Below are positions 1-64,000 of a stretch of DNA of 64,000 nucleotides, piece by piece. This DNA is from Octopus vulgaris (taxonomy: Eukaryota): positions 14,632,001 through 14,696,000 of the forward strand of contig OX597840.1 in the NCBI GenBank assembly GCA_951406725.2, read 5' to 3'. Both the position numbers and the translations under genes were made by a program. The notes beneath the pieces were generated by a model. It was given only the letters and a program-made list of their open reading frames with translations, was not told where the DNA came from and made no database searches. Each line of letters starts with the position of its first letter. Within the stretch, counting starts at the first letter, position 1.

Positions 1-385
1 TTTGGGGTACTTAAATGTATTCATGACTTTGCATCTACTTTTCCATAGGTATGTCTAAGTATTTCATTTATTTTCATTTTGTGTTCCTCGCTGATGAAGG
101 AAGAATCCTTTTTAATACAGAAATCAGAACTGATTCAAGGATGACTATATTTTGATGAATTTCTGTTAGCTTGCTTTCTTTGTTTTAACACATGGTGTAA
201 TAATACAAGTGAAAATATTTTATGTTGTCAGACAATTTAGCATCTGATTTACAACATATTGGAAGAGAAAAATTTTTTTCTCTTGCCCTTATTTATAATT
301 ATATTTATAATTTTCATCTTAAATGGTATTTTTCATATCCTGGCCACTGATAACATTTTTTAAGAAAATTTTATCCTTATATTAC

Positions 386-492
386 CGGAGCCTGGTGCAG
401 CCTTCTGGCTTCCCAGATCCCCAGTCGAACCGTCCAACCCATGCTAGCATGGAGAACGGACGTTAAACGATGATGATGATGATGATGATGAT
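386..492 (+). mobile_element. 3' fragment of RTE-tailed SINE
   Basis: Ends ...ccaacccatgctagcatggagaacggacgttaaac(gat)n, the same 3' end as the RTE LINE fragment at 30500-32350 and many other copies in the window. Confidence 0.85.
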
Positions 493-676
493 TAGAAGTG
501 TATATATATATTGTTATCACCATATTAATATGGCAGTCTTATAGATATAAGACTAAAAGCTGTCGCTGATTAGCTCCGTGAGGCCATCGCCTTAAGCTAG
601 CTATTTGACACACAAACTGCGTCCATTATAACCTTTGAACAAGGGAGGTCAGCCGTTTCACACTGCTAGTCAGACA

Positions 677-719
677 GCTTCAGACACGTTTCAGGGTATT
701 TGCCCCTTGTCAATGTAGC
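677..719 (-). ncRNA. Degenerate type-I minimal hammerhead ribozyme (Penelope pLTR type)
   Basis: Minus strand gctaca-TTGACAA-gggg caaata ccct-GAAA-cgtg-TC-tgaagc: stem I, core CUGACGA with two transitions, 4-bp stem II, GAAA, short stem III (ancestral CGCG inferred), UC cleavage site. Confidence 0.65.
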
Positions 720-812
720 GTAGTCGACCCAGCAGGTGTCGCCACTGATCATCTCTGTTCGAAGGTTTTATTTACCTAGTTTCTGTGGAATACATCCACT
801 TGTTTTCAATAA

Positions 813-1022
813 TAGAAATATTAAAATTACTAAGTCTCTCTAAGAAGACAGACAAGCAGGAAGGAAAGGTCAAGTTAAGAGTGCGCGTCATAATTATTGA
901 AATAAAACTTACTTGGAAGAGGACACGTGGTGTTATGTATGCATGTTTTATTTATTAAATTGTTATTATATGATTGAATGTCACACGTCCTCTTTCAAGA
1001 GAGACTTAGTAATTTTAATATT

Positions 1023-1059
<37 letters not shown>

Positions 1060-1283
1060 GTTTGTGTGTCTGTGTTTGACCCCACCAGTCATTTGACTGC
1101 ATCCATGCTGGAGCACCGCTTTTAGTCGAGCAAATGGACCCCAGGACTTATTCTTTGTAAGCCTAGTACTTATTCTATTGGCTCTTTTGCCAAACCGTTA
1201 ATTTACAGAGACGCAAAAACACCAACACCGGTTGTCAAGTGATGTTGAGAGAACAAATACAAACATACAAACATATAGACACT

Positions 1284-1323
<40 letters not shown>

Positions 1324-2160
1324 AAACTTACTTGAAAGAGGACGTGTGGCATTCAATCATATAATAACAATTTAATAAATAAAACATGCATACATAATAC
1401 CACGTGTCCTCTTCCAAGTAAGTTTTATTTCAATAATTATGACGCGCACTCTTAACTCTTTACTTGACCTTTCCTTCCTGCTTGTCTGTCTTCCTCTCTA
1501 TCTGCCTCTCTCCCTCTCTTATTATTCATCCATTCTGGTTTCTTCTCCTCTCCCTTTCACCGTTCCCTCTCTCTCTCACTCCTCCTCCTCCCTCCCGTCG
1601 CTGACCAGAGGGCTACTAACTTTCTTTCTGACTACTGCCTTCAACAAGTCAACAACGGTTTCTCCTGTCTTTGTAAGCCGTTTTCTCAATGCGTTCAAAT
1701 GAATTCCTCCACCATCTAGGCTTAAAAAGCCCTTATCGTTTGTTTCTCCTGGTCCTGTCTTTTACTGTTTTTATCTTTATTTGTACTGTTTTTATCTTTA
1801 TTTGTATTGCTTTTACTGTCCTGTTCTTGTCACTTTTTTTACCCCTCTGCAAAAAAATCCCAAATTTTATTTAATTTGCTTTACGGGAAGGACTGTTTCA
1901 ACGGAGTTGTGTCCTGCCCTTACCTTCGAAACACGCAATCAGTCGAAACAGGGGTAGCTGAAGAAGAGGAATGTTCCTGTTTTTTCGTTGTTAAAAAAAG
2001 TCCGTTTTCATGTTTTGTTTTTATATTTTTGTTTCTCGTTGTATTCTACGTTTTTTTGTAGTGTCCTGTACCCATATATGCATGTATATATACATATAGA
2101 TGTAGGTATGTACATATATGTATGCATGCATATGTTTTATTTATTAAATTGTTATTATAT
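813..2160. mobile_element. Penelope-like pLTR remnants with inverted duplications
   Basis: 813-840 is the inverted repeat of 999-1025; ~845-998 is the reverse complement of ~1328-1492; segments lie next to (TA)n tracts; 1324-2160 splits a SINE at its internal microsatellite. Confidence 0.55.
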
Positions 2161-2356
2161 ATATATATGTGTATATATATATATATACACAATGGGCTCC
2201 TTTTCAGTTTCCGTCTACTAAATCCACTCACAAGTCTTTGGTCGGCCTGAGGCTATAGTAGAAGACGTTTGCCTAAGGTGCTATGCAGTGGGATTGAACC
2301 CAGAACCAAGTGGTTATTAAGCAAGCTACTTACCACACAGCCACTTCATTGCCTAT
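1087..2356 (-). mobile_element. Major tRNA-derived SINE (family A), split by an insertion at 1324-2160
   Basis: 3' half at 1087-1290 and 5' half at ~2188-2356 match the intact copy at 6236-6655. Confidence 0.8.
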
Positions 2357-3120
2357 GTATATATCGCCAGTGTGTTACCATGGTACATAAGACTGAGAAC
2401 CATAGTCTTTTAGTCTGCTACAACAGTGGTATATTGAAGAGCAGATCAAGTTTGTTTACTATCTTGAATGTAAAACTGGAAGTAAGAACAAAAAAGAAAA
2501 TTTCCCTGAAAAATGTTGACATTACCCAGAATTCCCTTTAAAAATGCGGAATGTCTTTCACTGCTGACACACATCTCCATGAAAGACTTTAGTTTCATTA
2601 GTTTAATTCTGGCAATATTTTTCTTTCTTTTCCCAGTTTTTTCTTTTTTGTTTTTAGTCCCCTAACTCTTTAATCTGCTGCCAATATAGTGCCAACATTC
2701 AGTTAATAATTAACTGAGAAGAGAAAATTCTTCATTCTAACTTGATAAAACTTTCTAGAGATAATTGCAGAAACAATATTATGTTAGTACAAAATTTGCA
2801 ATTGGATAAACCTCCAGAGTATCATGAAATATCTTACCGTGCTGAAAATACAAATTATCTTCTTTCTTTATTGCGATTATTAGCGTTATCATCACCATGA
2901 TTATTTTCAATTTTTTTTACTTATTATTATCATTATTACCTTTATTATTAATTTTATTATTATTATTGTTATTATTATTATTGTTATTACAATCACTAAC
3001 GTCATAATTATTATCATCATAATCATCATTATCATCATGATCGTCATTATTGTTCTTATCAGCATCATCATCATCATCATCATCCTCATTCACATCATCA
3101 TCATCGTCATTATTATTATT

Positions 3121-3355
3121 AAGGTGGTGAGCTGGCAGAAACAGTAGCGTGCCGGGTGAAATGCTTAGCAGTATTTCGTCTGCCACTACGTTCTGAGTTT
3201 AAATTTGGCGAGGTTGACTTTGCCTTTCATCCTTTCGGGGTTGATTAAATATGTACCAGTTATGCACTGGAGTCGATGTAATCCACTTAATCCATTTGTC
3301 TGTCCTTGTTTGTCCTCTCTGTGTGTAGCCCCTTGTGGGCAGTAAAGAAATAAGA
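3121..3355 (+). mobile_element. tRNA-derived SINE family B (central domain gcctttcatcctttcggggtcgataaa, MetaSINE-like)
   Basis: A-box-like gagctggcagaa..gttagc, B-box-like gagttcaaattcc. Further copies at 3728-3925, 20104-20232, 28264-28692, 44684-44826, 47110-47330, 52092-52310 (+) and in the minus-strand clusters. Confidence 0.85.
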
Positions 3356-3384
3356 ATCGTTAGCCTTGTGCTTTCAGTAGAAAC

Positions 3385-3416
3385 AATTATTATTATTATC
3401 ATCATTATCATTATTA

Positions 3417-3459
<43 letters not shown>

Positions 3460-3527
3460 CATCATTATTATCATTATTATCATTATTATTATTATTATTA
3501 TCATTATTATTATTTTTATCATTATTA

Positions 3528-3576
<49 letters not shown>

Positions 3577-3602
3577 CATCATTATCATTATTATCATTAT
3601 TA

Positions 3603-3645
<43 letters not shown>

Positions 3646-3686
3646 CATCATTATTATTATCATTATTATTATTTTTATCATTATTA

Positions 3687-3725
<39 letters not shown>
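3385..3725. repeat. Long (ATT/ATC)n microsatellite
   Basis: About 340 bp of near-pure trinucleotide repeat; source of the poly-I and poly-N ORFs. Confidence 0.97.
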
Positions 3726-3726
<1 letters not shown>

Positions 3727-4516
3727 TGTGGTGAGCTGGCAGAATTGTTAGCACATTGGATGGAATGCTTAGTGGTGTTTCACCAATCACTACATTCTAA
3801 GTTCAAATTCCACTAAGGTCAACTTTGCCTTTCATCCCTTTGGGGTCGATAAATTAAGTACCAGCGAAAACACTGGGGTTGATGTAATCGACTAGTCCCC
3901 CTCCCCTTGTACCTATAGTAGAAGGGATTATTATTATTATTTTTATTATTTTTATTATTATTATCATTATCATCATCATCATTATTATTTGTTGTTGTAT
4001 CACTACTGTAGTCATTGCAGTTCATTGTTTTTGCAACTGTTGTTGTTGTTGTTGTATGCCTCAGCTTCTGTCAAATATTGTTGTTGCTAGTATTGTTATT
4101 AATATTGCTGCCGTCATTGTTGCTGTCGCTGTTATCAGTGTTACAATTGCTGGTGTTAACTTTACTGATGTCGTCACTTCAACTTTTTGCTTTTCAATTT
4201 AATCTTTGCCTCCTTGTTGTCGTCATCATCACCATCATCATCACCATCATCACCTCTGTTATCATTGACATCCCCATCCCCACCACCATCAACGCCCCCA
4301 TATGGCTGTTGATGTTACTTTTGCTGTTTCTGTATTCAAATTATTTTTTTCTCCTTTGTTAATTTGTATTTCCATATCTCTATTTTTTTTTTTTATCTGA
4401 TTAGAATTTAGAATTTTCAATAAATTTTGAGAATTACGTTTCCTTTTCAAGTATGGAATAAGAAAATAATAATAATAATAATAACAATAATAATAATAAT
4501 AATAATAATAATAAAC

Positions 4517-5572
4517 TGCCCTGATGCAGTACCAGTCAGTGGCTCTCATGGCTTCTGATCTTAACTGATTGGAAGTGTCATCACGTACATTGTTTTGTCT
4601 TGGTATAAAAGATGGGCTACAGCAAATATTCTGCTCAATACCACAGATTTGCTTGTCAGTTGTTTGACCTTAACCTGTTGAGCATGTCCTTATGTGGCTG
4701 ACGATATGTGCATCTCTGATGAGCAGAAGTAGTCGGAGAGCATCATAGCCGTGTGTTGAGAGGGATTCTTTGGAGTTTGAATAATTCACCTCTGGAAGCA
4801 TTGGTGTTTCGTTCAACATCCTTAAGCAACCCTTATTCAGGGACCTTTTGAGCGGGATGCGCTACTAGACCAGAAGAAAATTCTAACTGGGCCCCACCTG
4901 TAAGGTCATGTGCTGTTTATCTTGATATGAGATCACCATGTTGCGCACATATAGTTGTGATGCTTGTGCCTAGTGTACCCTTATCAGACGGGTAGTCATG
5001 ATGGGGTAAACTGGGCTTCGTATATTTTACCCCAGTGTCACTTTGATGACCTGCACTGCTCTCTCAATTAATAATAATAATAATGTACAATGTTTAGTTT
5101 TGGTGTAAAAAAAATGGCTACAGTAAATATTCTGCTCAATAGCACAGATTTACTTGTCAGTTGCTTGACTTTAACCAGTTGAGCATGTCCCTTAGTGGCT
5201 GATGATATGTGCATCTCTGATCATGAGGAGAAGTAGTGGAGGAGCATCATAGCCATGTGTTGAGAGGGATTCTTTGGGGTTTGGATAATTCACCTTTAGA
5301 AACATGGGTGTTTCATTCAACATCTTTAAACAATCCTTATTCAGGGACCTTTTGAGTAAGATGGGCTACTCAGCCTGAAGAAAATTCTAACTGGGTCCCA
5401 CCTGCAAGGTCATGTGCTGTTTATCTTGATATGAGATCAACCTGTCGTGCACATATGGTTGTGATGCATGTGCTTGGTGTACCTTTATCAGGTGGGTAGT
5501 CATGATGGGTATGTTGGTCTTTGTATATTTTATCTCAGTGTCACTTTGATGGCATGTGCTGCTCTCTCACTC
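4517..5572 (+). mobile_element. Two tandem copies of a ~550-bp non-autonomous retroelement embedded in (AAT)n
   Basis: Full copy ~4517-5067 and 5'-truncated copy ~5086-5572; same family at 49058-49612 (-) and ~54560-54760 (+); all bordered by AAT/GAT repeats. Confidence 0.8.
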
Positions 5573-6235
5573 AATGATGATGATGATGATGATATAATAA
5601 TAATAATAATCATGATGGAGATGATGATGATGGTCCCTTCTTTATTGGCCTCATGGTTTCAAAGAGATACATGCAAGAAAAAAAGGAGCATTTCACTAGA
5701 GTTTCAAGAAAAAAGTCTGGAATGTAAATGGGTGGTGGTGATTGGGGGGGGGGGGGCATTGAGTGAGATGCTATGCAACATATGGAAAAATGGTTTAAGA
5801 ACTTTGAAGGCTGACAGCAGGCAGCACACACACATATGCACACACCTGAAGACAGAGCTTAAATTTTGCATTTTTTAAAAGTATTTTTTGCATTAATGCA
5901 GGCATGTAAGTAATTTATTTGTTATTGAATATAATAATATAAATTATTTACATGCTTTTAAGTTATGAAACAATTTGTCATGATATCAGAATTTTCTTAT
6001 TGTTAAATAAAATTTCATCACACCATATCTCTGTCATTTATGACTCTATACACCCCCTTATCGCTTTCTCTCATAACCTACTATATACTCTATGCTCTTA
6101 ATGATACATATACTCTTAATGATACATTAAGGAGCTTTTTTTATGAGTACTACTGGATTACTAGAATTCATATATTGTGACACACACACACACATATATT
6201 CACATAATTGTACACAATATATACAGGTATATATA

Positions 6236-6381
6236 GGCGTAGGAGTGGCTTGCTTACCAGCCACATGGTTCCGGGTTCAGTCCCACTGCATAGCACCTTA
6301 GGCAAATGTCTTCTACTATAGCTTCGGGCTGACCAAAGACTTGTGAGTGGATTTGGTAGACGGAAACTGAAAGAAGCTCGT

Positions 6382-6432
<51 letters not shown>

Positions 6433-6655
6433 ATATGTTCGTGTGTCTATGTTTGTCTCCCCCCCCCCCAACATCGCTTGACAACCGATGCTGGTGTGTT
6501 TATATCCCCATAACTTAGCAGTTCGGCAAAAGAGACCAATCGAATAAGTACTAGGCTTACAAAGAATAAGACCTGTGGTTGATTTGCTCGACTAAAGGCG
6601 GTACTCCAGCATGGCCACAGTCAAATGACTGAAACAAGTAAAAGAGTAAAAGAGG
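6236..6655 (+). mobile_element. Near full-length SINE family A
   Basis: Head ggcgtaggagtggct...ggttcagtccca (A/B-box-like), internal (TA)n, tail gactgaaacaagtaaaaga. Other copies near 8480-8875, 9460-9872, 13670-13828, 15159-15597, 24500-24935, 25033-25305, 29155-29552, 30207-30485, 48305-48690, 51555-51920, 58310-58608. Confidence 0.9.
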
Positions 6656-6989
6656 CATACACACACACACACACACACACACACAGATATTTGCAAGGAA
6701 ATATAATTCAATAAAACAGTAATTAAAAAATTATATAATTAAGGGAATAAAAGATGGAAGATTATTGGTGAGGGTGAGTCAATGCATTTCTTTCCTGGGG
6801 AAAAATTGCTCTGTAGAAATTATTGCTTTTTACTTCATTTAGTTGTGTTATGTTGAGTTTTCTTTCTTTTCTGTTTTTTTATCCGTTTATATTTTCCTCT
6901 GTAATTATTATTCCTTCTTCAACACACAATGGAAGTCTGCTACTACAGGTTGGTACTCTTTGAGAATAAGGTATTTACTCATCTGTTTG

Positions 6990-7430
6990 CGATAAAGGGC
7001 CTTAAAATATTTCTTTCACTCTTTCCTCCCCAGAGTTTTGGCAGATGTTGCCCTGGAAACTGGTGCTTGTTGTTCTTTTTGCTGTTTTTGTTTTTGTTGT
7101 CCTCTTCTTCAGGACATTCACCTCTCAGGTGTGTTTTTCTCCAACAAATATAACAACAAAACTCTCAACCCTGCATCATCAAACCGAACCCTTTTGTCTC
7201 CACACTTCTACTGGACGCATTTCTGGTATCGCTCCATGACCTTTGGGGGTCATTAGGATTTGCAATTCCATTTTGATGTCCCCTGACCATATGTTACTTT
7301 TCCTTGCAACACAGAACTCACCACTAACCATTGGTCCACATCATGTCTAAAATCTCTTCATGTGTTCCTTTCATCCATGTAGTGGGGTACAATTTCATGC
7401 TATCTTTAGGTTCCATCTCCAGTTTTACAT
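6990..7430 (-). pseudogene. Decayed gag-like / LINE ORF1 fragment with CCHC zinc knuckle
   Basis: Minus-strand 7155-7111 translates CYICWRKTHLRGECP (CX2CX4HX4C); in-frame stop just upstream; not in the ORF track. Confidence 0.55.
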
Positions 7431-7447
7431 TTACAATACATAATCCT

Positions 7448-7986
7448 TACTATTGTAGGCACAAGGCCTGGAATTTGGAGGAGAGGGATAGTCGATTGTA
7501 TTGACCCCAGTACACAACTGGTACTTAATTTATCAACACTGTGAGGCTGAAAGACAATGTCGACCTCAGCAGAATTTGAACTCTGAATGTAAAAGCGGAC
7601 AAAATACTGCTAACAATTCTTTTCTACTCTAAATACAAGGCCTGAAATTTTTGGGGAGGCAGCCACTCAATTAGATCGACCATGGTATGCAACTGGTACT
7701 CAATTTATTGTCCCTGAAAGGATGAAAAGCAATGATGACTTCAGTGGAATTTGAACTCAGAATGTTAAGACAAACAAAATACTGCTAACAATTCTTTTCT
7801 ACTCTAAGCACAAGGCCTGAAATTTTGGGGGAGGGGCCAGTCGATTAAGTCAACCCCAGTACACAACTGGTACTTAATTTATCGTCCCTGAAAGGATGAA
7901 AGGCAAAGTCAACCGCAGTGGAATTTGAACTCTGAACGTAGAGACAGACAAAATACCGCTAACAACTCTGCCAGGTCACCACCTTC
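7448..7986 (-). mobile_element. Head-to-tail trimer of SINE family B
   Basis: Three successive acaaggcctg...gaatttgaactc...gctaaca units of ~180 bp. Confidence 0.85.
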
Positions 7987-9663
7987 AAAAAAAGCTACGA
8001 TACATGATGTCATAGCTGTTGGCATTTCGTAATTTCTTCTGATATATCCTGGAAAACTTGTATTACTTGACCTGAGGAAAAGTTTAATCTGCTTTCACCT
8101 TTTCATAAGTAGGGAGATATAGTTTTTCTCTTCATCTTTTCCTGGAATATTTCTTGTGGCAAAGAAATATTGGATTTTACCATTTTACAAAACTCTCCTA
8201 CCGACATTTTTATTCATATGACTGTGATAGATTTAAAAATTCTATTGGTTAGATCCAAAGATTCTGTCAAATATAGATCTAAAGATTCTGTCTGTTCATT
8301 TAGTGCTGCAGGAAGATTCATCTTCACATGGCAGTTATACCAACAGACCACAATATTAGGAATCATGTTGTTGTTGCTGTTATTACTGGTTCTGTCTTCC
8401 AAACTACTTGGACATTCCCTTCTCTTAACTCTTCCTTAAATTGTTTCTCTTCTTATACATTTAGTTTTCTCTCTTTCTCTTTCTCTTGTTTCAGTCATTT
8501 GACTGCGGCCATGCTGGAGCACTGCCTTTAGTCAAGCAAATCGACCCTTGGATTTATTCTTTGGAAGCCCAGTACTTGTTCTATTGGTCTTTTTTATTGA
8601 CCCGCTAAGTTACGGGGATGTAAACACACCAGCATCAGTTGTCAAGCAATGTTGGGGGGAAAAACACAGACACACAAACATATACACACACATACATATA
8701 TACATATATATGACGGGCTTCTTTCAGTTTCCATCTACCAAATACGCTCACAAGGCTTTGGTCGGCTCGAGGCTATAGTAGAAGACACTTGCCCAAGGTG
8801 CCATGCAGTGGGACTGAACCTGGAACCATGTGGTTGGTAAGCAAGCTACTTACCACACAACCACTCCTGTGCCTATATTGCATATTTTGATTTCATGTTG
8901 GGTATTATTGGGTGGCATGGTTTGCAAACAACTTGCACATGCAAGCGCTACCAGTCGAAAGCTCCGTATATCAGAAACCTGCAAGTGTATGGAGTCATCA
9001 GGAGAGAATGCATGCCGTTTTGGCACCTATCTCTCAACGGCATCATTGCGCACCAGCCCCCCGCTCACTGATATGAGGCCCCACTTGCTTGATCAACTGG
9101 TTATCAAACGAAGCTCAGTATTCTTCTAGCTATCACTCACCACCTCTTTTTAACCAAATCCAGTGGCTTGCCTTTTCTACTGTAGTTTGGATATCATTCA
9201 TGGTGGTATTTACTTTACGATGAGTTAGGCCTACCAATGACAGTTGCCTTACACTGTGTCCAATGGATCCTCTACATCCGACTTCGATTGGGGAATAATT
9301 ATGAGTGGCAGCTTGTTGGAATGTGGAAGTGTGACGTGTATAATTAAAAGTTCAGAAGTTTGGGGAACTAATCCCCTTTTATCTGTTGACTACCTCCATC
9401 TTTGGTATCAAAGACAAGCCCTCCCCCACTCCTTAGACAATTATCGCCTATCTTTAATCTTTTACTTATTTCACTCATTTGACTGTAGTCATGCTGGGGC
9501 ATTACCATGAAGAATTTTTAGTCAAATGAAGCGACCCAAGGACTCACGTTTGTTTTAAAGTCTGGTACTTATTGCATGAGTCCCTTTGCCGAACCATTAG
9601 ATTATGGGGATATAAACAAACCAACACTGGTTGTCAGTCAGTGGTAGGGGACAAATGCAGACA

Positions 9664-9697
<34 letters not shown>

Positions 9698-10529
9698 AAT
9701 ATATATACGATGGGCTTCTTTGAGTTTCCATCTACCAAATCCACTCACAAGGCTTTAGTTGGTCCGAGGCTACAGTAAAAGATATTTTCCCAAGGTGCCA
9801 TGCAGTGGGACTGAACTGAGAACCAAGTAGTTAGGAAGTAATCTTCTTACTAGACAACCACACCTGTGCTTATGTAACCATAGTAACGTTTATAAGTAAC
9901 TTTTACAATTACCTTCTTGAAAAAGGGGTCATCTTTTGAAAGCAGAAACAGATATTTTAACACTAGAGATATGATGTTGGTGATGATGATGAAGATGACG
10001 ACAATGGTGATGATGACTTCTATGATGATAATGACGACGATGATGATGAAGACTATGATGATGATGATGATGATGATGAAGACGATGAAGGTAGTGATGA
10101 CTGATGATGATGACGACAACGATAACAACAATGATGATGACGATAATGGTGGTGAGGACAGTGATGATGATGGTTTCAAATTTTTGGTTGGAAAAGCCAG
10201 CAATTTAATGCATTTAGTGCTCAACTGGTTCTTTATTGAGGTGACCCCATAAAAAGGATGCAAAGCCAAATCAACCGTGTCAAGAATTCAACTAAGAAGA
10301 ATCTAAAGAATCTGAAGACATCACTCAAAGCATTTATTCTGGCCCTCAACAGATTTTACCCGCTTGTTGGTCTTTTTGATAAATCGTTTTGGATTTTGGC
10401 AGAAATGCCAGCAGGTTTAACGAAGCAGGTAGCAGTACTTGACTGGCATTCCATTTTATTGACCCCTAGATGGACAGAAAGCAACATTGACCTCAGTGTG
10501 ATGGGAAATCAGAATGTAAAGAGCTGCTA

Positions 10530-11415
10530 AAAATATTGGTTTCAAATTTTGACACTAGGCCAGCAGTTTTGGAGCAGGGGGCCAAGTCGATTAAATTGAC
10601 CCCAGTGCTCAACTGGTACTTATTTTATTGACCCCAAAAGGATGAAAGGCAAAGACGACTTTGGTGGAATTTGAACTCAGAATGTAAAGATGGACGAAAT
10701 GCTGCTAAGCATTTCACCCAGCATGCTAACGATTCTTTTCTACAAGGCCTGAAATTTTGGGGGATGGGGCCAGTCAAGTAGATTGACTCCAGTACACAAC
10801 TGGTACTAAATTTATTGACCCTGAAAGGATGAATGGCAAAGTCGAGCTTGGTGGAATTTGAACTCAGAACATAACGCAGACGAAATACCGCTAATCATTT
10901 CACCTGGCATGCTAGCGTTTCTGCCAGCTCACCGCCTTAGAACTGATAAAATTTGCAGTTTCAAATTTCTCTACAAGGCCAGCAATTTTGCGGGAGGGCA
11001 GGGAGGTGGGGTAAGTCGATTGCTTCATCCCCAGTGTTAAACTGGTACTTGTTTTACTTACCTTAAAAAGGATGAATAGCAAAGTCCACCTTGGTAGAAT
11101 TTGAACTCAGAACGTAAAGAGGGATGAAATGCTGTTAAGCATTTTGCTGAACACACTAACAATTCTGCTAGCTTGCTGCCTTAATTATAGGAAATACTGG
11201 TTTCAGATTTTGGCACAAGGCCAGCAATTTCGAAGGAGGGAGGTAAGTCAATTACATCAACCTCCCCAGTGCTCAACTGGTACTTATTTAAAATTGACCC
11301 CGAGAGGACAAAAGGCAAAGTCAACCTGGGTGGAATTTGAACTCAGAATGTAGACATAGACGAAATACTGTTAAGCATTTTGCTCATCATGCTGTTCTTC
11401 CAGCTTGTTACCTTA
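10530..11415 (-). mobile_element. Tandem cluster of about four SINE family B copies
   Basis: Repeated aggcc...aactggtact...gaatttgaactcag units, all in the same orientation. Confidence 0.85.
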
Positions 11416-14238
11416 GAGCAGGTGAAAACATCACAAGGTATTTTGTCTGACACACAAAGGATTCTGCCTGTCCACTGCCATAAGGATGATGACAACGATG
11501 AGGATGATGACGATTGTGGTGGTGGCAGAAGGCAAAGGTGGTAACGGCAGCAGTGGTGGCAGTAGCAGCAACAGTGGTCATAACAGCAGTGGTGGCAGCA
11601 ATGGCTGACTTTGCTATTGTTGTTGTTGTTTATTCATGACAAGGTGGACATAGACAGTGATTTCTGAATCAGACACAAAACACCCGTCCACTTTACCCCC
11701 ACTCCAAGGGAAATGCTGTAATTCATTAACTTTAACCTCAGTACGTGCTTAGTACCTTTGGCAGGGTTTGAACTCAGGCCATAAAATTTGGCAATTAAAC
11801 TCCCAAAAGATATTTAATCAGACTCTTCACTGTTATATCCCCTTCATATATCCATTTTAATCTACTTAACTAATGGATTATTAAAACTCACATTCCTTGC
11901 CTTTCAGCCAGATTCTCCGTAAAATCTCACAATTTTACTTTTCTTTTGAACGTGTTTTTATTTTATTTTTTTAATCAATCAGTTTTTCTCTTGTATATAA
12001 AGTGTATGCCCAAGTACGTACATATGTGTGTGTGTATAATGTATGCACACACACACATATATATACATATATTTATATATATATGTATAAATGTATGTAT
12101 ATATGTATGTATATATATATATATATATACATACATACATATATACATATATGTATTTATATATATATATGCATATATATAAATATATTTATATATATAT
12201 ATGATATACATATATTTATATGTGTATATGTATGTATATAAATATATATGTATGTATATATATGTGTGTGTATATATATATATATACACACACACAAATA
12301 CAAATGTACACACACGCATATATGTATATTTTATATATATATATATATATGAATTTGTGTTTGTGTGCATATGTATCTAGATGTATTTGTATGCATATAT
12401 GTATGTATATTTTTATGTATGCCTGTATGTATGTGTTTGTATAAATGTGTTTATCTACATATTTGTACACTTGGTGGTAGATTGGTTTTTGTGTGTATGT
12501 GTGTATATTTAAATAACCAAGTACATAAGATTATGAGAGGGGCTTAACATATCTATATTTTTATTCTTTTTTCATTATTCTCAATTTTAAAGAATTCATT
12601 GAACATTTTCGAGACAACATTTGTTGTTGTTGCTTTTTTGCTTCTGTGTCCCTCCTCCGCTGTTGAACAAATTCAATCCATCCACCTGCAAGAAGATTCT
12701 TTAATTCCATCCAAACCAAACTCTCTTAATTATTACAAACAAGCAATTCAGACTCTGGTCTTGTCATTCTAGCCATCAGATAGTCTTCCTGTCTGTCGGC
12801 TTATTCCCTCATCCCTCTCTTTCTCCTCCTTCTCTCTTTTTCTATCAGTCTCTTTCTTACACACTTTCTTCATCTCATTCACTGCCCAATCTCTTAATCT
12901 CACACTTAATCTGTCATCACTTTCTATTTTCCTTTCTCTCTCTCTCTCTCTCACTCACACACACACAATTATAGACAAATGCATATATACATACCTATAT
13001 ATATATACACACAAACACTCACACCTGTCTCTCTATATGTCTTGCTTTTTCAGCACTTATTTCACCTTACTCGATCTCATTCTTTCACATTCCATATATC
13101 TTCTTTTCTATTTACCACATACATACATGTGTGTGTATATATATATGTGTGTGTATATAGATATATGTTTGTATATGTGTGCATATATGTGTATGTATGT
13201 GTGTTTATATATATTTTGCATATTTGTGTACATACACATGCACACACATATATATGACTATGTAGGTATGTATATATGTATGCATGTTTTATATGTATTA
13301 TATATGTATATATAGATAGATAGATACATACATACATATAAATATGTACATATATATAAATGTATGTTTGAACATGTTGCCTGCACCGTTTCCTCTCTTT
13401 CTCTCTCTCATAAAATGCTAAAACCCCGATCTCTATATTCAGATTAAAGATTTCGGACAAACTGCTCAAACAACTATGCTTCATTGTCATCAACATCACC
13501 ATCATCATCATCATCATCATCACAAGCATCATCAACTTCATTATGAACAGCAGTAGCACCACCACCACCATGTTGCTGTTGTTGTTGTTGTTCTTCGTTT
13601 TCTACTACTACTACGGCTGCTGCTACTTCTACTACTACTACTACTACTACCATATATATATAAATTTATATACGATGGGCTTCTTTTAGTTTCCATCTAC
13701 CAAATCCTCTCACAAGGCTTTGGTCAGCCCGAGGCGATAGTAGAAAACACTTGACCAAGGTGCTATACAGTGGGACTGAACCCAGAAACGTGGTTGGGAA
13801 GCAAGCTTCTTACCACACAGCCACACCCGATGTATTAACATTATGTAATATAATATGAAACATATCATATATATATCCTGCTTCTTTTTGTTGTTATTTT
13901 ATATATTTATATATTTATATGCACATATAATATAAACACACACACACACACATGCACTGACTTCTCATCATATACATATTTCTTAGATACAAATTGTATA
14001 TACATATATACACACCACATATACACATGTACTGATAAAGATACACAAAAGATACATTGTGTGTGTGATGTACAATATAATGTTGTATATATATATAATT
14101 AAACATAGTATGTGCGTATGTATACATATGCATTTTATATAACAACACTGAATACTTATCAGTATCCTATGTCTACATAACAATATCTTCTGAAATATTA
14201 AAATGAAGAACTCGGTGGAATCTCAGGCTGCCAATTAC

Positions 14239-14387
14239 CAATATGATTCCGCAAAGATTATCTTCAATTGTTTGCTTGATTTGCACAAGAATCTCTTCAA
14301 GTCTCTGTTTAAACTTCAAAGTAGCTTTTGCCATTTTTTTGTTGAAATATTCATTAAATAGAATATATACTCTTTCCAAAGATAATA
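14239..14387 (-). CDS. Candidate start-codon exon (ATG 14334; MAKATLKFKQRLEEILVQIKQTIEDNLCGIIL, phase-0 donor); product unknown
   Basis: Strong acceptor ttgttttatttctcttgttttctctttttcag, caacaaaaaaATGG context, 96 open coding nt, donor TTG|GTAATT; unique sequence between microsatellite tracts. Confidence 0.5.
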
Positions 14388-16229
14388 CTGAAAAAGAGAA
14401 AACAAGAGAAATAAAACAAAATAATAATAAGACAAAAACAATTGTCGGTTTTGTTTGTCTTTGGTGGAATATTCAATATTTTATTTATTTGTGTGTTTTG
14501 TGTTTTGTCTTGGGAAAGTGTATATTTGAAGGTGTATATATATTCATGTGGGTGTGAGTGTATGTGAATGGGTGTCTAGCTGTGTGTATGATTGCGTATG
14601 TGATTCATCATCATCATCACCAATGCATACACAACACACACACACATTTTTGCATATGTGTGTGCATGTGCATAAATAGGCTTCTTTCAGTTTCCATCTA
14701 CCAAATCCACTCACAATTTTGATTCACCTAGGGCCATAGTAGAAACCACTTGCCCAACGTACCATGCATTATTGTAGCTAAAGTATGTGCCATGTAGTGC
14801 AGCCCTTCCATTTACCCGGCCCCCCAGACCCCTCAAAGAACACATACAGCAGACCCAAAAGTGGTGCCCCTTTAAAAGTGCCCTTACTGCTCTCCCCACA
14901 CAGCTATGCTAGTAGTGCCTTGCTGTGAGATTGAACTTCAAACTGTGTATTTGGAAAGCAAAATTGTATTTTACACATTCACGCCTATTTACTCAAGTGC
15001 AGTATGATTTCAATGATAATGTGACTCTCCACCCGACCACCACCATTTATCTCCCCACATCTATAGTTTATCTCCTCATCATTTGGTTTCACTCCATCTT
15101 AATGTGATTCACCAACTTTGATCCGGATGCTTTGTGTTGAATCTTTTGAATTATACATAGGCATAGACAGAGCTGCGTAGTAGAAGAAGCTTGCTTCCCA
15201 ACCACATGGTTCCAGGTTCAGTCCCACTGCATGGTACCTTAGTCAAATGTCTTCTGCAATAGCCTCAGGCTGACCAAAGTCTTGTGAGTGGATTTAGCTG
15301 ATGGAAACTGAAAGAAGCCCTTTGTATATTTATATATGCATGTATGTCTGTGTCTTTGTGTCTGTAACTCTGTTTCTGAGACTTTGTGTCTGTGTTTGTC
15401 CCCCCGCCCCACTTGACAACTGGTGTTTGTTTGTTTAAATCCCTGAAACTTAGCTTTTCAGCAAAAAGGGATTGATAGAATAAATACCAGGCTTTTAAAA
15501 AACAAAGTCCTGGGGTCAATCCATTCAACTAAAAATTCTTCAAGGCAGTGCCCCAGCATGACCACAGTCTAATGATTGAGAGAGATAAAAAATAAAAGTG
15601 TGTGTGGGTGTGTGTGTCTGTGTGGGAAAGCATCTAATGTGTCCATATCTAAACTTGTGTCTATATTTACCAGTTGTATTTCTTTATGTCAAAAGTGCGA
15701 CTTAGCCATTTGGTTTGGAAAGATTGATAAAATAAATGCCTGACTAAAATAACTCCTGGACATTTGGTATGATAGGATATGGCTAAAACAATAGAACTGT
15801 TAAATGTGGTGCCTCAGCATGGCCACTATCCAATGACTAAAATCAATAGAAGAATAATGTAGCGTATACTGGCATATTACTGGTATTCATTTTACCACCT
15901 CCTCCTTCACACCCTCACTTGTCCTCTCAAAAGGATGACTAACTCAATGTAAGCACAATTAATTAGTCTGGTCTTCTTGTTCTTGTTCTTCTTCTTCTCT
16001 CCTCCTTCTTCCTCTTCTCCTTCTCGTCCTTCTTTTTCTTCTCCTTCCTCTTCTTCTACGTCTTCTTCTCCTATTATTACTTACTACTAAATAATTTTGC
16101 TGTCTTTCATATGGATAATGTTGTTTAGCTTCTATTTAATCTAGTTGGGCATGGTTGGCTGCCTTTGGTATAACCACAGAAATTTAAAAGCATGCTTAAA
16201 TATCGTTTTCATGATGAAAGCTTTATTTG

Positions 16230-16260
<31 letters not shown>

Positions 16261-16297
16261 GCATGTGTGTGTCTGTGTATACATACATGCACATACA

Positions 16298-16343
<46 letters not shown>

Positions 16344-17599
16344 TATATGTACACATATATATACACACATATATATATATATACATTTCCATACATATAT
16401 ATATATATATATACATACACACACACACACACACTTATATGTATGTGTGTGTGTATGTATATATGTATGTATATGAAGTCATTCATGTTGGCCATGATTA
16501 AATGATTAAAGCCAAAGAATTTATGAGTACCGTTGATTTTGAAGAGCAGTTCGTTAAATTACAATGTACAGTTGTTATGTTTTTGTTATTGTTTGTTGTT
16601 ATGTAAGTGATGAATAATAAACAATAAATGCATCAAGAAAACTTCAACACTTGGAAAAAATGTCTGGCTTATCGTAAAGTGGTGAGGGTTTGTTAAATTT
16701 TCGAATATTTATTAACATCCTTTGTGTATTGTATATTGTGTTCGCTGACGTCCATCCAGTTGTTATGTAAATACTGTCAGTAAAGAAGGAATTCTAAGCT
16801 TTTGTTTAGTAAACTGTTTTGTGCAACCAACAGATGTGGTGATTAAATTTCTATACAAACGAAATGATTGGTTTTCAATGGCCCCTTTTCAACATAGTAG
16901 GTGTATATATTGCTATATTATCATCACAAAAACATTGTTCCTGTAGTGTGAACATAGAGTAATTGTGGTTTGTGTATGCAGTCAATGTGGATAAATGTGC
17001 AACAGGTCTAGTGTGGACGTGCAACAGGTCTGGTGCATAGGAGAATGGCTTTATGCAATGAGTGTACTGCAAATGTACAAGAAGTGCAGTTTGAATGGGA
17101 ATATGTTGCATGGCGTTAAAGAAATTGGCTGTGATTAAGAATACACAGCATGTACAATAGATTTGGTACAAATGTACATAAATGTAATTTAATAAACATC
17201 AAATTTAATTTGAGTAATATGAATGAGCAATATATGGTGTGGTTTTGTTTTCACTGTTAGCTCCACATAGAAATTAGCAAACGTTGGTCCCAAACAGGAA
17301 CCCGTAGTAAAACCTCATAGATTGAAGAGATAGTTCATTTTGTCATTTGACCCCCTCCACCTCCAGTTTTAATAATGACTTCGTTTTGGGGCTTTCTAAT
17401 TACTGTTTTTACTCCTGTCAACTTTGCCACAGTTGTTTTGTTCTATTAAGGAACTACACCAGAAAATGGTGCAAACTTTTGAAGGTTTCTCTGTTGTCTC
17501 GTTCCAATGACTGAAAACAAGAAAATACTATGGACTTGATATACAAAGACCGGTATATAATGAATGTTGATGATTAATGGAATTAGTTTATTTCATCAT

Positions 17600-17980
17600 T
17601 ATCATCATCATTTAGCATTTGTTATTCCATTCTGGCATGGGTAAGATGGTTTACCTGGAACAAATAAGCCAGAGAGCTACCCCAGGTTCCAGTTCTCTGT
17701 TTTGGTTTGGTTTCTATGGCTTGATGCCCTTCCTAATGCCAACCACTCCATAGAGTGTACTGGGTGTCTTTTGTGCATCACCAGCTCTGGTGCACTTCAT
17801 GTAACGTGAGCTCTAGTGCCTTTTACCTGTCACTTGAATGGGAGTCCCCTGTCATCAGCACTGGCCATGACTGCGAAGTCACTTAGGACATGTTTTCTAC
17901 AGCACAGCAAATTGCCAAAGTCTTGGTCACTCATCATTACCTCCATGAGACTCAGCACCTAAAGATCGTATTTCACTATC
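17600..17980 (-). mobile_element. Degenerate RTE-tailed SINE/LINE 3' end
   Basis: (cat)n tail then gatgcccttcctaatgccaaccactcc; similar copies at 26420-26790 (-), 36900-37560, 38075-38320, 40010-40356, 44370-44580 (+). Confidence 0.75.
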
Positions 17981-18166
17981 TTATAATTAATATGTATATA
18001 CACACACAAACACACACACATACATTTACATATATATATGTCTATATACATATGTATATGTATATACATATATATACATATAGATTCAGATGAATATGGT
18101 ACTTAAGTTGAGGCACCAGAATTTAGTACGGTATTATCCATACAATTTCAAACTAAGGTGATTAAA

Positions 18167-18575
<409 letters not shown>

Positions 18576-19145
18576 CATACGTACATACATACATACATAC
18601 ATATATATGTATATGTGTGTGTATATATATTTAGAATAGTTGTACAACAATGCACCACTATTTACAGGAAATAGCAGTTGATAATATATGATGGTATTGT
18701 AAGCTTCACTGTATATAAATACTGGCAAAAATGTTTGTGGGCTGCAAACATAAACATTTTCATCTTACCTGTAGGAAGAACATTTAATAAATGTACGACC
18801 CAGATGTGGATAATCTAGGGCCTAGGTTTCGAACTTTCCAAGAGCTTTCAAGAAGCAATGAAAATTTTAGAAAGACAAAATAATAAATGAGTGGAATTTG
18901 AACCAGTGAGTGTGTTAATTAATAAGGCATTAAAACAGAATAACTCTCCCCAGACATAACAGAATATGCTTCAACACATGAACTCACAAAAAAAATCTTG
19001 CTGAAATTGCGAAGATGATCCGGTTCTTGACTGAAGATTGAGGGCTTCGAATGTCCCGTCCGTGTTTTTTGTGTCGTCTTCTAAATGTTTCACGTTCTTG
19101 TCCCAGTTTGTATATTTTTTTACTTTTACACATATATATATATGT

Positions 19146-19427
19146 ATTGTTTGCTCCTTCTCGAGCCATGCCTGGCTCATAAGGGCCGGATCCTTGGCGT
19201 ATAGGTTCCCCACTTGGACGGGACGCTTGTCCATCGCAGTTGGGCTGCAAGATGCAGAAGGAAAGAGTGAGAGAAAGTTGTGGTGAAAGAGTCAACAGAA
19301 ATTTGCCATTACCGTCTGCCGGAGCCATGTGGAGCTTAGATGTTTCATTCATAAACACACACATCGCCAGGTCTGAGATTCGAACCCGCGAGTCCACTGC
19401 TCTAACCAGTAGGCCATGTGCCTCCAC
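19146..19427 (-). mobile_element. tRNA-derived SINE family D
   Basis: Head gtggaggcacatggcc...gggttcgaatctc; same family at 37714-37877 and 49806-50106 (+). Confidence 0.85.
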
Positions 19428-20059
19428 ATATATACATGTATATACATATATATATATCATCATTTAGCATCTGCTAGCCATGATGGCATGGGTTGGACAG
19501 TGTGACCAGAGCTGGCAAAGAAACACATTTATTTATATACATATGTGTGTGTATGTTGTTTGTGTCAATACTTATGTGCATAAATGTGTGTGTGTGTGTG
19601 TGTGTATACAGGCCCATATATATGTATATGATTATAATAGCTGTGTTAGCCTTCAGCTATATTACACATGAAATCATGTAATGAATGAGATCCATTTCTT
19701 CATATAAACACATACTGTGAAGAGAAGGCTGTCATTCATTTCTTGATAATCCAGAAATATTGATGCATAAACAGTTATCTTATAGAATAGAAAACAACAC
19801 AGATATTTAATCTATGTTTTATATATATTTTATATAATTTCATTTTTATATTTTTTTATAATTGTTGGAAGTCAGGTCTGTGGATTCAGTTTTGTTTTAC
19901 CTTTACTTGTTTCAGTCATTAGACTGTGGCCATGCTGGGGCACTGCCTTGAAGAACTTTTCATTGAATGAGTCAACCCCTGTATTTAGTCTTTTTTTAAG
20001 ACCACTACTTATCCTATTGGTTTTTATTGCATAAATACTTACCTCACACACACATCTTT

Positions 20060-20103
<44 letters not shown>

Positions 20104-20957
20104 TGGCAGAAACGTTAGCATGCCAAATGAAATGCACTGTGGTATTTTATCTGTCTTTACATTCTGAGTTCAAATTCTGCTGGGGTCGACTTTGCCTTTC
20201 ATCCTTTTGGGAACAATAAATTAAGTACCAGGTTGGAAAAAGAAAGAAAAAAGCGAAGTTTGGTGACAGGAAGGGCATCCAGCCATAGAAAATTTACTTC
20301 AACAAATTCCTTCCGATCCATGCCGGCTGGGAAAAGAGGATGTTAAATGTTTCTCGATGTCGATACACTTTGAGTTAAGAAAATATTTGCTTGAAATATT
20401 GAACATTTATGAATAAAATACATAATTATGTGTGTGTTGATGCATGTGTATTTATTTGTGCATATTCGTGTTATCCAGATATATGCATAAACATACACAC
20501 TTATGTGTGTATGTTTATGCATATATCTGCATAAACGTACCTGTGTGCATATGTGTGTGTGCTTGTGCATGGTCTGTGCAATTATGGGTCTCTGCATCAT
20601 TGTGTAAGCTGAGATGTGTATGTCTGTGTGTGTGTGTGTGCTTGTACATGTGTCTATATAAACGTATGTATGTATGCATGTGTATATGCTATATAAACGT
20701 AGCTGTGTGTGTGTCTGTGTGTGTGTGTAATTATGTTTTGGATTATAAATCCCCAAGCAATAATTTTCTATTGATAAGGTGAAATAAATCACACAGAATC
20801 ACAAGCCTAAATAAACACACATACACAGAATACATATTGATATTACATGCACACACACCAACATGTACACTAGCACACACACACATATCTATATATATGT
20901 GTGTGTATATGTATGTGTGTGTATATATATATATATATGTATGCATATATATATATG

Positions 20958-20988
<31 letters not shown>

Positions 20989-21474
20989 GTTTGTATATCT
21001 ATGTATGTGTGTGTATATACATATATATATATATATGTATGTATGTGTGTGTAGCTTTATACTTATGTGTGTGTTTGTGTATACACACACAAATTCATAA
21101 ATATATACATACATACAGATATTTAAGATGGTATATTTACAAATATATGGATCTATATATATAGTATGTATGTATATATATAAATATATATATATATATA
21201 TGATCGTGTGTATACTTATATGTAGTTGGATCTATATAAATCTATGTATGTGTGTGCATGTCTGAATGCACATATATATATATCAATGCATGTGTACGTG
21301 AGACTCGTTTTATGGCCAAAACCTTGGGAGACAAGAAATATAAATTTATGAATTTGAAATGAATTAATGCGTGGAGTTATAGCAACACAAACAACAACAC
21401 AAGAGGTGGAGATATTGAAAGTGATGGTGGTCTGGTGGGGGCTTGGTGATGGTGGTCGACATGGTTGAGACTGT

Positions 21475-22300
21475 TGTTGTTGGTGGTAGTGGTTGAAGTG
21501 ATGATGGTGGGTGTAATGATGGGGGTGTTGCTGTTGTTGGTAGTGGTTGAAGTGGTGATGGTGGTGATGATGATGGCTGCGAGGATGGAGGTGTTGTTGT
21601 TGTTGGTGGTGGTAGTGGTGATGATGGTGGGTGTAATGATGGGGGTGTTGCTGTTGTTGGTAGTGGTTGAAGTGGTGATGGTGGTGATGATGATGGCTGC
21701 GAGGATGGAGGTGTTGTTGTTGTTGGTGGTGGTAGTGGTGATGATGGTGGGTGTAATGATGGGGGTGTTGCTGTTGTTGGTAGTGGTTGAAGTGGTGATG
21801 GTGGTGATGATGATGGCTGCAAGGATGGAGGTGTTGTTGTTGTTGGTGGTGGTAGTGGTGATGATGGTGGGTGTAATGATGGGGGTGTTGCTGTTGTTGT
21901 TGGTGGTTGAAGTGGTGATGGTGGTGATGATGATGGCTGCGAGGATGGAGGTGTTGTTGTTGTTGGTGGTGGTGGCGGTGGTGGTGGTGATGGTGGGTGT
22001 ATTGATGGGGGTGTTGCTATTGTTGGTAATGGTTGAAGTGGTGATGGTGGTGATGATGATGGCTGCGAGGATGGAGGTGTTGTTGTTGTTGGTGGTGGTA
22101 GTGGTGATGATGGTGGGTGTAATGATGGGGGTGTTGCTGTTGTTGTTGGTGGTTGAAGTGGTGATGGTGGTGATGATGATGGCTGCGAGGATGGAGGTGT
22201 TGTTGGTGGCGGTGGTGATGGTGGGTGTAATGATGGCGGTGTTGCTGTTGTTGTTGGTGGTTGAAGTGATGGTAGATATGATGCTGGCTGTAAGGATGGC
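21475..22300. repeat. 120-bp minisatellite built from GTG/ATG/TTG triplets (~6-7 copies)
   Basis: Sequence at 21541, 21661, 21781 and 21901 is near-identical (period 120). Confidence 0.95.
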
Positions 22301-22656
22301 GGTGTTGTTGTTGTTATTATTGTTGATGTTGCTGTTGGTGGTGATCGATATAACGATGGAGGTGGGATGTTGCTGTTGGTGTTATTTATAATAATTTCTC
22401 AGATTGATAACAGTAAACAATGAAAATAATCAAAACAAAAATTAGAGCAACAACAGACAGTGCAGTAACTGATGCACAAAAACAACAACAAAAGCAATAC
22501 CAACTTCATCATCCAGTATCATAACAACAGCGATAGCTACAATGGCAACAACCATAGTACACAACAACTGCAACAACAACAACAACAGCATAATCAAGCA
22601 CTACAAAAACACTAACAACAACAACAACAATCACATTTTCTTTCAACTGTTTTCAG

Positions 22657-22707
22657 TATTTCTTCCAACATTGGAAATTTCCAGAGTTGAATTACAAGAT
22701 AATCTGG
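22657..22707 (+). CDS. Candidate 51-nt symmetric (phase 1-1) exon, (x)FLPTLEISRVELQDNL
   Basis: Branch-like cactaac near 22610, ~55-nt AG-free zone, cattttctttcaactgttttcag acceptor, open frame, donor TGG|GTGGGT. Confidence 0.35.
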
Positions 22708-22997
22708 GTGGGTGTTTGCGTGTGCGCTTGTTGCATGTGTATGCGTATATGTGTGTGTTTGTTTGTTTATTTATGTGTATATGTGTGTTTGAGCGTGTGT
22801 GTGTATATTTGCATGTGTATGTATATATATATGTGTGTGTGTGTGTTGTGCATGTGTTTGTGTGTATATTTGTGTGTGTGTGTAGTTGAGTGTGTGTTAG
22901 TAAGTGTGTATATATATATATGTGTGTGTATGAATATGCGTTTGTGTGTTTATATATATATATATATACATACATGTGCAGGTGTGTATGTATGTGT

Positions 22998-23030
<33 letters not shown>

Positions 23031-24962
23031 CACATGTGTGTGTATGTATGTGTGTGTATGCATATGGTTGTGTGTGTGTGTGCATGTTTGTCTGGTGGTA
23101 TAAGTGTGTTTTTTTGTTTGTGGCATGATTAGTATTTGTGTATGGTTCTGTGTGTGTATGTCCATACATAAGTGTATGCATGCATGTGTGTGTGTGTGGG
23201 ATATATTTCATCTTTACATTGTTTTCTCATTAGAGGAAAGTTTATCTCCAGTTTGGTCATTGCCGCTACAACAACGATGATGATGATGGGGGGGGTGTCA
23301 GCGGCGGCAGTGGCACTGGTGGCGGTGATGGCGGTGGTGGTGGTGCACCTCCTCTGTGCAATTTATTACTTTGACGCCAACGTTGATTCCAGTGTTTGAT
23401 GCTGTTACGTTTAATTGAGAGATTCTAATGAGGAGAATGATTCTTGACTTTTCTTGGTTGTCTCAGTGGCTGCCTGTGGCTTTGCAAAATAGGATCCTGA
23501 GCAACAGAAATATTCAGTTATATCACCACCACCACCACCATCATCATCATCACCACCACCACCATCATCACCATCATCACCATCATCATCATCATCATCA
23601 CCACCACCATCATCTTCATTGTAATCATCATCATCATCATTACCGTCATCATCATCACCACCACCATAATTGTTATAAAGTGGTATTTTCCACAGTTATA
23701 ATGTGTGGCCACTGTTGTGTCTGTAGCTGTCGTATCTACTCTAGTAGCCATGATATTTTCTTGGTATCGGATGGAGTGTATCTCTTTCTATACCGGAATG
23801 GTAATACACTGCTTCAGCTATTGTGCTGCCACTGATAGCTCTGCAAGACACTGAATTTGAAACATCTACCTTGACTGTGACTCGAACTCGTCTATAACAC
23901 GTAACTAATACTTAACTCCAACTGAGAACTTGTATAAGAACTCTACAATGATTAACACATGACTCCCCTACTGGTTGATGTCATATTACTTTATAGTGGC
24001 TGGGTCATACCACTTGTCCCTTGAGATGGATGTATAATTTCCACTACAACAATAATCATTTTCATTATAATTATCGTCATCACCATCATCCCCATCACCA
24101 CCTTCATTGTTATTATTGTCATCATCATCATTTTTTTTCCACATGAACTTCCCCATGCTTCACTGGTGAAACGAGTACATTCGCGGAGAGAGTTTCTTGT
24201 GGTCAGATATCCTTCTTCTTACTAACTGTCATTTTTTTCCAAATGAAATAAATGTTCTTCTTGTCTATTGAACAACAAACAACCTGGACATGGTTTTGCA
24301 ATGAACTGGAAACAAACAACACCGTGTGAACGAGCCTTTTGTTTACAACCAGTCAACACACAGTAAGATAAATCAGATATACACTCACCCACATTCATAA
24401 AGGCATGCTCACACACACACATACATACATATGCTTGCATGTGTATGTGTGTGTATGTATTTATATATGTGTGTTTGTATATATATCTTCCGTCTTCTAG
24501 CTTTTCTTGTTTCAGTTATTTGAGTGTGGTCATGCTGGGGCACTGCCTTGAAGGGTTTTAGTCTAACACATTGATCCTAGGATTTCTTTTAAAGTCTCAT
24601 ACTTATTCTTTTGGCCTCTTTTGTTAAAGCTCTAGTCTCATACTTATTCTTTTGGCCTCTTTTGTTAAAGCTCTAAGTTACCGGGACATAAACACACCAA
24701 CACCAGTGTCAAGCAGTGGTACGGGACAAGCACAGACACAATGATACACGGACACAAATATATACATATAGGCATATACGATAGGTTTCTTCCAGTTTCT
24801 GCCTACCCAATCCACTCACAAGGCTTTGGTTGGCCCATGGCTATAGCAGAAGACACTTGCTCAAGGTAACATACAGTGGGACTGAACCTGGAACCATGTG
24901 GTTGGGAAGCAAGCTTCTTACCACATAGCAATGCTTTCATACACACACACACACACATTCAA

Positions 24963-25029
<67 letters not shown>

Positions 25030-25309
25030 TAGATGTGTGGTGAGTAGCTTGTTTACCAACCACATGGTTCCAGGATCAGTCCCACTGCATGGCACCTTGG
25101 GCAAGTGTCCTCTACTATAGCCTTGGGTCAGCAAAAGCCTTGTGAGTGGATTTGGTAGACGGAAACTGTAAGAAGCCAGTCGTGTGTGTATATATATATT
25201 TGTATGTATGTATTTGTGTGTCTTTGTTTGCCCCCTCCACCATCACATGTCACATGAGTTGCTGTGTTTACGTCCCTGTAACTTAGCATTTCGGCAAAAG
25301 AGTAAATGA

Positions 25310-25376
<67 letters not shown>

Positions 25377-25965
25377 TAGCTTGTAATAGGATATTAGATG
25401 ATGATGATGATGGAAATGTTTAAAACCTTTGGCACAGGTCACAATAATTTTGGCAGCCCCACCATTGGTGCTGAGCAACTTTGATGCTGTCAAGGAATAT
25501 ATACAATCATTTCGTCCCAGAGAATAAAACCCTTTGTCCAGGGTCATCCATATAGCCACCACACCAAAACAAATTCCATATGTAACCAATCCAACCATGC
25601 CATGACTATATACTTTGCCTGACATTTCCCTGAAGATTTATTCTTTCCTTTTAGTTTTTGATTATTTTTTCCTCACAGACCTCTACCATATTCTGTGATG
25701 GAGTACTTTCTTCTTTTGGTATCATTCCACAAGCCATTGCCGTATTTGTCTTTCCCAAAATTAATCCCAGTCATGTAGGACATTGTGGATCCATCTACAA
25801 ACCCCTTATAATCCCCACCTCTACAGGAAACACCAGGCACTGCCATCCTGGGCCTCACATTCTGGGTCTTTTGAATTTTACTGATTTCCTTTTATATAAC
25901 CACCCTGTCTAGCTTCTCAACAGTAACTCAGCCACCAGGACTGTTTCTGTCACACCAGATTCTGC

Positions 25966-25996
<31 letters not shown>

Positions 25997-26255
25997 GTCT
26001 TAGTGTGCAATAAAATGTGTTGGTACATGTTAGATGGAATACATAATTCATTTTAATATCTGTTGATTTAATTAAAATTTATTTAAGCAACTGGAAAATT
26101 TGTGGCATTTTGTGAAATCAATAAAAAAACACAAAACATATTTGTGGAAATCAAAGTTGATATTTTTCAATATATATAAATGAATTTATGCGTGTGGGTG
26201 TGGGGTATTTCTGTGTGTAGGTTGGTACACACACACACACATTTGTGTATGCTGT

Positions 26256-26293
<38 letters not shown>

Positions 26294-27107
26294 ATATATA
26301 TATAATTAATATTTTAGACATGTTGAAACAAACGTTGTACAGAATAAAATTTAATACCAAATCCATCTTCTCATTACTCAATATATATGTATGTGTGTGT
26401 GTGTACATATATATATATATCATCATCATCATCATTATCCTCATTTAACATCTGTTTTTCATGCTAGCATGGCTTGGATGGTTCGACCGGGGTCTGGGAA
26501 ACCAAGAGGCTGCACCAGGCTCCAGTCTGATCTGGCAGTGTTTCTACAGCTGGATGCCCTTCCTAACGCCAACCACTTTGTGAGTGTAGTGGGTGCTTTT
26601 TACGTGCCACTGGCACAGGTGCCAGGGGAGGCTGGCAAAGGCCACGGTCGGGTGGTGCTTTTTATGTGCCACCGGCATAGGTATCACAACTACAACTTCC
26701 ATTTGATTTTTATTTTGATGTTGATGTACTTGACTCAGTAGGTCTCCTCAAGCACAGCACATCACCCGACGATCCAAGGTAAGCCCAGCAGACCGTCCTG
26801 CGAGCCATGAACTCATAGTTTTATACATGATGATAGTTTTGCAAGTAAATTTTAAATAGTGTCCAGTGATTTAACACTTTAATTTTATATTCAAATTTCA
26901 AGGTGATTCCCCTAATTTTGTTAATTATCCTCTAAAATTTAGATTCTGTATTTTCTTTGAGTCATGTTGCTTTGTAATAAACCTGACACACCTTTAAACC
27001 TCAGGTAAACTGGTATATACAATTGCTTTTACTCGTTAATAGTGGTAACCTTTTGCATCAATATACCTGATGTCCACATTCAAAGAGTTATACTTTTACT
27101 GTACATG

Positions 27108-27724
27108 TACCTTTAAGCATTTAGTGCTTAAATTGGCCATATCCAACCCAAATGTTCAACCTTTTTTATTTTCAAATTAGCCGGATGTAGCCTCTCACAC
27201 CTACCTTACAATATCATTCTAAAGATAAACAATCATTGAAATCTTGAAGCTCTGAGATAATACACAATTAATTCGAGACTGTGAATAAATAAGAATTATG
27301 TTTGACAGAATGATTTGAACACCGAGGGATTAAAATAGCCATCATGTCTACCTGAAATATTCTACTTGTTTTATGTTCAGACAAGCCAGGTCCAGCCTCT
27401 CACACTAACCCTATAATGCTGTTCTATAATTTAACAATCACATCATTGAAATCTTGAAGCTCCAAGATAATGCATGATTAATTCAAGACAATGAGAATAA
27501 ATAAGCATTACATTTGACAGGGTAATCTGAATGCTAAAGAGTTAATCCAGAGCCATATCTTGCCTGAATATTCTATCTGTTTTCTGTTCAGATAAGCCAG
27601 ATCCAGTCTCTCACACCTACCCTGTTATTATATAAATTAACAATCACATCATTGAAATCTCAAAGCTATGAGATGATGAATAATTAATTGATTGATTAAT
27701 TAATCTGAAAGCCAATGGGTTAAA
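27108..27724. mobile_element. Three tandem ~200-bp piggyBac-like MITE copies
   Basis: Shared core cctctcacacctacc...cattgaaatcttgaagct; units end agggattaa, aagagttaa, atgggttaa (GGG+TTAA-like terminus). Confidence 0.6.
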
Positions 27725-30695
27725 TCAGTGAGGACGGAAATTTTTCCTAACCATGATATATTTACATGCACCATGCTGTAAAAATACATTTCAGTTTATG
27801 TGATGTTGGCATCAGTAACTCATAAAATCTGTCTCTCCACAACAATAGCCAATGTCCTTCCTGAGGTCATAAGTACCAAAATGGCAGGTGTTTAAGCAGC
27901 ATTAAATACTTGTTTTGTTCTTTTAAATTTTCATCAATGATAATTTTTGCAAATTCATCCATAAATTTCTTGGCTACTTTGTAAATGTTTGATTTCTCAT
28001 CACCAGAAATCTTTAAATATTTAATGCCCTTCCCTGTCTTCAATATTTGTAACCAACCTCGTGAATAATCCTAGTTACCTTCAATATTCAGTTTGTTTTG
28101 ATCAATTTTATTTTAACGATGACCAATAATCCATTAAGTGGGAAATATTTTATCAGACTTAATGAAGAATCTACTCAATCAACATTTTTAATTATGTTTT
28201 TAATTATCTCCTGTCCCTCATGATCAGCATACAATTTCATCAAGATGACCTTCTCTCTCTCTTAAGGCAGTGAGCTGACAGAAACGTTAGCATGCCGGAC
28301 GAAATGCTTAGTGGTATTTCGACTGCCATTAGGTTCTGACTTCAAATTCTGCTGAGGTCGACTTTGCCTTTCATCCTTTCGGGGTTGATAAATTAAGTAC
28401 CAGTTATGCACTGGGGTCAATGTAATCGACTTAACCCCTTTGTCTGTCCTTGTTTGTCCCCTCTATGTTTAGCCCCTTGTGGGTGATAAAGAAATGAGAA
28501 ACATTAGCATGCTGGGCGAAATGCGTATTTCATCTGTCTTTACATTCTGAGTTCAAATTCCACCAAAGTTGACTTTGTCTTTCATCCTTTTGGGAGTTGA
28601 TAAATTAAGTACCAGTTCCATACTGGGGTTGATCTAATCAACTGCACCCCTCCCCCAAATTTTCGTGCCTTGTGCCTAGCGTAGAAAAGAATATTTATAA
28701 TGATTAAAGCAGTTGGTTAACAATTGGGAGAACATTGGATAGACTGTTTTGTATCCCTGTGCTCAGAGTTCAAATTCTTCCAAAGTTAACTTTGCTTTTA
28801 ATTCTTTTATGGTCAATCAGTGTTGTACTGGGGTCAGGCCTTCTCTTTCTTTCCCTCTTTATTTCTCCTGTCTGTGTGTCCCTCTTCTTGTCAGAAATAA
28901 TCTTTGGTCAGAGGTGCAGCGGGATGAGTTGAACCAAGACTAAAAATGCCCAAAACACACCATGTGTGAAGTGTTGCTATGACAACTACTGACAATAAAA
29001 TTATCCTAACTTAACTGTGCAAGAGAAGCACAACCCAGGATGAGTGAAGTCTTTCCCAACAGCTGACCATTCAACACATGGTCCACAACAGCTGGACATT
29101 GTCCAGGAACCTTCCAAGTACTTCCTGCATTTCTCTGTTTGTAAATTACGTAAAGTGTGTGGCAGTGTGATAAGTAGCTTGCCTACCAACTAGATGGTTC
29201 TGGGTTCAGTCTCACTGCATGGCATTTTGGGCATGTATTATCTACTATAGCCTCAGGCCAACCAAAGCGTTGTGAGTGGATTTGATAGACAGAAACTGAA
29301 AGAAGCCCGTTATATGTATATATATGTATGTATGTATGTATGTTTGTGTGCCTGTGTTTGTTCCCCTAACATCACTTGATAACCGATGCTAGTGTGTTTA
29401 CGTATCCATAACTTAGTGATTTGGCAAAAGAGATGGATAAATTAAGTACTTGGTTTACAAAGAATAAGACCTAGAGTTGATTTGCTGGATTAAAGGTGGT
29501 GCTCTAGCATGGCCACAGTCAAAATGACGGAAACAAGTAAAAGAATAAAAGAATATGTATGTGCATGTGTATGTTTGTGTGTGGGTGTGTATTGTGATTT
29601 CTCAGCTAGCTCACATGCTGGATTAATGCGACATGCTCATATCCATATTGCTTTTGGTAGCCCAAGGACTCGCATGCAGAGTCACCAGGTAAAGTGAATG
29701 AATAGTAAATATTGGTGTATGGTAATAACAGTTGTAGGAACATGTAGTTGATTACCTATTTGGTTGGATTTTTGGGTTTTTTTTCTTGTTTTCTCACTGA
29801 ATAATCATGCATCATCTTTGATAGGAGAGTCCATCATATATATATTTATATTATATAGAGGGCATTATTACACATAAATGCCACATGCTAGGAGGGACTC
29901 TTAAAGTCAAAACTACTAAAATAAATAAACACATCGTACCGAAGCCAAGTCTCGAAGCAAGTCATTTAAAAACAGAATTCAGCTGCATATTACACTGTGA
30001 TTTCGTAATCAGTGCAGTTTTATGCACTTTTCATTCCTCAGTGCAAGCATAATTCAAGATATATAATGAATGAACAAAAACAACATACTAGGTGAACAAC
30101 TATCATATCCAATGCAGCATGGAGAAATGTTTACCCCTTATATATCTATGTAAATGGTGGAATTTTTCGAATTTGGATACGATAGTTGTTCGCCTGGTAT
30201 GTTGTCAGTGGATTTGGTAGACAGAAACTGAAAGAAGCCCGTCTTATATATGTATATGTATATATGAGTATGTGTGTGTATATGTTTGTATGTCTGTGTT
30301 TGTCCCCGCAATATTGATTGACAACCGATGCTGGTGTGTTTACGTCCCCATAACTTAGTGGTTCGGCATAATAGACTGATAGAATAAGTACTAGGCTTAC
30401 AAAGAATAAGTCCTGGGGTTGATTTGCTCGACTAAAGGCGGTGCTCCAACATGGTCACAGTCAAATGACTGAAACAAGTAAAAAAATATCTATATCAGCA
30501 GCAGCAGCATTTAGCATCAATTTTCCATGCTGGTATGGGTAAGATAGTTTGACTGCAACTGATAAGCCAGAGAATTGTACCAGGTTCCAGTCTGTTTCCG
30601 CCTGGTTTCTACAGCTGGATGCCCTTCCTAATGCCAACCACTCCAAGACTGTAGTGGGTGACTTTTACATTTGACTGTCACTGGTACCGTTTACA

Positions 30696-31476
30696 CAGTG
30701 CTGGATTAACCATTAAGCAAAATAAGCATATACTATGGGGATCAAGGGAAGTGGGGAGACACCATAGAAATGGTAAATGGTTTATGGCACAAAATAAATC
30801 ACTTTATATTTGCTAAAATAATATTCCAAATTATTTATATGATCAGAAATATAATTATGAGATGTGTTACCTGTGATTAATTTTGAGGATCTGATCAAAG
30901 ACTTTGCAACTACAAAAAGTAGAAAAAAACTTTTCAAATATAAATAAAGTGGAGGTATACAAAAATAAACATTATTTTCCCTCTTTCTGTTAGTTTTGTT
31001 TTATTTTGAAAAATAATTAATTTTATTGTTTATTATTGTTTGTATAGTGAAGGTACATGGCTCAGTAGTTAGAGCGTCGAGCTTACGATCGTAAGGTTGT
31101 GAGTTCGAATCCTGGACCAGGCTAAGTATTGTATTCTTGTGCAAGACACTTTATTTCATGTTGTTCCAGTCCACTCAGCTGTAGAAATGACTTGTGACGT
31201 CACAGGTGCCAAGCTGTATCGGCCCCTTTCTCTTTCCCTTGGATAACACTGGTGGCATGGAGAGGGGAGGCCAGTATGCCTGGGCGACTGCCGATCTTCC
31301 ATAAACAACCTTGCCCAGACTTGTACCTGGGAGGGTAACTTTCTAGGTGCAATCCCATGTTCTGTCATAACCGAAGGGGTTCTCAGCAATTGTTTTTGTA
31401 TTTTGAATTACGTATAGAGGGGGGCACCAAAATCTTTTAAGTGCTTAGGGCCTCTGTGGGTGTTAATCTGGTCCTG
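30696..31476 (+). mobile_element. Non-autonomous hAT DNA transposon
   Basis: Imperfect TIRs cagtgctggattaac / gttaatctggtcctg; 8-bp TSD cgtttaca (30688-30695) / cttttaca (31477-31484); internal INFEDLIKDFATTKSRKKLF resembles a hAT transposase C-terminus. Confidence 0.85.
31047..31385 (+). mobile_element. tRNA-derived SINE family C
   Basis: tggctcagtagttagagc A-box, gagttcgaatcc B-box; copies at 44007-44370 (+) and 58632-58957 (-). Confidence 0.88.
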
Positions 31477-33765
31477 CTTTTACATGTTACCAGAACTGTC
31501 TATGACTATGGTTCCACTTGGCTTGACAAGTCTTCTCAAGCACAGCAAACTGCCAAAGATCTCAGTCATTTGTTATTGCCTCGTGAGACCCAATATCCAA
31601 AGATCATGCTTCACCACCTCATTCTATGTCTTCCTGGGTCTACCTCTTCCACAGGTTCCCTCCGCAACTTGAGATCAGCACTTCTTTATGCAGCTGTTCT
31701 CATCCATATGCATCTCATGACCATACCAGTGCAGTCTTCTCTTTTGCATACCACATCTGATGCCTCTTATGCCTAACTTTTCCTTCAAGATACTTACACT
31801 TTGTCATACATGCACACTGACATTGCACACCCAGTGAAGCATACTAGCTCCATTTCTTTCAAGCCTTCATATGTCCTCTGCAGTCACATCCCATGTTTCA
31901 CTGCTGTGTTGCAAGGCTGTCCACACACAGGTATCATACAATTTGCCTTTCACTCTGAGGGAGAGGCCCTTAGTTACAAACAAAGGTAGAAACTCTGAAC
32001 TTTGCCCAGCGTATTCTTATTCTCGCAGCCAAACTCTCAAAGCGTCCACCTCCACTGCTGACTTGGTCACCGAGATAATAAAAACTATCAACTACTTCTA
32101 GGCATCACCACTGGCATTCAACAGAGTCTATTTTCTGTACATTACTTGTGTGTATTGTATCTGTATATTTGTCACACACAAAGCCTGTTTTCCCTGTTAA
32201 CCTTCCTCTGATATTGTTGCACCTCTTATGTATCCATAGCTTGCACTGGGTACACCTTATTGAGTTTCTACCTACGTCTTTTCTACATATCAAGCACGGC
32301 CATCTTCCTGAAGGGATTTGTGATTCACCTGCTTTCCTACTTGCTAAGACTACAGTCTTTATCCATTTATCTATCTATTTATCTATCTATCTATGAACTC
32401 GGAAAAATTTAAAACAGAGAGTTACTTACTTGCAAATAAATGTGTTAACATGTGACATTATTGACCGAGGTTACCATGGTCTTTTCCGTAGACTTTTCTT
32501 TCCATAGATAAACCTTTTCTGTTTCCTCCTTTACACTTTACATCATGACATTTCTGTGATACACGATCCCTATTGATCGTTTTATTTTTTATGATCCCTT
32601 TTGATCGAAAACCTACCCCCCCTTTTTTCTTCCCCAAACGAAAAGCTCTACTTTGTAATTTGTCCTCTCTGTGTTCAGCTCTGTATGGCTAATAAAGAAA
32701 TATATCTATCTATCTCTATGTATGTATGCATGTATGCATATATGCATGTATGTATGTATGTAAGTATGTATGTATGTATGTATATAATACATCTACAAGT
32801 GTGGTGTAAGACAAACAAAAGACAGTTACTACATTAGGATTTGAACCATGCATCTATAAGTTGCCAAGCGTATGGTTCACTAGTTGCACCAAATAACATT
32901 TCAACAGCTTTAGCTGTCGACATAGCTGATGTAAAGTGGTTTTTCATTGGATAATAATGGTAATGTCTAATCTCCTTTCATTTCCCCTGACAACTGCAGA
33001 CAATTTAGCAGCTGTACTTGGAGTCTTCTATGTATATGCATGCATGCATGTATGTATATATGTATTAATGTATATGCACACAAGCAGATATATTTAATAA
33101 CAGCTACACGTATACATAGAAACCCATGAACTCGCGCACACACACACACACACATATGCATTTATAATTCATAATTAAAAATAACTATTTATGTTATGAG
33201 TAATTACAGTTCATATTCTGAAGTTGCTCTTAGTCATAAACCTAGGAAACTTCCAGTGTAACACTGGAATCTGATGTAGTTAATTAAGGCAGCCTGTCTT
33301 TGTCTGGTGGCGAAGTGGTTATCAAGTTGTCTGTGATTCTCATGGGATGTGTGAAAAGACTTGGTAACAAAGACTTATTAAGTAAAAACCAAAATGTTTA
33401 TATTTGTTGTGTTGATAGTGAAATTTCTTCTGAGGCTACTTGGTATAATTAGATACATAGTCACCTGACAATTATTGTATTAATAGTCATCCAACTTCTT
33501 CAGTTGGTGACACTATGAGGTTCCAGAACTCTCATAGTGCTTTCAAGTGGCTAAAATGAGTTGATGAATTTCCAGCTCTATCAGCTAGCAGTAATCTGCT
33601 AATAGGATTTGTTGACCCTTAGACTGACCATTGGCTGAAGAAGCTCTTCTACCCAGACTGTGTCATCTAGTTTTGCCAAATGAAGGTCAGTCCACCAAAC
33701 TTCACATCTACCATGCTGCTCCTCGTGACTTCACTGTGGCCCTCACTCAAAGATTTTTCATCTCT

Positions 33766-33875
33766 TAATAAATAATAATAATAATAAATAGAGATACGGA
33801 TGAATTAAAGTTCAAAGATTTCTTATCTTGAGATCACTTCGTTTACGGACAGACTTGGCAAAAGGAATTCGGAAT
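33766..33875 (-). repeat. Inverted copy of the first ~110 bp of the 384-bp array unit
   Basis: Reverse complement of attccgaattccttttgcc...attatttattaa, abutting the array head-to-head. Confidence 0.95.
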
Positions 33876-35291
33876 TCTTGATTCCAAATTCCTTTTGCCA
33901 AGTCTGTCCGTAAACGAAGTGATCTCAAGATAAGAAATCTTTGAACTTTAATTCATCCGTATCTCTATTTATTATTATTATTATTTATTAATTATTATTA
34001 TTCTGATCCCCCTAGTCGCCACTCTGTTTACTATTTCAGCCTCGCCTCGTTTTTGCATATTCTGTATGATTCACTAGTTATCGTTATAGATATTTAAGAT
34101 CTATCTCCCTTATAGAAATTGGCTGCCGATTCTTCGCGGGGTTTTTCTCTTTTTTCTCTTCCCTTCTCTCCCCCTCTTTTTACATTGTCGTCTGTCTGGA
34201 CTCCTCTCTTCCTACCACCCGCCATGGCTATGCATACTTAAGCTAGTAAACTGCCTCATTCTTGATTCCGAATTCCTTTTGCCAAGTCTGTCCGTAAACG
34301 AAGTGATCTCAAGATAAGAAATCTTTGAACTTTAATTCATCCGTATCTCTATTTATTATTATTATTATTTATTAATTATTATTATTCTGATCCCCCTAGT
34401 CGCCACTCTGTTTACTATTTCAGCCTCGCCTCGTTTTTGCATATTCTGTATGATTCACTAGTTATCGTTATAGATATTTAAGATCTATCTCCCTTATAGA
34501 AATTGGCTGCCGATTATTCGCGGGGTTTTTCTCTTTTTTCTCTTCCCTTCTCTCCCCCTCTTTTTACATTGTCGTCTGTCTGGACTCCTCTCTTCCTACC
34601 ACCCGCCATGGCTATGCATACTTAAGCTAGTAAACTGCCTCATTCTTGATTCCGAATTCCTTTTGCCAAGTCTGTCCGTAAACGAAGTGATCTCAAGATA
34701 AGAAATCTTTGAACTTTAATTCATCCGTATCTCTATTTATTATTATTATTATTTATTAATTATTATTATTCTGATCCCCCTAGTCGCCACTCTGTTTACT
34801 ATTTCAGCCTCGCCTCGTTTTTGCATATTCTGTATAATTCACTAGTTATCGTTATAGATATTTAAGATCTATCTCCCTTATAGAAATTGGCTGCCGATTC
34901 TTCGCGGGGTTTTTCTCTTTTTTCTCTTCCCTTCTCTCCCCCTCTTTTTACATTGTCGTCTGTCTGGACTCCTCTCTTCCTACCACCCGCCATGGCTATG
35001 CATACTTAAGCTAGTAAACTGCCTCATTCTTGATTCCGAATTCCTTTTGCCAAGTCTGTCCGTAAACGAAGTGATCTCAAGATAAGAAATCTTTGAACTT
35101 TAATTCATCCGTATCTCTATTTATTATTATTATTATTTATTAATTATTATTATTCTGATCCCCCTAGTCGCCACTCTGTTTACTATTTCAGCCTCGCCTC
35201 GTTTTTGCATATTCTGTATAATTCACTAGTTATCGTTATAGATATTTAAGATCTATCTCCCTTATAGAAATTGGCTGCCGATTCTTCGCGG
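33874..35291 (+). repeat. Tandem array, 384-bp unit x ~3.7, near-identical
   Basis: attcttgattcc starts at 33874, 34258, 34642, 35026; I noticed only three variant positions; CpGs intact. Confidence 0.97.
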
Positions 35292-35368
35292 CGCGCCCGC
35301 CCTACCCACCCCCACCACCAATACCGGATATCTCTATTTTGCTCCAACTATACCGGATGTCGTTTTCT

Positions 35369-36191
35369 CCCACCACCATTATAGGTGTCTACTCTTTGAA
35401 CCCCCTCTTCAATACGCTATTTCACCATGCATTACCCCTCTCTCGATATCCTACGTTCTACTTGCCTAGAACCTGTCCTCTGGACCACCCCTCCCACTGG
35501 TGCTCACCCCTCCCACTGGTGCTCCCCTATATTTCTGCATCCCCCCACCACCATTATAGGTGTCTACTCTTTGAACCCCCTCTTCAATACGCTATTTCAC
35601 CATGCATTACCCCTCTCTCGATATCCTACGTTCTACTTGCCTAGAACCTGTCCTCTGAACCACCCCTCCCACTGGTGCTCCCCTATATTTCTGCACCCCC
35701 CCCACCACCATTATAGGTGTCTACTCTTTGAACCCCCTCTTCAATACGCTATTCACCATGCATTACCCCTCTCTCGATATCCTACGTTCTACTTGCCTAG
35801 AACCTGTCCTCTGAACCACCCCTCCCACTGGTGCCCACCCCTCCCACTGGTGCTCCCCTATATTTCTGCACCCCCCACCACCACCATTATAGGTGTCTAC
35901 TCTTTGAACCCCCTCTTCAATACGCTATTTCACCATGCATTACCCCTCTCTCGATATCCTACGTTCTACTTGCCTAGAACCTGTCCCCCGAACCACCCCT
36001 CCCACTGGTGCTCCCCTATATTTCTGCACCCCCCACCACCATTATAGGTGTCTACTCTTTGAACCCCCCTCTTCAATACGCTATTTCACCATGCATTACC
36101 CCTCTCTCGATATCCTACGTTCTACTTGACTAGTACCTGTCCTCTGAACCACCCCTCCCACTGGTGCTCCCCTATATTTCTGCACCCCCCC
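35369..36191 (+). repeat. C-rich tandem array of five units, long/short pattern A-B-A-B-B
   Basis: attataggtgtc at 35378, 35553, 35710, 35886, 36041 (spacings 175, 157, 176, 155); long units duplicate cacccctcccactggtgct. Confidence 0.95.
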
Positions 36192-36436
36192 ATAAAAAGC
36201 ACCATCCGAACGTGGCCGATGCCAGACCCCTCTGGCACCTGTGCAGGTGGCACGTAAAAAACACCCACTACACTCGCGGAGTGGTTGGCGTTAGGAAGGG
36301 CATCCAGCTGTAGAAACACTGCCAGACTAGACTGGAGCCTGGGGCAGTCCCGAGCTCCCCAGACCCCGGTCGAAACCGTCCAACCCGTGCTAGCGCGGAA
36401 AACGGACGTTAAACGATGATGATGATGATGATGATG
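36192..36436 (+). mobile_element. Young 5'-truncated RTE-tailed SINE fused to the arrays
   Basis: CpG-rich copy ending aacggacgttaaac(gat)n. Confidence 0.88.
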
Positions 36437-37678
36437 AAGGCTATCTCCTCTAAATACCCACTATTGGATGGCTGTTGACTCATACAAGTTCCTCCACACT
36501 TTGATGGGTTTTGTTTTCCATCTTGCAGGGTGTCCAAATCACTCTCCTCATCAAGTAAGTTTGGTGAGGCTGTTGGTTTACTCGCCAACAACCCAACCAT
36601 GTGACAGGGTCGTACTGGGTTACATGTCATCAGTAGCACTTGTTGAGAGTGACCTGACAAGGGATAGATTTATTGTTGATTGTCATGGCTGGATTTCATT
36701 TTTTTTTCTATTTTATGCCACACTTAGACCTGAACAACGACAACTACTATTGTAAGTGTAAAAACAACAACAAGAACAACTACAACAACAAGATTAATAA
36801 ATAACTGAGATGCCTGGCACCTTGCTGTACTCAAGAAACTCATGTTTCGTAGCAGAAGTGTTAAGGCTGCTCCGCTTAGTGAAGAGAATTGTCCTGCAAG
36901 AGTGGTGTACCAGTGCCATGTAAAAAGCACTTGTGCCGGTGCCATGTAAAAGGGCTCATGTGGTACCATGTTAATGCACCCAGCACACAACTTTAGTAAG
37001 GGCAGCCAGTTGTAGAAACCCAGCCAAATCAGACTGGAACCTGGTGCAGTTCTCCAGCCTACCAGCTCTGGCCTCAAAATCAAAATCACTGATGTGGCCA
37101 ATGAAAGTACCACCTGACTGGCACTCATGCCAGTGGGATGTTAAAAGCACATCCGAGTGTGATTGTTGCCAGGGCTGCTGATTGGCTCCCGTGCCGGTGG
37201 CATGTAAAAAGCACCATTTGAGCATGATCATTGCCAGTGTTGCCTTACTCGCACATGTGCCAGTGGCACATGAAATACATTTGAATGTGGTCAGTGCCAG
37301 TGCTGCCGGACTGGCTCCCATGCAGGTAGCATGTAAAAAACACCTTGTGAGCATGGTCGTTACCAGAACCACCTCACTGGCCCTTGTGGTGGTAGCATGT
37401 AAAAGCACCCACTACACTCTGGGAGTGGTTGGCGTTAGGAAGGGCATACAGCTGTAGAAACTTTGCCAGATCAGATTGGAGCCTGGTGCAGCCTTCTGAC
37501 TGCAAACCATCCGACCCATGCCAGCATGGAAAGTGGATGTTAAACGACAATGATGATGATGTATATACATATCTATCTATCTCTATATATATATGCATGC
37601 ATGTATGCATATATATATATATATATATATATATGCATACATATATATCATATGTATATGTATCTCACTCTCTCTCTG

Positions 37679-37716
<38 letters not shown>

Positions 37717-39122
37717 GAGGCAGATGGCCTTGTGGTTAGAGTAGCAAACTCGCGGCCAAGGGATCACGAGTTCAAATCTCAGACCCGGCGATGTGTGTGT
37801 TTATGAGTGAAACACCTAAGCTCCATGTGGCTCCGGCAGAAGGTAATGGCGAACTCCTGCTGACTCTTTTGCTACAATAAATGGCATCTTACCTCAAAAT
37901 TTCTCCCTCCCTTAAATGATGGACTCACAGAGGAGATGGGGACTCCTGGAGACTCCTGGTGGTTTGTTGTCTTTGAAAAGCTACATCAAATTAAGAAACA
38001 GCATGGTTGTTCTTTCATACAGGCTCATTCCTTGCAACCCCCTCCAACTGAGTATTCCTAATATCATGGGCTCGTAAGTGCTGGTGTCATGTAAGAAGCA
38101 GCCATGCTGGTGGTATGTAAGAGTAGCCAGTACACCCTGTAAAGTGGCTGGCATTGGGAAGGGCATCCAGCCATAGAAAGCATGCCAGAATAGACAGGGA
38201 CCCTGAACAGCTCTTTACCTTTTCCACTCCTGTCAAATCATCCAACCCATGCCAACATGGGAAGCGGACATTAAGTGATGATGATGAGGATGATGGTGGT
38301 CATGGTGATGGTGATGATGAACATCAACAACATCTGCAACAACCAAACTATCCTGAAATAGTAACCACAACAACAACAGCATGAACACTGCCATATACCA
38401 TCAGACATCTATATTAAATATATAAGACATCTTTGATAAGGAGCGACCAATAAAATCAATGATGCTGTGGGTGTCATTCATTCACAGAATGCATTGAAAC
38501 ATGAAGGATCAGTTTTGACATGAAGTGACCCCTTAATTTTCTGGAATTGACAACTGAAAGAGTTTCTGCTCAATTAAATAACCCCAGTCGTTAATAAATT
38601 AGACTTAAAGTGGTGATTTCCTGTACAGCGGGGGTGGGATTAGTCAGTGTTAGGGGGATACAATTATAAATTAGATTCAAAAGGATTCTAAATTATTAGC
38701 GGAGGGAGGAAGGGAGAAATGCAACCGATTTGAGGTAAGATGCCATTTATTGTCATAGCAACAAAGAAACTCTTCAGTGTTATTTTTATAAATTAATTTG
38801 ATCTTTACATAAAAATTATTCTTTGGCAGAAATTAAAATTAATATTTCCCCATATTGTTAATTAATATAAATACCATACGTGTGTGTGTGTGTGTGTGTG
38901 TGTGTATACATGTCTGTGTGTTTGTGTATAAATTACACTGATGAACCTGCAGATATTTACATGCGTAAATATTAACAAGCGAAACCATTGGTACATAGGT
39001 AATCATTTTTTTTTTATTTCATATATTTTCATTTGTCTTGTTCATTTAAAATTTTTTTTCTTGAGAACACACTCTTCATGGTTAGGTGATTTGAGATCTA
39101 TATCTAGCATTCCTCTTAATTT

Positions 39123-39153
<31 letters not shown>

Positions 39154-39341
39154 GTACATACACACACACATATATACATATATATATTTGTACACTTATG
39201 CACATTTGTTTTTCCATGAATTATACGTGATATCTATGCAGATGTGTATATATATATATATGTATATGTATGTTATATACATATCAGGGTATATATATAT
39301 ACATATATATATATATACATACATATATATATATATATATG

Positions 39342-39398
<57 letters not shown>

Positions 39399-39446
39399 AT
39401 GAGTTGTCAATATCATCAACTGCAATGCCCATCATGAAACCAATGG

Positions 39447-39995
39447 TATCAGGTCGCTAAGAATGAAATGTCTGACTTTGAACTGAAAATTTTATTTTAT
39501 TTTATCTCAACAAAAAGCAATGCAGTTAATCAAAGTATGAATGGTTGAATGTCCAAATCCAAGCTTCTCTGCTAGTTTCTCAACAGATACAATGGGATTT
39601 TGTTCCACCAGGGATTGCAGGACATCCTCATCAAATTCTACAGATCTTCCAGGACAAGGCTCGTCTTCTAGGCTATAGTTTCCAGCTTGGATTTTCTGGA
39701 ACCACCATTGATACTGGCTTATGCTTATTACGATCCCCATATACTGCATTAATATTCCAAGCACTTTCCGTTGCATTGTTACCTTTATTGAACTCATGAA
39801 GCAAAATATGTTGAATATGCTCCTTTGTCACTTTCATTATAGCTGTAAAAAAATAACTGTTAAAATCAAACTGCACCTTTCAAAACTTGCACTAAGAATA
39901 AGTACAAGGTAAAATTACTACCTGCTTTTATAGCAAGTTAATGCAGGTAATTTATCCTGCCTCCTCTGACTTTTAGTTCGTGCAATTGAAAAACA
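39447..39995 (-). mobile_element. Internally deleted mariner (Tc1/mariner) element
   Basis: MKVTKEHIQHILLHEFNKGNNATESAWNINAVYG and WFQKIQAGNYSLEDEPCPGRSVEFDEDVLQSLVEQNP...LAEKLG match Mos1/SETMAR-type HTH domains; frameshifted; no DDD domain; TA plus TIR-like tcaggtcgctaagaatgaaatg at 39447. Confidence 0.9.
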
Positions 39996-40354
39996 GTATA
40001 TATAGATATTGGCATGTAAAAAGCACCTTTCAAGCATTGGGCCTCACAAGAGCAATGACAAATGACAAATGATCTTTGGCAATAAGATGTGCTTGAGTAA
40101 AAGACCCATCAAGCCAAGTGATATCATAATCGTGACAGATCCTGGTGTCACACAACTGGCACCTGTGCTGGTGGTGCATAAAAGCACCCATTACAGTCTC
40201 AGAGTGGTTGGTGTCAGGAAGGGCATCCAACTGTAGAAACGATGCCAAATCAGACTGGAGTCTGGTGCAGCCCCTCAGCTTACCAGCCCTGGTCAAAGAA
40301 AAGAAACCTATGCCAGCATGGACAACGGACATTAAATGATGATGGTGATGATGA

Positions 40355-40393
<39 letters not shown>

Positions 40394-40728
40394 CATACAT
40401 ATATTTGCACACACATTAACCGAAATATATGTATACTGACACATGATTTTATATATATATATATATAATGTAGATATGTATGCATGTATGTATGTATATG
40501 AATATTCAATTCCTTTGGTTTGGCTCAAACTGATTCCTATTTTAAGCTTCATTTGCATTTCTTTTTATAATTCCAATTGTGATTGGCCATGAAATGGAAC
40601 TCTCACTTAACACTGTGTAATTGTACAGGCATACATTATATACATACATACATACATACATGCATACATATTTGCATATATATATATGTATATATATATA
40701 TATATGCATATATGTATGTATATATGCA

Positions 40729-40765
<37 letters not shown>

Positions 40766-41889
40766 ATATGAATAATGCACATCTCCAGCTCATATATTTG
40801 TCAGTCCATCCATCTTTCTTCATCCCTGCTCTCTCTCTCTTTCTCTCTCTCTGAAACCAAATTCCTCAACTACACAATCATGCTTCTACAGACTTACCAT
40901 AATATATGCCATGTTTTTCCAATAAAATGCATAACATCTGTAAATTCACAAAATTTCACAAAGAATTCAGAAAAAAAAAACAAAGGAAAAAAAGATCTTA
41001 GTCATGTTTTTATCACCAAATACATTTAAGAACTACTGCTCTCCAGTTACACACACACATACACACTCATGGATACACATGTACATTCATATACTCACAT
41101 GTGTACCAACCTATACACACATACACACACACTCATATACACATTCGTGGATACACATATATACTCATATACTAACATGTATACCAACACACGCACGCAC
41201 AAGCATGCAATACACACACATGCTCATTCGACTCCACACACACACATACTCATATATACGCATGCATATACATAAACACACTGCAAATCTGTAATTATTG
41301 CATTTATCGTACAATCGCAATATTCAACACACCATTTATGTATGTTTAAAAAATACATTTTACAAAGAGATTTTTATCATCTTTCTGTTTTAAAAATTAA
41401 TACTTATTTGTCTACAAAGCTGAAAAGTGATTTTATTATCATAACGACCAAACCACACCATCGTTAATGACAGTAAATATATTTATCTTTCTTAAATGTG
41501 TGGAAGAAACTAATAATAGCAATAATAATAATAATGATATTAATAATAATAATAATCATAATGGTAGTAATAATAATAATAGCAATAATAATGATGATGG
41601 TGAAGTTAATATACAAAAAACTAAATTTGTTTTTTACTCACAGGTATTTGTCAAGCACACAGACATACACACACATGCATGTATAACTGTGTGAGCATGT
41701 GCAAGTGTGTGTGTCTCTGTGTGTGTGTGTATGTAAATATATGTATACAAATATATATCTATGCATGTATATATGTATATATATACATATATATCATCAT
41801 CGTTTATATGTATGTACATATACAAGTGTATATATGTATACATATGTATATATGTGTATGTGTATATACATGTGTGTGTGTGTGTGTAT

Positions 41890-42270
41890 TACATAAATGG
41901 AGAATGCATACATGGGATAATATACTTATTATGATAGTCAATTCATGTTGCCTGTGCACGTTTCGGTTCCTTACTTAAATCCATATTTATGCAATTAAAT
42001 TTCATTATGAATTTGGAAAAGCAAAAACCTTCATCAGGACAAAAATTGACTGCTAACAAGGTAAAAACTGACTGTTATTTTTACCTTGATAAGAGTCAAT
42101 TTTTGTCCTGATGAAGGTTTTTGCTTTTCCAAATTCATAATGAAATTTAATTGCATAAATATGGATTTAAGTAATAAACCAAGATGCATGTAGGCAACAT
42201 TAATTGTTTATCATAATAAGCATATTCATTATTTCATTATTTCATGTATGCATTTTCCATATTCTTTGTA
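41890..42270. mobile_element. Penelope-type fold-back hairpin with a hammerhead motif in both arms
   Basis: 41971-42051 is a perfect 81-bp inverted repeat of 42094-42174; arm consensus ttgtc-CTGATGA-a-ggtt..aacc-GAAA-cgcgcg-TA-ggcaa. Confidence 0.75.
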
Positions 42271-42519
42271 ATGTTAAAATTTTTCTCCTATATTGAAACA
42301 ATGGAAACATCTATAGCAACAACTGGAATTTCAAAAGTGTAAGGTACTAAAATTGAAGGAGAACCAATGATAAGCACTAGTACTTTTGCACATCTGGAAT
42401 TTCCTGTATTGTTAATTGATATAGAGCTAAACAGGTGTATGCTTGGATAAATATCCCTAGGAAAGAACAACCTCTTTTCACACGGACTTATATATATATA
42501 TATATATATATATATAGGA

Positions 42520-42772
42520 GGATATAATTATAGTTAAGGGGTACTGGAAATGACCAAGACTAGAAATAGGTGTCAAACACCTACTATCTACTCTACAATT
42601 TGTTCTCTATATTCAGCCACAGGTATGAACGCGAGCGAATGAGCAAGAAAATACAAAAAATATTGGATAATATTTTATCCAATATTGAATAATATTTATC
42701 CAATATATATATCCAATATTTCTAGTGTTGGCACTGGTCTTTTCCAGTAGCCGTTAACTATAATTATATTGT
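42520..42772. repeat. Short inverted-repeat element next to (TA)n
   Basis: atataattatagttaaggggtactggaaatgacca versus tggtcttttccagtagccgttaactataattatat. Confidence 0.6.
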
Positions 42773-42956
42773 TATAATTATATACATAAAAAAAAAATTA
42801 ATGTTACCTATACTGTCATTTTTAAGTGTTAGGCAACGGATATAATCATTTCATGATTATATCCTTATCTTATAAATAAGTAAATAAATAACTATATAGT
42901 ACGTTTAAATATTTGTTGTGCAAGATTTTTTATGTGAAGTTGTGTGTTGAAACAGA

Positions 42957-43407
42957 TATTGTTATATTTCGGAATGGTCATATTGCCAGTTTAGCCAATA
43001 AAAACACACGCACTATATATTTGGTGTTACTTTGCTTCAGTGTTATTTATTTTTTACATTAATCTTAATCTTATTTTGGCCAGAGTTTTTTCGTCACACT
43101 CCTGTGACCGCATCAGTGGTCCTTTGCTTTCTTCTTACTTAATTGTGTCTCTCTCCTTACTAACCGTTGGCCATTTTGTATTTCTCAAAATGGCTGACGG
43201 TTAGTAAGGAGAGAGACACAAATAAGAAAGAAGAAAGCAAAGGACCACTGATGTGGTCACAGGAGTGTGACGAAAGAACTCTGGCTGAAATACGATTAAG
43301 ATTAATGTAAAAAATAAATAACACTGAAGCAAAGTAACACCAAATATATAGTGCGTGTGTTTTTATTGGCTAAACTGGCAATATGACCATTCCGAAATAT
43401 AACAATA
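42957..43407. mobile_element. Penelope-type fold-back (~220-bp arms, 7-nt loop) with variant hammerhead at 43245-43284
   Basis: Near-perfect palindrome centred on 43179-43185; cca-CTGATG(T/C)G-gtcaca ggag tgtgac-GAAA-gaac-TC-tgg. Confidence 0.75.
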
Positions 43408-43552
43408 ATAAATATATATATATATATATTATCCATAATAATAAAAGGTAAAATTAATTAATTAAATGATAATTAATTATTTTACCAAGTAGTTCGGTAT
43501 GTTAAAAGAACCATTATCAGTAAACTTACACACAAAATTCTATAAATATGAG

Positions 43553-43874
43553 TATAATTATAATTAGGGTTCAGCAAAAATTTGCTTCACCACATACCGA
43601 AATTTAAAAATCGCAGTTAAAACTAACTATTTCACTACCATAAGAAAATCTCATAGATAGCAATACTCAACAACCCACGCAGGTAAAGAGAGAAAAAAAA
43701 ACTAATGAATCAAAGCCGGGTGGATTCTTTTTTTTCTCTCTTTACCTGCGTGGGTTGTTGAGTATTGCTATCTGGGAGATTTTCTTATGGTAGTGAAATA
43801 GTTAGTTTTAACTGCTATTTCTAAATTTCGGTATGTGGTGAAGCAAATTTTGCTGAACCCTGATTATAATTATA
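43553..43874. repeat. Fold-back hairpin with ~145-bp arms
   Basis: tataattataattagggttcagc... versus ...gctgaaccctgattataattata; no convincing hammerhead core. Confidence 0.85.
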
Positions 43875-43917
43875 TATATACCGGAGTTTTGTTGAATTTT
43901 CTGTTGCTTTAAATAAA

Positions 43918-43957
<40 letters not shown>

Positions 43958-46900
43958 ACACACATATATATATGTGTGTGTATGTGTGTATGCATTTAAA
44001 TATGAGAGAAGGTGCATGGCTGAGTAGTTAGAGCATCAAGCTTATGATCATAAGGTTGTGAGTTCAATTCCTGGACCGGACCAAGTGTTGTGTTCTTGAG
44101 CAAGACTTTTTATTTCATGTTCCTCCAGTTCACTCAGCTGTAGAAATGAGTTGCGATGTCACTGGTGCCAAGCTGTATTGGCCTTTGCCTTTCCCTTGGA
44201 TAACATCGGTGGCATGGAGAGGGGAGACCGGTATGCATGGGCGACTGCTGGTCTTCCATAAAAACAACCCTTGGTTGTGCATTATTTGTCAGTGAAGCAA
44301 CTTTCTGCCCAGACTTGTACCTCAGAGGGGAACCTCTTGGGTGCATCCATGGTCATTCGTGACCGATGGAGTGGAGGCACCTGTGTCGGTGGCACGTAAA
44401 AAGCACCCACTACACTCATGGAGTGGTTGGCGTTAGGAAGGGCATCCAGCTGTAGAAACACTGCCAGGTCAGACTGGGCCTAGCACAGCGTTCTGGCTTC
44501 CCAGACCCCAGTTGAACTGTCCAACCCATGCTAGTATGGAAAACGGACGTTAAACGATGATGATGATGATGATGATGATAGGTGTAACATCTTGTTTAAC
44601 GTCCATCTTCCACGCTGAGATGGGTGGGATGGCTTGACCGGAGCTGGCCAGATATATGTATATGTATATATATGTATATATTTTCAAATTCCACCAAGAT
44701 CGACTTTGACTTTCATTCTTTTGGGGTTGATAAATTTAGTACCAGTGAAACTCTGGGGTCGATGTAATCGACGAGTCCCCCCCCCAAAAAAAAAATTTGA
44801 GGCCTTGTGCCTCCAGTAGAAAGGATGTATTTATATGTGTGTGTGCATACGTATATGTATGAATCTGTGTATATGTATGTGCTTTTTATGAGCACATATA
44901 TGTATATGTATATGCTTTTTTTGAGGGGTGAGCATTAGCTTTATGTACAACTGTGTATGCATGTCTAGGCATATCTGTATATACATGTATGTGTAAATAT
45001 ATTCATATACATGTGTGTGTGTGTTTGAATATGTCCATATTGTCTGTCTGAACCAATAACCTCCATGCATTTTATTGGAGTTCTTTTTTATGCCCATATA
45101 CTTGTGGCTACATGTGTGTGTATATATATGGTTTTATGTGTGACTAAAAAACATGTGTCAAAATCTAAATGTGCCTATGCATGTATATGTTGTGAGTGTG
45201 TCTCTATGTTTGAAGTATGCGTCTTTGTATATGTATGTGTATGTGTATGTCTGCATGTCACTATCTGCGTGTGTACTTATGTTTGTGTCTGTGTGTGTGT
45301 GTGTATACACACACATACATGTGTGTGTGTGTGTATGTGTGTGTCTACCTTTCTATGTTGTGTGTGTGTGTGTGCCAGCCAATAATATCAGTTTTCTAAA
45401 GCAATCTTGTTAGTTTATGGAAATAACCAACAGCTGGTCAGTCTGCAAAGAATAAAAACAATTAAATTATGCATTATTTGGTACATTCGCTTTGGAATCT
45501 TAATCACTTTGATGTGTAATATGTTGTGATGACTACAAAACATTTTCTAAAATATTATGCAAAAATATTAAATTGTGTGAGGTTTAGGATGCCATGCTGT
45601 AGGATTGAACCTGGGACCCTCACATAGGGAAGCAAATATCTTACCACATTTCTTCCTTCAAATCCTTTTAATCCGTTTCTTTCCATTGTGTGTGTGTGTG
45701 TGTGCAAGTGTTTCTGTATATATGTGTGTTTATGTATATATATCTGTGTGCACGCATGTATGTGTGTCTATGTATATATGTATGTGCGTTTATCTATATG
45801 TGTGTGCATGTGTGTGTGTCTATGTATGTTTATATATATATGTGTGTGTGTCTCCTTGTCTTGATATCACATGATAGTTGTAAATGAGTGTCACTGTCTT
45901 ACATGTGGTGTCATTCATTTCCAATCTTCTACAAAAACATGTCTGGCCTTGAAGAAATATTCCCTTGCTTGGAAACAGCTTCTTCAAGCCAGAAACGTAA
46001 TGTGAATGCTTGCAACAGAATGAACACTGCCAGAAAGGGTGCCAAAAGTGTCAAGTGGCGATGTTTGGGTGGATGATGGGTAAAAATCTATCACCGAAGT
46101 AATCCCTAATGGGATTTGAACTCGAAATGTAGTGAGATGGAACAAATACTGGAAGATATCTGGTTTGTTGTCTTTACACTTCTATCTGTTTACTGCCTTG
46201 AATTGGTAGATTTCTTCTTTTTTATATTGGCCCTAAAATGCAAAGATGACCTCAGCAGGATTTGAACTCAGAGAGTCAGATGTCAAAACAAATACCATGA
46301 GGCATTCTACAGATCACCATTTCACACTCGTAGTTTATTTATCAACCTCCAGAAGGATGAGAGGCAATGTTTGACTTAGCAGGATTTGAACTCCAGACAC
46401 AGGAATACAACTCAGCACTCAAACATTCCAACAGTTCAGTGAATCAATAAGCATCACATTTGGAAGAATAGTATGAATGCTTTAGGGTTAAAGACTTTAA
46501 AAAAAAAAAAAAAATTAAAGGATGAGTGGACCGTAGCAGGATTTGAACCCTAAATGAAGAGAGCCAAATAATTTAATATATTCTTTTCTACTCTAGGCAC
46601 AAAACCTGTAATTTTTGGGGAGTGGGGTCAGTCAATTAGATCGACTCCAGTACACAACTGGCATTTAATTTATCAGCCTCGAAAGGATGAAAAGCAAAGT
46701 TGACCTCGGCAGAATTTGAACTCAGAATGTAAAGACAGACTAAACATTTCACTGCTAAGCATTTCACCCGGTGTGCTAACGTTTCTGCCAGCTCACTGTC
46801 TTTAATATTCTTTTCTACTCTAGGCACAAGGCTCGAAATTTTGGGAGAATGGGGTCAGTCAATTAGATCGACTCCAGTACACAACTGGTATTTAATTTAT

Positions 46901-47344
46901 CGGCCTTGAAAGGATGAAAAGCAGAGTTGACCGTGGCAGAATTTGAACTCAGAATGTAAAGACAGACGAAATACTGCTAAGCATTTCACCCAGCATGCTA
47001 ACGTTTCTGCCAGCTCGCAGCCTTATATAATTTAATATATTCTATTTCAGCCCTTCTCTTCCCACAACACTGTCTTAATCATAAGTAATCATTAAAATCT
47101 TACAAAAGTTGGCAAACTGGCAGAATCATTAGCATGCTGGGCAAAATGCTTAGCAGCCTAACATCTGTCTTCATGTTCTGGATTCAAATTCCATCAAGGT
47201 TGACTTGGTTTTTCATTCTTTCAGGGTCAATAAAACAAGTACCAGTTGAATCTTGGATGGCGGGTGGTGGGGTCAATGTAATCGACTTAGCCCCTCTCCT
47301 GAAATCTCTGGCCTTATGCCTAAATTTGACATTATTACCAAAAT

Positions 47345-47451
47345 CTAATGAGTTTTATGTTTTAATTCTTTGTTGTTGATTTTGTTCTTGTTTCTATTTC
47401 ATTTCAAATAATGTGTTTTATTTTTGCCTTTGTTTCTTTTTCCAGGTAAGT
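47345..47451 (+). promoter_or_regulatory. Candidate recursive splice site (zero-length exon) CAG|GTAAGT
   Basis: ctaat at 47345, no AG from ~47353 to 47443, tttttgcctttgtttctttttcCAG followed directly by consensus donor GTAAGT (47446-47451). Confidence 0.6.
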
Positions 47452-49057
47452 GACTTTTACAAAGAATTGTTGCCATTTGAACACACCGTAAGGACACCTC
47501 TTGCCCAGTTGTTGTTTAGGCCATCAGGCCATTCTTGATTAAAGCAGCAGACTTTTTGGTAACAGCCATTCCAGCCATGACCAACCTGTCATTGTTTAAG
47601 GTATGATGTATCTAAGACTACAATCTCCTAGAATCATATTTCTCTCCATATTTGAAGGTGGGGATGTGGTGAAGAGGATGAGTTACTTTTAGGTCATAGA
47701 TTTGATCCAAACATTTGCAACAGAATGAGCTCTGCAAATGTTACCCAAGGAGGGTCAGTTTTGGAGGGCTTCAGATAAGTGATGGCTTTAGTACACCACC
47801 CAAGAACATTCAAGGATGGTACCCACCAACAGTCTCCCACACTATTTCTGTCTATAAAATTCCACTCATAAAGTTTAGCTTTAGCCAAAGCTATGGCAGA
47901 AAACATTTTCCCAAAGTGACATGCAATGAGATTGAACCTGGTCCGCATGGGTGTAACACAAACTCCTTAACTGCACAACCTTGCCTGTTGCTCCATCTAC
48001 AGTCTTTAACTCATGTATCATACATCCATCCAGATCAGGTGATTTTCCCTGGCCAATGTAAATCTTCCATGCCATATGTCTGGTCTGGATTTTAATCACA
48101 TTGGTCTTTCATTCACTGAAATATCTCATCTGCAGATGCTATGGATACAGATGAGGAGAACAGTTCACTAAGTGACCTGGTTGATCCTGACTGTTGACAG
48201 TTTGTTATCTTGCTCATCTTCTCAGCCTCTTGTGATATTTGTTATTGGTCTCAATAAATTCATCTGCTGAAATAGTTTATGCTTCACAACTAGTGATGGT
48301 GTTTTTTTACTCTTTTACTTGTTTCAGTCATTTGACTGTGGCCATGTTTGAGCACCACCTTTAGTCAAACAAATTCTTTCCCCGAACTTATTCTTTGTAA
48401 GCTTAACACTTATTCTGTCTTGTTTGCCAAACTGCTATGTAAACTCACTAACATCAGTTGTCAAGCGATAGCAAGGGACTAACAGGCACACAAACATATA
48501 CATACATATATATATATATATGTGTATATATGATGGGCTTCTTTTAGTTTCCATCTACCAAATCCACTCACAAGGCTATGGTTGTCCTGAGGCTATAGTA
48601 GAAGACACTTGCCCAAGGTACACAGAGTGGGACTGAACCTGAAACAATGTGGTTGAGAAGCAAGCTTCTTACCACACTGCCACACCTCTGCTTATGTCCC
48701 TGTAACTTAGCGGCTCAACAAAGCAGACCAAGAGAATAAGTACTGGGCTTTAAAAATAAAGTACTGGAGTTCATTCATTTGACTAAGACTCCTTTCAAGT
48801 GGTGCCCAAGCATGACCACAGTCTAATGACTGACACAAGTAAAAGATCCTCCATGCTGCATCTGATGATTTCAATGTATCCATGACTTATATGCAAATAA
48901 TGTGAAAACTATGTGCTGGTATGCTGGAACGATGCCTACTTAAGAGTAAATTGAAATATTAAAAAGAAGCAGCGTTAGTGTAATAAACATTATCGACCAC
49001 ATATACTTAACATATATATGCTATTTAATCCATAATTACACTATCATTATTATTATT

Positions 49058-49612
49058 GAGTGAGAGAGCAGTTCATGCCATCAAAGTGACACTGGGGTAA
49101 AATATACGAAGCCCAGTATACCCATCATGACTAGCCGTCTGATAAGGGTACACCAGGCACATGCATCACAAACATGTGTGCGATATGGTGATCTCATATC
49201 AAGATAAACAGCACATGACCTTGCAGGTGGGGCCCAGTTAGAATTTTCTTCAGGTTGAGTAGCCCATCCCGCTCAAAAGGTCCCTGAATAAGGGTTGTTT
49301 AAGGATGTTGAAAGAACCACCCATGTTTCCAGAGGTGAATTATTAAAACCTCAAAGAATTCCTCTCAACACATGGCTATGATGCTCCCCCACTACTTCTG
49401 CTCGTGATCAGAGATGCACATATCGCCAGCCACTAAGGGACATGCTCAACTGGTTAAGGTCAAACAACTGACAAGCAAATCTGTGGTATTGAGCAGAATA
49501 TTTGCTGTAGCCCATCTTTTATACCAAGACAAAACAATGTACATGATAACACTTCCAATCAGTTAAGATCAGAAGCCATATGAGAGCCACTGCCTGGTAC
49601 TGCATCAGGGCA
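49058..49612 (-). mobile_element. Full-length copy of the (AAT)n-associated ~550-bp element
   Basis: Reverse complement of 4517-5067, flanked by (ATT)n on both sides. Confidence 0.85.
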
Positions 49613-49630
49613 TTTATTATTATTATTATA

Positions 49631-49659
<29 letters not shown>

Positions 49660-49665
<6 letters not shown>

Positions 49666-50262
49666 GTCTGACTTTTGCTTTGTATTATTGCAAGTTGACT
49701 CCAAGTCTCACCCAGGTACCTCAAGAGATGACAAGTGAGAAGTTCATCTTGGTGTTATGCTTAGGGTGTCATATATTTGGTGTTGTACATAATATTGCTC
49801 AAGAGGTGGAGGCACATGGCTTAGTCGTTAGAGAAGTGGACTAACGGTCAAGGGATTGTGGGTTCGAATCTCTGACCAGGCAATGTGTGTGCTTATGAAT
49901 GAAATGCCTAAGCTCCATGCGTCTCCAGCAGAAGGTAATGGCGAACTTCTGCTGCCTCTTTCGCCACAACTTTCTCTCACTCTGTCCTCCTGCAACTTGC
50001 CGCTCACCTGCAACAACACTGTGTCCCATCCAGGTGGGGAACCTATACGCCAAGGAGACCGGGAAACCGGCCCTAATGAGCTAGGCATGGCTTGAGAAGG
50101 AACAAGAATTGCTCCAGAGAATGTTTAAGAAAACATGAGACAATTATGAGTTTATTTCAAAATTTGAGATTAAATAGACAGTAGTTTACATAGGATATAG
50201 GCAGTTCCCATGAGCATTATCTTTTGAATTTTTGCCATTTTGGGGTTTCCTGGTACCTGAGA
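49660..50262 (-). mobile_element. 3' end of an R4/Dong-like LINE interrupted by SINE D
   Basis: Minus strand VPGNPKMAKIQKIMLMGTAYILCKLLSI* resembles the R4 C-terminus; (AAT)n tail; the SINE is flanked by TSD-like attgctcaagag / attgctccagag. Confidence 0.7.
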
Positions 50263-51188
50263 AAAATGAAATCATTATTATTATTATTATTGTCGTCATT
50301 ATTATTATTATCATCAGCATCAGCATCATTATTATTATCATTATTATTATTGTTCTTCTTCTTCTTCTTCATTTCCAGTAATCTTATTGCATACTTCCAC
50401 TGCACTCTCGTAGTGCATTTCTGCACTATTATCATGTATATCATTTTATTGTTATTTTCTCTGTATATCCTTTTGTCCTGGCTGTTCTCTCTATAAGTTG
50501 TTTCAGTATAGCAGTTAATGGTGCTGCCGCTTATGGGAAACACTGATCTGTGTCTCTCAAAATCTGTATTATTCTGTAAAAGTCATCTAGCATATGGTAA
50601 ATACATGTAAGGTTATACCTATCTGAAGAAATTTGATAACATTGGAACATGTCTGGACTCATCTCCCTTATATAGAATTATTCATTCATGCAAATGATTT
50701 ATTTTTTTCTTCATTACAGACATAATTAACTTTGTTAAGTAAAAATTTTTGAATTCCAGCTCACAGAATTTACCTAATTATGTGGATATGTATTGTGTAG
50801 CTGTATACGTGTGTATGTGTACTGCTGAGTGGAAATGTGTATGTATTTGTGTGTGTGTGTGTGTATCTTTGCTTCTATACATATCTTCATTTCTACACAT
50901 ACATGTTTATGCAGAGTTGGTCACAGGTGTATACATGCCTGCATGTATGTATGTGCCTGTGTGTGTGTATGAATCTGTATGTGTATGTCCTGTGTGTGTA
51001 TATGAATCTGTATGACTATGAGTGTATTTGAGTCTCCCTTCGTGTGTTAGTGTGTGTGTATGAGTTTGTGTATTATGTTCCTCTGTGTGTATATGTGTGT
51101 GTGAAACAGTATATAAATATATATATGTGTGTGTGTGCATGTGTAATTTGTATTAGCAAATATATATATATATATATATGTATGTGTA

Positions 51189-51235
<47 letters not shown>

Positions 51236-52939
51236 ACTTATTCGTGAGAGATTATCAGTTCAGGCAAAACACTTTATAAGCTCTCTGTTAAAATACTAGG
51301 CTAACAGTATTGGTTAGATTAGGATAGAACTCTGCATCTTCTTGTAGCAGGGTCCTATGTTATAGTTTATCACTATTCTATATTGTAAATCCGTGGTTGG
51401 GTTCCAGTTATACCAGTTTTTACACAGAGTGATGCGCAAGAGAAAGCATATATAAGGGTTATTACATATTTTTCTACAATAAAGAAAAATGTATATAATG
51501 ACCATTATTAATGCCTTGTCTTGTATAATATTTATATAGATATCTATACATATATGGCTGTGTGGTAAGTAACTTGCTTACCAACCACAAGGTTCTGGGT
51601 TCAGTCCCACTGCGTGACACCTTTCACAAGTGTCTTCTACTATAGCCTCGGGCTGACCAAAGCCTTGTGAGTGGATTTGGTAGATGGAAACTGAAAGAAG
51701 CCCATCGTATATATGTATATATATGTTTGTGTGTCTGTGTTTGTCCCCCCAACATAACTTGACAACCGATGCTGGCGTGTTTACGTCCCTGTAACTTAGT
51801 GGTTCAGCAAAAGAGACCAATAGAATAAGTACTAGGCTTACAAAGAATAAGTCCTGTGGTCGATTTGCGTGACTAAATGCGGTGCTCCAGCATGGCTGCA
51901 GTCAAATGACTGAAAAGAGTATATATATGTACACAAATTCGCATGCACGCACACACACACACACACATGCACTCAAATTCACATGTGTGTCTGTGTATGT
52001 GTGTGTGTAAGATTACACATATACATATAATTAAGGAAGAGAAATAGGTATTCAATTCATGCTGCATATGTTTCAGTGTCATGGCAATTTAAAGGTGGTA
52101 AGCTGGCAGAAACATTAGTACACAGGCCAAAATGCTTAGCGGTATTTCATCTGTCTTTATGTCCTGAATTCAAATTCCGCTGAGGTCGACTTTGCCCTTC
52201 ATCCTTTCAGGGTCGATAGATTAAGTACCGGTTGTGTACTAGGGTTGATCTAATTGACTAGCCCTCTCCTCCCAAAACTTTTGGGCCTTGTGCCTAGAGT
52301 AGAAAAGAATATCATTGAAATTTCTTTTCACTCATTGTATTACATCATTATTTTATGTGCTAAATTGTCTGCCATCTCATCAGGCATCTTTGACCCATTT
52401 GAAGACAAAAATAAAGAAAGATCAATCTGCAAAGAAAATGCTGTCCCTAGAAATATCAGGAGACTGCTATTGGTATCACTGTTTAGGTATTCTACAACTG
52501 AGTATCTTTTGAGCTAGTTGATAAGTAGCTGATATGCCTCCAGCCAAAGAAGTCCTTCTGCTGCCAAGTAATCATTAAATTAAATACAACACCATTAAAG
52601 CAGACATACAAGAAGAAAAAGGAAACAATAATATATATATAATATTATTAAGTAAGAAAATGGTGAGATTTAATGGTTATAAATTAATTTATTAACAATT
52701 GTATCAATTCACACTCAAATAATCACAAGATTATAGAATAAAATAAGTTTGCATTTTGAAGATTTGGAGTAAATCTTCAAAATGCAAAGATAGTCAAAAA
52801 GAAAAGATTTGGGACAGTAATAGAAGAGTTGAAACAGTGTATCATAGCAGTTACAGGCAAGCTCTCCATCATCATCATCATTTAGCGTCCGCTTTCCATG
52901 CTAGCATGGGTTGGACCATTATCAACCGAATAGATTATT

Positions 52940-54553
52940 TGAGACAGATCAGTGAAGATTTTGTAGCCAAATAAATTGTGGAGAACGAAGTATTGAAGAT
53001 GAGAAACCTAATGCAGAAGAAGCTAGAAAGTTCTGGAGTAATATTTGGGATAAGCCAGTCAATTATAATGGAAATGCAGTATGGCTAAAGAAAGTGAGGG
53101 AAGAAGGAGTGAGTGATAAGCAGCCAGATCTAAGACTAACTAGTGCATTAATGAGTAAAGTGTTAGGAAAAATGCCAAATTGGAAAAGCCCAGGACCACA
53201 TTTAGTTCAAGAGTACGAGCTAAGAAATTTAGTAGTTTACATGGGGGCTGGGGGAACAACTTCAGGATTGCCTTAATTACTAACTACAGAAATGAAAACG
53301 AATATTGAGAAGGAGTACATCAGAAGGGTGAGGAAGCTAATGAAGTCAAAGTTAAATGGTCTGAATCTAGTGAACGCTGTAAGTACTTGAGCAGTATCAT
53401 TACTCAGCAGCTTTTGTAGGTTGAACAAAAACTGAATTAGCAAAGCTACACAGAAGAACTAGGAAGAAATTCAATATGAATGGAGGACTCCTCCCAAGGG
53501 CAGGAGTAGCAAGATGATACCTACATAGAAAGGAAGGGGGAAGAGGGTTAATATCAGTAGAAGACTGCGTGGAGTTAGCTAGAGGAGATATAGACTCCTA
53601 TGTAGGTAATAGGGAAGAAAGTTTATTAAGAGCTGCTAGAGTCATAGCATGACATAGGGAAACCGGAAACCCAAACAAAATTAAAAACCAGAAAAAAGAA
53701 CAGAAATTATCTGACTGTTTGGAGAAGGTGTTGCATGGTAGATTCCCTAAGATAGTTGCAGCAAATAGTAGTAGTGAGGCATGGTTATGGTTGCAGAAAG
53801 GAAAACTGAAAAGAGAGACAGAAAGTTTGTTAGCAGCAGCACAAGATCAAGCATTAAGAACTAATTGGATAAAAGTGAAGTTAGACAAAAACTAAGTAGA
53901 TTCTCAATGTAGGTTATGTAAATCAAAAGAGGAAAGCATTACCCATATAGTAAGTGAATGGAGCATGCTGGCACAGAGAGAATACAAAGAAAGATATGAC
54001 AATCTAGAGAGGGTAATCCACTGGGAGTTATGAAGAAAGCTAGGATTTGAACATACTAATAAATGGTATGAACAGGAACCTGGTAAAGCACTAGAAAGTA
54101 ATAAATACAAGATATTGTGGGACGTTAACATTCAATAGAAGCTAGAAGGCCTGGTTTGGTAGTAGTAGATAAAGAGAATAGAAAATGCCAAATAATTGAC
54201 TTTACAGTCCTAAATGATGAAAAAAATCAATATGAGAAGTATAGAAAAATAGCCAAGTGCCAGGACCTAGCCATTGAATTACAGAGACTTTGGAAAGTGT
54301 GGGTAAAATGTATTCCAGTAGTTGTTGGTGCATTGAGTACTATCCCTAAAGATCTGAACAGATGGATAGAGGAAATAGGCATAAAACCCAGTTTAGTACA
54401 GCTCCGGAAAACAGTGTTATTAAAGAGAGCTGGGATATTTACGAGGGTTCTGGCATCTAAGGCTACATGTTGTAGCCTGATGTTAGGATATTTTCTTCTC
54501 CAACAGTTTAATCTCTTGTATGTGTATGAAAATAATAATAATAATAATAATAA
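52940..54553 (+). mobile_element. Decayed R4/Dong-clade non-LTR retrotransposon (RLE endonuclease), RT core deleted
   Basis: KMPNWKSPGP, KEYIRRVRKLMKSKLNG, GGRGLISVED, ETESLLAAAQDQALRTN, CRLCKSKEESITHIVS, ILWD, IIDF, PVVVGALSTIPK; many stops; (AAT)n tail. Confidence 0.92.
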
Positions 54554-54760
54554 TCATGGACTCTAGGAAATATTCTGATCAATACCACAGAGTTGCTTGT
54601 CAGTTGCTTGACCATAACCAGTTGGGCATGTCCCTTAGTGGCTGACGATATGTGCATCTCTAATCATAAGCAGAAGTAGTGGGGGAGCATGATGGGTATA
54701 CTCGGCTTTGTGTATTTTACCCCAGTGTCACTTTGATGGCATGCGCTGCCCTCTCACTTG

Positions 54761-54799
<39 letters not shown>

Positions 54800-54800
<1 letters not shown>

Positions 54801-55230
54801 TAATGGCTTTAAATTTTGCCACAAGTGCAGCTATTTTATGAGAGGAAATAAGTCGATTACATCAACCCAAGTGTTTCACTGGTACTTAATTTATTGACCC
54901 TTGACAGGATGAAAGGCAAAATCAACCTCAGCAGAATTTGAACTCAGAATGTAGCAATGAGTAAAATACCTACTTCTTTACTACCCACAAGTCGCTAAAC
55001 ACAGCGGGGACAAACAAGGACAGACAAATGAATTAAGTCGATTACATTGACCCCAGTGCGTAACTGGTACTCAATTTATCGACCCTGAATTAATGAAAGG
55101 CAAAGTTGACCTCAGCGGAATTTGAACTTAGAACGTAAAGGCAGACAAAATATGGCTACGCATTTCGCCCGGCATGCTAACGTTTCTGCCAGCTCGCCGC
55201 CTTTAGTATGAGTAAAATACCATTAAGCAT
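54800..55230 (-). mobile_element. Nested/tandem SINE family B copies
   Basis: Two gaatttgaact units; the copy at ~54970-55203 interrupts the other, with gagtaaaatacc on both sides. Confidence 0.8.
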
Positions 55231-55737
55231 TTCATCCAGCACATGCACAATAATAATAATAATAATAATAATGATGATGATGATAATTCTTTTTTACATA
55301 GGAACAGGGTCACATAGTTCATAAGAGAAGAACAATCAATTATATTGACTCTAGATTTTCAGTAGTACTGCACTTTGTCAACCCTGAAAGGATGACAGAT
55401 AAAGATGACCTTGGTTGATTTTGAACTCAGGATGTAAAAAGCCAAATCCAATAATGCCTAACATTTCCCCCCAATAATAAGAAAATATATATAAAACAGT
55501 AAATAAATATATTTCTTTTAAAGTTTATTGCTGTCAGCTGTTTTTTCTATCTCTCATTGCTTTCATTATACATATGTAAACATGTGTGTGTGTGTGTGTG
55601 TGTGTGTACATGTGTCTGCTTATGTAAGTTTATGTATGCATAAATATATCTGTGTGAGTGTATTTGTACATGACCAACAACAGATATCTCTTCTGATATT
55701 TGTCTGGAGATATATATGTATAATAAACTTAGATAAA

Positions 55738-55776
<39 letters not shown>

Positions 55777-56018
55777 CGGTTTTTATTTCCTTTACAAATC
55801 AGGGTACACTAATGTCATCTACATCTGGTCTTTATATATGTATATTGTGAGAATCTAGAGTGAATCATTATCTTTTACTGTCCATTTCCCATCATGGTAT
55901 GGGTTGCTCTCTCTCTCTCTCTCTCTCTCTTTATAAGCAAATTTGTTTTTGAAAGGGCACCTAAATATGAAAAAGTTGTAATTGTTTAAAATAAATTTAT
56001 TTACTTATATACCGAACT

Positions 56019-57318
56019 AGTTTCAACAATACTTTTTGTTTATCGATGGTAAAAATTTAGAACTATGAATTAGAAAAACATGTTTCAAATTTTCAATGTT
56101 GACAAATTTAAATGTTCATAAAAAGACAAATTTAGAATTATGAATTACAAAAACATGTTAAAAAATTTCGGTGTTGACAAGTTTAAATATTCATAAAAAG
56201 ACAAATTTAGAATTATGAATTAGAAAAACATGTTAAAAAATTTCGGTGTTGACAAGTTTAAATGTTCATAACAGTCAATAATATTAAAACTGTGCATCAA
56301 TTTGTTTGAATGTACAAAGCTCATTAGTGTTAGTGGTGATTGACAAGAAATGAATATCCTCAAAGTTTCAGTCATACTGAGTTAAGAGGGAAAAAACAAG
56401 GGAAAAAGGAAGATAGTGAAAAAAAAAGGGATTTGGTTTACAATTTCTCTGATCCTCATTCCGTTGTATGTAGGAACTTTCGCTTGTAACTGTGTTTTGG
56501 AATCCGGTCTATTCATAATTTTTTCAACAAGTGGATCTGATTTTTGGTTTGTTAAAATACTGGTGACGTCTTGTTTTTCCGGGCTTCCCTGTGGAGAATG
56601 GTTATCTGTCATTCCAGTTGGTTGATTTTCTTAAAGGGTCATTTTGTTGTATTTGCTGAAGTTCAGTTTTGATTGGTCTAGAGTTAGGTGATGTCAGCAA
56701 CTGGTGTTTGTAAAATTTTATTGGGCTAGAAATAGGTGACATCGGCAACTGATGTTCATATGGTGTTATTGTATGGCGATTTGGAGTTGTGGTTTCAAAA
56801 CCTAGGTAGAAGACTGTTACTAAAGTTTTAAAATTGTTTGTTGTATTTTTGTGGAGAAATTGAGTCTTTTTTCCCTTTTTCTCTTTAGTATTTTTTTCTT
56901 CTTTCTAAAGGTTATTGGCTGTGGTTTATATTTTTTAATGAGTATGCTTTCCTGATTTAAACAGAATTGGGTTGAAGTGTTTCCGGTGCATTAATTGAGA
57001 GGGAAGATTTGATACTTCAGGTTTATGCTTTCTGGGCATTGGTCTAGGTATTTGCTTACAGGAATTTTCATAGTCCTGGAATTGTTGCCTGTGCACTGTT
57101 AATCTGTCCCTCAAGGTTAAACTAGTTTGATCTATGTAGTCTCCACTACACCCTCCACATTTGAGAACGTAGATTAAGTTCCTCGAAGCACAGGTGAAAT
57201 GATTTCTTATGGTAAAAGTTTGACCTGACTTAAATTTGTATGTTGGGCCAGATACATGTTTTTCTAATTCATAATTCTTAATTTTTACCATTGATAAACA
57301 AAAAGTATTGTTGAAACT
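56019..57318 (-). mobile_element. 5'-truncated Penelope-like element with GIY-YIG endonuclease fragment and inverted 5' pLTR piece
   Basis: FTCASRNLIYVLKCGGCSGDYIDQTSLTLRDRLTVHRQQ (GIY-YIG with CxxC insert); 56019-56083 is inverted at 57254-57318; 75-bp tandem x3 at 56053-56270. Confidence 0.9.
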
Positions 57319-58116
57319 TGCCTATATTTTTTTCCTGCATGGAAATACACCCCCTCTTTTGTTATATATATATATATATATACATGGATGGGTGGATTAA
57401 ACTGTTTTGATCCATATATGTAACTCACAATAAATTTGTTGAGTGCCCCTCTTTCATTTGTCCACTCACTCGTATATATATGTGTGTGTGTGTGTGTGTG
57501 TATGTGTGTATTATTTTGAATTATTTAATAACAGCTGGATTTGTTTCCATGCAAGTTTTCTAAGCTTGTTAGATGAACCTAACTCATCAGCCTTGCAGAA
57601 CTGAATGAAGGGAAGTCCAAGATAGTTTCTGGGTATTGGACTGCTGCTGGTGACTTGAGGTGACATGGTGTTGCCAGTTTGGCAGTAACATCATTACCAT
57701 TCAGGATTAGTCAAATCATGAGCTGGGACAGGATTTTGGTGGTGACACCTTGTCTCAAGAAATGGGGTTGGTTTGCTAGGGACAGCAGCACATTGACATG
57801 TGTGTGTGCATGCATGTATGTGTATGCTTAGTGTGTAAGTACGTGTGTCTGCTATGTGTGTGTGTGTGCATGTATGTGAGAGTTTGTGCATGTGTATGCA
57901 TAACTTTGCATGTATTAGCAACATCAGTTTGTTGGTGTATGTTTACGTGTGTATACCTAATGAGCACAGTTATTAGTTAATCTCATTACTTAATATCTTG
58001 CATGAAACCGATTGGTAAATTCTGCTCTATAATACTGTATACTTTGATTAATATATAAACCATGTAATTTGCACCATTGGTGACGTCCTCTACCAATATA
58101 TGCATGTGTGTGTGAG

Positions 58117-58164
<48 letters not shown>

Positions 58165-58212
58165 TATTTAATTGAACACCTACATTCATTTCCAAGTAAG
58201 TATGCACGTATA

Positions 58213-58248
<36 letters not shown>

Positions 58249-58959
58249 TTTGTTTTTTCATATAATATTCATTTTCCCATGTCCTCTTAAGTTTGATTTC
58301 TTTGTGCAATATTCCATGGCCAAACACCCTTGATACTCTCCCTACTACCAAGTTACAGGGATGTAAAACACACCAGCACTGGTTGTCAAGTGGTAGTGGG
58401 GAACAAACACAAAAACAAACACACTCACACACACACACATATATACATGGTGGGCTTCTTTCAGTTTCCATCAACCAAATCCACTCACAGTGTTTTAGTT
58501 GGTTGAAGGCTAGAGTAGAAGACACTTGCCCAACATGCCACGCAGTGGGAATGAACCTGAAACCATGTGAATGGGAGCAAACTTCTTACCACATGACCAT
58601 GCCTGCGCTTAGATATGGGATAAAGGATAAAGACACCTTTCGGTCATGAATGATCAAGGGATTGCCTCTTGAATGTTCTCTTTGAAGGCACAAGTCCAGG
58701 CAAGATTGTTTTATGGAAGACCAGCAGTCATCCATGCATGCAATCCTCCCCTCTTCGTGTCACGAATGTTATGCAAGGGAAAGGCAAAGGCAAAGGCTGA
58801 TACATCACAACTCATTTCTACAGATGAGTAAACTAGGGCAATGTGAAATAAAGTGTCTTGCTTGAGAACACAACACCCAGCCTGATCTGGGAATCAAACT
58901 CACTACCTCATGATTGTGAGCCCAACACTATAACCACTGACTCATGTACTTTCATGCCC

Positions 58960-59011
<52 letters not shown>

Positions 59012-59064
59012 TAAAAATGGTAAGATAACAAAAGAAAGAAAGAGACCTCAATATTATGTAAATA

Positions 59065-59610
59065 GAGGAAATTTATCTGTAAAATAATATGTGACAATTA
59101 TTGTGTCAAACCGTCCAACCCATGCCAGCATGGAAAACAGACGTTAAACAATGATGATGATGATATATATATATCATCGTCGTTTAACGTCCGTTCTCCA
59201 TGCTAGCATGGGTTGGACGGTTCGACCGGGGTTCTGGGAAGCCAGAAGGCTGCACCAGGCTCCAGTCTAATCTGGCAATGTTTCTACACAGCTGGATGCC
59301 GTGCCACCTGCACAGGTGCCTAGACCACGGCACGGCCGCTCGAGGCGGTGCTGGCATCGGCCACGAGTCGGATAGTGCTTTTTACGTACCACCAGACCAG
59401 GGATCCTGGCTGGTTCAATTCGATTTCGATTTCGCTTGCCCCAACATGTCTTCACAATCAAAGGGGGTTGGCAAGGGTGCCTGTCGTACGGTCGCATTGG
59501 AGTATTTTACGTGCCACGGCCACGAGTCAGATAGTGCTTTTTACGTACCACCAGACCAGGGATCCTGGCTGGTTCAATTCGATTTCGATTTCGCTTGCCC
59601 CAACCCGTAA
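59065..59610. mobile_element. Tail-to-tail RTE-tailed SINE pair; minus copy has an ~88-bp internal duplication
   Basis: 59067-59163 (+) faces 59172-59610 (-); 59358-59445 recurs at 59517-59604. Confidence 0.8.
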
Positions 59611-60229
59611 CCTTCATTACTTGATCCAACATATATATATGTGCGTATATATATATATATATATATATGTGTGTATATATATATATATGTGCGTATATAT
59701 ATATATGCACACACACTTATACACATATGCATCAGCAAAATCTTCTTCAAATCACACCCTCTGTGAGATGGTCATGGCTGGAAGCACTTCAATCAAGTTG
59801 GATTGATGCAGGGTTAAACAGTTATAAGAACAACCACAACAACCTGCATGTATGCTATATGGTCACCTAGCCTGTTAGAAATAGCAGCTAAATCTCCTTC
59901 AAATCACAGCCTCCTTTCTAAAATACAAAACTGAGTATATATCTTGTATATCTTGTAGTCCAAGATATACTTAGATAAGCTGACCTGGCTCCAAACAACA
60001 CAACAACAACAATATTGCAGATGCACTATTACATAGAAGCACTCTTACACACCTCTTCTCACCCCAGCACCCACCTTTCCATACTGTCACCACCACCATC
60101 ACCACCACCACATACTCCACCAAACACCAATGTTAAAAGGTTCTGCTGCCACCTTATCTCTACCCCGCTCTGCCACCATCTCCACACCATGTTGCTTCAT
60201 TTCTTGCAATCCATAAACATTATCAACAT

Positions 60230-60800
60230 CTCCCCTCCTCTTCCTCCTCGTTTCTCCTTTTCCTCCCTCTAGCATCCTCTTTCTCTCTGTCTCTCACCTT
60301 ATTACTCCATACACTTTCGTTTCCTCTTCTCTTTCTTCCTCCTCTTCTCTCTTCCTCCTCTTCTCTCTCTTCCTCTTCTCACTAACCCTTCCTCCTCTTC
60401 TCTTTCTTCCTCATCTTCTCTCTGCTTCCTCTTCTCACTATCCCTTCCAACTCTTCTCTTTCTTCCTCTTCTATCTCTTCCTCTTCTCTCTCTTCCTCTT
60501 CTCACTATCCCTTCCTCCTCTTCTCTTTCTTCCTCTTCTATCTCTCCCTCCCCTTCTCTCTCTCTTTCTCCTCTTCTCACTCTCTCTTCCTCCTCTTTCT
60601 TCGTCTTCTCTCTCTCCCTTCCTTATTTTGTCTTTCTTTTCTCACTCTCTTCCTCCTCTTCTTTTCTTCCTCTTCTTTTCTCCTTCCTCTTCTCTCTCTT
60701 CCTCATCCTCTCTTTCTCCTCTTCCTTGCTATCTTTATCCTTTATCTTTATCCCTTTCTCTCCCTACCCCTCTCTCTCCCATTCTTTTTATCCTTCTATG
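60230..60800. repeat. Long polypyrimidine (CT-rich) low-complexity tract
   Basis: More than 500 bp almost entirely C/T on the + strand. Confidence 0.9.
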
Positions 60801-61234
60801 TTTCTCTCCACCCCTCTGCATCCCCTTCACTCTATCATTTTCTCATCCATTTCTCACATGCATTTATTTTCTCACTTTTTCTTTCTCCATCAACAAAACT
60901 ACCACCATTAAAACCACCTTTCTCACCACCACCACCACCACCATTGCCGCTGCCACCACCACCACAACAACCACCATCTTCACCATCGCTCCCACCACCA
61001 AACCACTTTTGCTGCATTGGGAACATGCGGCACTGACCCCCTATGTCCACCGGGATTCTCAGATTAACTCAAATTAAAAAAAGAGCAAATACATATGTAT
61101 TTGCTTATTTATACATACATACACACACACACACACATGCACACACATACAGATATATGTTCAATACACGCATGCATATGCACACACACACATACCCCTA
61201 TACATGCATTCATATATGTGTGTGTGTGTTTGTG

Positions 61235-61590
61235 CATACACAATATATATATGTATGTATATATATATATATATATGTATGTATATACATATATATATAT
61301 ATATGTATGTATATACATATATGTATATATGTATGTATATACATATATATATGTATGTATATATATGTATATATGTATGTATATACATATATATATGTAT
61401 ATATGTATATATGTATGTATATACATATATTGTATATATGTATGTATATACATATATATATGTATGTATATACATATATGTATATATGTATGTATATACA
61501 TATGTATATGTATGTATATACATATATGTATATATGTATGTATATACATATATTTATATGTATATGTATGTATATGATATACATACACAA
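61235..61590. repeat. Compound (TA)/(TATG)/(CATA) microsatellite, representative of many tracts
   Basis: Similar tracts near 12020-12440, 13120-13370, 16230-16475, 18393-18630, 20440-21200, 22740-23200, 39120-39400, 40635-40770, 44830-45370. Confidence 0.95.
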
Positions 61591-64000
61591 ACACATCAGC
61601 ATTGATGATGATAATATATACATACATGCACAACCCACTATTTATTCTCTCGTCTTCTTCCCACATAGCATAAAAAATGAAAAATAAGGAGAAAAAAAAC
61701 TGTTGATAAAGTAATATTATCAAGCATGTATGTGTGTGATATATATACACACACACACCCACATATATATATGTGTATATATATGTATACATATATATAT
61801 ACATGTTTATATCATCATCATTGTTTAACGTCCATTCTCCATGGTATATATATATATATCTATATATATTTATATGTGTGTCTCTGTGTGTCTATATATA
61901 TATAAAAACCTATAAAACTTGTAACAAAATAAAAATAAGAATTGTTTATAAATACAATAATGCAGATAAAAAGCAATAAAAATAATAGTATTAATAATAA
62001 AACCTAAATCATAATTTGAGTTATCTAGAAGCTGCCAACGACATTTTACACTCTTCTGAGATTTGATCCGTGTTTGTTTTGTATGTTTGTGCTTGTGTTG
62101 TTGCCAAGTTGAATGGCCGAGAGGTGTGCTGTTTGTTTTAACAGATTCAGTCTTGCAGTACGCGTGGGATGTTTCACCTCATGTTTGTGTGTGTGTATGT
62201 GAGTGTGTGTGTGTGTGTGTGTGTATGTTTATTTGTGTGTGTGTGTGTGCGTGTCTGCATAGGGTGTGTGAGGGGTAAAGAGCTCTTCTTGTTTTACTGT
62301 AGCCAAGTGGTTTGCCCAAGAGCTGTTTTGTTCAGCAGATCCAATCCTGAAAACTTTAGAAAACAAACAATACAAAGAGAACTATAAATAAATAAATAAA
62401 TGAGTAAATGAATAAAAAAATATTAAAAAAAATTAGAAGCCCCAATGAAGCAACCATCATGCACTCGTATTCCATAACATCAACTCCGCCTGAGATCTGG
62501 GAATTTTCCATATGCCTCATGCCCTCCACGTGGTTTCCCTGTCCAGGTGCCAAAATCTGTGATGTGGATATGTTTGTGTTGTTGTTGTTGAGACATTTTA
62601 GTCCAAATTTGTTTCTATTAATTTGTTGTTGTTGTTTGTATTTGTGTAGGTGCCACAAGATCAATCATTACCTAGCAAATGTCTGATCAAAACACATTCC
62701 AGTTGTGACCATCTCTTCTGCCAAGGATTACAATATCACATGCTGTCCTTTTTTTTTTTAAGGAGAATAGAATGTGATTTAAGAGTAATTTGGCAGATGT
62801 TTCTAGCAGAGTGAGTCAGTGTTTGCATTAAAGAGACAGTTGGCTATTGTTGTTGTTGTTGTTGTCCTGCTCAGTCCTGATCCAGCAGGTCTTTGGATGA
62901 AATCAGCACAAGCAGCCCCCCCCTCCTTTCCCCTTTTTCTCCACACAACCACACATACCACAAGAACCAATCTATTGGAAGAAACAACATGGTTCTTGGC
63001 CGTTCAACTTGGCAACAACACAAACATAACCACAGTACAAGCCCTACTACAACACAAAACAAACAAACATTCTACATACAAAGAAACCCTGATTCCTCAC
63101 CACCACCACCACCACCACCATCAACTGCTAGATGTCTTGGCAGCTTCTAGAAAATTCAAATTATGATATAGATTTTTTTTAATTCTGTAGCGTGTTTTTT
63201 TTCTGTTCATAATGTCTTTTAAATAATGTCTTTTATTTTCATTTTGTAGTCATATATTTTTATATAAGCTCCAGCCAGAACACCTCATCTGTTTTCCATA
63301 ATAAAATAATGTTTTCTGGTCTGTAAAGAAGAAGCAACCGTGTTTTGGGGATAGGGATTTCTCTATGTTATTCACATGAAAATTCCAGGAGACACAACCA
63401 CAAATCATAAAGACTAGCAGTTCTTGGGACTTTGGTGGTTTAATTGTATGTAGTCTATAAATAAGCTGTACAATTTCCTAGATTCATACTATTTATATAA
63501 ATGTGTAATATGCACTTTTTATTATAACAAAACATGTGATTTCCACCATGTTGATTTTACAGCCAGTATAATTTTACATCCTACACTAGTAATGTTCAGA
63601 GGCCAGTTTAGAATTTGTTATTGGTTTGTTTTAGAAACTTGATATTTTTTCAGTATATTTTATACAGCAATTATAATAAATCAGGCTAGATATTTTCTTT
63701 CTAAACATCATAACTCTAATGATAATTCAGTATGTATTATACATGAAAGTCATGTCCCCTTTCATTTCCACTGACCAATGGTTACAGAAATCTTATGATG
63801 TTTCTTCCTTCTTGTGAATAAAATAGATGCTCACTGAAAATTAAATATGATAATTGATTAGTGCATTATTATTTTAAGTAATTAATCTTTTGTACACTCA
63901 TTAATTTATTGTGCACATTAATTTCTTTTGTGCATTGACTGCAAAATATTGGATTCATGCATCCATGCACACAGCTTAGAGATAATGGGACACAAGAGAG

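Follow-up and report, generated by a model that had tools for sequence, protein, structure and literature searches.

Architecture of the Insertion

The window, i.e., the complete 64-kb stretch of DNA that was analyzed, carries a composite insertion of 2.7 kb, whose features are listed in Table 1. In order, it consists of a 111-bp fold-back cap, 3.7 copies of a 384-bp unit (array 1), a 77-bp linker, five units of 155-176 bp (array 2), a 222-bp tail, and a terminal (GAT)7. An earlier reading made from the sequence alone (the sequence-only reading) had described four directly adjoining modules starting with an inverted cap at 33766 and had seen no TSD. We likewise found the modules to adjoin without spacer and confirmed the cap, which measures 111 bp and starts at 33765. 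No TSD was found either, as the longest word common to both junctions comprises 6 nt and is out of register. According to blastn, the 384-bp unit, the 156-bp unit and the linker do not occur again in the 64-kb window.

TABLE 1. Positions of the modules of the insertion and of its flanks in the window.
Feature	Position	Strand	Remarks
Left flank	33200..33764	-	CpG-decayed, CpG o/e 0.09
Inverted cap, 111 bp	33765..33875	-	Reverse complement of 384-unit positions 8-118; outer end within (TTA)n tract
Fold-back loop, 5 nt	33876..33880	.	Closed by self-complementary AT
Array 1, 3.7 x 384 bp, three variable sites	33874..35291	+	Tandem-repeat family, also in three other runs
7-nt microhomology TTCGCGG	35285..35291	+	384-unit end vs. 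usual upstream edge of linker family
Linker	35292..35368	+	C-rich ~30-nt subrepeats related to 156-unit start; head of 156 family
Array 2, five heterogeneous units of 155-176 bp	35369..36192	+	Units 1 and 3 each contain an internal duplication of 19 bp
LINE-type 3' tail, 5'-truncated, 222 bp	36193..36414	+	CpG-intact
Two-helix 3' stem-loop	36377..36408	+	Inner helix stays paired in this copy despite A-U -> G-C and U-A -> U-G
Terminal microsatellite (GAT)7G	36415..36436	+	
Right flank	36437..36720	-	CpG-decayed; possible 5' part of same old LINE as left flank

The 384-bp Array and the Fold-Back Cap

The copies of array 1 are 99% alike. They vary at three sites, of which one shows a CpG-type G>A change only in copy 1, the second reads G,G,A,A, and the third is a private change in copy 2. 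A-to-I editing was considered as origin of the copy variants and rejected because their directions are mixed. Neither a long reading frame nor a recognisable domain was seen by eye in the six frames of the 384-bp unit, and a blastn comparison with the Penelope-like relic at 56-57 kb gave no match. RNA folding of the unit yielded z-scores of 1.33 and -0.14, indicating no stable fold. On its minus strand (33990-34190), we noticed by eye an LTR-like TGT...ACA segment with CCAAT, TATAA, and AGTAAA. This segment is followed by a TGGCGAC-type PBS-like motif that is present only in the four 384-bp units and that we take to resemble a tRNA-Ser PBS. With respect to a TRIM or LTR reading of the unit, there was no adjacent PPT and no step in contig depth at the borders of the TGT...ACA segment. 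A Helitron-type join between CTAG and TC within the unit was rejected, since it lacks an upstream hairpin.

Compared as reverse complement with unit positions 8-118, the cap is 100% identical to copies 2-4 and matches copy 1 at 110 of 111 positions. It is separated from its partner arm by a 5-nt loop with a 2-nt AT overlap, and the single difference to copy 1 is a G in the cap and a CpG-type A in the copy. This difference indicates that both arms have aged in place and argues against an artefact caused by a palindromic read. The inner end of the cap lies 5 nt from its own template, whereas the chance that a twin-priming join on a 384-periodic RNA falls that close is about 4% (15/384, our own arithmetic), which favors snap-back. 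The cap fits a snapped-back cDNA rather than a Penelope end. Below-threshold Rfam matches of miRNA models to the fold-back hairpin and to AT repeats reflected shape only and were discarded.

The perfect inverted arm and the near-identical arrays could in principle stem from an assembly or library chimera, namely a palindromic read plus collapsed repeats, and the structure was read here from assembled sequence. We consider this extremely unlikely, because the cap differs by one CpG-type change from the adjacent arm while it matches the distal copies, because the copies carry distinct variants, and because a considerable part of the sequence recurs in other runs (see below).

The 156-bp Array and the Linker

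The units of array 2 measure 175, 157, 176, 155, and 156 bp in this order, with long and short units alternating and a higher-order period of 333 bp. Pairwise, they differ by 0-4 substitutions and 1-5 indels. The z-scores of the RNA fold were -2.04 and -1.05, and the plus strand reached only -17.8 kcal/mol. The heterogeneity of these units, compared to only three variable sites and 1/50 lost CpG cells in the 384-bp copies, suggests that array 2 was probably copied from a genomic array. As laps of one circle would be identical and the 156-bp units differ, a linear copy of such an array probably served as template, and the G,G,A,A site in array 1 points, more weakly, in the same direction. The idea that a single RNA circle had been copied was not supported, in view of the alternating units (175/157/176/155) and the 384-bp site reading G,G,A,A.

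The linker, with its subrepeats, is the head of the 156-bp family. Since it belongs to this family and the join between the two is bridged in a contig of another organism (see below), at most two joins have to be explained instead of three. The 384/linker join lies on TTCGCGG, a 7-nt microhomology between the two families as found by comparing upstream sequences by eye, and the 156/tail join shows an overlap of only 1 nt.

The LINE-Type Tail

Sequences similar to the tail, with 72-89% identity and a bit score of at least 60, occur in 12 further stretches of the window, and we presume that the tail belongs to the RTE type. None of its copies in the window was seen running into an RT frame. The 3' stem-loop is 93% paired over nine copies, and two of the ten pairs are changed on both sides. 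Its covariation score was reached by 6 of 500 shuffles, in a set of related sequences in which the focal changes also fall at CpG positions. The 3' end of the tail resembles a LINE recognition tail in its behavior, with weak support from the stem-loop. The occurrence of the tail in 12 window stretches, its (GAT)n end and the stem-loop define a polarity that supports target-primed insertion. The tail had previously been labeled a SINE. This label was not supported, as no tRNA head was found: ARAGORN detected 0 tRNA genes, and comparison with box patterns gave one A-box-like match in the tail and no B box. According to the excerpt of PMC13282606, O. vulgaris harbors active RTE, Dong-R4, and Penelope elements as well as many unclassified SINE families.

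Age of the Modules and Nature of the Flanks

CpG observed/expected ratios were 1.13 for array 1, 0.83 for the tail and only 0.44 for array 2, compared to 0.36 for the window. In array 1, one of 50 CpG cells was lost. The tail contains 17 CpGs, of which 2-9 are kept in five other copies, a count that is biased because the sites were picked from the focal copy. The sequence-only reading, in which the modules keep their CpGs while the neighboring repeats have decayed, was thus borne out, with the ratio of array 2 as the lowest. By their CpGs, all modules are equally young.

Motifs seen by eye in the left flank may represent a relic of a LINE endonuclease. Three frames of this flank were compared with Pfam and one of them with a protein collection, all without match, and a 77-aa frame in the right flank gave neither a homologue nor a phmmer match. 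The proposal of a single old LINE 5' relic split between the two flanks is plausible by eye and unsupported by Pfam, the two homologue searches and phmmer. The right flank also contains a CTGATGA hammerhead-core word at position 36633 (minus strand), with no GAAA partner within 60 nt.

Occurrence of the Unit Families in Sequencing Runs

Part of the words of region 33000-37000 was present in 20 of the 24 listed runs, and half or more in seven of them, which further argues against a chimera. No RNA run was among the listed holders of these words. Eight runs that were guessed to be RNA contained 0.24-0.26 of the words, and two more runs guessed to be RNA contained 0.00; apart from X12, they carry no weight as evidence. 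Contigs of the runs X3, X9, and X12 as well as the raw run X22 were compared with region 34908-35560, which comprises one 384-bp unit, the linker and one 156-bp unit. In X3, 1,647 contigs aligned to this region, in X9 191. The 384-bp and the 156-bp units were found as independent tandem families in contigs of these three runs, which carry three organism labels. Among the matches listed, head-to-tail joints were present in X12, X3, and X9 for the 384-bp unit and in X12 and X3 for the 156-bp unit. The unit motifs gave 0 matches in metagenome contigs, viral contigs, and bacterial and archaeal genomes.

The linker-156 join is spanned by record 7 of X3 (35311-35404) with 5 differences in 93 nt, and record 4 of X12 contains the linker motif twice, 30 nt apart. 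In X9 (seven contigs) and X12, loose ends occur before 35305, with different sequence upstream of the linker. By eye, this upstream sequence shares TTCGCGG with the end of the 384-bp unit, followed by a CpG-decayed linker start. Bin arithmetic for 35292-35303 implied cover in X3 and about zero in X12 and X9, bearing in mind that contigs show presence and not absence. A bridge between the 384-bp unit and the linker was not present among the 25 contig pieces listed (1,847 more are unlisted). The summed contig depths of the modules in X3 have a ratio of about 2:1:5, which resembles the locus, although such depths are no copy numbers. Both X3 and X9 show loose ends at 35237, which, together with an X9 contig of 582 nt, point to related, longer versions of the 384-bp family (35205-35270).

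The raw WGS run X22 (1,934 Mb), which has the organism label of X1, the best-matching run, contained two reads at 90-95% identity and left 28 of the 30 bins without depth. From the locus alone, a depth of about 1.4-4.4 would be expected for genomes of 2.3-5 Gb, in a run without positive control. A mislabel, a filter or a true absence might account for this blank, which also counts in favor of a chimera.

In X12, a run guessed to be RNA, the 384-bp unit formed a single self-closing unitig of 405 nt with a 375-nt cycle, containing no other letters and no branch to the linker. The monomer in the window is 9 nt longer than this cycle, the difference being located in a pyrimidine tract (34908-34918) in which X3 showed at least seven length variants.

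The isolated cycle, as well as unit sizes within the range of retrozymes, could point to circular RNAs of a retrozyme-like or Penelope-mobilised kind, onto which the RT would have jumped from the tail RNA to copy them in a rolling-circle mode. The head-to-head cap ending in a TTA tract also resembles an inverted pLTR as described in the excerpt of PMC8969392. We nevertheless regard this origin as very unlikely. A homogeneous DNA array equally yields a self-closing unitig, the window monomer and the cycle differ in length, and the copies are non-identical, as evident from the G,G,A,A site and the heterogeneous 156-bp units. The 384-bp unit lacks a stable fold (see above). No hammerhead or other Rfam ribozyme was detected on either strand, no CTGANGA core is present inside the insertion on both strands, and one-mismatch matches to the hammerhead core on wrapped units did not look hammerhead-like by eye. 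Furthermore, none of the five joints listed from the three contig sets changed strand, although contigs drop rare forms. The retrozyme or Penelope character suggested earlier thus found no support, neither from a hammerhead nor from a strand-changing joint among those listed in the three contig sets.

Origin of the Insertion

We favor, with a probability of roughly 55%, the reading that an RTE-like LINE enzyme inserted a linear read-through RNA in one target-primed event, the modules being likely already joined in the donor. According to this model, an older element composed of linker and 156-bp repeats would have gained a LINE 3' tail and, on its 5' side, the 384-bp array via TTCGCGG. The RT would have bound the 3' stem-loop and (GAT)n and then copied about 2.56 kb leftwards. 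The cDNA may have stopped within the 384-bp array, where its terminal AT snapped back across a loop of 5 nt and primed the synthesis of 111 nt from its own strand, before the snapped-back end was joined to the target without TSD.

The equal age of the modules and their common direction into the tail suggest one TPRT event. The conserved 3' stem-loop and the 7-nt microhomology at the 384/linker join make both RT-driven insertion and RT-driven chimerism plausible. The bridge between linker and 156-bp unit and the implied cover of 35292-35303 in X3 are compatible with a pre-existing 384-linker join in that run. Of the single-event RT insertion model of the sequence-only reading, the youth, the LINE-type 3' end and the probably single RT-mediated event were retained, with the presence of the families elsewhere and the microhomology as support; the RNA circle was not supported.

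Several observations argue against the favored model. The 384-linker join was unbridged among the listed contigs and the linker is preceded otherwise in X9 and X12, which speaks against a pre-assembled donor, as does the self-closing 375-nt unitig of X12, which fits long pure arrays or circles and not short composite arrays. The lack of a TSD, usual after clean TPRT, argues against target-primed insertion, and the nearly blank X22 and the weak support for the stem-loop also count against the model.

It is possible, but rather unlikely, that the modules were joined during insertion, by the same RT in the same event switching once or twice from the LINE/SINE tail RNA onto linear multimeric RNAs, first to linker and 156-bp array and then to the 384-bp array at TTCGCGG. 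This corresponds to the earlier model minus the circles. It agrees with the 7-nt microhomology, with the other sequence upstream of the linker in X9 (seven contigs) and X12, and with the self-closure of both units in X12 without composite joins, and template switching has been proposed as a route of module exchange in mollusc SINEs (excerpt of PMC4758252). However, two switches plus a snap-back would be required in one event, the 156/tail join offers merely 1 nt of overlap, and the depth implied for 35292-35303 in X3 is compatible with an older join.

Assembly at the DNA level is unlikely. In this case, a young LINE tail would have been inserted first or alongside, the arrays would have been added via break repair, recombination or extrachromosomal tandem DNA, and the fold-back would be a polymerase snap-back at a DNA end. 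The missing TSD, the microhomology joins and the abundance of both units as tandem DNA in other runs are in line with this scenario, and the excerpt of 10.1101/2024.12.14.628481 describes inversions that derive from hairpins at DNA ends cut by L1. Four equally young modules in a 5'-3' order as in one transcript, ending exactly in the tail, argue against it.

Comparison with Known Mobile Elements

The following comparisons refer to excerpts of the cited sources. SVA/LAVA elements with their VNTR composites and SVA 5' transductions (PMC12593883) are similar in being non-autonomous, CpG-rich composites of repeat modules of 1.5-3 kb with an internal tandem array of variable length, mobilised by a LINE via TPRT, which for the insertion described here is presumed. 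A composite with an internal tandem array is present in the insertion. In contrast to SVA, the insertion ends in a LINE-type stem-loop with (GAT)n instead of poly-A, contains two unrelated arrays, and lacks a TSD. The likeness is one of architecture, no sequence relation being expected, and the insertion is known here as one copy.

RTE-tailed non-autonomous elements and chimeric SINEs (PMC5786205, PMC4758252) share the LINE-derived 3' end with microsatellite, and their modules are exchanged via template switch or recombination. The insertion has the LINE-type tail with stem-loop and the terminal microsatellite expected of an RTE-mobilised element, but no TSD. It differs by the absence of a tRNA head and of a recognised LINE 5' part, and by its cargo, which comprises tandem arrays of 2.3 kb in total. 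Judged by these features, it belongs neither to SVA nor to the RTE-tailed elements.

L1 insertions with 5' inversion or fold-back (PMC10191854) also carry a short inverted segment at the 5' junction. In that study, the fold-backs (four events, 0.4%) are duplications of target DNA located upstream, and twin priming is given as the cause of the internal inversions (29.5%). In the insertion, by contrast, its own 5' end is folded over 5 nt (compare PMC10191854).

Non-LTR retrozymes and Penelope pLTR derivatives (PMC7761336; 10.64898/2026.07.22.740005) have tandem units of 150-400 bp and an inverted 5' segment. The units of the insertion fall within the retrozyme range of about 150-400 bp, and the cap corresponds to the inverted 5' segment of Penelope in form only. 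No Penelope pLTR with hammerhead, no RT/GIY-YIG remnant and no Penelope 3' end were found in the insertion, which ends in the (GAT)n tail. It further differs from these elements by the lack of a hammerhead or stable fold, by its heterogeneous units and by its foreign LINE tail.

The Cg_HINE Helentrons of oyster (PMC7492417) are likewise mobile carriers of short dispersed satellite-like arrays, sometimes of two. In contrast to them, the insertion shows no subTIR, IR or GTCY left module and no palindromic right module, and its 3' end is a retro-tail. The best inverted repeat in 34908-35560 matched at 9/10 nt within the 384-bp unit, and none framed the array.

The composite is undescribed in the literature searched; its parent families may be catalogued in Repbase, Dfam or the Zenodo library of PMC13282606. 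Each step has a precedent; what is unusual is that a LINE-type tail occurs together with two unrelated satellite-like arrays and a self-primed cap. Should the composite prove to be a family, it would be an invertebrate counterpart of SVA, in which a LINE tail spreads two satellite-like arrays. Dispersed tandem arrays could then arise by retrotransposition as well as by the Helentron route of oyster, and polymorphic copies would serve as markers of RTE-like activity that is still ongoing. As a single case, it would be an instructive and well-preserved chimeric retro-insertion whose 5' end is a clean snap-back, built from known mechanisms. One-step copying from a single long RNA would let jumping genes spread satellite-like arrays. 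It is unlikely that the units exist as abundant multimeric or circular RNAs without ribozyme, which are routinely hijacked behind the LINE RT's own tail and found a satellite-seeding family of composite retrotransposons in an invertebrate.

Other Repeats in the Window

Further repeats were observed in the window. Decayed ORF pieces at 52956-54566 (plus strand) end in (AAT)n and had no relevant Pfam match; we take them to resemble the C-terminus of a Dong/R4 LINE. At 56000-57321 (minus strand), an ORF end is followed by 48-bp and 75-bp tandem repeats. It was blank in Pfam and is presumably the GIY-YIG-like end of a Penelope (Neptune-like) relic. A mariner-like transposase fragment at 39507-39827 (minus strand) gave weak HTH matches only. 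Two additional tandem repeats were noticed, a SINE-like 175-bp unit in 2.9 decayed copies at 7459-7969, and a 120-bp array at 21472-22315 with seven copies of 91% identity, a strong G skew and GTT/GAT/GGT triplets.
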